Source: an uncultured delta proteobacterium (GTDB taxonomy: Bacteria > Myxococcota_A > Polyangia > Palsa-1104). Taken from it: a DNA stretch of 64,000 bases. Positions within the stretch are counted from its first letter, which is position 1. The number at the start of each line of letters is the position of its first letter. This document shows positions 1 through 64,000 of the stretch, one piece after another. The stretch lies in assembly GCA_963785725.1 (NCBI GenBank), contig CAWAWS010000004.1, positions 128,001 to 192,000 of the forward strand. The letters run 5' to 3'. Under the pieces are notes generated by a model. It made no database searches. It worked only from the letters and a program-made list of their open reading frames with translations, and was not told the origin of the DNA. A program made the translations under genes and the position numbers.

Positions 1-2628
<2,628 letters not shown>

Positions 2629-2668
2629 CTTCGTAGCTTTAGCCAGTAAAACCAACAGGATCGAGAAC

Positions 2669-3154
2669 ATGCCAGACCAGAAAATCCCCATGACGCCACG
2701 GGGCGCTCAGATGTTGAAGGACGAGCTGAAGCGGCGCAAAGAGGTCGATCGGTTCGCGATCGTCAAAGCGATCGAAGAGGCGCGCGGCCACGGCGACCTC
2801 TCGGAGAACGCCGATTATTCGGCCGCCAAAGAGGCGCAAGGCTTCAACGAAGGGCGCATCAAAGAGCTGGAAGTGATGCTGGCGCTGTCGGACATCATCG
2901 ATCCGACGAAGCTCTCGGGCTCGAAGGTCGTGTTCGGCGCGACCGTCAAGCTCTCCGACAGCGACTCGGGCGAGGAGACGATCTACTCGATCGTCGGCGA
3001 GCAGGAAGCGGACATCAAGAAGGGGCTCATCAGCATCGGCGCGCCGGTCGCGCGCGCGCTCATCGGCCGCGAAGTCGGCGACACCGTCACGGTGCGCACG
3101 CCGAAAGGCTCGCGCGAGTACGAGATCCTCGAAGTCAGCTTCCGCGAGCTGTAG
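2669..3154 (+). CDS. greA: Transcription elongation factor GreA
   Basis: ARGHGDLSENADY motif, VVFGATV, ISIGAPVARALIG; usual position after carB. Confidence 0.95.
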   Translation: MPDQKIPMTPRGAQMLKDELKRRKEVDRFAIVKAIEEARGHGDLSENADYSAAKEAQGFNEGRIKELEVMLALSDIIDPTKLSGSKVVFGATVKLSDSDSGEETIYSIVGEQEADIKKGLISIGAPVARALIGREVGDTVTVRTPKGSREYEILEVSFREL

Positions 3155-3215
3155 CCTCCCGAATTTTTTTCCGCAACCTACGCAACTTCCCCGACCGTTC
3201 CCCGATAAGTTAGGC

Positions 3216-5177
3216 ATGCTTTTCAGAAGCAGCATGCCCTTGTCGATCGATCAGGCGTTGACGCGTTTCGGGCTGACCGAGTTTCGGCCCGGGCAGCGCG
3301 AGATCATTCAAGCGATCCTCGACGGTCGGCCGACGATCGCCGTGTTGCCGACGGGCGCCGGCAAGTCGCTCTGTTATCAGCTGCCGGCGGTGGCGCTCGA
3401 GCAGCTGGCGGTGGTCGTGTCGCCGCTCATCTCATTAATGAAGGATCAGGTCGACGCGCTCACGGCGCGTGGCATTCCGGCGACCTTCATCAACAGCTCG
3501 ATCCCGCCCGATGAGCGCGAGTCGCGGCTGCGCGCGGCGGTGCGCGGCGAGCTGCGTTTGTTGTACGTCGCGCCCGAGCGTTTTCGTTCGGCGTCGTTCG
3601 TGGCGCAGCTGAATCGCGCCAAGCCGGCGCTGTTTGCCGTCGACGAAGCGCACTGCATGGTCGATTGGGGGCACGACTTCCGTCCCGATTACGCGCGGCT
3701 CGGCGAAGTGCGCGCGCAGCTCGGCGCGGCGCGCACGGTGGCGCTGACGGCGACGGCGACGCCCGACGTACGCGACGCCATCGTCGAGCAGCTCGGCCTC
3801 GACGAGCCGGCGGTGTTCGTGCGCGGCTTCGATCGGGCGAACCTGCGCTTGTCGGTGCAGGCGGTGCAAGGCGGTGACGACAAGCTGCGCCGTTGTCTGC
3901 AGCTGCTCGACGAGCCGGACGCGCGCGGTAAAGCGGCGATCGTCTACGCGGCGACGCGCAAGAAGGCGGAGGAGGTGGCGTCGTCGCTGCAACAGCGCGG
4001 CGTCGCGGCGCGGCCGTATCACGCGGGGCTGTCGGATGCCGAGCGCGTCGACGTGCAGGACGCGTGGATGGCCGATCGCGTGCGCGTGGTCGTGGCGACG
4101 AACGCGTTCGGGATGGGCGTCGACAAGCGCGACGTGCGGCTGGTCATTCACCACGAGCTGCCCGGTTCGGCCGAGGCCTATTATCAGGAGGCCGGTCGCG
4201 CCGGTCGTGACGGCAATCCGGCGCGCTGCGTGCTGCTGTTCAATCATGCCGACGTGCGGCTGCGCGAGTTCCTGATTACGGCGAGCGGCAACGACGGACC
4301 GCGGCCGGCGGCGGCGATCCAGGCGGAGAAAGAGCGGCTGCGCGGCATGCTGAATTACGCTTACGCGCGCGGCTGCCGGCGCGCGTTCGTGCTCAGCTAC
4401 TTCGGCGATCAGCCGCGCCGTTGCGGTGGTGACGCGCTGCCGTGTGACGCCTGCGCCGCGCGTCGTGACGACTCGCCGATCTCGGACGAAGAGCATTTGA
4501 TGGTGCGCAAGGTCCTGTCGTGCGTCGCGCGGCTCGATGGCGGGTTCGGCCGCAAGCGGGTCGCCTTGTGCCTCGTCGGCTCGGACGCGCGCGAAGTCGT
4601 CGACGCCGGGCTGCACAAGGTGTCGACGTGGGGCGCGCTGCGTGACCGGCCGGTGGCGTACGTGCTCGACGTGCTCGGCGTGTTGGAAGCGGGCGGCCTC
4701 ATCGTGGCCGAAGGGGACGACTATCCCTGCTTGCGGATCACGCCGGCCGGTCGCGAGGTCATGCACGATCGGGCGCGCCCGTCGCTGTCGATTCCGCGGC
4801 CGGGCGCGCGCCCGGCGCCGGCGCCGAGCGGACGCGGCGGCTCGTCGTCGTCGTCGTCGCGCGCGGCGGCTCCGATGGACGATGGCGAGCCGGTCGATCA
4901 AGAGCTGTTCGGTCGGCTGCGCGCGCTGCGTGCGAAGCTGGCGGCGGCCGAGAAGTTGCCGGCGTACTGCATCTTTCACGATCGAACGCTGTCGGCGTTG
5001 GCGCGCGCACGACCGGCCACGCTCGACGAAATGGCGACGGTCAGCGGAGTTGGTCCGACGAAGCTGGCGAAGTATGGCGAGGCGTTTCTGACGGAATTGC
5101 GCGAAGACGAAGCGCGGAGACGAGCCGGCCGCGCCCGATTGACGGTCAATCGGCGGGTCGAGCGGGCGAAGCTGTGA
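3216..5177 (+). CDS. recQ: RecQ-family DNA helicase with RQC and HRDC domains (alternative start 3234)
   Basis: PTGAGKSLCYQLP, VDEAHC..WGHDFRPDY, ATNAFGMGVDK, YYQEAGRAGRDG; C-terminal HRDC (LPAYCIFHDRTL...GVGPTKLAKYG). Confidence 0.95.
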   Translation: MLFRSSMPLSIDQALTRFGLTEFRPGQREIIQAILDGRPTIAVLPTGAGKSLCYQLPAVALEQLAVVVSPLISLMKDQVDALTARGIPATFINSSIPPDERESRLRAAVRGELRLLYVAPERFRSASFVAQLNRAKPALFAVDEAHCMVDWGHDFRPDYARLGEVRAQLGAARTVALTATATPDVRDAIVEQLGLDEPAVFVRGFDRANLRLSVQAVQGGDDKLRRCLQLLDEPDARGKAAIVYAATRKKAEEVASSLQQRGVAARPYHAGLSDAERVDVQDAWMADRVRVVVATNAFGMGVDKRDVRLVIHHELPGSAEAYYQEAGRAGRDGNPARCVLLFNHADVRLREFLITASGNDGPRPAAAIQAEKERLRGMLNYAYARGCRRAFVLSYFGDQPRRCGGDALPCDACAARRDDSPISDEEHLMVRKVLSCVARLDGGFGRKRVALCLVGSDAREVVDAGLHKVSTWGALRDRPVAYVLDVLGVLEAGGLIVAEGDDYPCLRITPAGREVMHDRARPSLSIPRPGARPAPAPSGRGGSSSSSSRAAAPMDDGEPVDQELFGRLRALRAKLAAAEKLPAYCIFHDRTLSALARARPATLDEMATVSGVGPTKLAKYGEAFLTELREDEARRRAGRARLTVNRRVERAKL

Positions 5178-5456
5178 TCAGCCGCCGTCGGTCGTCGTCG
5201 TCGTGTGCGCCATATCGACGGTCGGTACGACGACGGTCATGTCGGCGGTGACGCTGAGATCGCCGAGCAACGAGTCGGGCGGCTCGCAGAATCCGCCGGC
5301 CTGCGGCGTACCGCCGGCGGGGAAGACGCACAGGAGGTCGCCGCCACAGTCGCTCTGGACCTGACAGCGCTCGCCGACACCTTGCGAACAGGCGGTGAGG
5401 AAGACCAGCGGCATCGTGACGACGAGGAGGGCAGCTAATCTAAGAAAACGCACCAT
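5178..5456 (-). CDS. Small Cys-rich lipoprotein
   Basis: Signal peptide with lipobox LTAC, four further Cys, Asp/Thr-rich tail with DL/DM motifs. Confidence 0.7.
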   Translation of the reverse strand: MVRFLRLAALLVVTMPLVFLTACSQGVGERCQVQSDCGGDLLCVFPAGGTPQAGGFCEPPDSLLGDLSVTADMTVVVPTVDMAHTTTTTDGG

Positions 5457-5463
5457 CGCGATT

Positions 5464-6396
5464 CTATAGCACGACTCCGCGGAGGCAGCGAAATCCGATC
5501 TCGGGCGAGCGCGTCTCGGGAACGGCCGCCTCGCGATAGGTCGTGCGCGCGAAGAACGGCGGCTGGCGCCAGGAGCCGCCGCGCAGGACGCGCATGGCGC
5601 CGGCGTCGGGACCGCGTGGGTTCACGGTCGACGTCGTCTGCGGCGGCTCGACGCGGTAGAAGTCGGCGGTCCACTCCATGACGTTGCCGGCGAGGTCGAG
5701 CACGCCGTCGGGCGATGCGCCGTCGGGATGCGAGCCGACCGGGGCCAAGAAGGCGGCGCCGTCGCTGGCGTCGGGGCGCATGAGCGCGGCGTAGTCGCCG
5801 TCGAGGTCGTCGGGCGTCGTGAAGCGGCCGTGGTTGAAGGCGTTGGCTTTGAGGACGTTGCCCCACGGCCAGACGCGCCCGTCGGTGCCGCGGGCGGCGC
5901 GCTCCCATTCGGCCTCGGTGGGCAGGCGGGCGCCGCGCCAGCCGCAGTAGCTGCTGGCTTCGTCGTAGGTGACGGAAGTGATGGGGAATTCGGGGGCGAT
6001 GAAGCGGCTGTCGGAGAGCGCGAGCGGCGTCGGCGGGCAGGCGCCGGCACGCACGCAGGCTCGATAGGAGGCGACGGTGACTTCGACGCGATCGATGGTG
6101 AAGTCGGAGACGAAGACGCGCTGCTGCGGGCCCTCGGACTCGACGGCGTCGTGGACGCATTGGTGGCGGTTGCGGGCGCTGATTTCGTCGCGGCAGAGCT
6201 CGAGGGCGGTGGCTTGGACTTCGGCGGAGGCGCCCATCGTGAAGAGGCCGCCGCGGATGGGCACCATCGCTTCCAACGGGCGAGCGACGACGGTGGCGCG
6301 GCCGGTGCGCGCTTCGAACGTGGGCGCGGCCGGGCGCGCCGGCGGCGGCGGCGACGCGGCGGTGACGCTGAGGACGAAGACGAGGACGGCGCGCAC
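5464..6396 (-). CDS. Secreted formylglycine-generating enzyme (FGE/SUMF1)-domain protein
   Basis: FTMG, IDRVEVTV, RLPTEAEWERAARG, WPWGN, DLAGNVMEW, RVLRGGSW, IGFRC; GTG start at 6396 followed by a signal-like segment. Confidence 0.9.
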   Translation of the reverse strand: MRAVLVFVLSVTAASPPPPARPAAPTFEARTGRATVVARPLEAMVPIRGGLFTMGASAEVQATALELCRDEISARNRHQCVHDAVESEGPQQRVFVSDFTIDRVEVTVASYRACVRAGACPPTPLALSDSRFIAPEFPITSVTYDEASSYCGWRGARLPTEAEWERAARGTDGRVWPWGNVLKANAFNHGRFTTPDDLDGDYAALMRPDASDGAAFLAPVGSHPDGASPDGVLDLAGNVMEWTADFYRVEPPQTTSTVNPRGPDAGAMRVLRGGSWRQPPFFARTTYREAAVPETRSPEIGFRCLRGVVL

Positions 6397-6425
6397 GGAC
6401 GAAGGATACACTGCGCGGCAGCCCG

Positions 6426-7631
6426 ATGCCGCTTCGCGCACAAAGTCGTCTGCCGAGAGTCGTCGCGGTCGCGATCGCCGGCGCTGCCGCGGCACTGTCG
6501 TCGCCGTTCGCTTCCATCGCGACCGCGGGCGCGACGACGAGCGGGGCGGCGGCGGCCGGCACGGGCGCGACCAGCCGGGCGACCGCTCCCGGCGCGACAA
6601 CCACCCGCGCGATGGCTATTACGACGAATGGCGCCACGACGGTCGGTTCGGCAGCCACGGCGGCGGGCGCGACGCGGACGGCCGCGCAAACGGCGTCGTT
6701 CGATCGGGGCGTCTCGCTGGGCTTGTTCGCCGAGGACTCCGGCTGGTCCTATCGTCCGCTGCTCAACGAGATCGCCGCGACCGGCGCCGATCATGTCGAG
6801 CTCGTCGTTGCGTGGTATCAGTCCGACGGCGCCGCGATCGAAATTGGCGAGCATCCACGCTTCTCGGCGCCACCGACGGCGATTCGCGCGGCGATTCGCG
6901 ACGCGCATGCCGCCGGTCTGGCCGTGCTGCTGTTTCCGATCGTTCGCCTCTCGGCGCCGCGCAATGGCGACGACTGGCGCGGCACGCTGCAGCCCCGCGA
7001 TCGCGCCGCTTGGTGGCGCAGCTACGGTGATCGCCTGGAGTCGCTGGCGCGCCTTGCCGCCGAAGAGCACGTCGCCATGCTCTCGGTCGGCAGCGAGCTC
7101 TCGACGCTCGACGGACCCGCCGATCACGACGCCTGGAAGCGCGTCATCGCCCGCGTGCGCCGTCGCTTCAGCGGTCCGCTGCTGTATTCCGGCAACTGGG
7201 ACCACTTCGCCGACGTCGCCATGTACGACCTGGTCGATCGCATCGGCTTGTGCGCCTACTTCGCGCTCGTCGACGGCAGCACGCCCCACGGCGTCGACGA
7301 CCTCATCCGCGGCTGGCGCGATTGGCGCGCCGAGCTGGCCCGCTTCGCGCGCACGCAAGGCCGTCCGCTGACGCTGACCGAGGTCGGCTACCGCTCGATC
7401 GCCGGCGCCGGCGCGTCGCCGTGGGACGAAGGCTCGCCCGGCACCGTCGACGTCGAGGAGCAGCGCCGCTGCTACGAAGCCTTCCGTCGCGTCTGGCACG
7501 ACGCGCCGCCCGAGCTGTTGGCCGGCGTCTACATTTGGAATTGGTACGGCTGGGGCGGGCCGACGTCACGCAGCTACAGCCCGCGCGGCAAACCGGCGGC
7601 GGCTGAGCTGCGGCAGCTTTTCGGGCGTTGA
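6426..7631 (+). CDS. Secreted TIM-barrel glycoside hydrolase, GH113-like, with Ala/Thr-rich N-terminal linker
   Basis: VGSEL and TEVGYRS glutamate motifs, YSGNWD, GVYIWNW, SPRGKPA; signal peptide. Confidence 0.7.
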   Translation: MPLRAQSRLPRVVAVAIAGAAAALSSPFASIATAGATTSGAAAAGTGATSRATAPGATTTRAMAITTNGATTVGSAATAAGATRTAAQTASFDRGVSLGLFAEDSGWSYRPLLNEIAATGADHVELVVAWYQSDGAAIEIGEHPRFSAPPTAIRAAIRDAHAAGLAVLLFPIVRLSAPRNGDDWRGTLQPRDRAAWWRSYGDRLESLARLAAEEHVAMLSVGSELSTLDGPADHDAWKRVIARVRRRFSGPLLYSGNWDHFADVAMYDLVDRIGLCAYFALVDGSTPHGVDDLIRGWRDWRAELARFARTQGRPLTLTEVGYRSIAGAGASPWDEGSPGTVDVEEQRRCYEAFRRVWHDAPPELLAGVYIWNWYGWGGPTSRSYSPRGKPAAAELRQLFGR

Positions 7632-7801
7632 TTGGCGGGGCGCGTGGAGTGAATGAAGCGCGCGGCGGAGGCAGGCAACTTAATTGCGGTGGGCGCGATA
7701 ACCAAGGGAGGGCGGTTGGGGGTCGTTATCGGAGCTGCGGAGAGCCCACCATCCTCTGGAATCTTAGTCGCGGTTGACCAGGGACGAGGCGAAGCCGATC
7801 T

Positions 7802-8056
7802 GTCGCCGGCTACAGAATCCCGAGGTGCGTGCGGACGGCGAACATATCCTCCGTCGCCGGCCACAGAATCCCGAGGTGCGTGCGGACGGCGAACATATCC
7901 TCCGTCGCCGGCCACAGAATCCCGAGGTGCGTGCGGCGGCGAACATATCCTCCGTCGCCGGCTGCAGAAGCCCGAGGTACCCGCAGACGGCGAACATCCT
8001 CCGTCGCCGGCTATAGAATCCCGAGGTGCTTGCGGACGGCGAACATATCCTCCGTC
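7802..8056. repeat. Tandem repeat, 5 copies of a ~51-bp unit (51, 51, 50, 49, 51 bp), no spacers
   Basis: Unit GTCGCCGGCYACAGAATCCCGAGGTGCGTGCGGACGGCGAACATATCCTCC starts at 7802, 7853, 7904, 7954 and 8003; the last copy overlaps the 3' end of the 8011..13296 gene. Confidence 0.95.
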
Positions 8057-11000
8057 ACGCTCGACCACACGAGATCGAGCAGTCGCTGCGTCGCCGGCAA
8101 CGCCGTGCCCGGCTGCGGCTCACCCGCCACCAGCCGCGCCGACGTCTCCAAATCGCCCGCCAGCATGTAGCCCGCGCGTAACGCCGTCAGATCGCTCGCC
8201 TGCAGCCACGCTAGCGCCGCCGCCTCGCCGCGCACGCCGCCCGCGCGCAGCTTGCGGCCGATCGCCGCCACCTGCTCCAGCTGCGCCGCCGCCAGCGACC
8301 GCTTCATCGCCGCCGCCATCTTGCCGAGGTCGGTGGTCTCGTCGAGCACATCGCCACCGAGCGCCATCGCCGCCTCGACGACGATGCCGAGCTGCTGCGC
8401 CTGCGGCAACACCAAGCGCAAGAGCCGCTCGGGCCTGAGCTGCGCCACGCGCCGACCGAGCTCGAAGACCTGCTCGCGCTCGCCCCGCTTGTCGCCGACC
8501 AACGGCGCGCCGAGCACGAACACCGGCACGTACTGGCTCTTGTCGACGCAATAGGCGAACGTCACCGGCTCCTTCTGCTCCGGCCGCACGTAGGTCTCCG
8601 GCGCCGGCACACCCAACGCCGTCGCCACGTACTTGAGCGCCTTGGCGTACGAGCGCGCGTCATCGAGCGGCAGCGCCTCCTTGCGCACGAGGCCGAGCGC
8701 CTTGTGCGGCTGCGCCTGCGCCACCGCCAACATCGGCCCCATGATCGCGAACAGCGCGTCGAGATAGCGATCCTCGTCGGGATGGGTCAGCCGCTGCCAC
8801 ATCTCGTCACTGATCGTGCGCTTCGCCGTCAACAATCCCGGCAGCTGCGCCTTGTGCCGCGCGATCTTCTCGAGGTCGTCGGGCTCGCCCTTCTTCAAGA
8901 AGGCCAGCGCATACGACAGGTGGATCGACTTATCGCGCTGCGACGTCTGGATATACAGGTGCTTCAACGCGCGGTAGGAGACGACGCGGTTCTTCTCGTT
9001 GCGCAGGATGTACTGGTGCTCGAGGATCGCCTTGTCGAACTTGTCCGGCCCCGCCTGCACGTACAGATCGGCGATCTGCTTGTGCCGCTCGAGCGTGGCT
9101 TTGCCGAACGTGAGCGCCACTTCCAGCGCCGCCAGCGCGCTCTCGCGCTCGCCCAGCTGCGACAGGCAGACGTCGCCGACCGCCGTCCAGATGCGCCGCC
9201 GCTCCTCGTTCTTGCCGTCGGCGTTCTCCGGCGACTCGGGCCCGAGCCGCTTGAGCGTCTTGCGGTAGAAGCGCGCCAACGCCTTCCACTCGCGACGGTC
9301 GATATACAGCTCTTCCAGCGCCTGCGCCGAACGCTCCAGCGAGCCGTCGTCGTCGAGCGCCGCCGACAGGTGCGTCGCGGCGTCTTCGGAGCGGCCGAGC
9401 TCGTCGCGGCAGATGAGGCCGGCGGCGTGGCGATACTTCGCGCGCACCGACGTCGTCTTCTCGCACGCGATGAGCCGCTCGAGCATCTCCAGCGCCCGCG
9501 ACCACGACTTCTCCTCGACATAGACATCGAGGCACTTGTGCAAGAGCTTGTGGTTCTCGGGCTGCAGCTCGAGCCCTTCGCGCCAGGCGGCGATGGCTTC
9601 GGCGCGGTTCTCCAGCTTCGTCAACCACAGGTCGCCGATCTCGGTGTACAGCCGCAGCTTCTCGTCGACGGGCGCCGTCAACAACAGCGCCTTCTTGGCG
9701 TCGATGAGCGACTCCGGCTGCGCCGTGCCCAGCTCCATCGACAACAAGATCGAGGGCCGATGCGTCGGGTCCAGCTCGAGCGCGCGCGACAAGTAGGCCT
9801 TGGCGGCCTCTTTGTGCTGCAGTTGCAGCTCACAGGCCGCCAGCCGCTGGAACAGCTCCACCTTCTCCGACGGCGGCAGATCGTCGACGTGGGTGTGGAA
9901 GATCGCCTCCAACGCCAAGAGCGCCTCCGGCCACTGCCCGTGCGTCCAATGCCACTGCGCGCGACCGCGCGCCGCCGGCAGGTTCTTCGGATCGAGCGTC
10001 GCCGCGCGCGAGTAAGCCTTGCCGATCTTGTCGTCGAGGCCGAGCCGCTCCGCCGACTGCGCCAAGCGCACCAGCCGCTCGACCAGCACCGGCGACTCGC
10101 TCTCTTTGCGCGTCAACATCTCGAGCACCGGCACGAGATCTTCGTAGCGCTCGGCCTTCCACAGCAGCTCGGCCACGCGCTCGCCCGCTTCGACGTGCTC
10201 GGGATCGACCGCCAGCGCGTCCAGATAGAGCTGCGTCGCCTTCTTGCCGTCGTCGAGCCCGTCGAAGATCTCGCCCGCCTCGACGTAGAGGCGCGTCTTC
10301 TCCAGCCGATTCGTCGTGTGCGGCACCGCTTCCACGAGCAGCTTGGCCGCCTTCAAGAACTCGCCATGCTTCCGATAAATCTCGACCAGCGCCGTCATCG
10401 TCGGCACGTGCGTCGGGTCGAGCTCGAGCGCGCGCACGAAGCGCGTCTCGGCCGCGCGCGCGTCGCTCAGCTTGCCGGCATAAATCTCGCCGGCGCGGAA
10501 CACGTGCTCGAGCTTCTCCGCCTTCACTTCCGCGATCTGCGCGCGCCGCTCGAGCACGTCGGCCGCCTTCTGCCACTCGCTCGACTTCTCGTACAGCCGC
10601 GTCAACGCCGCCATCGTCTCGCCGTGGTTCGGCAGCGCCGTCTCGACGTCGAGGAACGCCTCGATGGCGCGCGCCGGATCGCGCAGCTCGTTCTCGTAAA
10701 TGGCGCCGATCTGCGCGTGCAGCTCGCCCGCGATCGGCGGCGGCACGATGGCCGCGTGCCGACGCAGGACGTCGACGAGCGCGTCCCACTTCTTGTCGGC
10801 GCGATAAAGCCGCTCGAGCGAGCGCAGCGCGTCTTCGGAGCGGCTGTCGACGGAGAGCAGCTTCTCCAGGCACTCCTCGGCACCGTCGGCGCCGCCCGGC
10901 AGCTCCTCGTACAACGAAGCCATGCGGCGATAGAGCGCCGCTCGCTCGCGCGGCTCGGCCACGTCCGCCTGCCGTCCGAGGCTCTCGATGTAACGCTGCT

Positions 11001-13296
11001 CTTGCCCGTCGGCTTTGTAGAGCCGCTCGAGCGCGCGCAGGACGTCGAGATCGCGCGGCTCGGCCGTCGCCAACGCCTCGTAGCGCACGATCGCTTGTGT
11101 GCGATCGTCGATGCGCTCGAAGAGCGAGGCCGCTTCCATGCGCAACGCCCGCGCGTCGTCGGGCGACGTCGCCTCTTGCGCCGTCGCGCGTTCGTCGAGC
11201 AGCGGCGCCAAGTCGCGCCACTGCGCGTGCACCCGGAACAGCTGCTCGAGCGCGGCGCGCGCGTCCTGATCGGTCGCGTCCTTCGCCAGCGCCGCGCGGT
11301 AGGCCGTCGCCGCCGCGTTGGCGTCGCCGAGGCGCGTCTCCAAGACTTCGGCTTGCAGCACGAACTGGCCGGCCGCACCGAGCGCCGCCGCCAGCTCCTG
11401 CCAACGCTCGAGCCGACGCAAGAGCTGCAGCCGAAGCTCGGCGGCGTCGGCCAGGTTGGGCTCGAGGTTCAAGGCTTCGTCGAGCGCCGTCAGGGCATAT
11501 TCGGCGGCGTTGAGCTTGTCGCCGTAGAGCCGCGCCAGCCGCAGCCACGTCTGCGCGCGCTCGTCGTCGGGCAGCGTCGGCACGACTTCGGTCAGCTCGC
11601 TGAGCAGCTCGTTCCACATGCCGGTCGCTGCCGCCAGCCGCTCGAGGTCGTCCCACGCCGAAGCGCGCGGATGCTCCTTATATGCGGCGATGCGCGCCGT
11701 GAACGCGCGCGACAGATCGCCGACGCCGGCCTCGAAGATGCGACCGACGTCCTCGAGCAGCTCGGCGCGACGCGCGGCTTCGCCCTCGACGCCGACACGG
11801 CCGAGCTGCAGATCGACGAGCCGCTCCCAATCGGCCAGCTCGCGCAGCTTCACGGTCAGCTGGTCGAGCCGCTCGATGCCGTCTTGGCGCGTCGGATCCT
11901 CGGCCAAGAGCAGGAGCCAGCCTTCGAAGTCGTCGTCGTCGGGCAGCGCCGGTCCGCCGTTGCCGACGGTGGCCTTGAGCGCGCGCGCCAACGCCACCAC
12001 GTCCTCGGCCTCGAGCACGCGAATGCGATAGGCCGCGTACAGCTCCTCGCGCTCGATGGCGCCGAGGCCGGGAATGACCGCGTAATGCTCGGCGTCGCCG
12101 GCGCGCGCGCCCGACAAGACGCGCTCGAGGAGTATACCTAGATCGGGATCTTGGCCTTCGAAGCCGACGAACAGGAACGAGCGCGAACGATAGAGATCGT
12201 GCGCCACCGAGCGATAACCGCCGTCGGCGAGCGCCGCTTGCACGTCCTCGGCCGAGAACACGACCGTCTCGGCGCGCGCCGGATCGCCGAGCGCCTTGAA
12301 GATGAAGCGCGCTTTGCCGTCGGCCGCGAGCGCGACGTGATCGTGCGGCGTGTAGATGCGCGGCACCTGCCCGTCACGCGTGAAGGCACGCTCGAAGGCG
12401 TCGTCCCACGTCGTCGTCACGACGGCGCGGAACGGCAGCTCGCCGAGCAGACGCACGGCGTCCGACAGCTCGGCCGTCGGCGTCGACGCGCGCTGCAATT
12501 CGCCGGCGAAGCGCTCGCCCAAGCGGCGACGCACGAAGCCGGCGGCGGCGAGCGGCCGGCGATCGAGGACGCGGCGCGCCTCGGAGGCGTCGCCTTCGGG
12601 CAGCGCGGCCAGCACTTTATCGACGGTCGCGCGATAGGTTCGGATTTCGCCGCTGCCGAGGCGCGCTCCGGCGCACAAGACGGCGCGACCGTTGCGCAGC
12701 CGCTCGGCCAGCGCGACCAGCTCGGGCGCGATGGCGACGGGCGCCTCTTCGTCGTCGCCGGCGTCGTCGGCGGTCATGTCGATGACGAGGCCGGACGCGG
12801 GCGCGGCTGGTCCATCGCCGATGACTTCGGGCTCGTCGTCGACGGCGCCGGCCGCTTGCGCGGGGACGTCGGCGATGACTTCGGGCTCGCTGTCGACGAC
12901 CGCGGCCGGCGCCGGCGAATCGTCGACGACATCGGTCTCACCGACGGCCGCGACGGCCGGCGCATCGGCGATGACCTCGGGCGCGTGGTCGACAGCCGCT
13001 GCCGTCGCCGGCGCGTCGTCGATGACGTCGGGCGCCGCGTCGACGGGCGCTTCCGGCGCGGTCGTCGTCACCGTCGCCGCGTTCGTCACGACCGGCGCCG
13101 CCTGGTGGCGATTCTCCCGCTTCTGCCGCTTGCGATCCTTGCGACTGCCTTTCGGCGCCTCGGCCGTCGCATGGGGTTGCAGCGCCGTCGCTGGTGCCGA
13201 AGCTGCGGGCGCGTTGCCGCTCGCATTCGGGGTTGGCGTGGTGAGGTCTTTCGCGTCGCCCGAGCCATCAGCGGTGGTGCCGTCAACCATGTGCAC
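8011..13296 (-). CDS. 1761-aa protein: acidic low-complexity N-terminus, degenerate SIR2-like domain, long TPR array and myxobacterial-type C-terminal domain
   Basis: VLCAGARLG / VVTTTWDD / FKALGDP / SFLFVGFEGQDPDL in SIR2_2 order at ~12720-11970, followed by many TPR-like helices (e.g. RALELDPTH, ALAVDPEH). Confidence 0.85.
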   Translation of the reverse strand: MHMVDGTTADGSGDAKDLTTPTPNASGNAPAASAPATALQPHATAEAPKGSRKDRKRQKRENRHQAAPVVTNAATVTTTAPEAPVDAAPDVIDDAPATAAAVDHAPEVIADAPAVAAVGETDVVDDSPAPAAVVDSEPEVIADVPAQAAGAVDDEPEVIGDGPAAPASGLVIDMTADDAGDDEEAPVAIAPELVALAERLRNGRAVLCAGARLGSGEIRTYRATVDKVLAALPEGDASEARRVLDRRPLAAAGFVRRRLGERFAGELQRASTPTAELSDAVRLLGELPFRAVVTTTWDDAFERAFTRDGQVPRIYTPHDHVALAADGKARFIFKALGDPARAETVVFSAEDVQAALADGGYRSVAHDLYRSRSFLFVGFEGQDPDLGILLERVLSGARAGDAEHYAVIPGLGAIEREELYAAYRIRVLEAEDVVALARALKATVGNGGPALPDDDDFEGWLLLLAEDPTRQDGIERLDQLTVKLRELADWERLVDLQLGRVGVEGEAARRAELLEDVGRIFEAGVGDLSRAFTARIAAYKEHPRASAWDDLERLAAATGMWNELLSELTEVVPTLPDDERAQTWLRLARLYGDKLNAAEYALTALDEALNLEPNLADAAELRLQLLRRLERWQELAAALGAAGQFVLQAEVLETRLGDANAAATAYRAALAKDATDQDARAALEQLFRVHAQWRDLAPLLDERATAQEATSPDDARALRMEAASLFERIDDRTQAIVRYEALATAEPRDLDVLRALERLYKADGQEQRYIESLGRQADVAEPRERAALYRRMASLYEELPGGADGAEECLEKLLSVDSRSEDALRSLERLYRADKKWDALVDVLRRHAAIVPPPIAGELHAQIGAIYENELRDPARAIEAFLDVETALPNHGETMAALTRLYEKSSEWQKAADVLERRAQIAEVKAEKLEHVFRAGEIYAGKLSDARAAETRFVRALELDPTHVPTMTALVEIYRKHGEFLKAAKLLVEAVPHTTNRLEKTRLYVEAGEIFDGLDDGKKATQLYLDALAVDPEHVEAGERVAELLWKAERYEDLVPVLEMLTRKESESPVLVERLVRLAQSAERLGLDDKIGKAYSRAATLDPKNLPAARGRAQWHWTHGQWPEALLALEAIFHTHVDDLPPSEKVELFQRLAACELQLQHKEAAKAYLSRALELDPTHRPSILLSMELGTAQPESLIDAKKALLLTAPVDEKLRLYTEIGDLWLTKLENRAEAIAAWREGLELQPENHKLLHKCLDVYVEEKSWSRALEMLERLIACEKTTSVRAKYRHAAGLICRDELGRSEDAATHLSAALDDDGSLERSAQALEELYIDRREWKALARFYRKTLKRLGPESPENADGKNEERRRIWTAVGDVCLSQLGERESALAALEVALTFGKATLERHKQIADLYVQAGPDKFDKAILEHQYILRNEKNRVVSYRALKHLYIQTSQRDKSIHLSYALAFLKKGEPDDLEKIARHKAQLPGLLTAKRTISDEMWQRLTHPDEDRYLDALFAIMGPMLAVAQAQPHKALGLVRKEALPLDDARSYAKALKYVATALGVPAPETYVRPEQKEPVTFAYCVDKSQYVPVFVLGAPLVGDKRGEREQVFELGRRVAQLRPERLLRLVLPQAQQLGIVVEAAMALGGDVLDETTDLGKMAAAMKRSLAAAQLEQVAAIGRKLRAGGVRGEAAALAWLQASDLTALRAGYMLAGDLETSARLVAGEPQPGTALPATQRLLDLVWSSVTEDMFAVRKHLGIL

Positions 13297-13338
13297 ACTC
13301 CAGTCCTACGCAGAATTCGCGTAGCACGAGCGTGAGCG

Positions 13339-13456
13339 ACAATTCAATTGTTACGCGTGAATCGACGCGCCACGCAGGTCGAAGTTACCAATTGGAATCA
13401 CTTTATCGCCGATCTCAACAAATGTTGAGACGCAACGATGCAAACGGAGTGTTGCG
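13339..13456. promoter_or_regulatory. Cluster of inverted repeats (possible operators) upstream of the SIR2-TPR gene
   Basis: ACAATT-C-AATTGT 13339-13351, CCAATTGG 13388-13395, TCTCAACA-AA-TGTTGAGA 13413-13430, CGCAAC...GTTGCG 13431-13456 in an AT-richer gap. Confidence 0.5.
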
Positions 13457-13475
13457 CGCCGGTGACGTGACGCGG

Positions 13476-13904
13476 TCAGTCGCCCGCGTCGATACCGTCG
13501 ACGCCGTAGAGATCGGGCGGAAAGTAATCGCCGTCGATCGTGAACAGCGAGCTGGTGCAGGTGGCGCCGAGATGGACCGACTCGACGTCGGTGCCGAGCA
13601 AGGTCACGCCGCCGTAGGCTTCGAAGTGGACGTCGACGAGCTTATTTCCCGGGAAGCCCGACGGCCACGTCAACGCGCCGTAGACATCGGAGATGTCGCC
13701 CGGCGTATGCGGCAGCGTCACCGAAGCCGGCGGCGTGTTGGTGAAGACGACGACGCGATCGGCCAATTGCGCGTTCTCGTCGAGCTCGATGTCCATGGTG
13801 AGCTGTCCCGGCGTGCACTTCGTCTTCGAGCCGCACGCGACGAAGACGACCGAGGCCAACAGCAGCGACGCAGACGACAAGGCTAAATAGGTTTTGGTAC
13901 GCAT
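13476..13904 (-). CDS. Hypothetical lipoprotein
   Basis: Signal peptide with lipobox FVAC; beta-rich body; Asp-rich tail. Confidence 0.7.
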   Translation of the reverse strand: MRTKTYLALSSASLLLASVVFVACGSKTKCTPGQLTMDIELDENAQLADRVVVFTNTPPASVTLPHTPGDISDVYGALTWPSGFPGNKLVDVHFEAYGGVTLLGTDVESVHLGATCTSSLFTIDGDYFPPDLYGVDGIDAGD

Positions 13905-13968
13905 GCGCCAAGCCTAGCATACCGTCGCGCTCGTTGACCCTATCGCCGCTGACGGCTACAACCGAGTC

Positions 13969-14712
13969 GTGCTCGCCGCCGTCCGCGATATTTATCGGCA
14001 ATCGAAGAAGAAGCGCGACAACTTTTGGACCGAGTGGGTCTCGCGCCCGCCCGCGGCCGTGATCGTCTGGATGCTGCGTCCGACGCCGATCACGCCCAAC
14101 CAGGTGTCGTTCGTCGCCATCGCCGTCGCCGCCGCCGGCTGCGCCGCGCTCATCTTCTGGCCCACTTGGCTCGGCCTCATCGTCGCCGGCCTGACGCTGC
14201 AGCTGGCCTACGTCATCGACTGCGTCGACGGTCAGCTGGCGCGCCTCAAGTCGATGACGTCGCCCGCCGGCGCGCTGCTCGACTTCATGCTCGACGAGGT
14301 CAAGGCGTTCCTGGTCATCGGCTCGTCGGTGACGCGGCTCTACTTGCAGACGCACGATCCGCGCTGGCTGCTGTTCGGCTTGGGCGGCCTCTTCGCCGCC
14401 GCCGTCGGCATCACGCTGACCTCGTTCATGCGCCGCCCCGAATATCTCGAATACACCGGCGCGCCGCCCATCCCGCCGGCGACGGAGCGCGGCGATCACG
14501 CGCCCAAGTCGTTATCGCCTTTGGCCTTGGTAGAAGCGCTCGGTAAATACGTTTTGCATTATCCGAGCTGGTTTCTCTTCGTGTGCGCGTTCAATCGTCT
14601 CGATATCTTCGTCTACGCATATTTGAGCGCGCATATCCTTTATTTGGGACGCTCGAGCCTGATCGTTTTGATCAAGCTGGGACGGCCCGCGCGCAAGAAG
14701 GTGGTGTCATGA
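13969..14712 (+). CDS. CDP-alcohol phosphatidyltransferase family membrane protein
   Basis: ITPNQVS and DCVDGQLAR...SPAGALLDFMLD signature. Confidence 0.92.
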   Translation: MLAAVRDIYRQSKKKRDNFWTEWVSRPPAAVIVWMLRPTPITPNQVSFVAIAVAAAGCAALIFWPTWLGLIVAGLTLQLAYVIDCVDGQLARLKSMTSPAGALLDFMLDEVKAFLVIGSSVTRLYLQTHDPRWLLFGLGGLFAAAVGITLTSFMRRPEYLEYTGAPPIPPATERGDHAPKSLSPLALVEALGKYVLHYPSWFLFVCAFNRLDIFVYAYLSAHILYLGRSSLIVLIKLGRPARKKVVS

Positions 14713-15458
14713 AGGCCATCATCGTCGCCGCCGGAATGGGCCGTCGTCTCGCGCCCTACACCGACGATCGCCCGAAAACGCTGGTCGAGATCAACGGCAA
14801 GTCGATCTTGCAGCGGCAGATCGACGCCTATCGCGCCGCCGGAATCGACGACATCATCATCGTGCGCGGTTATATGAAGGAGCTGATTCAGGTCGAAGGC
14901 GCGCGCTATTTCGATAACGATCAGTTCCGCGAAAACAATATTCTAGTTTCGTTGTTCCATGCCGAATCGGCGATGGATGACGGGTTCCTGTTTTCTTATT
15001 CCGATATCGTATTTCGCCCCGAAGTCGTTCGTACCGCGCTCGATACGCCGGGTGACTATGCGCTCGTGATCGATCGTCGCTGGCACGAGGCTTATGTCGG
15101 CCGCCTGAATCATCCCGTCGAGGAGGGTGAGGTCGCCAAGGTCGTCGGCGATCGCGTGACGCTGGTCGGCAAGAAGACGATGCCGGCCGACGAAGCGACC
15201 GGCGAATTCATCGGCCTGGCGCGCTTTTCGGGCGCGGCCGCCAATCAGATGCGCGCCCGTTATCACGAACGCAAAACCGAATATTTGGATAAGCCTTACG
15301 GCCGCGCGCCGCGATTCCAGGTCGCCTACTTGACCGACCTGTTGAATGATCTAATCGGCAGCGGCGCCATCATGCGGCCGGCCTTCATCGACGGCGGCTG
15401 GCGCGAGATCGACACCGTCGAGGATTTGGAGCGCGCCAAGCCGGTCGTCAGCTGGTGA
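14709..15458 (+). CDS. Sugar/alcohol-phosphate cytidylyltransferase (LicC/IPCT/PntC-like NTP transferase)
   Basis: MKAIIVAAGMGRRL...PKTL, YSDIV, GEFIGL, WREIDTVEDL; ATGA overlap with the upstream gene. Confidence 0.88.
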   Translation: MKAIIVAAGMGRRLAPYTDDRPKTLVEINGKSILQRQIDAYRAAGIDDIIIVRGYMKELIQVEGARYFDNDQFRENNILVSLFHAESAMDDGFLFSYSDIVFRPEVVRTALDTPGDYALVIDRRWHEAYVGRLNHPVEEGEVAKVVGDRVTLVGKKTMPADEATGEFIGLARFSGAAANQMRARYHERKTEYLDKPYGRAPRFQVAYLTDLLNDLIGSGAIMRPAFIDGGWREIDTVEDLERAKPVVSW

Positions 15459-15465
15459 ATCGAAT

Positions 15466-16659
15466 ATGAAAATACTCATTATCGACGCTTTTTCCGAAGC
15501 GCATTTGGAGGCATTCGCGGCGCTCGGTTTGGCCGTCGAATATCAGCCGACGATCGCGGCCGAGGATCTACCGCGCGCCATCGCCGACGCCGGAATCCTG
15601 GTCGCGCGCAGCAAAGAGGTGAAAGCGGCGGCGATCGAAGGCGCGCGGGCGTTGGCGTTGATCGTGCGCGCCGGCGCCGGCGTCAACACCATCGACGTCA
15701 AAGCGGCCTCTGCGCATGGCATCTACGTCGCCAATTGCCCGGGCAAGAACGCGGTCGCCGTCGCGGAATTGACGCTGGCGCTGCTCTTGTCGCTCGATCG
15801 GCGCATCCCCGATCAAGTGCGCGATCTGCGCGCCGGGCAGTGGAACAAGAAGGAATATTCGCAGGCCGATGGGCTGTTCGGGCGCACGCTCGGCATCGTC
15901 GGGATGGGCGCGATCGGCCAAGAAGTGGCGCGGCGGGCGCGCGCGTTCGGCATGCACGTCGTCGCCTGGTCGCGCTCGCTCGACGACACGCGCGCCGCCG
16001 AGCTCGGCGTCGAGCGCGTGCGCACGGTGGCCGAATTGTGCGGCCGCGCCGACGCGGTGACGCTGCACGTGGCGCTGGCGCCGGAGACGCGCGGGCTCAT
16101 CGGCGAGGCGGCGCTCGGGCGCATGAAGACCCGCGCCATGCTCATCAACATGGCGCGCAGCGAGATCGTCGATTCGGCGGCGCTGGCGCGCGCGATCGCC
16201 GAGAAGCAGCTGCGCGTGGCCAGCGACGTCTTCGACGGCGAGCCCAAGGCGGCGACCGGCGCCTTCGCCGACGCGCTCGGCCGCAGCATTTACGGCACGC
16301 ATCACGTGGGCGCGTCGACAAATCAGGCGCAGGCGGCCATCGCCGACGAGACGGTGCGCATCGTGCGCAGCTTCGTCGAGCGCGGCGAGGTGCCGAACTG
16401 CGTGAACCTGGCGACGCGTTCGCCGGCGGCGTTCCAGCTGCTCGTGCGGCACCTCGACCAAGTGGGCGTGCTGGCGGAGGTGTTGGGCGCGATTCGTCGT
16501 CACGACATCAACGTCGAGGAGATGGAGAACACCATTTTCGAGGGCGCCCGGGCGGCGAGCGCGAAGATTCGGCTGGGCGCGCGGCCGCCGGCCGAGCTGC
16601 TCGACGAGATCCGCGAGCGCGCCGCCGTCCTGCACGTCGACGTCGTGGAGCTGCCGTGA
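15466..16659 (+). CDS. serA: D-3-phosphoglycerate dehydrogenase-like 2-hydroxyacid dehydrogenase with C-terminal ACT domain
   Basis: RAGAGVNTID, NAVAVAE, GMGAIG, LINMAR, DVFDGEP, HVGAST; C-terminal HLDQVGVLA (ACT). Confidence 0.8.
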   Translation: MKILIIDAFSEAHLEAFAALGLAVEYQPTIAAEDLPRAIADAGILVARSKEVKAAAIEGARALALIVRAGAGVNTIDVKAASAHGIYVANCPGKNAVAVAELTLALLLSLDRRIPDQVRDLRAGQWNKKEYSQADGLFGRTLGIVGMGAIGQEVARRARAFGMHVVAWSRSLDDTRAAELGVERVRTVAELCGRADAVTLHVALAPETRGLIGEAALGRMKTRAMLINMARSEIVDSAALARAIAEKQLRVASDVFDGEPKAATGAFADALGRSIYGTHHVGASTNQAQAAIADETVRIVRSFVERGEVPNCVNLATRSPAAFQLLVRHLDQVGVLAEVLGAIRRHDINVEEMENTIFEGARAASAKIRLGARPPAELLDEIRERAAVLHVDVVELP

Positions 16660-17258
16660 GCGAGATTGCGGTCACTCCGTCGTCGGATGCGTGGGTTCGC
16701 GCGGCGCTCGCCGACCTTCCGACGCTGCTCATCGATCATGCGCACTGCGAGAAGAAGGCGGCCTCGACGGCGGTGCGCTTCCTCTTCAAGTATCCCGAGT
16801 GGCCACAGCTGGTCTCGGCGATGTCGAAGCTGGCGCGCGAGGAGCTCGTCCATTTCGATCGCGTCTTGCGCGAGCTGGCCGAGCGCGGCGTGCCGTTTCG
16901 CGCGCTCAGCGCGGCCGGTTACGCGGCGGCGCTCTTCACGCACTTTCGCGCCGACGAGCGCGGCCGCCGCGTCGACGAGATGCTCGCTTGCGCGCTCATC
17001 GAGGCGCGCAGCCACGAGCGCTTCGTGCGCCTGCAAGCGGCGCTGGCGGCGCTGCCGCAGACGGCCGAGAACGCGCGCCTGGCGGCGTTTTACGACGATC
17101 TGGCGGAAGCCGAGGCGCGTCATGGCGGGCTCTACGTCGCGCTGGCGGAGGAAGCGGCCGGCGGCGACGTCTCCGCGCGTTTGGCCGAGCTGACCGCTTT
17201 GGAGGCGGAGGCGATCTCGCGCCCGTCGCAGCCGCTGCGCATGCACGCCGGCGGCTGA
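16656..17258 (+). CDS. miaE: tRNA-(ms2io6A37) hydroxylase MiaE (di-iron)
   Basis: LIDHAHCEKKAA, LAREELVHF, ALIEARSHERF, EARH, C-terminal RMH; GTGA overlap with the serA stop. Confidence 0.9.
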   Translation: MSEIAVTPSSDAWVRAALADLPTLLIDHAHCEKKAASTAVRFLFKYPEWPQLVSAMSKLAREELVHFDRVLRELAERGVPFRALSAAGYAAALFTHFRADERGRRVDEMLACALIEARSHERFVRLQAALAALPQTAENARLAAFYDDLAEAEARHGGLYVALAEEAAGGDVSARLAELTALEAEAISRPSQPLRMHAGG

Positions 17259-17316
17259 GTCGCGGCAAACCTGCTGCGCGTGGGATCGGTCGCGGCGGTT
17301 TGAAACGGCGGTCGGG

Positions 17317-17583
17317 TTAGACGGCGCGGCGGGCGGCGCTGGTGAGCACGGCGGCGGCGGTGAGACAGCCGATGCCGAGGGCGGTCGAGCCGGCGTGCGC
17401 GAGCGTGAACGAGCCGCCGAGCAGCGCCAACGCCGCGCACAGCCCGAGCGTCGTCGGCAGCGAGCCGTCCGGGCCTTCGCCGTTGAGATCCAACAGGAAA
17501 CCGGGCGAACGATAGGGCTGAAACAGCTCGTCGGACGCCGGCGGCTCGGCGCGATCGGCCGGAAGCTTGCTTGCGTCGGTCAT
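17317..17583 (-). CDS. Small hypothetical membrane protein
   Basis: Two C-terminal hydrophobic segments; co-oriented with upstream genes. Confidence 0.5.
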   Translation of the reverse strand: MTDASKLPADRAEPPASDELFQPYRSPGFLLDLNGEGPDGSLPTTLGLCAALALLGGSFTLAHAGSTALGIGCLTAAAVLTSAARRAV

Positions 17584-17623
17584 GCTGGCAGAACGCCCGC
17601 GCGCGACCGCTTTGTTCCCGCCG

Positions 17624-18127
17624 TCAGCCTTTACCGCAGAAATCGGTCATCGGCGGGGCGCACACGCCGATGGCGCTGGTCTTCATGTTGGCGCAGCAGG
17701 CCAAATCGCTGCGGCACGGCTGGGTCAGGCCGCAGTTGGGCATGCACAAGGTCGTGCCCTCGACGGTGACGCAGCTGGCGCCGAGGTCGAGGCAGGCGGT
17801 GGTATTGGTCGTGACGCACGTGCGGCTGCAGATGCCCATCGTGTCTTTGGCGCCGAGGTGATAGCAGGTGTAGGGCGCGACGCAGTCGGTGCCGCACGGG
17901 TCGCCGAACGTCGGCAGCGGCTGCGCGATGTCGGGACCGCTCGGTGGCGCGGCGTCGGCTGGGCCGCCGTCGCTTTTGCCGACCGACAAGTCGTTGGCGA
18001 CGATGCCGCCGCCGCCGCCGCCGCTGCCGTTACCGCCGTCGTTACCGAAGTGAAAGCGCGAGAAGTCGTCGACGGCGCTGCAGGCCCCGGCCACGACAAT
18101 CAAGGCGAAGGCGAGCAATCGCATCAT
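17624..18127 (-). CDS. Cys-rich lipoprotein
   Basis: Lipobox AGAC, Gly/Asp linker, C-terminal domain with more than 10 Cys. Confidence 0.8.
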   Translation of the reverse strand: MMRLLAFALIVVAGACSAVDDFSRFHFGNDGGNGSGGGGGGIVANDLSVGKSDGGPADAAPPSGPDIAQPLPTFGDPCGTDCVAPYTCYHLGAKDTMGICSRTCVTTNTTACLDLGASCVTVEGTTLCMPNCGLTQPCRSDLACCANMKTSAIGVCAPPMTDFCGKG

Positions 18128-18135
18128 GGACGACC

Positions 18136-18891
18136 TCAAAAGTGGACGGCCAAGCCGCCGTTCGTTGGCAACAGCCGCGCGTGCGCCACCGGGCGACGCG
18201 ACTCCAAGATGAACAGCACGGTGCCGGCGACGACGGCCGCGGCGCCGACGCCGATGAGCACGTCGGTCGACAACGCCAGCGCCTTGCCCGAGCTCTGCTC
18301 ATCCCGCAGGGTTTGGTTGCCGCTGGCACATATTTTATTCGGACATTTGTTGTTCAGGTCGTCGTAGCCCAGCTGCGCGGCGACGCCGGTGCCGATGGCC
18401 GCCAGCAGCAAGCCGACGCCGACGCCACCGACGACGAGGCTGACGACGTGGCGGGTGCGCGACGGCGGCGTCGTCACGAGCGCCGGCCCGCTCGGATTCG
18501 CGACCGGCGGCGGCGCGACCACCGCCTTGCGCTGCTCGGCCGTGCGCCGGTCCTCGAAGTTCTTGATGCGCGACTCGATGACGGCGCGATCGGGCGCGTC
18601 CGGCCGCTCGGTCAGATACTGCCGCAAGGAGGCGATGGCTTCGTCCCAGCGCGACAGCCGCTCGTAGCAGACGCTGATGTTGTAGAGCAGATCGGGCCGC
18701 TGCGAGAGGCGATGCGCCTCGTTGAACTCTTTGACGGCGTCGGTGTAGTTGGCCTGCTCGTAGTAGGCGGAGCCGGCCAGAAAGTGCGCCTTGGCCGCGT
18801 CTTCGTCGGCTTGAGTCGGGAACGTCTGCGCCGCTGCCGTCGCGGCAAAAGCCAAGCTGGCGGCCCATATCGCCGCCAAAAGCAATCGCAT
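18136..18891 (-). CDS. Secreted TPR protein with C-terminal hydrophobic segments
   Basis: Signal peptide, AKAHFLAG..YY...A..EF / LLYNISVCYE TPRs, two hydrophobic helices, ends GGLAVHF. Confidence 0.85.
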   Translation of the reverse strand: MRLLLAAIWAASLAFAATAAAQTFPTQADEDAAKAHFLAGSAYYEQANYTDAVKEFNEAHRLSQRPDLLYNISVCYERLSRWDEAIASLRQYLTERPDAPDRAVIESRIKNFEDRRTAEQRKAVVAPPPVANPSGPALVTTPPSRTRHVVSLVVGGVGVGLLLAAIGTGVAAQLGYDDLNNKCPNKICASGNQTLRDEQSSGKALALSTDVLIGVGAAAVVAGTVLFILESRRPVAHARLLPTNGGLAVHF

Positions 18892-18971
18892 AGTGCCGCC
18901 GAGAATAGCACGGCAGCCTGCGCCGTCCGTGCGTTCTTCGCGCCTGGCGAACAATTCGCGATTGTCGGCGG

Positions 18972-20116
18972 TTAACCCCAACCGAGGCGCTTCGAGATGA
19001 TCTCCTTCATGATCTCGGACGTGCCGCCGCCGATGGTGATGAGTCGCGCGTCGCGCCATTGCCGCGAGATCGGGAACTCGTCGGAGTAGCCGAAGCCGCC
19101 GTGCGCTTGCAGGCAGCGGTCGACCGTCTTGTTGAGCAGCTCGCCGCCGAACAGCTTGGCCATCGTGATCTCTTTGACCGCGTCCTGCTTGCGGTTGAAG
19201 AGGTCGACGGCGCGATAGGTGAGCCAGCGCGCGGCCTCGATCTCCGTCGCCAGCTCGGCGAACGTGTGGCGCCACACTTGGAACTTCAAGATCGGGCGGC
19301 CGAACGCGCTGCGCTCCGTCGTGTAGCGGATGGTGTTGTCGAGCGCGTACTGCGCGCCGGCGACGGACTTGACGGCCGCGATGAGCCGCTCGCCCTGGAA
19401 GTTCATCATGATGTAGTAGAAGCCCGCGTTCTCCTCGCCGAGCAGGTTGCGGCGGGGATGCGGCAGTCTTCGAAGTCAGCTCGGCCGTGTCGGACGCGTG
19501 GTTGCCGAGCTTGTCGATCTTGCGCGCGACCTTGAAGCCCTTTGGCGTCCGTCGGGAAGAGCACGAGCGAGATGCCGCCGTAGCCCTCGTCGCCGGTGCG
19601 CACGGCGAGCGTGATGAAGTCGGCGCGCGTGCCGTTGGTGATCCAACATTTGGCGCCGTTGATGACGTATTCGTCGCCGACACGACGCGCGGTGGTGCGG
19701 ATCGACGCGACGTCGCTGCCGCAGTTGGGCTCGCTGACGCCGAGCGCGGCGATGCGCTCGCCCTTCAGCGCCGGGACGAGGAATTCGTCTTTTTGCGCGC
19801 GCGTGCCCAGCTCGTTGATGATCGGCGTGGCCATCGTCGACTGCACGGCGAGCGACATGGCGACGCCGGCGCAGTTGGCGCGCACCAGCTCCTCGCCCCA
19901 CACGGCCGTGTACCACCAATCGCCGCCCGAGCCGCCGACGTCCTCCGGATAGGACGCGCCCAAGAAGCCCATCTCACCGGCTTTCTTGAAGATCTCGCGC
20001 GGGAACAGCTCCGCTTTCTCCCACTCGTTGGCGTTCGGCGTCAGCTCTTTGAGCACCCAATCGCGCAGCGTCTTGCGGAAGATCTCGTGCTCTTCGCGGA
20101 AGAAAGTAGTTAGCAT
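18972..20116 (-). CDS. Acyl-CoA dehydrogenase, frameshifted at ~19450-19550
   Basis: ALGVSEPNCGSDV, INGAKCWITNG, KLGNHASDTAEL, ERSAFGRPI, LQAHGGFGY, WRDARLITIGGGTSEIM across frames. Confidence 0.92.
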
Positions 20117-20151
20117 GCGAAATATTTCGCACACAAAGTAATTGCCGTCAA
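20116..20151 (-). promoter_or_regulatory. Perfect 16-bp palindrome (operator-like) at the start codon, with a TTGACG -35-like box
   Basis: TGCGAAATATTTCGCA at 20116-20131; TTGACG on the minus strand at 20151-20146. Confidence 0.6.
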
Positions 20152-20288
20152 CGCCTCTGCGACAGCGAGAATGGACCTACAGTCGGCGCGCCCGGGCGAC
20201 ATCCGTCGCGTCGGGGCAGCGACGTATTCGTACGATTGCGCGCGCTCTTCTTGCCGCTCGCGCGTTCGTCGCGCTAGACTCGAAGATC

Positions 20289-21071
20289 ATGGCAGCGCCC
20301 CGCGTCCTGGTCGTGGACGACGACCCGTGGATCCTTCGCATGGTTTCCACTTTGCTCGAGAAGCGTGGCTACGCCATCACCACCGCCAGCGACGGTGAAG
20401 AGGGCTTGATGCGCGCCGATGCCGTGCGCCCCGACCTCATCATCACCGACGTCATGATGCCGAAGTTGGACGGCTGGTCGTTGGTGCGCGCGCTGCGTTC
20501 TCGCGCCGAGCTGACGCTGGTGCCGGTGATCTTCTTGACGGCGCTCGGCGGCGAGGAGGATCGCATCCGCGGCTTCCGGCTCGGCGCCGACGACTACTTG
20601 CCCAAGCCGTTCCGCTTCGAAGAGCTCGACCTGCGCGTCGCCAATGCGCTCAAGAAGGCGAAGGTGACGCAGCAGAAGGCCGAAGAGGTGATGCGCGCGC
20701 CGCACGAGCCGCCGCCGTTGCCGGGCAAGAAGCCGGCGGGTATTCACGGCACGCTCGAGCAGCTCGGGTTGTCGTCGCTCTTGGTGATGATCGAGATGGA
20801 GCGCAAGAGCGGCATCTTGCGGCTCGAGCGGATGGGCGCGACGGGACGCGTGTTCGTGCGCGAAGGGCGCGTCATCGCCGCGCGGCTCGACGGCGATCGC
20901 GCGCCGGCCAACGCGCGCAAAGGCGCCGAGGCGGTCTACCATTTGCTGACGTGGGTCGACGGCCGCTTCGACTTCTCGGCGGTCGACGTCGACATGGAAG
21001 ACGAAGTGAAGTCGACGACGACTCATATCCTGATGGAAGGCGCGCGGCTGATCGACGAGGGCAAGCGTTAG
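20289..21071 (+). CDS. Response regulator: receiver domain plus DUF4388-like output domain
   Basis: VLVVDDD, ITDVMMPKLDG, FLT, GADDYLPKPF; C-terminal GTLEQLGLSSLL...KSGIL...WVDGRFDF...ILMEGARLIDE. Confidence 0.9.
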   Translation: MAAPRVLVVDDDPWILRMVSTLLEKRGYAITTASDGEEGLMRADAVRPDLIITDVMMPKLDGWSLVRALRSRAELTLVPVIFLTALGGEEDRIRGFRLGADDYLPKPFRFEELDLRVANALKKAKVTQQKAEEVMRAPHEPPPLPGKKPAGIHGTLEQLGLSSLLVMIEMERKSGILRLERMGATGRVFVREGRVIAARLDGDRAPANARKGAEAVYHLLTWVDGRFDFSAVDVDMEDEVKSTTTHILMEGARLIDEGKR

Positions 21072-21246
21072 GATCCATCGCGACGGATGTAGACGCGTCG
21101 CGAGCGGTCCAAGTGTAAGGCGGAGCGAGCACCGGAGCGGAGCGGGCTCTCGCCCGTGAGCACCGGCCGGTTCCTCGCTGGTGCGGGCCGACGACGATAG
21201 TCGACGGAGCACAGCGACAACGCGGCGATTGGGCGCGCAGCAGCTT

Positions 21247-21786
21247 CTACGGTCGGCGCAGCTCGAAGCGCAGCATGCGCGGGTTGCCGCCTTCACCGAT
21301 GAATCCGAGGCCGCTCTTTTCGAGCACGCGGATCGCCTGCTCGTCGCCGGCGAGCACGCGCGCGCGGATGATGCGGACGTCGTCGTGCGAGAACGCCCAG
21401 TCGATGAGCGCGCCCAACGCTTCGATGGCGTAGCCGCGGCGCTGGAATTGCGCCAGCATCGAGTGGCCGATGTCGACGCCGCCGTCGCCGTCGGGCTTGC
21501 CGTGGAAGCCGAGATTGCCGACGAGCGTCGGCGACTCCTGCTGCACGGCGTACCAAACCGACCAGCCGACCAGCGTCGCGTCGGCGGCGAGGCGGCGCGG
21601 CAGGCTCGCCTGATCGTCGGCGAACAGCGGCGGTGGCCACGCCGGCGGCACCGTCGCCTGCAGTGCGGCGGCGAGCGCCGCGTGGTCGTTGTCGCGCGTG
21701 CCGTCGCTGTCGAGGCGGGCGAGCTCGGCGGTGGCGGCGATCAGCTCCAGGCGGCGCGTGAACAGCCGCGGCGCATCGTCTTGCAC
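21247..21786 (-). CDS. GNAT acetyltransferase, RimJ/RimL-like
   Basis: LFTRRLEL, VGNLGFHGKP, DIGH, QRRGYAIEA, RVLEKSG. Confidence 0.85.
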   Translation of the reverse strand: MQDDAPRLFTRRLELIAATAELARLDSDGTRDNDHAALAAALQATVPPAWPPPLFADDQASLPRRLAADATLVGWSVWYAVQQESPTLVGNLGFHGKPDGDGGVDIGHSMLAQFQRRGYAIEALGALIDWAFSHDDVRIIRARVLAGDEQAIRVLEKSGLGFIGEGGNPRMLRFELRRP

Positions 21787-21828
21787 GCCGCTAATGTACC
21801 GCATCGTGCGCGCGACGCCCGCTGCGAA

Positions 21829-22746
21829 TTACGCGCGCGTTTGCTGCGCGCGGCGTAGGCGGCGCGCCTCTCTGCTGACGAGCCAGATGCCGAGCCCGAT
21901 GAACGCGCCGCCGACGTAGGTGTCCGCCGACGGGCGCTCGTCGAGCCGAGCCGCGGCCATGAGCGCGCCCACGATCGGCTGCACGTAAATGTAGATCGCC
22001 ACCAACGACGCCGGCGCGCGGCGCAGCGCGAACATGTTGAGGAAATAGGTGCCCACCGTCGGTGAAATGACGATGTAGGCGACGTAGCCCCACGTCTTCG
22101 GCGACAAGGAAGACGCGGCGTGAATGAGCGGCCAGGCGCCGAACGGCAAGACGCCGAGCGTGCCGAAGACGAAGGTCCAGGTGACGACGGTGAGCGGGCG
22201 ATATTTCGCCAACAGCCGGCGCGAGATGACGAGGTAGATCGAGAACGACAGCGAGTTCAGGACGACGAGCAGGTTGCCGACGAGGCGCCCGCCGCTCGTC
22301 TGAAAACGGCCGGCGCCGACGATGATCATCGCGCCCACGCAGGCGACGCCGAGGCCGACGATCTTGCCGACGGTGGCCGCCTCGCGCTTCAAGACGACGG
22401 CGACACCGACGGTGAAGACGGGGATGGTGGCGCCGATGACGACGGCGTTGGTCGCGGTCGTGCGCTGCAAGCCGAGGATGAAGATGAGCATGTTGGCGGT
22501 GACGCCGAAGAACGCGTAGGCGGCGAGCTCGGGGAAGTCGCGGCGGTCGACTCGTTCGCGGCCGGTGACCAGCCAGGCGACGAGCATGATCAGCGTCGCC
22601 GCCGAGACGCGGGCGCAGATGAGCGCGAACGGCGACAGCTCGACCAGCGCCAGCTTGCCGACGATCGACAAGGACGCGAACATGAGCTGCACGGCGACGA
22701 GCGCCGCGTGCACGGACGCGGGGATGCGCGCTTCGGAGTCGTTCAC
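21829..22746 (-). CDS. DMT/EamA-family transporter
   Basis: About ten hydrophobic segments in two repeats; PVFT...LKRE and YVQPIVG motifs. Confidence 0.9.
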
Positions 22747-22822
22747 GGCTTATCGGATGCGCGCGGACATTGGTTGCGTCTCGATTTCGAACGTTGAATC
22801 GCGATGACGTCGCCGGCGACGC

Positions 22823-24313
22823 CTACGGCACCGTGTCTTCGGCCTCTTCTTCCAGCTCGCCCGTGTCGCCGCCTTCGATGCCGTACTTCTTCATCAGCTT
22901 GCGGAAATACTTGCGGTCGATGTCGGCCTCGCGCGCCGCGTGCGAGATGTTGCCCTTGTTCTTCTTCAGCAGCGTCACGATGTAGTCGCGCTCGAAGCTG
23001 GAGACCCAGCGCTCCTTGGCGTCCTTGAACGTCGAGTCGACGTCGGCGCCGGCGACGACGATCGGCTGCGACGTGCCGCCGGTGCGCCGCGGCGCCGACT
23101 CCTCGCCGCGCACGGTCTCCGGCAGATCGCGCGGCTCGATGAGCTCGCCCTCGGCGAAGCTGACGGCGCGCTCGATCGTGTTGACCAGCTCGCGCACGTT
23201 GCCCGGCCACTTGTAGGCCGCCAGCAGATCCATCGACGCGCGCGAGAGCCGCGGTAATCTTCGGCCGATCCGTCGGGCTTCTTGTTGTAGGTCGCTTCCG
23301 ACAGGAAGTGTTTGACGAGCAGCGCCAAGTCATCCGTGCGCTCGCGCAGCGGCGGCAAGAACACGCGCACGACGCTCAAGCGATAGAACAAATCCTGGCG
23401 GAAACGGCCGGCGCGCACCTCGTCCTCGAGGTTGCGGTTGGTGGCCGCGATGATGCGCACGTCGACCTTGATCGGCTTATTGGACCCGACGCGACGAATC
23501 TCGCGCTGCTCGAGCGCGCGCAGCAGCTTCGGCTGCAGGTCGATCGGCAGCTCGCCCAGCTCGTCGAGGAAGAGCGTGCCGCCGTGGGCCATCTCGAACA
23601 GGCCCTGGCGCGTCATGATGGCGCCGGTGAACGAGCCCTTCTCGTGGCCGAACAGCTCCGACTCGATCAGGTTGTCGGGCACCGCGCCGCAGTCGAAGAC
23701 CATGATCGGCCCCGACGCGCGCGTCGACAGCTCGTGGATGGTCTGCGCGACGACTTCCTTGCCCGTGCCGGTCTCGCCTTCGATGACGACGGTCGTGGCC
23801 GTGGGCGCGATCTTCTCGAGCATGGTGTAGAGCTCGCGCATCTTGACGTGCCGCCCGACCATGCGCCCGAGCTTCTCTTTGCGCGACGGCAGGATCTCCA
23901 CTTTCTCGTCGGCGGCGTGGAACTTGACCTCGGTGTTGCCGAGCCCGATCGTGCAGCCGGGCTTCAAGTACGCCTCTTTGATGCGCACGCGGTTGATGAA
24001 CGTGCCGTTCGTCGAGCCGCAGATCGACGAGCAAGTAGCTGGTGTCCTCTTGCACGATCTTGCAGTGGTAGCGCGACACCGTGTCGTCGCTGACGACGAG
24101 GTCGTTGTCCTCCATCGCGCCGACGGTGATGCTGCCCTTGTCGAACGTGTGCTCGCGCGCGCGCCCGCCGACGTTGGTGATGAGCTTGCACTTGCGTAGG
24201 TGCAGCGTCGCCGGCTTGACGCCGTCGTAGTGCACCTTGGTCGGCGGCACGTAGTCGGGAAACTTCTTCGGCCCCGGCGGCGGCGCTCCGAAGCTGGGAT
24301 CAGGTGGGGTCAT
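22823..24313 (-). CDS. FHA + sigma54-dependent enhancer-binding protein with Fis HTH, frameshifted at ~24018 and ~23245-23265
   Basis: [14 protein letters not shown] and STNGTF (FHA), [56 protein letters not shown]. Confidence 0.92.
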
Positions 24314-24422
24314 CCGACCCTAATTCTCCGTTGAAAGTATTCCAACGTCAAGAAGGACGGGGACTTCCGTTTCCCCTACGACGTTGGTCCGCGCTGTCCG
24401 ATTCTTGTACAATCGTTGCCGC

Positions 24423-27335
24423 TTGCTGGGCGACGTTCAAAGATTGAACACGCTACGCGATCAACTCGATGGGCTGCCCGAAGGTGAAGGGCGCGCCTAC
24501 GTCGAGTCGGAGATCGCGGCGCTGCTGATCGATCGCGGCGACTACGGGCAAGCGCTCGTGCACCTCGGCGGCGCGCGGCGGGCGACGGGTGAGCCGCGCC
24601 TCCGCGATCGCGTCGACATGCTGACCGGCGTGGCGCTCTTGCGGCGCGGCGAGGTCGAGCGCGCCGAGCCGCACCTGGAGCGGCAGCTCGAGAGCGCGCG
24701 CGAGCGGCGCGACCTCGAAGCGGAAGCGCGCGCGTTGCTGCATTTGGCCGAGGTTTACCGGCGTCGCGGCGAAGCGCCGCGGGCGGCGCGCGCGATCGAG
24801 CGGGCGCGGTTTTACTTCGAGTCGCACCCCGACGCGGCGGCGCTGGCGGCGACATACACCTGTCGCGCCGAGCTGGCGTTGGCGGGCGAAGATTGGGCGC
24901 GCGGCGAGGAGTGGGCGCAGCGCGCGGCCGAGCTGGCGGCGTCGGTGCTGGCGATCGCGGCCGAGGCGGCGGCGCTGGTGACGCTCGGTCGACTGCGCGG
25001 CAAGCGCGGCGCCGTCGCCGAAGCGGAGGGTGCGCTCGGGCGCGCCATCGAGCTGTTGTCGACGGCGAACATGCCGCGCGAGCTGGCCGAAGCCTACTTC
25101 GCGTACGGCCACCTGATCGGCGACTCCGGCGACGACCCCCGCGACGCCGCGCGCGTAGGCTCGGCGGCGACGTTCATCGCGCGCGCCCAAGAGCTGTTCC
25201 GCGAGCACGGCGCGCTGGCCGACTTGGAGCGCGTGCGCCAGGCGTTCCAGCGTTTCGGCCGGCGCGCGACCGATCAAGTGGCCGCCGCCGAGCTGCGCGA
25301 ATTGGGCGAAGGGCTGCGCGCGTCGCGGCTCGACGTCACGCGCCAGGTGCACAAGCTCGTCGACGCGGTGGAGCAGGGCATCGGCCGCGTCGACGGCGAG
25401 CTGCCGTCGGTGGCGCGCGGCAAGCTGCACGCCATCAGCCGCGAAGCCGTGGCCGCCGAGCGCGCGGTGACGACGGGCGTCGAGGCGCTGGCCGAGGCCG
25501 AGGCGCGCCTCGTGGCCGCGCTGCAGACGATGGTCGTCGAGCGCGAGAGTGTGCGCACGCTGCTCGATCTCTGTCGCGCGCTGACGTCGATCGAGGATCC
25601 GCTGCGGGTGACGCACGAGCTGTGCAAGATGGCGGCGCAGCTGACGGGCGCCGATCGCGCGTTGGTGACGCTCGTCGAAGGCGATCGGCTGGAGCTGCGC
25701 GCGTCTTTGCGCATGCCCAACGTCGCCGGCGAGGCCGGCTGGCGCGACGCGATGGACGGCGTGCGCGCCGGCGGCGGCGCCCGGCTCGTCGGTGCGCGCG
25801 CCGGCGTCGCGGCCGAGCCGCCGGCCTCGGCTGGCGGGCAAAACGCGCGGCTGACGCGCGATCCGCACGGCGACGAGCCGCGCCTCGGCCACGCGCTGGT
25901 GACGCCGCTGCGGGTCGGCGAGCAGCTGCTGGGTGCGATCTACGTCGACAAAGAGCTGTGCGGCGGCCTGTTCACGCCGCATGACCTCGAGCTGTTGACG
26001 ATGTTTTGCGCGCAAGCGGCGACGATCCTGCAGAGCACGCAGACGGCCGACACGCAGCGGCGCGCGCTGGCGGTGCGCACGGCGGCGCTGGACGCGATCG
26101 GCGACGGCCTGCTCGCCTTCGACGCGCGCGGCCGGCTCGTCGCGCTGCACGGCGCCGTCGCGCGCAGCCTCGGCGTCACCGTCGGCGCCGTCGCGGTCGA
26201 GCTGCCGGCGTTGGCCGCAATCGTGGCCGAAGCGAGCGCAACGGCCGGCGCGGCTTCGGCCGTCGTGCCGCTGGGTGGCGGCGAATATTGGGCGAGCGCG
26301 CGCCGGTCGACGACCGCGGCCGGCGGCGGCGATGACGCGGTCGCCGTCGTCGTCACGCTGACGGCGCTGTCGCGCGCGCAGGCGATGGCGCAGCGGCTCG
26401 CCGGCACGCCGGCGCGGGCCAGCTTCGCCGACCTCGTCGGGCGCGCGCCGTCGCTGCGCCGGCAGCTTTCGCGCGCCGAAAGCGCCGCCGCGGTCGGCGA
26501 CGGCGGCGTCATCGTCATCGGCGAGCCGGGCAGCGGCAAGACGCTCTTGACGCAGGCGCTGCATCGCGCGTCGGCGCGCGCCCACGGGCCCTTCGTCGTC
26601 GTCGACTGCGCGGCGGTTCCGCGGGCGCTGCTCGAGGTCGAGCTCTTCGGCGCGAGCGGCGGCGCGGCCGGCAAGCTGGAGCTGGCCGCCGGCGGCACGC
26701 TGGTGCTCGAGTCGCTCGGCGAGCTGCCGTTGGCGCTGCAGGTCAAGCTCGCGGGCGCGCTGCAAGAGCGGCGCATTCGTCGCGCCGGCGGCGCGCGCGA
26801 GACCGAGCTCATGGCGCGCCTCGTGGCCACGTCGCGGCAGCCGCTCGACGACGATGCCGAAGGCGGGCTCGTCCGTCGCCTCGGCGCCGTGCCGATCACG
26901 CTGCCGCCCTTGCGCGATCGGCCGGGCGACGTGCCGCTGCTCGTCGCCCATTGGCTCGGCCCGTTGGCGGCGCGCTTCGGCAAGCGGCTGCGCGCGCTGG
27001 CGCCGCACGTGCTCGACGCCTTCGCCGCCTACGACTGGCCGGGCAACGTGCGCGAGCTGGAGCGCGTCTTGGAAGCCGAGGTCTATCGTGCGGCCGACAG
27101 CGAGACGGTCATGGACGTCGTGCCGCCGCTGCTTAAAACCCGCAGCACGATGACGAGCACGACGACGACGGCGCGGACGCTCGAAGAGAGTGAGAAAGAG
27201 CTGCTCATCTACGCGCTCGGGCAGCACGCCGGCTCGATCCCCGACGTCGCGCGCCAGCTCGGCATTTCGCGCGGCACTGTCTACAACAAGCTGCGCCGCT
27301 TCGCGCTCGATCCCGACCGTTTTCGCCGCGGATGA
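24423..27335 (+). CDS. Atypical enhancer-binding-protein-like regulator: TPR-like helices, GAF, degenerate AAA+ and Fis HTH (start uncertain, 24384-24423)
   Basis: LLGAIYVD...FTPHDLELL (GAF), [48 protein letters not shown]. Confidence 0.85.
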   Translation: MLGDVQRLNTLRDQLDGLPEGEGRAYVESEIAALLIDRGDYGQALVHLGGARRATGEPRLRDRVDMLTGVALLRRGEVERAEPHLERQLESARERRDLEAEARALLHLAEVYRRRGEAPRAARAIERARFYFESHPDAAALAATYTCRAELALAGEDWARGEEWAQRAAELAASVLAIAAEAAALVTLGRLRGKRGAVAEAEGALGRAIELLSTANMPRELAEAYFAYGHLIGDSGDDPRDAARVGSAATFIARAQELFREHGALADLERVRQAFQRFGRRATDQVAAAELRELGEGLRASRLDVTRQVHKLVDAVEQGIGRVDGELPSVARGKLHAISREAVAAERAVTTGVEALAEAEARLVAALQTMVVERESVRTLLDLCRALTSIEDPLRVTHELCKMAAQLTGADRALVTLVEGDRLELRASLRMPNVAGEAGWRDAMDGVRAGGGARLVGARAGVAAEPPASAGGQNARLTRDPHGDEPRLGHALVTPLRVGEQLLGAIYVDKELCGGLFTPHDLELLTMFCAQAATILQSTQTADTQRRALAVRTAALDAIGDGLLAFDARGRLVALHGAVARSLGVTVGAVAVELPALAAIVAEASATAGAASAVVPLGGGEYWASARRSTTAAGGGDDAVAVVVTLTALSRAQAMAQRLAGTPARASFADLVGRAPSLRRQLSRAESAAAVGDGGVIVIGEPGSGKTLLTQALHRASARAHGPFVVVDCAAVPRALLEVELFGASGGAAGKLELAAGGTLVLESLGELPLALQVKLAGALQERRIRRAGGARETELMARLVATSRQPLDDDAEGGLVRRLGAVPITLPPLRDRPGDVPLLVAHWLGPLAARFGKRLRALAPHVLDAFAAYDWPGNVRELERVLEAEVYRAADSETVMDVVPPLLKTRSTMTSTTTTARTLEESEKELLIYALGQHAGSIPDVARQLGISRGTVYNKLRRFALDPDRFRRG

Positions 27336-27370
27336 CGACGCCGCGCAAAACGTGTGCTACGACCGAGGGC

Positions 27371-28300
27371 GTGATTGGTCGGCCGGAAACCATCGAGCAT
27401 CAGTTCGTCGTCGAGAACGAGTGCGGCGGCTGGCGGCTCGATCGTTTCCTGCACAAGAAGATCCCGCGCCTCTCCCGGACGCGCGTGCAGCGGGTGATTC
27501 GCGGTGACTGTTGGATCGACGGGCGCGCCTGCCGGCCGTCGTCGACGGTGGTGGCCGGGCAGCGGGTGACGTTCCGCCGGCCGGCGCCGGTCGAGCCCGA
27601 CGCGCCGCGCGAGCTGCCGGTACTGCATACGGACGCGCAGTTCTACGCGCTCGACAAGCCGGCCGGCATCGCCATGCATCCGACGGCGAAGTATCACTAT
27701 TCGACGATCACGTCGGTGCTGCGCGAGAAGTTCGTCGACGAAGCGCTGCAGATTACGCATCGGCTCGATCTCGAGACGTCGGGCGTGCTGCTGATCGCGC
27801 GCAGTCGGGACTCGGCCGTCGCGCTCAAGCGCGCCTTCGCCAAGCGGCGCGTGCACAAGCGCTATCGCGCCATCGTGCACGGCGACTTCGCGGGCGATGA
27901 GGTCGTCGACGCGCCGCTCGGCCTCGCGGGCACGCTCGTGCGCGTCAAGATGGCGGTGCGCGCCGATGGGCTGCCGTCGCGGACGCGCTTTTCGCCGGTG
28001 TCGCGCCACGGTGATTACACGCTGGTCGACTGCTGGCCGGAGACGGGGCGGCAGCATCAGATTCGCGCGCACCTCGATCACATCGGCCATCCGATCGTCG
28101 GCGACAAGCTCTATCCCGACGAGAAGTTGTTCGCCGATTACCAAGATCACGGCTGGGACGCCGTGGCCGCGTCGTTGGCGCTGCCGCGCCAGGCGCTGCA
28201 CGCGGCCGAGCTGCGTTTTCCGCATCCGATGACGGGGGAAGAGGTCGTCGTTCACAGCGCGCTGCCCGGGGATCTGCGCGCATTTCTGGAGGCCCAATGA
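27371..28300 (+). CDS. RluA/RluD-family pseudouridine synthase with S4-like N-terminus (ORF opens at 27332)
   Basis: RLDRFL, DKPAG, HRLDLETSGVL, ETGRQHQIRAH, HPIVGDKLY, QALHA. Confidence 0.93.
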   Translation: MIGRPETIEHQFVVENECGGWRLDRFLHKKIPRLSRTRVQRVIRGDCWIDGRACRPSSTVVAGQRVTFRRPAPVEPDAPRELPVLHTDAQFYALDKPAGIAMHPTAKYHYSTITSVLREKFVDEALQITHRLDLETSGVLLIARSRDSAVALKRAFAKRRVHKRYRAIVHGDFAGDEVVDAPLGLAGTLVRVKMAVRADGLPSRTRFSPVSRHGDYTLVDCWPETGRQHQIRAHLDHIGHPIVGDKLYPDEKLFADYQDHGWDAVAASLALPRQALHAAELRFPHPMTGEEVVVHSALPGDLRAFLEAQ

Positions 28301-29109
28301 GGCGATTGTCGATTTTGCTGTTGGTGGTGGCCGGCTGTGCGCACACGCAGGCGACGACGGAGACGCTGACGGCGCCCACGTTCCAGCAGCGCATGTCGAA
28401 CGTCTATCAGCTGCTGGAAGCCGGTCGCGACGACGAGGCGGCGCGCGAGCTCGACGCGGCGAAGTCGGGCGCGGACGCCAAGCAGCTGCTCCACATCGCC
28501 TACGACGAGGCGACCATCGCGCTCGACAAAGAGGACTTCAGTAAGGCGCAACGGATCTTCGAGGCGCAGGCGGCGTCGGCCAAGGCCGAGCATCGCGCCG
28601 AGGACGAAGCGTGGCTGCACAACGCGCTCGTGTGGGTGCATTGGGCGACGGGCGATCGCGCGGGCGCGCTGGCCGAGAACGAGCAAGTCGCGGCGGTCGC
28701 CCGCGCGTCCTCGCTGTCCGACGACGACAAGCGCGGCATTCTCTTGCACTACTACTGGGACAAGGCCTATCTGCTCGTCGAGGATCACAAGGATGCCGAC
28801 GCCGACGCGGCGCGCGCCGAGTTCGTGGGCACGGCCAAGGAGCCGAACGATCACGACGGGCTCGCGGTGCTGGCGGCGTTCTTCGCCATCGAGCGCGGCG
28901 ACGCGGCGGGCGCGAAGACGGCCGCGGCGACGGTCGACGTCACCAAGGACGACGATCTGCAGGATCTGTATGTGTTGGCGCGCGCGATGGAGCTGGGCGG
29001 CGACGCGAAGACGGCGGAGTCGATTCGGCAGCGTATCCGCGCGGGCGCGCCCTATCCGATGAAGCCGCTCATGCTGCGCGAGATCGCCAAGGACGCGCGC
29101 AAGAAGTAA
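28297..29109 (+). CDS. Hypothetical alpha-helical (TPR-like) lipoprotein
   Basis: Lipobox VAGC; ATGA coupling to the upstream gene. Confidence 0.75.
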   Translation: MRRLSILLLVVAGCAHTQATTETLTAPTFQQRMSNVYQLLEAGRDDEAARELDAAKSGADAKQLLHIAYDEATIALDKEDFSKAQRIFEAQAASAKAEHRAEDEAWLHNALVWVHWATGDRAGALAENEQVAAVARASSLSDDDKRGILLHYYWDKAYLLVEDHKDADADAARAEFVGTAKEPNDHDGLAVLAAFFAIERGDAAGAKTAAATVDVTKDDDLQDLYVLARAMELGGDAKTAESIRQRIRAGAPYPMKPLMLREIAKDARKK

Positions 29110-29148
29110 CCGCCCGGTTACTTCGGCGCGCGCTAAGTAAACAGGCGT

Positions 29149-31648
29149 TTACTCGGCCAGCTCGAAGTCGGTGCGCGCCTGCGGGACCGACGGCTCGAGC
29201 AGCAGCGAGCCGGGCACGCCGCGCAAGGCCGGCGCCAGCAGGCGCGAGAGTAAGTCTTCGCCGGCGACGCGCTCGCCGCCGATGCCGAACAGCTGCAAGA
29301 GCTCGCTCAACAGCGTCGTGTCGTCGGGGATCGCCTCCAGCTTGACGCGTGCCTTCTCGGACAGGCCGGCGCGCTGCTTGGCTTCGGCGACGGCGTCCAT
29401 GAGGCCGCCGTATTCGTCGACGAGGCCGTGGGCGCGGCCGGCCTCGCCCGACCAGACGTGACCGCGGCCGATGGCGTCGACCTCGGCCGTCGTCAGCTTG
29501 CGGCCGCGCGACACCTGCGCGACGAAGCGGCCGTAGAAATAGCGCAGCTTCTCCAGGATCAACACGCGCTCTTCGTCGGTGTACAGGCGCCACATGCTGT
29601 CCATGGCCGCGTGCGTGCCGCGCTCGTAGCTCTCGAAGCTGACGCCGAGCTTGTGGGCCAGGCCGCTGACGTCGAACTTGCCGGTGAAGATGCCGATGGA
29701 GCCGGTCAGCGTCGAGGGCTCGGCGTAGATGCGCGAGCAGGCGGCGGCGATGAAGTAGCCGCCCGACGCGGCCACGTCGCCGAGCGAGCAGATGACCGGC
29801 TTGACCGTGGCCGTGCGCTCGAGCTCGCGGGCGAGCACGTCGGAGGCGAGCGCCGAGCCGCCGGGGCTGTCGATGCGCACGACGATCGCCTTGACCTGCG
29901 AGTCGTCGCGCGCGCGCTGCAACGCCGCCAAGAGCGTCTGCATTCCCGTCAGGCGCATGTCGACGAGCGGGATGTACGCCGACTTGCCGTCGACGATGTC
30001 GCCGTCGACGAAGAGCACGGCCACGGCCGGCCGCTCCCAGTCGAGATCGCGCTCGACCGTCGTCGGCGGCGTGCGCAGGTTGTAGTGCCGGCCGAGCGCT
30101 TGCGTGATGGCCTCTTCGACCTCGTCGCCGTGGCGCAGTTCGTCGACGAGCCCGGCCTGCTTGGCGTCGACGGCGGTGTAAGGTCCGCGGTCGATCCAGT
30201 CGCGCACTTGGTCGGGCTTGACGCTGCGTGACTCGGCGATGCCGTTGACGAGGTGCGCGTAGGTGTCGCTGACGTAGGCTTCGCGCTGCTGTTTCGCCGG
30301 CTCCGACGAGCTGTCGCGCAGGTATTGTTCGGGCGCGCTCTTGTATTCGGCGATCTTGACGAAGTCGGCGCGCACGCCGAGCAAGTCACCGAGGCCGCGG
30401 AAGAACAGGCTCGTCGACGCCAACCCGACGAGCCGAATGCCGCCGGCCGGATCTTGGTAGACGCGCTCGGCGGCGGACGCGACGAAGTAGCCGCGCGTCG
30501 TGGTCTCGCCGATGTACGCGAAGACGTGCTTGCCGGCGCGGCGCAAGCGCATGAACGAGGCGCGTAACTCTTCGGCCGTGGCCCAGCTGCCGCCGACCTC
30601 GCCGATGACGACGACGATGCCGGCGACTTCGCGGTCGCGCTCGAGGCGGCGCATCCACGAGGTCAAGAGCGCCAGTTTGCGCGCGCCCAGCTGGCCCGTC
30701 AGCTCGATGCGCTCGAGGTGCGTCGGCCCTTGCCAGAACGTCGGATAGCGATCGCCGGAGAGGCGCCCGGCGACGGTGAAGCCGTGGGCGCGCGTCACGC
30801 CTTGGTCGCGCCCGAAGAGGCCGAACACTTGCGCGCCGATGTGCTCGAGATCGAGGGCGACGCCGAGCGCGGCGCGGATGTCGTTGACGGGCGCGGCGTC
30901 GAGGTCGATGTAGCGCTTCCACTCGAGGTCGCACTTGATCGTGACGCCGGCGGTGGGCGTGATCCACAGGCGAAAATGCGGGTCGATGTCTTCGCGCCGC
31001 TCGCCGATGCGCGCGCCCGCCGACAGCTCGACGACGTTGCTCGAGAACGGCCGCAGCGCGATCTCCGGCTCCCACACGCGCTGCAGCGGAAACTGCGCCA
31101 CCGCCGGCGACGGCAAGTCATGCAGCACGAGCGCGGCCGAGATCCAGCGCGCCGGCCGCAAGCGTCAAGGCGACGTCGAGCGTGTCGATGCCTTGCGCCA
31201 CCGGCCCTTGGTCGGCCCACACGTGCGCGTAATGCAGGCCGAGCGCGAGCGTCGAGAAGAGCCGCACCGCCAGCGCTAGGTCGAGCTTCTGCTCGTTGCC
31301 GAAGGGGAAATCGACCGGCGGGCGCAGCAGCTGCACGCCGATGCCGAGGCTGATGCGCGACAACAGCGGCAGCGGCGCGGCGAAGAAGAAGCCGTCGCCG
31401 CGCCCGCCGACGGTCTGCGCCGGATCGAGCTCGGAGTGCAAATAGACGCCCGACCACGACGGCAAGTAGGCCAGCGACGCCGGGTTCTTCTCGATGTCGC
31501 TGGCATCGGCATCGCCGGCGACGCCGACGGTCGGGTTGTAGACGCCGGGCGTGGGCGGCTCGCCGACCGGGATCTGCTTCGTCTGCGCGCGCGCCGACAG
31601 CGGCCAGATCAGGAAAACGAGCGCGACGGCGACGACGGTTTTACGCAT
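29149..31648 (-). CDS. sppA: Signal peptide peptidase SppA (two S49 domains) with a long N-terminal extension; frameshift at ~31160
   Basis: EYKSAPE, RIDSPGGSALASD, VAASGGY, LTGSIGI, GRGHVWSG, GLVDEYGG; N-terminal part with signal peptide lies in ORF 31118..31648. Confidence 0.9.
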
Positions 31649-31674
31649 GGGGCCGGCAGTATATGATCGGGTTC

Positions 31675-32154
31675 ATGGCGGTGACCAACGCTGAGCTGCT
31701 ACGACAGCACCCGCTTCTGGCGCGGCTGTCGTTGGAGCAGGTGCTACGCTTCGCGCAGGCGGGCGAGCTGGAGAAATTTCGCGCCGGCGAGGACATCGTC
31801 GTCGAAGGGACGCTCGGCGACTCGCTCTATCTCATTCTGTCGGGCAGCGCCGAGGTGCACGTGGGCGGCGGCGAGACGCGGCCGTTGGCGACGCTCAAGC
31901 CGGGCGAGTTCTTCGGCGAGATGTCGCTGGTCGAGCCGGCGGTGCGATCGGCGACGGTGCGCGCCGTCGACGACGCCGAGCTGTTTCGCGTGCCGCACTA
32001 CGCGCTCGCGAACCTGCTCGAGGACGATCCGGTCGTCTTGCACCTCGTGCTGGTGACCGTCATTCGCGTCTTGTCGAAGCGGCTGCGCGACACGAACGGG
32101 CTCGTCGGCTCGGTCGAGAAGCTGTCGGAGTGGCTGGCGGCGTCGCTGGTCTGA
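31675..32154 (+). CDS. Stand-alone cyclic nucleotide-binding domain protein
   Basis: IVVEG..GDSLYLILSG, FFGEMSL...RSATVRA; no HTH. Confidence 0.9.
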   Translation: MAVTNAELLRQHPLLARLSLEQVLRFAQAGELEKFRAGEDIVVEGTLGDSLYLILSGSAEVHVGGGETRPLATLKPGEFFGEMSLVEPAVRSATVRAVDDAELFRVPHYALANLLEDDPVVLHLVLVTVIRVLSKRLRDTNGLVGSVEKLSEWLAASLV

Positions 32155-32319
32155 CCGCGCCGGCCTGAGGCTGAGCGCCCCGTAGCCGCTGGGAATCCGC
32201 CCACCGAGCGACCGGAGCACGAGCGCGTGAGCTCGGCGGCGTCTCGATCGCGAGACGGCGAGGCGTCGCCAACACCTTGCGGCGCAATGGCTTAGGCGCG
32301 CTCGCGGGCGTGACCGGCG

Positions 32320-32335
32320 AGGTACGATTGTTGCT
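32320..32335 (+). promoter_or_regulatory. Putative sigma54 (-24/-12) promoter
   Basis: AGGTACGATTGTTGCT versus consensus TGGCACGRNNNTTGCW; exact GG-N10-GC spacing, just upstream of ATG 32349. Confidence 0.65.
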
Positions 32336-32348
32336 TTTCGCTGGCGCC

Positions 32349-33950
32349 ATGCGAGTCAGGGGAAGCCTGCGCCGAACCCGCGGCGTGACGGCGATCGAGT
32401 ACGGCGTGGTGCTGGTGCTGGTGGCGATGAGCGTCATCATCGGCTACCGCACCTTCGGCAAGCGCGTTCGCTGCGCCATGGCCAGCGCCGGCGACAAGCT
32501 CGCCGACTCCGATGGGCCGAGCGAATGCCAGCCGTCGCCCACGGTCGCCCAAAACGGCGGCGGCGGCAGCGGCGGCTGCCAAGGCGCCGCCTGCTTCCTG
32601 CCCGGCAAGTGCTTCGTCGCCGGCACGCTGGTGCTCACCGACGAAGGCGAGCAGCCGATTGAGACCATCACCGTCGGCGAGCGCGTGTTGGCGCGCGACG
32701 AGGCCGGCGTGCTCGGCTGGCAGCCGGTGCTGCGCACGTTCGCGCGCTCGACGGACGCGCTGGTGCGGCTGACGCTCGACGACGACAACGCGATCGAGCT
32801 GACGCCCGAGCATCGGCTGTTCGTCGACGGGCGCGGCTGGGTGGAGGCGCGCGACGTGGCGGCGGGCGAGTCGCTCGTCGACGCCGGCGGCGCCGACGTC
32901 GTCGTGGGCGCGGTCGAGTCGGTCGCGCGCACGGCGCCGGTCTTCAACCTCGAAGTGGCCGAGCTGCACAGCTACTTCGTCGGTGGACGGCAGATCTGGG
33001 CGCACAACGACTGCGGCGACGGCGAGGGATCCGGCAGCGGCGGCAGCGGCGAGGGATCCGGCAGCGGCGGCAGTCCGCCCGCGAGCAGCGGTGGCGGCGG
33101 ATTGGCGCCGCCGTCGATCGCGCCGCCGACGGTCGCGCCGCCGACGGTGTCGACGGAGTCGGGCGGTCCCGGCATCCTCAGTCCGCCACCGCCACCGCCG
33201 CCGCCGGCTCCGGCCGTGCCGCCGCCGAGCATCATCACGCCCAGCAGCGCGGCGCCGCCGGCGGTCACGCAAGGCAGCACGGCCGTGGCGCAGGCGACGC
33301 CGCAGCCGACGACGGCGTCAGCCGTGCTGTCGTCGGTGCCGAGCGGTCACTTGACGCTGTATGCCGACATCGAGGCGACCGGCATGCTGGGCGGCAACAT
33401 CCCGACCGTGCAGAACATGCAGCAGGGCGCCGTCGGTCACGCGTTCATCGGCTTCAACGAAGGCAACGGCAACGAACGGCTCATCGGCATGTGGCCCAAC
33501 ATCTACAACAACCAGTATTACGATCCCAGCCGTCCTTGGGCGTCGGTCGGCGGCCTCGTCATGGAGCCGGACGAAGACCACTACGACAGCCCGCACCTGC
33601 GGCAGCAGCGCTATCCGTTGACGCCGGCGCAGGTCGCGGCCGTCAATCAGTACATCAACTCGCATCGCAACCCGCAGTCGCCGTACAACCTGTTCGGCTG
33701 GCGCGGCGGGCAGAACTGCGTGACGTTCGCCTGCGGCGCCGTCAGCGCGGCCGGCTATACGCCGCCGCCGTACAGCATCTTCGGCTTTCCCAACCCGAAC
33801 GCGCTGCACAACAACTTGCCGCCGCGGCCGCCGACGCCGCCGCGACCGCCGACGCCGCCGTCGCCGTCGCGCAGCAGCAGCTTCGGCAGCATCTACAGCT
33901 CGCACAGCTCGGGCAGCGTCTACAGCACGCACAGCAGCACCGGCCCCTGA
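32349..33950 (+). CDS. Flp/Tad pilin - Hint (intein-like) - Pro-rich linker - permuted papain-like domain fusion protein
   Basis: RG|VTAIEY plus hydrophobic helix; CFVAGTLV...LTPEH...VFNLEV...WAHN (32610-33008); GHAFIG...YNL...NCVTFA. Confidence 0.9.
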   Translation: MRVRGSLRRTRGVTAIEYGVVLVLVAMSVIIGYRTFGKRVRCAMASAGDKLADSDGPSECQPSPTVAQNGGGGSGGCQGAACFLPGKCFVAGTLVLTDEGEQPIETITVGERVLARDEAGVLGWQPVLRTFARSTDALVRLTLDDDNAIELTPEHRLFVDGRGWVEARDVAAGESLVDAGGADVVVGAVESVARTAPVFNLEVAELHSYFVGGRQIWAHNDCGDGEGSGSGGSGEGSGSGGSPPASSGGGGLAPPSIAPPTVAPPTVSTESGGPGILSPPPPPPPPAPAVPPPSIITPSSAAPPAVTQGSTAVAQATPQPTTASAVLSSVPSGHLTLYADIEATGMLGGNIPTVQNMQQGAVGHAFIGFNEGNGNERLIGMWPNIYNNQYYDPSRPWASVGGLVMEPDEDHYDSPHLRQQRYPLTPAQVAAVNQYINSHRNPQSPYNLFGWRGGQNCVTFACGAVSAAGYTPPPYSIFGFPNPNALHNNLPPRPPTPPRPPTPPSPSRSSSFGSIYSSHSSGSVYSTHSSTGP

Positions 33951-33957
33951 CGTCGCG

Positions 33958-34893
33958 TCAGCGGTCGAGCGGCTCGAGGATCGTCGGTTGGCGCGTGAGG
34001 CGCGTCAGATCGAAGTCGGCCACGAGCTCGCGCGCGGTGACGATCGCGTCGGGCGCGCACAGGCCGAGCGAGCCGGCCAGCATGCCGACGACGCGCGCCG
34101 CCGGCACGCCGCGCTCGCGCCAGCTGCCGACGGAGATGGCGCCGTGCCGCTTCGACAGGCGGCTGCCGTCGGCGCCGAGCACGAGCGGCACGTGCGCGAA
34201 CCGGGGCGCCGTCAGCTCGAGCGCGCGATAGAGCAGCAGCTGGCGCGCGGTCGAGCCCAACAGGTCGTCGCCGCGCAGCACGTCCGTCATCGCCATGGCC
34301 GCGTCGTCGACGACCACCGCCAGCTGATAGGCGGTCACGCCGTCGGCGCGGCGGATGACGAAGTCGCCCACCGTCGCCGCCACGTCGTCGGCCTGCGCGC
34401 CGTGCACGCCGTCGACGAAGGTCACGACTTCGGGCTCGACGCGCAGCCGCACCGACGGCGTGCGACCGGGTGGTCCCGACGTGCGCTCGCGGCAGGTGCC
34501 GGGATAGCGCGGGCCGTCGTCGCCGGCGCCGTGGGGCGCGGTGGCGGCGCGGGCCACTTCGGCGCGCGAGCACCAGCAGCGGAAGGCGCGCCCCGACGCC
34601 AGCAGCTGCTCGACGGCGGCGTCATACAGCGGCTGGCGCTCGGATTGCCGATAGGGCGCGTACGGACCGCCTGGGCGCGGCCCTTCGTCGCAGTCGATTC
34701 CCAGCCAATCCAGGTCGTCGAGGATGCGCGCTTCGGCGCCGGCGATGACGCGCGGGCGGTCCAAGTCCTCGACTCGCAAGACGAACGCGCCGCCGGCCGC
34801 GCGCGCCCACAGCCACGCCGCCAGCGCCGTGCGGGCGCCGCCCAAGTGCAGATCGCCCGTCGGCGAAGGTGCGAAACGACCGCGATGGCCCAT
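33958..34893 (-). CDS. gluQ: Glutamyl-Q tRNA(Asp) synthetase
   Basis: RFAPSPTGDLHLG, LRVEDLD, CWCSR, YPGTCR, YQLAVVVDD, RLSKR; 311 aa with no anticodon-binding domain. Confidence 0.9.
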   Translation of the reverse strand: MGHRGRFAPSPTGDLHLGGARTALAAWLWARAAGGAFVLRVEDLDRPRVIAGAEARILDDLDWLGIDCDEGPRPGGPYAPYRQSERQPLYDAAVEQLLASGRAFRCWCSRAEVARAATAPHGAGDDGPRYPGTCRERTSGPPGRTPSVRLRVEPEVVTFVDGVHGAQADDVAATVGDFVIRRADGVTAYQLAVVVDDAAMAMTDVLRGDDLLGSTARQLLLYRALELTAPRFAHVPLVLGADGSRLSKRHGAISVGSWRERGVPAARVVGMLAGSLGLCAPDAIVTARELVADFDLTRLTRQPTILEPLDR

Positions 34894-34912
34894 CGCCTGC
34901 TAGCATAACGTC

Positions 34913-35491
34913 GTGCACGACTGGGTGGGTCCATTGATCCTCGCCGCGGTGGGCTGGTCGGCTTGGCGGGCGCGCTCGCGCGATCGCTGGCTGCAGCGCG
35001 AGCTGGCGCGTATTCCCGATGTCACGCTGTCGGATCTGAAGGAGGGGCTGCGCGTCCGCGTCACCGGCATCGTCGAAGCCGCCGGCACGCCGCTGACCGC
35101 GCCCTACTCGGGCCGCGTCTGTCTCGCCTGGTCGACGCGCGACATCGCCCGCGACAGCCTGGCCGAGCGGCTCGTCCGCTTCGCCGCCGGCGACTTCGTG
35201 CTGCGCGGCGACGACGGCGGCCGCGTGCTCGTGCGCGCCAGCGAAGCCGAGCTCGTCGTCGCCATGAACCACCCCATCAGCGTCGAGCGCGTCGGCGGCG
35301 CGGCGGTGCGGCGCGAGTCGGTGCTGCAGCCGGGCGAGCACGTCACCGTCGTCGGCACGCCGCGCCAAGAGCCCGATCCGACCGGCGTCGGCAGCTATCG
35401 CGAGCCGCCGACGCGGCTCGTCTTCGGCGCCGGCTCGTGGGTGCTGGCGGGCGCCGCGGCGACGCAGGTCGGCGTTCGCGGCCGATGGTGA
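34913..35491 (+). CDS. Membrane-anchored hypothetical protein (GIDE-like), paralog 1
   Basis: N-terminal TM; VRVTGIV...LTAPYSGRVC...FVLR...VLVR...PGEHVTVVG...YREPP. Confidence 0.65.
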   Translation: MHDWVGPLILAAVGWSAWRARSRDRWLQRELARIPDVTLSDLKEGLRVRVTGIVEAAGTPLTAPYSGRVCLAWSTRDIARDSLAERLVRFAAGDFVLRGDDGGRVLVRASEAELVVAMNHPISVERVGGAAVRRESVLQPGEHVTVVGTPRQEPDPTGVGSYREPPTRLVFGAGSWVLAGAAATQVGVRGRW

Positions 35492-36030
35492 TGCACGACG
35501 TCTTCGGCGCGCTCATGCTCGGCATCTTCGCCGCGGCGCCGATCCTCACCTTTCGCGAGCGCTTCGGCTTCTGGCGGGCGACGCGCATCGCCGATCTGGT
35601 CGACGGCGAGCGCCTCCGCGTCGACGGCGTCGTCGAGCCCATCGGCAAGCCGCTGCGCGCGCCGTGGCTCGAGATGGACTGCGTCGCCTACAGCATCTGG
35701 CGCGAAGATCCGCCGCTGCCCGAGGAGTCCGGCGAATACGACGAGGCGCAGGACTTCATGCTCCGCGACGGCGCCGGCGACAGCGTGCTCGTGCGCGTCG
35801 GCGATCGCTTCCAATTGCGCGCCGGACGACAGATTCGCCTGCCGCCGCATGTCGACGCCCACGTCATTCAGGCGGGCGATTTGGTGAGCGTCATCGGCGT
35901 CGCCGCGGAAGTGCCGGCGCTCGACGGCATGGGCGCGACCTACCGCGAGCCGCCGCGGCGCTGGATTTTGTGCGGCAGCGACCCGCAGCCGCTCGTCATC
36001 GTGGGCCGAACACGACGGGGTAGTCGCTGA
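35491..36030 (+). CDS. Membrane-anchored hypothetical protein (GIDE-like), paralog 2 (start 35485 or 35491)
   Basis: Same motif order as paralog 1: LRVDGVV...LRAPW...C...FMLR...VLVR...GDLVSVIG...YREPP. Confidence 0.65.
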   Translation: MHDVFGALMLGIFAAAPILTFRERFGFWRATRIADLVDGERLRVDGVVEPIGKPLRAPWLEMDCVAYSIWREDPPLPEESGEYDEAQDFMLRDGAGDSVLVRVGDRFQLRAGRQIRLPPHVDAHVIQAGDLVSVIGVAAEVPALDGMGATYREPPRRWILCGSDPQPLVIVGRTRRGSR

Positions 36031-36067
36031 TCACGCTCGAGCCGCTCGTCATCGGTCAGCGGCGAGG

Positions 36068-36154
36068 TCATGAGCGGCGCGATTGCCAGAAGCGGTAGCA
36101 GGCCGTCACCAGCGCGGCGCCGGCGAGGAAGTAGAAGAAGCTCTCGGGAAACAA
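36068..36154 (-). CDS. Putative 28-aa single-TM small protein MFPESFFYFLAGAALVTACYRFWQSRRS
   Basis: TTG start 1 nt after the ychF stop; mostly G/C third positions; hydrophobic core with basic tail. Confidence 0.5.
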   Translation of the reverse strand: MFPESFFYFLAGAALVTACYRFWQSRRS

Positions 36155-36155
36155 G

Positions 36156-37268
36156 CTAGACGTTGAAGCGGAAGTGCACCGTGTCGCCGTCGCGCATGAC
36201 GTACTCCTTGCCTTCGACGTGCAGCTTGGCGGCGGCGCGGCAAGCCGCTTCCGAGCCCAGCTTGACCAGATCCTCCCACCAAATGACTTCGGCCTTGATG
36301 AAGCCCTTTTCGAAGTCGGTGTGGATGGCGCCGGCCGCTTGCGGCGCCTTCGTGCCGTTCAAGATGGTCCAGGCGCGCACTTCGGTCTCGCCGGCGGTGA
36401 AGAACGTGATGAGCCCGAGCAGGTTGTAGCCCGTGCGCACGACCTTGTTGAGGCCGGGCTCGTCGAGCCCGAGCGAGGCCAGGAACTCCGGCTGCTCTTC
36501 GGGCGGCAGCGTCGAGATCTCGGCTTCGGCGGCGGCGCTGATGACGACGACCGGCGCGTTCTCTTTGGCCGCCACTTTGCGCAGCGCTTCGACGTACGGA
36601 TCCTTGCCGGCCACCGCCGCCGCCAGCTGCTTCTCGGCGACGTTGGCGACATACATGACCTTCTTGGACGTCAACAACGACAGCTCTTTCAGGAGCACGC
36701 GCTCGTCGTCGGTCATCTCGATCGCGCGCACGGGGATGCCGTCGTTCAACCCTTTTTGCAGCTTGTTGCAGAAGTCGAACATCGCCTTCTCGGCCTTGGC
36801 GTCGGCGCCCTTCATCGACTTGCCGGCTTTGGCGCCGCGCTTCTCGACGGTCTCGAAATCCTTCAGGCCCAATTCGGTGTCGATGGTGGCGATGTCACCG
36901 GCGGGATCGATGCGCCCTTCGACGTGGACGATGTTCTCATCCTCGAAGCAGCGGACGACGTGCGCGATGGCGTTGACCTCGCGAATGTTGGCCAAGAACT
37001 GATTGCCGAGGCCTTCGCCTTTGGAGGCGCCGCGGACGAGGCCGGCGATGTCGACGAACTCGAGCGTCGTCGGCACGACCTTCTTCGGCTTGATGACCTT
37101 CACCAGCGCGTCTTGGCGCGGATCATGGACTCCGACGATTCCGACGTTCGGCTCGATCGTGCAAAAAGGATAGTTGGCCGCCTCGGCCTGCTGTGTGGCC
37201 GACAGCGCGTTGAACAGGGTCGACTTCCCGACGTTGGGAAGGCCGACGATTCCGCATGCAAAACCCAT
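36156..37268 (-). CDS. ychF: Ribosome-binding ATPase YchF (Obg family)
   Basis: [55 protein letters not shown]. Confidence 0.97.
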
Positions 37269-37326
37269 GGGCGAGCAGTCTAGTCGAAAGTTGTAAATGC
37301 AAAGGCGAAAAGGTTAACGTCGGACC

Positions 37327-38220
37327 ATGCAAAGGGGGCTTCTCGTCGTCGCTCTGGTCGTTTCCGCCTGTGCGCACAAGCCGCCGCCGCCGGCGCCCGC
37401 GCCGCCGCCGCCGCCGCCGCCCAAAGGCGAGCTCTTGCGGCTCAAGCCCAAAGCGGGCGAGGCGCTGCGTAGCCATGTGAAATTGCTGATCGAGCAGGAA
37501 GTGGCCGGCGAGCAGGGGAGCAAGCGCGCGGCGACGAAGCCCTTGCTCTTGCAGTTCGGCTTCGGCGAGGAGGAGACGGTCGACTCGGTGGCGCCCGACG
37601 GCTCGCAGATCATCTCGGCGCGGCTCGTGGATGCCGTCGGTCAGGCGTCGGGCGGCGCCAGCCAGGCGATGGTCGACGACATGGCGCTGGCCTTCGACGA
37701 GCTCAAGATCAACTTCAAGCGCCAGCCGCGCGGCGAGGTGATGGCGATCGCGATGTCGGGGCTGCGCAAGCCGCTCGACGACAAGACGGCGCGCCAGGTG
37801 TTGAACGCGCTCTACGGCGCGCAGCGGGGCGCGCTGCTGCCCGAAGAGCGCGTCGAGCTGGGCGCGACCTGGAAGGTGTCGATGGCGATGCCGAGCTTGA
37901 GCGGCTACGAAGGCGACGTGCACTACGATTACACCTGGTCGCGCTCGGACGGCGGCGTCGCCATCATCGGCGGCGAAGGCCACGCCGACGGCAAGAAGGG
38001 CGCGAGCAAGCTGTCGGCGAAGAGCACGTCGGAGTACCGCTTCGACGTCGCCCGCGGCAAGCTGATGGGCTCGATGGTCGATCAGCTGACGCAGGTCGAG
38101 GACACGGCGCAGCCGGCCAATGGACAGCCGGTGCAGTCGGCGGTGCGGCAGCACCTGCGCGTCGAGTGGAGCGCCGAGCCGTCGCCCGATTCCAACGATA
38201 ATAAGGAAAAACAGGAGTAG
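37327..38220 (+). CDS. Hypothetical beta-rich lipoprotein with poly-Pro linker
   Basis: Lipobox VSAC, PPPPAPAPPPPPPP, LPEERVELGATW motif. Confidence 0.75.
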   Translation: MQRGLLVVALVVSACAHKPPPPAPAPPPPPPPKGELLRLKPKAGEALRSHVKLLIEQEVAGEQGSKRAATKPLLLQFGFGEEETVDSVAPDGSQIISARLVDAVGQASGGASQAMVDDMALAFDELKINFKRQPRGEVMAIAMSGLRKPLDDKTARQVLNALYGAQRGALLPEERVELGATWKVSMAMPSLSGYEGDVHYDYTWSRSDGGVAIIGGEGHADGKKGASKLSAKSTSEYRFDVARGKLMGSMVDQLTQVEDTAQPANGQPVQSAVRQHLRVEWSAEPSPDSNDNKEKQE

Positions 38221-38227
38221 CCCGCGC

Positions 38228-38848
38228 ATGACCGCCAATCGTCCGCCGCGCGACATCACGCCGGCCGGCTTCTTCAGTGACTGGCTGCCGCGCGAGTTCG
38301 CGGCCGAGTTCGGCGCCGGCAAGCGCGCCGCCGCCGACATTACCGTCGCCGTGAAGCTCGAAGGCGAGGGCGGCGGCGAGTTCATCCTCGACGTCAAAGG
38401 CGGCACGCTGTCGGACCGGAAGCCGGGCTCGCCGGGGCCGGCGCCGATGGTGAGCATGACGCAGTCGGTGGCCGATTGGCGCGCGCTGGCCGTTGGTGAA
38501 GATGGCGCGAACGTCGACCTGGCGCCGCCGCAAGCGTCGCCGCTCGATGTGCTGTTCGTCGATCCGCAGTCGCGGCAGCTGATGAACGCCATCAAAGGGC
38601 TGGTGCGCTTCGAGGTGCACGGCTATCACGGGCGCACCTGGGCGATGGAAGTGAAGTTCGGCACGCAGGCCGAGGGCGACGAGCCGGACGCGACGATCTC
38701 CGTCGACGCCGTGACGTACGCGGCGATTCTGGCGCGCAAGATGGCGCCGCCCGAGGCCTACTTCAGCGGCAAGATTCAGATGCGCGGCAACACGTCGCTG
38801 GCGATGCAGCTGGCGATGGGCATGCTGCCGCGCTTCACGCAGAAGTAA
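38228..38848 (+). CDS. SCP2 sterol/lipid-binding domain protein (apparently tandem SCP2-like folds)
   Basis: GEGGGEFILDV; PDATISV...AYFSGKIQMRGNTSLAMQL. Confidence 0.75.
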   Translation: MTANRPPRDITPAGFFSDWLPREFAAEFGAGKRAAADITVAVKLEGEGGGEFILDVKGGTLSDRKPGSPGPAPMVSMTQSVADWRALAVGEDGANVDLAPPQASPLDVLFVDPQSRQLMNAIKGLVRFEVHGYHGRTWAMEVKFGTQAEGDEPDATISVDAVTYAAILARKMAPPEAYFSGKIQMRGNTSLAMQLAMGMLPRFTQK

Positions 38849-38860
38849 ACAGCGGGTTAC

Positions 38861-41296
38861 TTAGGCCAGCGCGATGACGGTGACGCCGTCGCCGCCCTCT
38901 TCGGGCGTGGCCGGGCGGACTTCGGAGACGCCGGGGAACGCGCCCAGCTGTTTGCGCAGCGCTTCGCGCAAGGCGCCGGTGCCGTGGCCGTGGATGACGA
39001 AGACGGCCTCTTGTCCCGTGCGCAGCGCGTCGTCGAGGAACTTCTCGGCCAGGCCGACGGCGGCGTCGACGCGCTCGCCGCGCAGGTCGAGCGTGTTGTA
39101 GCCGCCGCGCACGACCGCCTTGGGCGGCGGCGGTGCTTCGAACGCGTTGTGACCGCGTTGCGCGCGCGCCGTCTTCTCGGTCTTCGTCTTGACAATCGTC
39201 AGCTCGTCGAGGCCGACGTTGAGCTTGAGCGGCCCCGCCTGCACGGCGACCGATTTGCCCTTCGGCGGCCCCAGCACCGTCGCGCGACCGTTGATGCGGC
39301 GCACCCACACTTCGACGCCGGCGCGCAGATCGTCGACGGTGGCGGGGCGACCGGGCGGCGCTTCCGGCTGCGGCGCGCGCTCGTGGACCTGCTTCGCCGC
39401 TTCGGCGATCTGCTTCTTCGCCTCCTGCACGTTCGCCGCCGTGACTTGGCCGCCGGCGCGGCGCAACACCGTCGCCGTGCGGTCGAGCTCGGCGCGCGCT
39501 TTGCGCAGCGTATCGACGGCTTCATCGTGCGCGCCGCGCCGCGCCTTTTCCAGCTGCTCCTTGGCGAGGTTGGCGCGCGTCTCGGCGGCTTGGGTTTGGC
39601 GCGCGGCCTCCTGCCGCTCTTCTTCGGTCGCCAAACGCTCGGCGTAGATGCGCTGGCGCTCGCCCTCCAAGTCCATCAGCAGCTGCTCGAGGCTCGCTTG
39701 ACCGGTGCCCGCCAGCGCCGTCGCGCGCGTGCAGATGGCATCGCCGACGCCGAGCCGGCGCGCGACGTGGATCGCGCCCGACGCGCCGGGCACGCCGAGA
39801 TGCAGCTGATAGGTCGGCAGCATGCGCTCCAAGTCGAAGCCCACCGACGCGTTGACGAAGCGATGATCGGACGTCGGCAGCGCCTTCAATCGATCGTAGT
39901 GCGTCGTCGTCACGCCGCTGGCGCCCTTGTCGGCCAGCGCTTCCAGCACCGCTTGCGCGAGCGCGGCGCCTTCGGTCGGGTCGGTGCCGCCGCAGACTTC
40001 GTCGAGCAGGACGAGCACGTTGGGGCCGGCGTCGTCGAGGAACGTGTGGAGCGCCAGCACGTGCGCCGAGAACGTCGACAGATCGCGCTCGATGCTTTGA
40101 TCGTCGCCGATGTCGGACAAGATCGTCGTGAACCAAGGGATGCGCGAGCCCTCTTGCGCCGGAATGTGCAGGCCGGCGCGCGCCATCAACGTCAACAGGC
40201 CCGCGAGCTTGAGCGCGACCGTCTTGCCGCCCGCGTTCGGGCCCGACACGATGAGCGTGTGGCCGACGGCGACGACCACGTCGTTGGGGATGATGACGCG
40301 CGGCTCGGGCCGGCCGAGCTCGGCGATCACCATCATCGGATGGCGCGCGCGACGCAGGTCGAGCTTGGCGCTCGGCGTGACCGGCTCGAGATCGGGCGGC
40401 GTGGCGCGCAGATCAATCGACAGGCGCGCCGAGGCGTCGACGAGATCGAGCACCGACAAGACCTCGAGGTTCGTCTGGATTCGCGGCAGCGCTTCTTGCA
40501 CGAGCAGCGACAGCTCGGCCAAGATGCGCCGCTCCTCCTCGGCCACTTCCAGCTCGGCCAGCTTCAGCCGATTGTTGAGATCGACGACGTCTTCGGGCTC
40601 GACGAACACCGTTTGTCCCGACTGCGACGTGCCGTGGACGATGCCGCGCACCTTCGAGCGCGCGTCGACGCGAATGGGCACGACGTAGCGATCTTCGCGC
40701 TGGGTGAAGAAGCGATCCTGCAGGTGCGGCGCGACGTGGGTGCCGTCGAGCAGCCGCTCGAGCTTGCGCTCCAGCTCCTCGCGAATGCGCAGCGCGTTGC
40801 GACGCAGGCCGCCGAGCGCCGGCGACGCCCGATCGCGCAGGCGGACGCGGCCTTCGCCCTCTTCGAACGAGTCGCCGATGCTGCTGGAGACGTCGTCGAG
40901 GTCGCTGATGAGCGCGGCGCGGCCGGTCAGGCGCGGCGCGTTGCCGTGACGACCGAGGTGGCGGCGGATCTTGGCGCCGGCGAGCAGCGTCTGCGCCACG
41001 TCGCGCAGCGACTGCGGATCGAGCGCGCCCGACTTGGCCGAGCGCTGCAAGGCCTCGTCGATGTTGCGCACGGCCCAATCGGGACCGCTGAACGGCAGCG
41101 GCTCACCGACGTCACGTAGGGCGCGCGCCTCGGACACCTCTTCGTGCCGCGCGCGCGCGTCCTCGAGCCGATCGTAGAGCGCGAGCGTGCGCGCCAGCTC
41201 GGCGCCGCGTCCGCTCACGCAACGCCGTTCGAGCTCCTGCAGGAGGCGGATCCAGCCGAGGTCCGCCGCGGTCTTGTCGGGCACGCCGTTCGCCAT
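38861..41296 (-). CDS. mutS2: MutS2 with C-terminal Smr domain
   Basis: GIVHGTSQSGQTVFVEP, SGPNAGGKT, DIGDDQSI..DLSTFS, LLDE..GGTDP, TTHY, LDLRG...IHGHGTGALR, GGDGVT. Confidence 0.95.
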   Translation of the reverse strand: MANGVPDKTAADLGWIRLLQELERRCVSGRGAELARTLALYDRLEDARARHEEVSEARALRDVGEPLPFSGPDWAVRNIDEALQRSAKSGALDPQSLRDVAQTLLAGAKIRRHLGRHGNAPRLTGRAALISDLDDVSSSIGDSFEEGEGRVRLRDRASPALGGLRRNALRIREELERKLERLLDGTHVAPHLQDRFFTQREDRYVVPIRVDARSKVRGIVHGTSQSGQTVFVEPEDVVDLNNRLKLAELEVAEEERRILAELSLLVQEALPRIQTNLEVLSVLDLVDASARLSIDLRATPPDLEPVTPSAKLDLRRARHPMMVIAELGRPEPRVIIPNDVVVAVGHTLIVSGPNAGGKTVALKLAGLLTLMARAGLHIPAQEGSRIPWFTTILSDIGDDQSIERDLSTFSAHVLALHTFLDDAGPNVLVLLDEVCGGTDPTEGAALAQAVLEALADKGASGVTTTHYDRLKALPTSDHRFVNASVGFDLERMLPTYQLHLGVPGASGAIHVARRLGVGDAICTRATALAGTGQASLEQLLMDLEGERQRIYAERLATEEERQEAARQTQAAETRANLAKEQLEKARRGAHDEAVDTLRKARAELDRTATVLRRAGGQVTAANVQEAKKQIAEAAKQVHERAPQPEAPPGRPATVDDLRAGVEVWVRRINGRATVLGPPKGKSVAVQAGPLKLNVGLDELTIVKTKTEKTARAQRGHNAFEAPPPPKAVVRGGYNTLDLRGERVDAAVGLAEKFLDDALRTGQEAVFVIHGHGTGALREALRKQLGAFPGVSEVRPATPEEGGDGVTVIALA

Positions 41297-41360
41297 GGGC
41301 GATAGCGTGTAGCGCAAATCGGCCGCGAATGCGAACGCCGCTGCCTGACTTGGGGGCGCG

Positions 41361-41479
41361 CGTGGGTGCGGAGCGCGTGCGGCCGGAATAAACCTCCCAC
41401 CGGCGTGGCTCGCTCCCACGATGGCCGATTCCGACGGAGCGGGCTCGCGCGCGTCCACCGGACGCTCGCGCGAGCCCGC
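41361..41479. other. Two adjacent stem-loops in the kinase-mutS2 intergenic region
   Basis: Imperfect hairpin 41361-41420; GCGGGCTCGCGCG/CGCGCGAGCCCGC 13-bp arms plus inner CGTCC/GGACG at 41439-41479. Confidence 0.55.
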
Positions 41480-41601
41480 CATGCCGGCCAGAGTCAGCGA
41501 CCGCTCGTGACCACTTCGTCGTCGGCCGAATCAATCGTCCCGCCGGAATCGACCGTCAATCTGCTCCGGAATCCGCGCCCGCCGCCGCCTTCGCGCCGAC
41601 G

Positions 41602-44991
<3,390 letters not shown>

Positions 44992-45042
44992 GGCGAGGGC
45001 GTCGAACGAGCATACCACGTAATGGGCGCTGGGCCCGCCGAA

Positions 45043-45312
45043 TCAGTCGTGGTCGGCGAAGTCGGACGGCGGTGCGACCATGTCGGCGGACGTGGCCGAC
45101 AGATCGAGCGGCGCGGCGGCGGCGTCCGAGAAGCCGCAGGTGTCGCTGTTGCCGATCAAGTGACAGTAGTTGTCGGCGCGGCACTCGTAATCGTCGGGGC
45201 AGGCGGGTGCGGTGCCCGAGCAGACGAACGAGCATGACGGCTTGTCGGGATTGAAGCAGCCGGTGAAACCGAAGAGCCCGCAGACGATCGTGGCGAGGAC
45301 GATACGGCGCAT
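45043..45312 (-). CDS. Small Cys-rich lipoprotein
   Basis: Lipobox FTGC, six further Cys, DL/DM-containing acidic tail. Confidence 0.8.
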   Translation of the reverse strand: MRRIVLATIVCGLFGFTGCFNPDKPSCSFVCSGTAPACPDDYECRADNYCHLIGNSDTCGFSDAAAAPLDLSATSADMVAPPSDFADHD

Positions 45313-46394
45313 CAGAAGCTACCTTGCAGCGAGAGGCCGGCCGAATTCGGGCCGACGGCGGGTGCGAAGCGCAGCGCGGTCGCGGTCTTCTTTTCGGGCG
45401 GCCGCTTGGCGTCGACGACGAACAGGACGACGGTGGCGACGGCCGAAGCCGCCGACGCCGAGAAGAACGCGATGCCGAGGCCGTTGTAGAGGTTGCCGTC
45501 GCTCTTGAGCTGGTTGAGCGTCGAGTTCGTGGCCGACGTGAACTGATTGGGCTGTCCCGACGTGCTGACGAACGACAGCTGCCGCGTAATCTCGTCGGCG
45601 CGCGACTGCGCGGCCAGGCCGAACACGGCGCCGGCCGTCAACAGCGCCAGCGTCGAGGCCACGCCAATCCAAGCGGCGACGCGCAGACGGGTGGGCGGAC
45701 CTTCGTCGATGAGGCCGGGCACGGTCGTCGGCGGCGGCCCCGGCTCGATCGATTTCTCGGGCGCGGACGGATGCGCGGCGCGCTCGGGCGTCGGCGTCGT
45801 CGGTGGCGCCATCGTCGTCGGCGGCAGCGCGCTCGTGTTCGGCTCCGTCGATTCCGGCACCGAGCTCGGCGCCGGCGCCGGCGTCGGCGTCGGCGCGGCC
45901 GAGCCGGTCGTCTCGCTCGTCGTCGGCGCGGTCGGCGAAGGCGTGGCCGGCGCGGCCGGCGAAGGCGTGGCCGGCGCGCTCGGCGTCGCTGCCGCAATCG
46001 GCGCCGTCGTCGCCGCCGCGGCCGGCTTGTCATCCGGCGCCGACTGATCGACGAGCCGCAGATGCTTGGCTTCGATCGCGCGAATCCGCTTTTGCACGTC
46101 GGGCTTGTCGGCGGCCTGCGGCTGATCCTTCAAGTACTGCTTGTAGCTCGCCACCGCTTTGGCGCCGTCGCCGGCCTTCTCGTACGACTCGCCGATGTTG
46201 AACAGCACGACCGGATCTTTGCTGATGGCGTAGGCGGCTTCGAACTCGCCGGCTGCGGTCTTGAATTTGCGCGCGCCGAACGCTTCTTGCGCGGCCGAAA
46301 AGTGCTTTCCGGCGGCCTCGAAATCTTGCGCGTGCGCGACCGCGGCGAAGGCCGTCACCGTCGCTAACACGAGCGAAAAAAGTACGGTACGCAT
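45312..46394 (-). CDS. Secreted TPR protein with Pro/Thr linker and C-terminal hydrophobic segments
   Basis: Signal peptide, AGKHF..AQEAF / VLFNIGESYE TPRs, two hydrophobic helices, ends AGLSLQGSF. Confidence 0.85.
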   Translation of the reverse strand: MRTVLFSLVLATVTAFAAVAHAQDFEAAGKHFSAAQEAFGARKFKTAAGEFEAAYAISKDPVVLFNIGESYEKAGDGAKAVASYKQYLKDQPQAADKPDVQKRIRAIEAKHLRLVDQSAPDDKPAAAATTAPIAAATPSAPATPSPAAPATPSPTAPTTSETTGSAAPTPTPAPAPSSVPESTEPNTSALPPTTMAPPTTPTPERAAHPSAPEKSIEPGPPPTTVPGLIDEGPPTRLRVAAWIGVASTLALLTAGAVFGLAAQSRADEITRQLSFVSTSGQPNQFTSATNSTLNQLKSDGNLYNGLGIAFFSASAASAVATVVLFVVDAKRPPEKKTATALRFAPAVGPNSAGLSLQGSF

Positions 46395-46440
46395 TTGAAA
46401 GCGCATCTTACATGACTCCGCATATACTGCCAGCCCGCGC

Positions 46441-48517
<2,077 letters not shown>

Positions 48518-48534
48518 GCTCGCCGTAGCGCGTA

Positions 48535-48540
48535 TATAAT
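48535..48540 (+). promoter_or_regulatory. -10 box of a probably leaderless transcript
   Basis: Exact TATAAT, 6 nt before GTG 48547. Confidence 0.55.
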
Positions 48541-48546
48541 CGTCGC

Positions 48547-49110
48547 GTGCGGTTCCTGTTGCTGGTGGTGGGGTGGTTGCAGGTGGCGGCCGGGCTTCGC
48601 GATCGAATATCGTGGGCTATCGCAACCGCTACATCCATCGCGAATACGGCAAACGCGACCGGCCTCAAGGCCGAGGGCGTCCGTCTACGCTCGGGCTCGA
48701 CTGGCTGACGTTCCTCTTCTGCACGCCGCTCGGCTGGTTGTCGCTGTGGCTGCTCGGTGAAGGGCTGTTGCGCGTCCTGTCGTCGGGCATGGATCAGCCC
48801 TTCTCGACGCTGCCGATCGTGCTCTATCGCTTCGCACGCAAGCACGCGCGGCGTCCGCCGCCGCCACCGCCGCGCGACATTTTGCGCCGTGAAGGCGACG
48901 CCATCGTCATCGACAGCGCGCGCGACTACGGCTGGGATTCGCTGGCGACGATCGAGATCGACGGCGCGCTGTACACGCGTCGAATACGAGCCGCCCGCGC
49001 CGCCGCCGATTCGCGCGTTTCGCTATCGACTGACGCCGATCGCGCCCAACCACGTCATCCGCGTCGTGACGCGCTATGCGATCGAGAATTCGGAGGCGAG
49101 CAAGCCGTAG
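48547..49110 (+). CDS. Hypothetical membrane protein, apparently frameshifted (~48595, ~48980)
   Basis: Hydrophobic start VRFLLLVVGWL, second TM WLTFLFCTPLGWLSLWLL; plausible C-terminus in ORF 48757..49110. Confidence 0.4.
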
Positions 49111-49643
49111 ATGAGCGTATCGCCGTAATTGCGGCCGTCGAAGTAGGACTGGCGCGTGCAGCCTTCGCGGCGAAAGCCGACGCGCTCGAGCGTGCGCGCC
49201 GAGGCGGCGTTGCCGGCGTCGACCTGCGCTTCGACGCTGTTGAGGCCGAGCGTCACGAAGCCGAAGCGCACGGCGGCGGTCAGCGCCTCGACGCCGAGCC
49301 CGCGCCGCCACTGATCGCGGCGCAGGATGAAGCCGATTTCCGAGCGTGAATGGGTGCGCTGCCACTGCCAATGGCCGATCTTGCCGATGGCGACGTCGGA
49401 GTCGGCGCTGGTGATGACCCACTCGATGCCGACGTTGGCGATGTTGCGCGCGATGATCTCGCCCACCATCTTCGCGGTCACGGCCAGCGACGCGTGCGGC
49501 GGCGTCGACCAATAGCGCATCGTCGCCTCGTCGCCGAAGACGTCGAACAGCGCGACCGCATCCTCGGTGCGCAGCGCGCGTAAACGCAGGCGCGGCGTCG
49601 TCAACGTCGGCGGCGCCGGCGGTAAGGTCGCCGGGTCAATCAT
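49074..49643 (-). CDS. GNAT acetyltransferase, RimJ/RimL-like
   Basis: LTTPRLRLR, SEIGFIL...WRRGLG, NAASARTLERVGFRREG. Confidence 0.9.
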   Translation of the reverse strand: MIDPATLPPAPPTLTTPRLRLRALRTEDAVALFDVFGDEATMRYWSTPPHASLAVTAKMVGEIIARNIANVGIEWVITSADSDVAIGKIGHWQWQRTHSRSEIGFILRRDQWRRGLGVEALTAAVRFGFVTLGLNSVEAQVDAGNAASARTLERVGFRREGCTRQSYFDGRNYGDTLIYGLLASEFSIA

Positions 49644-49697
49644 CGAAGGACCTGAGAAAAGCACGAGCGGTGGAAGAAAGCGCGGAGAACTGCGTTC

Positions 49698-49988
49698 TTA
49701 GTGCTTGTGGGCCTTGTCGACCTTTTGCACTTCCGCTTCCACCGTCTTCAAGTTGCGCTCGAGGGTGCGGATGGTGTCCTTCAAGTCGCGCACTTCTTGC
49801 CGCGTCGCCAGCTTGAACGTCTTGGCCAGCGACTGCACGCTCGAATCGAACGACGCCTGCGCCTTGCCGCGCAGCTCGAACCCCTTCATGACGACGTTCA
49901 TCACCTTCGGGCTCGACATCAGCTTCATCACGCGCGGATCGCTCATCAGCCGCATCCCGCGCTCCATCACCGTCTTCTTGATGCTCAT
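49698..49988 (-). CDS. Small basic coiled-coil hypothetical protein
   Basis: Clean ORF with host-like codon use; LATRQEVRDL..IRTLE tail. Confidence 0.7.
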   Translation of the reverse strand: MSIKKTVMERGMRLMSDPRVMKLMSSPKVMNVVMKGFELRGKAQASFDSSVQSLAKTFKLATRQEVRDLKDTIRTLERNLKTVEAEVQKVDKAHKH

Positions 49989-50128
49989 CTTCGCTCGGGC
50001 CTCCAACTTGGCGAAGAGATGTCACGCTTGACCGCCTGTGTCAAACGGCGCCGCCCAGCCGCTCGTGGTGCGGTCGCTTGTCGCCTTCGTCCTTCATTTT
50101 CGCTAGGCTAGCCGTCGTAAGGAGATCC

Positions 50129-50407
50129 ATGCGCGCGCTTATCATCACCTTCGCTTTCGCTTCGTTGCTCGCCGGCTGCGGCACCTCGCAGGACGTCATC
50201 GCGTGCGGCGCGTGCAACAGCTTCGCCGACAAGCACGGCGTCGCCGCCGCCTGCTGCGGTCGCGGCTGCGTCATCCAAGACAAGAGCTGCCCGAGCGGCT
50301 ATCACTACGTCGCCGGCGACGGCACCTCGTTCGCCGAGTGCGCGCCCGCCGACGAGTGCTACCAACCGGACGCCGCCGTCACCATCGACATGTCGCAGCA
50401 AGACTGA
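50129..50407 (+). CDS. Small Cys-rich lipoprotein
   Basis: AAGGAGA RBS, lipobox LAGC, eight further Cys, tail PDAAVTIDMSQQD. Confidence 0.8.
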   Translation: MRALIITFAFASLLAGCGTSQDVIACGACNSFADKHGVAAACCGRGCVIQDKSCPSGYHYVAGDGTSFAECAPADECYQPDAAVTIDMSQQD

Positions 50408-50479
50408 CGCGCCGCCAACGCGAGCGGAGATCGTCCGCGGCGACGGGCCGATAGGTGCATAATGTGCTAGGAAAAGCGC

Positions 50480-50983
50480 GTGGCAGCCAGCGACCACAAG
50501 CAGCACGCAGCAGCGTCGGTTCGCGTCTTCGTCGTCACCGTCTCCGATTCGCGCACCGAGGAGACCGACACGTCGGGGCGGGCCGCGCGGACGCTCGTCG
50601 AAGCGGCGGGCCACGTCGTCGCCGGCTATCGCATCCTCAAAGACGAGCCCCATGAAGTGGCCGCGCTCATTCGCCGCATCGCCGACGAGCGCATCGCCGA
50701 CGTCGTCATCACGTCGGGCGGCACCGGCATCACGACGCGCGACTCGACGTACGAAGCCGTCAGCTCGCTGCTCGACAAGCAGCTCGACGGCTTCGGCGAG
50801 ATCTTCCGCATGCTGTCGTTCGCCGAAATCGGCAGCGCGGCGATGATGTCGCGCGCCGTCGCCGGCGTGCACAAGGGCGTGGCCGTGTTCGCGACGCCGG
50901 GCTCGACCGGCGCCGTCACGCTGGCGCTCGAGAAGCTCATCATCCCCGAGCTCGGCCACCTCGTGTTCGAGACCCACCGATGA
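50480..50983 (+). CDS. moaB: Molybdenum cofactor biosynthesis protein MoaB/MogA
   Basis: TVSDSR..TDTSG, ITSGGTG...RD, GFGEIFR, AMMSRA, PGS. Confidence 0.9.
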   Translation: MAASDHKQHAAASVRVFVVTVSDSRTEETDTSGRAARTLVEAAGHVVAGYRILKDEPHEVAALIRRIADERIADVVITSGGTGITTRDSTYEAVSSLLDKQLDGFGEIFRMLSFAEIGSAAMMSRAVAGVHKGVAVFATPGSTGAVTLALEKLIIPELGHLVFETHR

Positions 50984-52017
50984 TGCCGCGCCGCACGCTG
51001 CCGCTGTTGCCGTCGGTGTTGAGCGACAGCTTTGCGCGGCGCGTGACCTATCTGCGCGTGTCGCTCACCGATCGCTGTAACTATCGCTGCGTCTACTGCA
51101 TGCCGGAAGCGGGCGTCGATCTGGTGCCGCGCGCCGACGTGCTGTCGTTCGAGGAGATCGAGCGGCTCGTGCGCGTCATGATGGGCTTCGGCGTGCGCCG
51201 CGTGCGCTTGACGGGCGGCGAGCCGACCGTACGCAAAGACCTGGTGCAGCTGGTGACGCGCTTGGGCGCGCTCGGTCTCGACGACCTGGCGATGACGACG
51301 AACGGCGATCGCCTGGCCGAGCTGGCCGCGCCGCTGCGCGCCGCCGGCTTGTCGCGCCTCAACGTCTCCATCGATACGCTCGACGCCGACAAGTTTCGCG
51401 CGGTCACGCGCCGCGGCGAGCTGGCGCGCGTGCTCGCCGGCGTCGCCGCCGCGCGCGCCGCCGGCTTTACGGGCACGAAGATCAACGCCGTCGTCATGGG
51501 CGGCGTCAACGACGACGAGCTGCCGCGATTGTGCGACTGGGCCTGGCGCAACGGCGTCGTGCCGCGCTTGATCGAGTCGATGCCGATGTCCGACGGCGCG
51601 CTGTTCCACGGCGGCGCCAGCTTCGTCTCGGCCGCGCACATGCGGGCGCGACTAGAGGCTGCCTTTGGTCCGCTCGCCGCCGACGACGGTGAAGGCGTGC
51701 CCGGCGTCGGCCCGGCGCGCTACCTGCGCGTGACGTCCGGCGTTCACCGCGGCGCACGGGTCGGCATCATATCGGCGGTCAGCGAGCCCTTCTGCGACAC
51801 CTGCAACCGCGTGCGTTTGAGCGCCACCGGCCAATTGCACACCTGCCTCGCCATCGATGACGACTCCGACTTGCGCACACCTTTACGCGCCGGCGCGACT
51901 GACGAGGAGCTGGCACGAAAGGTGCTCACTGCCGTCTCCGCGAAACAGGAGGGCCATCGCTTCACCCCATGCGGCGCGGGCGGTCCGCGCAAACACATGG
52001 TAGCGATCGGGGGCTAG
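50980..52017 (+). CDS. moaA: GTP 3',8-cyclase MoaA (radical SAM)
   Basis: YLRVSLTDRCNYRCVYCMP, TGGEP, FCDTCNRVRL...C, C-terminal IGG. Confidence 0.96.
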   Translation: MMPRRTLPLLPSVLSDSFARRVTYLRVSLTDRCNYRCVYCMPEAGVDLVPRADVLSFEEIERLVRVMMGFGVRRVRLTGGEPTVRKDLVQLVTRLGALGLDDLAMTTNGDRLAELAAPLRAAGLSRLNVSIDTLDADKFRAVTRRGELARVLAGVAAARAAGFTGTKINAVVMGGVNDDELPRLCDWAWRNGVVPRLIESMPMSDGALFHGGASFVSAAHMRARLEAAFGPLAADDGEGVPGVGPARYLRVTSGVHRGARVGIISAVSEPFCDTCNRVRLSATGQLHTCLAIDDDSDLRTPLRAGATDEELARKVLTAVSAKQEGHRFTPCGAGGPRKHMVAIGG

Positions 52018-52082
52018 TCCCCCGAAATTGGGGTAAAATGGCCCCAACCACGAGACCCCTCACGTGAACGTAGCGAGGCAAC

Positions 52083-52565
52083 ATGTCACGCCAGAAGCGT
52101 AAGATCATCAGCGGCCTGGTCACGCTCGGCCTGATCATCGGCGGCATCACCTATTTGTTCTACTCGTCGGCGGGCGAAGCGTTCGAGTACTACAAGCACG
52201 TCGACGAGATCATGGCCAACCCGAGCCAGTGGTCGCACAAGCACGTGCAAATGCATGGCTTCGTGCAGCCTGGATCGATCAAGAAGCGCTTCGACAAAGA
52301 GCATCAGACGATCGAGTACAAGTTCCAGGTCGTCAACTGCGGCGCCGAGATGGAGGCACGCTATTCGGGCACTGTGCCTGACACATTCAAGGATCGCGCG
52401 GAGGTCGTGTTGAAGGGCAAGCTCGCCGACGGCCGCTTCGACGCGCGCGAAATCAGCGCCAAATGCCCGTCGAAGTATTCGGCGCGGCCGGATGGCCCGG
52501 CGGCGACGCTGTGCACGAAGGGCGACAAGAACATCGAGACCGCGCAAGCGCCGGCGGCGCAATAA
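52083..52565 (+). CDS. ccmE: Heme chaperone CcmE, CxxxY variant
   Basis: N-terminal TM, G.V.PGSI, YSG..PDTF, AKCPSKY. Confidence 0.92.
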   Translation: MSRQKRKIISGLVTLGLIIGGITYLFYSSAGEAFEYYKHVDEIMANPSQWSHKHVQMHGFVQPGSIKKRFDKEHQTIEYKFQVVNCGAEMEARYSGTVPDTFKDRAEVVLKGKLADGRFDAREISAKCPSKYSARPDGPAATLCTKGDKNIETAQAPAAQ

Positions 52566-55137
52566 TGCACGGCAATCCCATCGCCACGCTCGGTGATGCC
52601 GGGCTATTTCTGGCGCTCATCGTCTCCGGCTACGTCGTCGGCGCCGGTGTCGCGGGCGCGCGGCGGCAGGACCGCCGGCTCGTCCGCTCGGCCGTCTACG
52701 CGTCCTACGGCGCCACCGCGCTCATCACGTTCTCGTCGCTGGTGATGTGGTTCGCGCTGCTCTCCAACGACTACTCCATCAAGTACGTGCAGCAGCACTC
52801 GGACGCCTCGATGCCGTGGATCTACAAGATCACGTCGTTCTGGGGCGGGCTCGAAGGATCGATCGTCTGGTGGCTGCTCTTGCTGGCGCTGTTCTCGTCG
52901 CTGGCGATCTACGTCAACCGCGAGCGGCACAAAGAGCTGATCCCGTACGTGGCGGCGATCTCTGTACGTCGTCATCGGCTTCTTCTTGTTCCTCATCATC
53001 TTCCAGAAGCGGCCGTTCGACGTCTTCTTGACCGAGACGCCGCACAGCGGAAAAGGCCTCAATCCGCTCTTGCAGAACCCGTACATGGCGACGCATCCGC
53101 CGTCGCTGTATCTGGGGTTCGTGTCGGCGACGGTGCCGTTCGCGTTCGGTCTGGCGGCGCTCATCACCGGCAACCTCGACGACAGCTGGCTCGCATCGAC
53201 GCGGCGCTGGATGATCGTCTCTTGGTACTTCCTGTCGCAGGGCCTGATCCTCGGCATGCTGTGGGCGTACGAGGAGCTCGGCTGGGGCGGCTATTGGGCG
53301 TGGGATCCGGTCGAGAACGCGGGCCTCTTGCCGTGGCTGACGGCGACGGCGTTCTTGCACTCGATCATGATCCAAGAGCGGCGCGGCATGATGAAGGTGT
53401 GGAACGTCTCGCTCGTCATCATCACCTTCATCCTGACGATGCTGGGCACGTTCATGACCCGCTCCGGCATCGTTCAGTCGGTGCACGCGTTCGGTCAGGA
53501 TACGACGCTCGCCTATATCTTCATCAGCTTCATCGGCGTCGTCTTCATCTTCTCGTTCGGCTACGTCATCTATCGCTTGCCGCTCTTGCGCTCGCGTAAC
53601 GAGCTCGACTCGTGGATCTCGCGCGAGTTCTCGTTCCTCCTGAACAACTGGATTCTGCTCGGCTGCGCCTTCTTCATCCTCGTCGCGACCTTGTTCCCGA
53701 CGATCAGCGAATGGGCGACCGGCGAGCGCATCACCGTCGGCCCGCCGTTCTTCACCAAGTGGATGATGATTCCCGGCCTGACGCTCTTGTTCTTGACCGG
53801 CGTCGGACCGAACATCGCCTGGCGTAAAGCGTCGACGGAGAACCTGAAGGCGCAGTTCTTGGGCCCGTTCGCCGTGATGCTGCTGACCGGCATCATCCTC
53901 GCGTTCACGCCGCTCGGCGGCTGGAGCGAGTGGCACCTGTGGAAGTCGGCGGTGCTGAAGCTGCCGATCACCGCGCCGGTCTTGTGCTTCGCGCTGTCGG
54001 CGTTCGTCGTCACGACGATCACGCAGGAGTTCTACCGCGGCACGCGGGTGCGTCAGGCGCACACGAAGCTCGACTTCTTCACGTCGCTCATCGGCCTCGT
54101 CGCGCGCGGCAAGCGTCGTTACGGCGGCTACATCGTCCACATCGCCATCGTCCTCATGTTCGTCGGTTTCGCCGGCGACGCTTACAAACAAGAGGGCGAC
54201 TTCACGGTGTCGCAAGGCAAAGAGGTGACCCTCGGTCGCTACACCTTGCGCTACGACGGCGTCGAGCAGACGTCGTCGCCGGAGAAGGACATGACGACGG
54301 CGACGCTGCCGGTGTTCGTCGACGGCAAGCTGTACGCGACTATGCATCCGGCCAAGTGGGCCTTCCGCCATCACGAAGACGAGCCGCCGACGACCGAAGT
54401 CGACATGCATCGCACGGCGCGCGAGGACCTGTACGTCGTCTTGAACGGCGTCGACTCGCAGGCCGGCTTCGCCAACGTCAAGGTCGTCATCAACCCGCTC
54501 GTCGACTGGATCTGGGTCGGCTTCATGCTGCTCGCGTTCGGCACCATCATCGCGTACATGCCGGACCGCGCGTATGTGTTGGCGGGCGCGGCGGCCAAGT
54601 CAGACAAGACCAAAGCAGCGACGACGGCGACGCTCGTGATCTTCATGCTCGTCGGCCTCGGCTCGGTGGCGCGCGCGCAAGCGCCGGCGATGGCACCCAT
54701 GCAAGGCTCGCTGATGCATTCGGCGCGGTCGCCGCGCGAGCAGACGCTGTTCAGCAAGTACAAATGCGGCTGCGGCACCTGCACGCACTCGCTCGATCAG
54801 TGCGAGAGCGAGTGCGGCTCGGGCGAGATGCGGCGCGTCGAGATCCAAGGCTTCGTCGATCGCGGCCTGACCGACGACCAGATCAACGACCTCGAGATCA
54901 ACAAGTACGGCGAAGAGACGCTGCGGCTGCCGCTCGACAAAGGCTATCGACGCATTCTCTACATCTTGCCGCTGGGCGTGATCTCTGGGTGCCGTGGGCG
55001 TGCTCGTGCTGGTGGCGCGCCGCTCGTCGTCGTCCAAGTCGCCGACGCCCACGCCGCCTGTCACGAACGACAAGTCCGCCAAAGAAGACGATGACTACAA
55101 TGCCCGCCTCGACGACGAGCTCGACGAGCTCGACTAA
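52565..55137 (+). CDS. ccmF: Heme lyase CcmF with fused C-terminal CcmH-like Cys domain; frameshifts at ~52963 and ~54988
   Basis: WGGLEGS, GLNPLLQ...HPP, WAYEELGWGGYWAWDPVEN, TRSG..SVHAF, HIAI, NPLVDWIW; tail KCGCGTC...C...C...KYGE. Confidence 0.92.
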
Positions 55138-55140
55138 CGC

Positions 55141-55713
55141 GTGAGACGCTACGCTTATCCTGCCGTCGTCGTCGTCGTCGCCGCTGGCGTCGGTGTGTAC
55201 GCGGCTTCCGTCGGCGGTCGTGCATCGACGCCGTTTTTGGTCGCGGCCACGGCCGCGCTCGGCTGGATCTGCTGGCTCTTGTTCCGCGCGGCGGCGGCGC
55301 TCGTGCGCGAGCCCGACGTCGGCGACAACGTCGTCGCCACCGGCCGGCGGCGCAAAGAGCTGGAGCGCGAGAAACAGTCGCTCTTGAAGGCGCTCAAGGA
55401 GCTCGAGTTCGATCACGAGATGGGCAAGGTGTCGCAGAAGGACTTCGAGGACATCGGCGCGCTCTATCGCGCCCGCGCCATCGGCGTCTTGCGCCGGCTC
55501 GATGACGCCGGCGGCGACTATCAGAAGATGATCGCGGCCGACGTCGCCAAGCGCCTGAAGAAGGCGCCGGCCGCGACCGCGACGACGCCGGCGACGGCCG
55601 CCGAAGCCATCGCCGGCGACGGCTGCGCCAAGTGTCAGACGCGGAACGACGCCGACGCCGAGTTCTGCAAGAAGTGCGGATCCAAGCTGCACAACAGCGA
55701 GGCGGCGTCATGA
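55141..55713 (+). CDS. CcmI-like membrane protein with C-terminal zinc ribbon
   Basis: Two TMs, LKELEFD..MGKVS..DF, CAKC...FCKKCG. Confidence 0.75.
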   Translation: MRRYAYPAVVVVVAAGVGVYAASVGGRASTPFLVAATAALGWICWLLFRAAAALVREPDVGDNVVATGRRRKELEREKQSLLKALKELEFDHEMGKVSQKDFEDIGALYRARAIGVLRRLDDAGGDYQKMIAADVAKRLKKAPAATATTPATAAEAIAGDGCAKCQTRNDADAEFCKKCGSKLHNSEAAS

Positions 55714-57231
55714 AGCTGCGGGTGATCGTCGGTCTCGTGCTGCTGTCGTCGACTGTGTTGGCGCAGCCGATGATGATCGATCCGTCGAAGATGTCGGGGA
55801 TTCCGCGGCCCGATCCGCAGGTTCCGCCGGGCACGGTGACGGTGCGGCTCATTCGCGGCGAGCTGTCGAACCGCATGGTCGGCGTCGACGTCGGCCTCGC
55901 CAGCGCCGACGGCAAAGTCACGATCCAGAAGACGAACGACGAAGGGCGCGCGACCTTCAGCGGCTTGCAGATCGGCGCCACCTATCAGGCGCGCTCGACC
56001 GACGGCCTGCAGGAGCTGACGTCGCAGCCGATCGAGCTGCCGAGCTCGGCGGGCGTGCGCGTCATGCTGGTGTTCGCGGCCAAGCCGGGCGAAGGCGCTG
56101 CCGAAGGCCAGGCAGGCGCGGCGCCGGCCGGCGCCATGCCGACGACTGCAGCCGCCGCCAACGACAACGGCGTGGCCCATCCCGACAAGTCGCTGCCGGG
56201 CGGCACGCTGATCGTGCGCGCCGTCGGCGAAGGCGGCGTGCCGCTGCCCGACTTGACGGTCGTGCTCGGCCACGCGCGGCAGGGCGAAAAGGGCGTCCAA
56301 GAGCGCAAAGCCCAGACCAACAAAGACGGCGAGGCGAAGTTCGAAGGGCTCGATGCCAAGCCGACCTCGGGCTACCTCATCGAAGTGCAAAAAGAGGGCG
56401 CGCGCTTTCCGTCGCGGCCGTTCCGCTTGCAGGAAAACATCGGCATGCGCCTCAGCGTCGACGTGCGGCCGGTGTCGAAGGACTTGGGCGCGCTGCACAT
56501 CGGGCCGGGCTCGCACTTCATCATCGAGGTTGCGGACGATGTCGTGCAGATCTTCGAAGTGCTGCGGCTCATGAACACGTCGCAGAACGCCATCGATCCG
56601 GGGCCGGCCGGCTTGCATTTTCCGCTGCCGGACAAGGCGCTGCAGGCGCAGGCGGGGCAGCAGAGCTCGCCGTCCTTGCGCGTCGTCGGGCACGAAGGCA
56701 TTTGGACGGGCCCGATTCCGCCCGGCGACACCGAGCTGCAGATTCAGTTCATGCTTGCCTTACGAGGGCGGCGCGCTCGACATCGTGCAGCGGACGCCGG
56801 TCATGTTCGACGACTCGGCGGTGGTGACGGAGAAGATCGACGGCTTCAGCGTCGAAGGGCAGAACTTCACGGCCGAAGAGAAGGAGCTGCAAGGGCGCAA
56901 GCTCGTCCTCTATCGCGGCTCGGGCACGACGGCGAACGGCACGCTGGTGTTGCACCTGCTCGGCCTGCCGCACGCCGATCCGACGTGGCGCTACGTCTCG
57001 CTCGCGCTGTGCATTGCCTTCGTCATCGGCTTCGGCATCTACGCGTTCGGTCCCGGCACGCGCAAAAAAGGGCGCGAGAAGGCGCTCGTCGAGGAGCGCG
57101 AGCAGCTGCTCGGTCAGCTCGTCGCGCTCGAGCAAAAAGGCGGCGACGACGCCAAGCGCGCCAAGAAGCGCGAGCAGCTGACGGCGCAGCTGACGCGGAT
57201 CTATCGCGAATTGGACGAGGTCGGCCGCTGA
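55710..57231 (+). CDS. Secreted/membrane protein with two Ig-like (carboxypeptidase-regulatory-like) repeats; frameshift at ~56760
   Basis: Signal peptide, repeated GT(V/L)xVR...TNx(D/E)G.A.F.GL, C-terminal TM and coiled coil in ORF 56755..57231. Confidence 0.7.
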
Positions 57232-57980
57232 CGTTCGACGCCGTCGAGGCGCGCGGCCTGACGAAGGTCTACGGACGCCAGCGCGCGCTCGCCGGCGTCG
57301 ACTTGACCTTGCGCGCCGGCGAGGCGACGGCGCTGCTCGGGCCCAACGGCGCCGGCAAGTCGACGCTCGTCGGCATCCTGGCGACGCTGACCACGCCGTC
57401 GACGGGCGAAGTGCGCTACGGCGGCGCGCGCGCCGGCGACGACGACGACTTGCGGCGCGCCATCGGCGTCATCGCGCACGAGTCGCTCTGTTACGGCGAT
57501 CTGACGGGCCGCGAGAACCTGGAATTTTTCGCGCGTTTGTACGACGTCGCCGATGCGCGTAAAGCGGCGGCGTCGCTGCTCTCGCGCGTCGGGCTCGACG
57601 ACGCCGCCGGCCGGCCGGCGCGCACCTATTCGCGCGGCATGATGCAGCGCCTGGCGGTCGCGCGCGCGCTCGTCCATCAGCCGCAGCTGCTCTTGGCCGA
57701 CGAGCCGTTCACCGGCCTCGACCGCAGCGGCGTCGAGCTGTTGGCCACGCTGCTCGACGAAGAGCGCGCCCGCGGCTGCATCCTCGTCGTCGTCACGCAC
57801 GACTTCGACGCCGTGGCGCCGCTGATCGATCGCGTCGTCGTCTTGGCGCGCGGTCGCATCGCGCACGACGCGCCGGCGCCGTCGCCGCGCAGCCACGCCG
57901 CGCTCGCCGACGTCTACCGAACGGCGGTCGCCGGCGTCGCCGCCGCGCGCCCCGTCCGCCGCGTATCCGCGCTACAATGA
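57228..57980 (+). CDS. ccmA: Heme export ABC ATPase CcmA (start codon uncertain)
   Basis: GPNGAGKST, YSRGMMQR, LLADEP, VVTH; directly before ccmB. Confidence 0.88.
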   Translation: MTFDAVEARGLTKVYGRQRALAGVDLTLRAGEATALLGPNGAGKSTLVGILATLTTPSTGEVRYGGARAGDDDDLRRAIGVIAHESLCYGDLTGRENLEFFARLYDVADARKAAASLLSRVGLDDAAGRPARTYSRGMMQRLAVARALVHQPQLLLADEPFTGLDRSGVELLATLLDEERARGCILVVVTHDFDAVAPLIDRVVVLARGRIAHDAPAPSPRSHAALADVYRTAVAGVAAARPVRRVSALQ

Positions 57981-58660
57981 CGGCGATGCGCGCGCTCGGC
58001 CTGCTCCTGTGGAAGGACGTGCTCGTCGAGCTGCGCGCCAAGGAGCTGGTCTACGCCACGGTCTTCTTCGCGGCGGTGGTGCTGCTCGTGTTCTGCTTCG
58101 CGTTCTTGGGCGGCCCGAAGCCGACGGTCGACGTCGCCGCCGGCGTCTTGTGGGTGGCCATCGCGCTCGCGGGCACGATGGGCATCTCGCGCGCGTTCGA
58201 GCGCGAGCGCGAAGGCGACACCTTGCGCGCGCTCTTGCTCTCGCCGGCGCCGCGCGCGAGCTTGTACCTGTCGAAGCTGGCCGCGATCTCGCTGTTGATG
58301 GTGATCGTCGAGCTGGTGACGACGCTCTTGACCTCACTTTTGTTCGGCGTCTCGCTGCCGTCGGGAACAGTGTCGCTGGTCGCGCTGTTGCTGCTGGGGA
58401 CGGTCGGGTTCGCGGCGGTGGCGGCGCTCTTCGGCGCCTCGCTCGGCCGTGCCCGCTCGCGCGACGTGCTCTTGCCGCTGCTGGTTTACCCGCTCGTCGT
58501 GCCGGTGCTCATCGCCGGCACGCGCGGCACGAGCGCGCTGCTCGTCGGCGCCGAGCCGGCGGTCATCGCCTTCTGGCTGAAGTTTCTGTTGGTTTTCGAC
58601 GCCATCTTCGTATCGCTCGGCGTCTGGGTCTTCGAACCGCTCGTGGCAGGTGACGCATGA
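57977..58660 (+). CDS. ccmB: Heme exporter CcmB
   Basis: KDVLVELR, GVLW, FEREREGDTL, LLPLL.YPL..PVLI. Confidence 0.92.
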   Translation: MTAMRALGLLLWKDVLVELRAKELVYATVFFAAVVLLVFCFAFLGGPKPTVDVAAGVLWVAIALAGTMGISRAFEREREGDTLRALLLSPAPRASLYLSKLAAISLLMVIVELVTTLLTSLLFGVSLPSGTVSLVALLLLGTVGFAAVAALFGASLGRARSRDVLLPLLVYPLVVPVLIAGTRGTSALLVGAEPAVIAFWLKFLLVFDAIFVSLGVWVFEPLVAGDA

Positions 58661-59340
58661 AGCTGAGACCGTATTTCCTCGTCGTTCTGGCGCTGGCCAT
58701 GCTCGGCATGCTGGTGGCGCCGTCGCTCATCCTGTCGGCGCCGCGCGAAGCGACGATGGGACTCGTGCAAAAGATTTTCTACTATCACGTGCCCTCGGCG
58801 TGGACCTGCTTTCTGGCGACGTTCGTCTGCGCCTTCGGCAGCGGGCTCTACCTGTTCAAGGGCAGCGAAGCCGGCGATCGCTTGGCCGTCGCCGCCGCCG
58901 AGCTCACCGTGCTCTTCGGCCTGTGCACGCTCGTGACCGGCCCGTTGTGGGGACGCAAAGCCTGGGGCGTCTACTGGGTTTGGGACGTGCGCCTGACGAC
59001 GACGCTGCTCTTGTGGATGATCTTCATCGCCTACTTGTTCGCGCGTAAATATGGCGGCCCCGGCTCGAAGAAGCTCGCCGCCGGCCTCGCGCTCTTCGGC
59101 GCCGCCGACGTCCCGCTCATCTATTTTTCGGTCAGCATCTGGCGGACGATTCATCCGAAGACGAGCGTCGTGCCGTCGGTGTTGTCGCAGCCGGGGATGG
59201 CGATGCCGTTCATCGTCGCCATGTTGGCGTTCACGATCATGTTCTTCGCGCTCTTGGAAATGCGCGTCGGTCTCGAGCGAGCGCGGGCGCGTGTCGACGA
59301 GCTGCACCTGGCGGCGGAAGACGCCGGATTGGAAAACTGA
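58657..59340 (+). CDS. ccmC: Heme exporter CcmC
   Basis: IFYYHVPSAW, TGPLWGRKAWGVYWVWDVRLT (WWD domain), WRTIHP. Confidence 0.95.
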   Translation: MKLRPYFLVVLALAMLGMLVAPSLILSAPREATMGLVQKIFYYHVPSAWTCFLATFVCAFGSGLYLFKGSEAGDRLAVAAAELTVLFGLCTLVTGPLWGRKAWGVYWVWDVRLTTTLLLWMIFIAYLFARKYGGPGSKKLAAGLALFGAADVPLIYFSVSIWRTIHPKTSVVPSVLSQPGMAMPFIVAMLAFTIMFFALLEMRVGLERARARVDELHLAAEDAGLEN

Positions 59341-59341
59341 C

Positions 59342-59608
59342 ATGAAACGGCTATTTCAGGCGCTCTTGATCGTCTGCTTCTTGGGTGGCATCGCGTCGGC
59401 GCAGGCGCAGCCGAAGAAGGACGACGAAGGCTTCGAGGCGGTCAACGGCGACATGATGCAGTCGGGCGAGACCATCCCCGGCTCGCGGCTCGTCGGTCTC
59501 GCGTACGGGTTCATCTTCGTCGCCGTGTTGGTGTGGGTGGCGACGGTGGCGCAGCGTTCGCGCAAGCTCGAAGACGAGGTCGAGGCGCTGAAGAAGAAGC
59601 TCGGCTAA
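59342..59608 (+). CDS. CcmD-like small membrane protein
   Basis: AY..IF..VL.W TM followed by a coiled coil; follows ccmC. Confidence 0.65.
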   Translation: MKRLFQALLIVCFLGGIASAQAQPKKDDEGFEAVNGDMMQSGETIPGSRLVGLAYGFIFVAVLVWVATVAQRSRKLEDEVEALKKKLG

Positions 59609-59814
59609 TGCCGACGACGGCGCACTTCATTTACATTCCGGCGGTGTTGTCGCTGGGCGTCGTCATCGGATTCGTGTTGGGTGGACGCGCGGCGCGCGAT
59701 GCGCAAGTCGCGCAAGCGGCGCGCGAGGCCGCGCGCGCGGCGCGGCGGGCGGCCAAGGGGGCGACGGCGGCGGGCGCGAAGGATGGCGACGGCGGGACGT
59801 CGCAGCCGTCGTAG
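59608..59814 (+). CDS. Small single-TM hypothetical protein
   Basis: MPTTAHFIYIPAVLSLGVVIGFVLG; TAATG coupling to the upstream gene. Confidence 0.65.
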   Translation: MPTTAHFIYIPAVLSLGVVIGFVLGGRAARDAQVAQAAREAARAARRAAKGATAAGAKDGDGGTSQPS

Positions 59815-59876
59815 GCGTACGGCAGCGGACGTCGCAGGCTCGGTTGTCGCCGACGGTGAACCGCTCGGTGGAGATG

Positions 59877-60038
59877 ACGCGACCCGCGCGTCGCAGAGGT
59901 CGCTGGTACGCGACCCGCGCGTCGCAGAGGTCGCTGGTACGCGACCCGCGCGTCGCAGAGGTCGCTGGTACGCGACCCGCGCGTCGCAGAGGTCGCTGGT
60001 ACGCGACCCGCGCGTCGCGGACTCGCTACTACGCGACC
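59877..60038. repeat. Tandem repeat: 4 perfect 31-bp copies plus one degenerate and one partial copy
   Basis: ACGCGACCCGCGCGTCGCAGAGGTCGCTGGT at 59877, 59908, 59939, 59970; degenerate copy at 60001. Confidence 0.95.
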
Positions 60039-60139
60039 GCTCGTCGTCGCGGTCGAGAACACGCGAGCCGGTGAGCGGCCGGGCGGCGACGAGCAGTGTA
60101 CCGATGGGGCTGGTGTCGCAAGGGAGCCGGCAGGCGGAG

Positions 60140-60166
60140 GCGCGCGGGCGGGCTGTGCCCGCGCGC
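60140..60166. terminator. GC-rich hairpin between convergent genes (no U-tract)
   Basis: GCGCGCGGGC-N7-GCCCGCGCGC. Confidence 0.35.
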
Positions 60167-60332
60167 GCCGGAGCCCCGTCGTGCCGGCCATCGGTGGAGC
60201 GAGCAAAGCGGTGATTGGTTTATCGCGGGCTCGGTCTCGCAGCGCCGACGTTCGCCCCCAAACGCAGCGCTAGAGACGAGCACAGCCGCGCGCGGGGCCG
60301 CGGCTACATTGACCTCGCGGGGTGTGACGCGG

Positions 60333-63300
60333 TCAGCGGAGGTTGAAGTGCAGCGGCATGCGTTCGCCCGCCGACAGCGCGGGGACGTGCAGGCGGCGCA
60401 GCGAGTGGCCCGGCCGCTGAACGGTGACGACGTGCTCGACGCCCGGCTGCACGCTGACGGCCGCCGACGTGCCGAGGCCTTGCACGCGGCCGTCGACGGT
60501 GATGTTCGCCGGCGCGTCGGTGTGGATGACGAGCAGCGCGGTGCCGGCGGCGACGGGCGGCTCGGCGGCTTCGGTCGCGCCCGCATGGCTCGCGGCGGCC
60601 GATCGCGCGCCGGCGGCCGTCGGCGTCGTGGCGCCGCCCGGCGCGGCGTTCCCATCGGTGGCGGCGGTCGACGGCGACTTGACGATCGACGCGGCGGCAG
60701 TCGTGCCCGCGGCGTTCGGCGCTGCCGATCCCGCGCTCGGCGACGAGCCCGCGTTCGCTGGTGTAGCCGAAGACGGCGCGCCTGAAGTCTGCGCGGCGCC
60801 TGCATTCACGGACGTGGCGTTGGGCGACGAGCCCGTGCCATTCGGCGACGAGCGGTTTGCGGCCGCCGACGCGCCCGTTGCCGGCGCGCCAGTCGCGTTC
60901 GGCGCGCCCGCCGCCGGCGCGCCCGCCGCCGACGCGCCCGCCGCCGACGCGCCCGTCGCGTTCGTCGCGGCCGCTGCAGGCGAGCCGTTCGCGTTCGTCG
61001 CCGGCGAGCTGTTCGCGTTCGTCGCGCCGGCAACGTTCGGCGTCGCCGTCGGGTCGCCCGGCGCCACCGTCGGCGGCTCGCCGCTTGGCCACAGCGCGAC
61101 GAGCGCGACCGCCGCCACCGCCAGCGCCGCCGACGCCGCGACGAGCACGCGCTTGAGCGGCGGCGTCTTCGGCTCGGCCCACGCCGGATGCTTCAGCGTC
61201 GACTTCTCGGCGCCGAAGCGCTGCCCGTCGCTCGTCCGCGGACGCGCGATCGATCCCGTCGTCGGGCTCGTCAATAAGCCGCCACCGGGCACGGTCGCGC
61301 CGTCGTCGGCGAACTCTGCCAGCGGCGGCGGCGGCGTGGCGCGCGCGGCGGCGAGCAGCTCTTCCGAGGCCTTCGACGTCGGCCCGTCGGCATAGTCGGC
61401 GGAGACGGCGTGCTCGGTCGGTCCGTCGTCGAAGTGCGCGGGATCGACGGCCGACATCGCCGGCGTCGTCGGCGCCGACATTGCCGGCGTCGGCGTGACG
61501 GCCGGCGCGCTCGGCGGCGGCGGCGTCGCGCTCGCGGCCGTCGGTGGCGGCGGCGTACGCGGTCCGCCCCAACCAGCCGCCGACGGCATCGACCAGCCCG
61601 CCGCGCCCGGCATGACGCCGCCCGTCGGTGGCGGCAGCGTACCCGCGGCCGGAGTCGGCGCCCGCGGCGGCAGCGTACCCGCGGCCGGAGTCGGCGCCCG
61701 CGGCGGCAGCGTACCCGCGGCCGGAGTCGCCGCGCGCGCCGTCGGTGGCGCCGGCGTCGCGCTGCCCGTCGGCGCGCTCGCGTTGCCCGCCGATGCCGCA
61801 CTCGGCGCCGGCGAATGCGCCGCTGAACCGTCGGCAGCGCCCGACGACGCACCCGCTGCTCCAGCCGCATTCGAGGACGCGCCGGCTGCATTCGAGGACG
61901 CGCCGGCTGCATTCGGCGACGCGCCCGCCGGATTCGACGACGCGCCGGCTGCATTCGGCGGCGCGCCCGCATTCGGCGGCGACGCGCCCGCATTCGGCGG
62001 CGACGCGCCTGCATTCGGCGACGGCGCGCCCGTGGTGAACGGCGTGCCGAACGCCGGCGTGCCCCCTTTGGCCGCGCCCGCGAACGCCGCGTTCATCGCC
62101 GCCGACATCGCCGACGCCGTCGTCGGCGGTGGCGGCGTGCGCGTCGGCGGCGGCGGCGTGCGCGTCGGCGTAATCCGCGCAAGCGGCGACGGCGACTTCG
62201 TCAGCGGCGATGCCGCCGGCGGCTTGGCTACGCCCGGCAGATCCACCGCGATCGGCCCCGACACGCCGCGCGCCGACGGCAGCCCCGTCGACGGCGTCGG
62301 CCGATGCGTGATCGGCGACGGCCCCATCCACGAAATCGAGGTCTTCTCCTCGACCTTCAGCAGGAAATCCTCGAGCGACGCCAGCCCGGCCGCGCGAATG
62401 TCCTCGGCCTGCCGCTTCAGCTTCTTCGCGAACAGCCCGCGCATCCACTCCGACAGCGCCATCGCGTCCGCTTCCCAGCCGCTGGTACGAATGAGCGCCT
62501 CGAGCGCCGCGCGCAGCTCCTGCGCCGACTGAAAACGATCGTCGGGATTACGCTCCAGCGCCTTGACGATGATGCGGTTGAGCTCCACCGGCATCGTCTT
62601 GTCGATGGTGATGGGCGCGCGAATCGGCTCCTCCGCCACCGCCATCAGCGTCGCCATCTCCGTCGAACGCTTGAACAGCCGCTGCCACGTCACCATCTCC
62701 CACAGCAAAATCCCGGCGCAAAAGACGTCGGCGCGCGCATCGATGGGCAAGCCGCGCGCCTGCTCCGGCGACATATAGGCGTACTTGCCCTTCAAGAGGC
62801 CGGCTTGCGTCTGCGCGGCGTTGGCTTCGCGCGTGGCCTTGGCGATGCCGAAGTCGACGATCTTGACGCCGCCTTCGTAGGTGACGATGACGTTCTGCGG
62901 CGACACGTCGCGGTGCACGAGCCCGAGCGGCTTGCCGTCGGCGCCGGCGCGCGTGTGCGCGTAATGCAGGCCGGCCATGGCGTCGGCGAGGATGCGGCAG
63001 CACAGCCCGAGCGGCAGCCGCGCGCCGTGCTCGGTGGCCTCGCGAATGACCGCGCGCAGGTCCTCGCCGTGCACGTACTCCATGGCGATGAAGAACTGCT
63101 CGCCCAACTTCCCGAGGTCGAAGATCTGCACGACGTTCGGGTGATTCAGCCGCGCCGCCACGCGCGCTTCGTTGAGGAACATGCGCACGAACGAATCGTC
63201 GGCACAGAGCTGCGGCAGGATGCGCTTGACGACGACGAGCTTCTCGAAGCCCTCCATGCCCTCTTGTTTGGCCAGGAACAGCTCGGCCATGCCGCCTTCG

Positions 63301-63344
63301 GCCAGCTTTCGCTGCAGCACGTACTTGCCGAACTGGGTGCTCAC
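60333..63344 (-). CDS. Membrane Ser/Thr kinase with long Ala/Pro repeat linkers and C-terminal PEGA-like domain
   Basis: EGGMAELF, VVVK, HRDVSPQN, DFG, GKYAYMSPEQ; TM VLVAASAALAVAAVALVALW; LVIHTD.PANITVDG. Confidence 0.93.
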   Translation of the reverse strand: MSTQFGKYVLQRKLAEGGMAELFLAKQEGMEGFEKLVVVKRILPQLCADDSFVRMFLNEARVAARLNHPNVVQIFDLGKLGEQFFIAMEYVHGEDLRAVIREATEHGARLPLGLCCRILADAMAGLHYAHTRAGADGKPLGLVHRDVSPQNVIVTYEGGVKIVDFGIAKATREANAAQTQAGLLKGKYAYMSPEQARGLPIDARADVFCAGILLWEMVTWQRLFKRSTEMATLMAVAEEPIRAPITIDKTMPVELNRIIVKALERNPDDRFQSAQELRAALEALIRTSGWEADAMALSEWMRGLFAKKLKRQAEDIRAAGLASLEDFLLKVEEKTSISWMGPSPITHRPTPSTGLPSARGVSGPIAVDLPGVAKPPAASPLTKSPSPLARITPTRTPPPPTRTPPPPTTASAMSAAMNAAFAGAAKGGTPAFGTPFTTGAPSPNAGASPPNAGASPPNAGAPPNAAGASSNPAGASPNAAGASSNAAGASSNAAGAAGASSGAADGSAAHSPAPSAASAGNASAPTGSATPAPPTARAATPAAGTLPPRAPTPAAGTLPPRAPTPAAGTLPPPTGGVMPGAAGWSMPSAAGWGGPRTPPPPTAASATPPPPSAPAVTPTPAMSAPTTPAMSAVDPAHFDDGPTEHAVSADYADGPTSKASEELLAAARATPPPPLAEFADDGATVPGGGLLTSPTTGSIARPRTSDGQRFGAEKSTLKHPAWAEPKTPPLKRVLVAASAALAVAAVALVALWPSGEPPTVAPGDPTATPNVAGATNANSSPATNANGSPAAAATNATGASAAGASAAGAPAAGAPNATGAPATGASAAANRSSPNGTGSSPNATSVNAGAAQTSGAPSSATPANAGSSPSAGSAAPNAAGTTAAASIVKSPSTAATDGNAAPGGATTPTAAGARSAAASHAGATEAAEPPVAAGTALLVIHTDAPANITVDGRVQGLGTSAAVSVQPGVEHVVTVQRPGHSLRRLHVPALSAGERMPLHFNLR
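61630..62030 (-). repeat. In-frame coding repeats in the kinase linker
   Basis: About 3 x 36 bp (TPAAGTLPPRAP) at 61630-61729 and about 8 copies of an 18-24 bp unit encoding S(P/S)NA(A)GA at ~61860-62030. Confidence 0.85.
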
Positions 63345-63409
63345 GAGAATGGCCGCGCATATCGTACCACCCTTGACACTCCGCAGTAAAAGGAATGACC
63401 ATCCGGCGC

Positions 63410-64000
<591 letters not shown>

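Follow-up and report, generated by a model that had tools for sequence, protein, structure and literature searches.

A Flp-pilin-led Hint protein family with varied toxin-type tips in Myxococcota, putatively exported as Tad minor pilins

In the window (the whole 64,000-nucleotide stretch analysed here), one uninterrupted open reading frame of 533 aa at 32349-33950 (+) joins a Flp-type prepilin head to a pretoxin Hint domain and a predicted papain-like tip. Within the host genome (8.9 Mb, 68% GC), six PT-HINT matches were found, all six behind a Flp-type head, and a search with a profile of these six heads plus the Hint start against 1.84 billion representatives returned 479 matches at E 1e-10; among the best 150 of the 479, 96 carry a pilin segment before the Hint, four of them being near-orthologues of the genome's own paralogues. 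We read these proteins, with a probability of roughly 0.6, as a polymorphic toxin family that is exported as Tad minor pilins and freed by Hint cleavage. The original prediction had proposed a pilin serving as export handle for the Hint-released cargo of a polymorphic effector, and this is supported by the varied tips, the tad genes of the genome, the pilin score of the head and the toxin tips with immunity genes in relatives. In the literature searched, a pilin carrier is undescribed among polymorphic toxin systems, and the closest named homologues come from Myxococcota, which makes the host likely a myxobacterium.

The frame is open over the entire predicted interval, with coding-like codon use throughout and a GC3 of 0.88-0.97 in six of six segments. 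Misassembly had been named as a possible undoing of the fusion, and the fusion can be called real because P0002, encoded on an independent contig, is 76% identical to the 533-aa protein over 92% of its length. Contigs of soil run X1 cover the ORF piecewise, one piece (32862-33418) joining the Hint end to the tip start; none of the pieces listed holds the whole ORF, and 32629-32642 falls between them. The lack of a spanning contig among these pieces and the frame breaks in two of the six paralogues (one just past the Hint, one near the Hint end) are the points in favour of an assembly artefact or a chance fusion, an explanation that retains practically no probability against the full-length independent P0002, the six paralogues, the 96 family representatives and the closed genomes that carry the fusion too; P0002, the representatives and the closed genomes effectively refute it.

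Upstream of the ORF lies a gene for a cyclic-nucleotide-binding protein (31663-32154, +; PF00027, E 2.5e-21) that gave no sign of membership in the pilin-Hint system. Downstream, a convergent gene resembling class I (E/Q) tRNA synthetases (33958-34893, -; PF00749, E 1.1e-59) lies 7 nt past the stop, leaving no room for an immunity gene 3' of the ORF. Elsewhere in the window, an apparent single peptidase-type gene, which we take to be SppA-like, is split across the overlapping frames 31118-31648 and 29149-31161 (29149-31648, -), hinting at indels in the assembly at that gene, and a tandem pair of similar small membrane-anchored ORFs occupies 34913-36030 (+), the first of the two showing weak similarity to GIDE (E 0.005).

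The protein opens with the prepilin leader MRVRGSLRRTRG (32349-32384, +), for which a cut after G12 is predicted, and R11-G12 are invariant in the six paralogues. Directly behind it stands VTAIEY, placing E17 at +5 and Y18 at +6, and the best 19-residue Kyte-Doolittle mean, from residue 13, is 2.37. The helix region (32385-32507, +), which includes C42, gave a Pfam match to Flp_Fap (PF04964; residues 10-48, E 1.4e-6), whose 32.2 bits on the N-terminal piece equal the cut-off exactly. Leader, Flp motif and hydrophobic helix were therefore rightly recognised in the original prediction. With a family pilin HMM built from 86 family heads, the 533-aa protein excluded, this head scored 57.7 bits, close to the genome's major Flp (56.0), with 38.3 for a four-Cys minor Flp, whereas the 99th percentile among 920 signal and transmembrane controls was 8.6 bits. 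A generic membrane anchor, the plainer interpretation of the N-terminus that had been set against a pilin, is rejected on these scores. Of 88 family members from the best 150 of the 479 matches, 76 keep G-x4-[EQ]-[YFW], the Gly being preceded by Arg in 73 of these.

Flp pilins are short, at 50-80 aa, according to the available text of PMC12075869. The mature protein, at 521 aa, departs from the canonical form (50-80 aa, all-helical, stand-alone), and it is a Flp-led fusion, not a canonical Flp. Between helix and Hint, the expected Cys/Gly linker (32508-32609, +) is present and contains C60, C77 and C82; C42, C77 and C82 are invariant in the six paralogues in both alignments, and C60 in alignment A1. 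Disulfides C42-C60 and C77-C82 are likely, and 80 of 88 family members have exactly two cysteines in the 20 residues N-terminal of the Hint.

The Hint domain spans 133 aa at 32610-33008 (+) and is a pretoxin Hint of the type A bacterial intein-like (BIL) class; PT-HINT (PF07591, E 2.3e-19) covers residues 94-220. The predicted coordinates, blocks and terminal His-Asn hold, and segment by segment HMM scanning assigned Flp_Fap to the N-terminus and PT-HINT to the Hint. The hallmarks of type A BILs are all present, namely C88 as Cys1, TxxH at T152 and H155, the terminal H219 and N220, and D221, which is no nucleophile, at +1; C88, T152, H155, N200, H219 and N220 are invariant in the six paralogues. 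In type A BILs, as far as the accessible part of PMC4031507 goes, cleavage predominates, ligation of the flanks is possible and a +1 nucleophile is usually missing. The predicted new N-terminus is D221-C222, followed by a Gly/Ser/Pro low-complexity spacer (33009-33329, +). Among members from the best 150 of the 479 matches, Cys1 and His-Asn are kept in all 89 complete proteins, the +1 residue is Ser, Thr or Cys in seven of those 89, and a Cys falls at +1 to +6 in 64 of 88. The flanking cysteines are thus common (64 of 88 after the Hint, 81 of 88 before it), but other pretoxin Hints share the pattern (63 of 101), and it is therefore not specific to pilin carriers. Judging from the sequence, Cys222 and the two pre-Hint cysteines could form a redox latch.

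For the tip (33330-33833, +), which precedes a Pro/Ser-rich tail and the stop (33834-33950, +), the ESM Atlas, an AlphaFold model, Foldseek and conservation together predict a permuted papain-like NlpC/P60 fold resembling that of the effector TseH. A papain-like domain had been proposed, and the codons then assigned to His364 (33438) and Cys457 (33717) are correct, both residues being invariant among six aligned homologues; the proposal needs amending in that the order is permuted, His before Cys, and in that no Pfam family, TseH included, matches the tip up to E 10. In the ESM Atlas a TseH-like cluster ranked first (0.96, 181 of 256 features, the score being uncalibrated for protein parts). 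The modelled tip (pLDDT 76.6, six input sequences) likewise had TseH 6V98 as its first Foldseek match (E 0.011, probability 0.92, TM 0.45, 13% identity), ahead of weaker matches to CLN5, Aichivirus 2A, 3KW0 and YiiX, none of the matches falling below the E 0.001 mark. The tip is not filed as TseH because HMM support is absent.

With the T6SS effectors TseH and Tox-Act1, the tip shares the His-before-Cys order, the predicted fold and a similar size (PMC12994826, available portion); unlike them, it comes without a T6SS adaptor or a membrane immunity gene and is fused to pilin-Hint or eCIS_core carriers. The same portion of PMC12994826 reports phospholipase activity for Tox-Act1, and for TseH in one of two assays, and places the DUF4105/Lnb acyltransferases in the permuted NlpC/P60 group. 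On the strength of the model, the tip likely attacks membrane lipids by hydrolysing or transferring acyl groups. Its homologues are few: P0002-P0004 and P0044 sit on pilin-Hint carriers, and P0015 (E 1e-9) and P0016 (E 2e-5) stand behind eCIS_core, from which it follows that the domain moves between carriers.

The six paralogues have in common the R-G and E+5/Y+6 signature, the linker cysteines and the Hint residues named above. Their carriers are 38-67% identical, and BLAST comparison of the tips with one another matched no pair at E 0.01. Tox-PL1 forms the tip of one paralogue (25.6 bits vs a Pfam cut-off of 24.1). No small co-oriented gene lies downstream at any of the six loci, where convergent genes (five loci) or a sigma-54 activator (one) are found instead. 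Between the end of one paralogue and the tad cluster on contig C15 lie 3.1 kb. Another paralogue, on contig C7 (L006:4107-5828, +), converges on a Phage_base_V gene (VgrG/eCIS spike-type) and an unknown 290-aa gene.

A GG-N10-GC core stands 14 nt 5' of the ATG of the 533-aa ORF (32321-32334, +), and on what we take to be the -24/-12 sigma-54 consensus it is labelled as a putative sigma-54-like promoter core. The core recurs 13-26 nt upstream of the start in six of six paralogues; across the genome the strict pattern, which was defined post hoc from the six paralogues themselves, stands before 82 of the 6759 genes called (1.2%) and a looser GG-N8-TTGY before 222 of them (3.3%). In other genomes, only three of 19 loci have a sigma-54-like motif. 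At L004:6884-9419 (-), just upstream of the C20 paralogue, a gene for a GH19 chitinase is accompanied by another that has a similar Gly-rich linker; the chitinase gene also bears a sigma-54-like core, a hint of anti-fungal co-regulation.

Beyond the genome, the C-termini of Flp-Hint proteins vary, a point that the original prediction had proposed to test, 94 tips from the best 150 of the 479 matches falling into 71 clusters. A Pfam scan of the tips of 84 of the 96 members (three had been scanned earlier and nine were short or truncated) found 20 toxin-type tips, three of other families and 61 without a match. The toxin-type tips comprise ribonuclease, WHH, GH-E, EHHH, Ntox15, ADP-ribosyltransferases, Scabin-like and exotoxin A-like domains, two deamidase families, an M91 peptidase and a TcdA/B-like glycosyltransferase. 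RNases, HNH nucleases, ADP-ribosyltransferases and deamidases are thus represented among the family tips. Stv, a putative adhesin domain, is matched by one further tip, and the Flp-Hint protein at L019 ends in a YwqJ deaminase. Among variant architectures, P0007 couples a TadE-like pilin to PT-HINT and Ntox16, making a second Tad pilin type a carrier; P0041, P0045 and P0086 are pilin-led with two Hint domains each and possibly release more than one piece; and a Myxococcota MAG encodes a type IVa-type (N-methyl) pilin joined to PT-HINT with nine residues beyond the Hint (L050:822-2282, +).

The distribution of the family is patchy and multi-copy. Nine of 201 genomes of one family match the profile, one through the Hint part only, and so do three of 401 genomes of the class in a shallower search; the single-contig genomes G800, G857 and G894 hold nine, four and seven matches. 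Where a taxon was named (four of 20 examined), members came from Pendulispora rubella, a cultured soil myxobacterium (WP_394839142.1 and WP_394832720.1), a Polyangia MAG and a Polyangiaceae MAG. The three single-contig genomes provide 20 loci, 19 with a pilin-Hint ORF and one broken. At the 19, several of which are orthologous pairs so that the counts are not independent, the next gene is barstar at eight (two of these just under the cut-off, and at one locus the RNase piece forms a separate ORF), Imm74 at one, a small unknown co-oriented gene at two and none recognised at eight, one of which has an RNase tip. The pairing of RNase tips with barstar is strong evidence that the family contains real antibacterial toxins. 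Additionally, G857 and G894 carry three orthologous pairs of PT-HINT toxin genes (L171-L176) in which Lys-Tyr replaces the pilin Glu-Tyr and the cleavage Gly is missing; on the family pilin HMM their heads score -2 to 0.5 bits, one going unscored, like ordinary transmembrane segments. With three such genes in each of these two genomes, pretoxin Hint cassettes can evidently travel without a pilin.

The original prediction had called for Tad machinery elsewhere in the genome, and the genome indeed has tad genes together with two prepilin peptidases. Contig C15 encodes the genome's only RcpC/CpaB, two CpaF-type ATPases (one FHA-fused), two TadB/C-type genes, TadE, a TadG-like gene, FHA proteins and three small Flp-type pilins. 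The tad genes nearest to the 533-aa gene are a secretin, a TPR protein and a 184-aa prepilin peptidase on contig C4, about 55 kb away, a distance that we count against the Tad reading; a second, longer A24 prepilin peptidase lies on contig C24. In layout, this set resembles the Kil system of Myxococcus xanthus (PMC8460266, as far as its available text goes): two clusters, an FHA-fused ATPase, a short secretin and a short peptidase, small Flps, and TadE/TadG-like pilin genes. RcpC was found in all ten of the other genomes with profile matches that were examined, a survey of carriers only, and the co-occurrence with Tad may be general in the group rather than linked to carriers.

Several pilin-like and secretion-related genes of the host genome merit a separate mention. 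The C15 tad cluster contains a minor Flp of 65 mature residues with a four-Cys pattern similar to that of the toxin carriers and neither Hint nor tip (L002:10153-10386, -); since it ends before any Hint, it is likened to a carrier without cargo, and it is a possible ancestor or adaptor pilin. Beside the cluster, a 1193-aa ORF has a Flp-like head (34.7 bits) and Gly/Pro/Thr-rich repeats (L003:7205-10786, -), and neither a Hint nor any Pfam match was found in it. Two FHIPEP (SctV/FlhA-family) genes are present at C29:50385-52328 and C7:204920-206809, one of them possibly part of a needleless T3SS like the one that partners Kil in Myxococcus.

Combined, these features suggest the following course of events. 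The six paralogues would be co-expressed in a sigma-54-dependent manner. From known pilin topology, each protein would insert into the inner membrane with its leader inside; its Hint and tip would face the periplasm, in which the linker cysteines would pair. The RG|xxxxEY motif suggests that a prepilin peptidase then removes the leader. The protein may be incorporated at or near the tip of a Tad/Kil pilus as a minor subunit and pass through the secretin, the weakest step of the proposal. At the target cell, cyclisation of Asn220 would free D221-P533, as the preserved catalytic residues and the chemistry of type A BILs would allow; some pilin may be ligated to the tip as a minor product, and C222 may hold the pieces together, or hold the Cys1 of the Hint, by a disulfide until a reducing compartment is reached. 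Given its fold, the released tip would act on the membrane lipids of the target envelope by hydrolysing or transferring their acyl groups, a kind of activity reported for TseH and Tox-Act1. A producer that has no immunity gene would need an off-switch for a lipid-attacking tip held in its own periplasm. The fuller version of this reading, in which the Tad pilus of myxobacteria has become a toxin-delivery system in its own right whose Flp-fused effectors are polymerised, pushed onto or into prey or rivals and freed by a redox-gated Hint, is put forward tentatively, at slightly less than an even chance. The strict version of the original interpretation is weakened by the lack of an immunity gene at the 533-aa locus and by the six Hint-toxin genes with a non-pilin anchor.

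Those six genes, with their plain transmembrane-like heads, also favour a route on which the head is only an inner-membrane export signal and anchor and the toxin, cut loose by the Hint while still in the periplasm, leaves by type II secretion, vesicles, outer-membrane exchange or lysis. The class 1 MafB toxins of Neisseria, whose variable tip comes with a Sec signal and a type A BIL (PMC4287609, accessible part), are a precedent for such shedding, and the pilin-Hint genes lie dispersed, most of them far from any tad cluster. We nevertheless regard this main rival as unlikely, as the score of the head is close to that of the major Flp and well clear of the 920 controls, the tad cluster holds a matching pilin without cargo, and the peptidase motif recurs in 76 of 88 members across sequences less than 50% identical; this last point counts for a pilin role, given that a plain anchor would not need the motif. 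The export machine could also be another type IV filament, such as type II secretion or a type IVa pilus. The longer A24 peptidase and the N-methyl-type pilin genes of the genome would be compatible with this, as would the promiscuity of prepilin peptidases (PMC12075869, in the text available) and the type IVa-type fusion of the Myxococcota MAG; that fusion, however, reaches only 5.6 bits on the family pilin HMM, whereas the 533-aa protein shows an Flp_Fap match in its head and a Tyr at +6, and we consider a filament other than Tad very improbable.

A further alternative grants the pilus and questions the toxin: at this locus the displayed tip might modify or bind lipids or lipoproteins, in adhesion, prey recognition or remodelling of the cell's own envelope, with the Hint only maturing the pilin. 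Consistent with this are the lack of an immunity gene here, the acyltransferases within the permuted NlpC/P60 group, the adhesin-like family tip, and the available text of PMC12075869, in which the variable exposed domains of Kil tip pilins are thought to recognise prey. Yet the same tip rides on eCIS_core carriers, the effector TseH is its closest fold and feature match, and sister tips are nucleases accompanied by barstar or Imm74, which together make a non-toxic cargo improbable. Export as Tad minor pilins with Hint-mediated release therefore remains the reading that we prefer.

The family compares with several known systems, in each case as far as the accessible text of the cited work goes. 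As in the polymorphic toxins with pretoxin HINT domains (Zhang et al. 2012, PMC3482391), a conserved carrier is followed by a HINT immediately before a variable tip; WHH, GH-E, EHHH, Ntox15, Tox-PL1, ART and RNase tips are shared, and immunity genes lie downstream at many loci. The differences are the Flp prepilin carrier in place of an RHS or haemagglutinin stalk and the six loci of this genome without an immunity gene. The accessible text of PMC3482391 links HINT to T2SS/Sec, T5SS, T7SS and TcdB/TcaC routes and does not contain the words 'pilin', 'pilus' or 'flp'. Neisseria MafB class 1 proteins (PMC4287609) likewise have an exported N-terminus, a type A BIL, a variable toxic tip and an immunity gene, but their export relies on a signal-peptidase I signal with DUF1020, and they reside in islands with mafA and mafB-CT cassettes, whereas pilin-Hint proteins have a prepilin head and are encoded by single scattered genes. 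In Vibrio cholerae, TCP with TcpB and TcpF shows that a type IV pilus can export a folded protein via a minor pilin; TcpF differs in being a separate, non-covalently bound colonisation factor with no self-cleaving domain and no polymorphic tips.

Kil and the pilin-Hint family both have pilins with variable outer domains (PMC12075869), but the Flps of Kil are short and carry no cargo, its variable domains being borne by KilN/TadG-like pilins; in the pilin-Hint family the toxin is covalently fused to the Flp together with its own release domain. 'Intein' is not mentioned in PMC12075869. Some T7SS loci adjoin tad genes (PMC11217815), and a predatory lineage has Tad pili (PMC13755416). In the literature searched, which lay outside subscription journals and supplements, no description of Flp-Hint fusions was found, and no paper pairs 'Flp pilin' with 'Hint domain' or 'pretoxin HINT' with 'pilin'; the original prediction's view of the architecture as uncharacterised agrees with that search.

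If the proposed export is true, the type IV pilus is added to the delivery routes of polymorphic toxins. Should the delivery reading hold, the family would form a trafficking class new to polymorphic toxins and would comprise dozens of tips so far undescribed. The pilin head can also act as a marker for new toxins, 61 of the 84 scanned tips being without a Pfam match. Contact killing by Tad/Kil pili poses a question of mechanism that pilin-joined toxins address, and the toxic cargo of Kil, including the Tip4 toxin, is stated as unknown in the available text of PMC12075869 (2025). In this family, toxins come covalently joined to a pilin and equipped with a predicted release switch of their own, many loci adding the matching immunity gene, and under the delivery reading the family would be a candidate for supplying Kil-type predation pili with toxic cargo. 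The members in Pendulispora rubella make this idea directly testable in a cultured organism.
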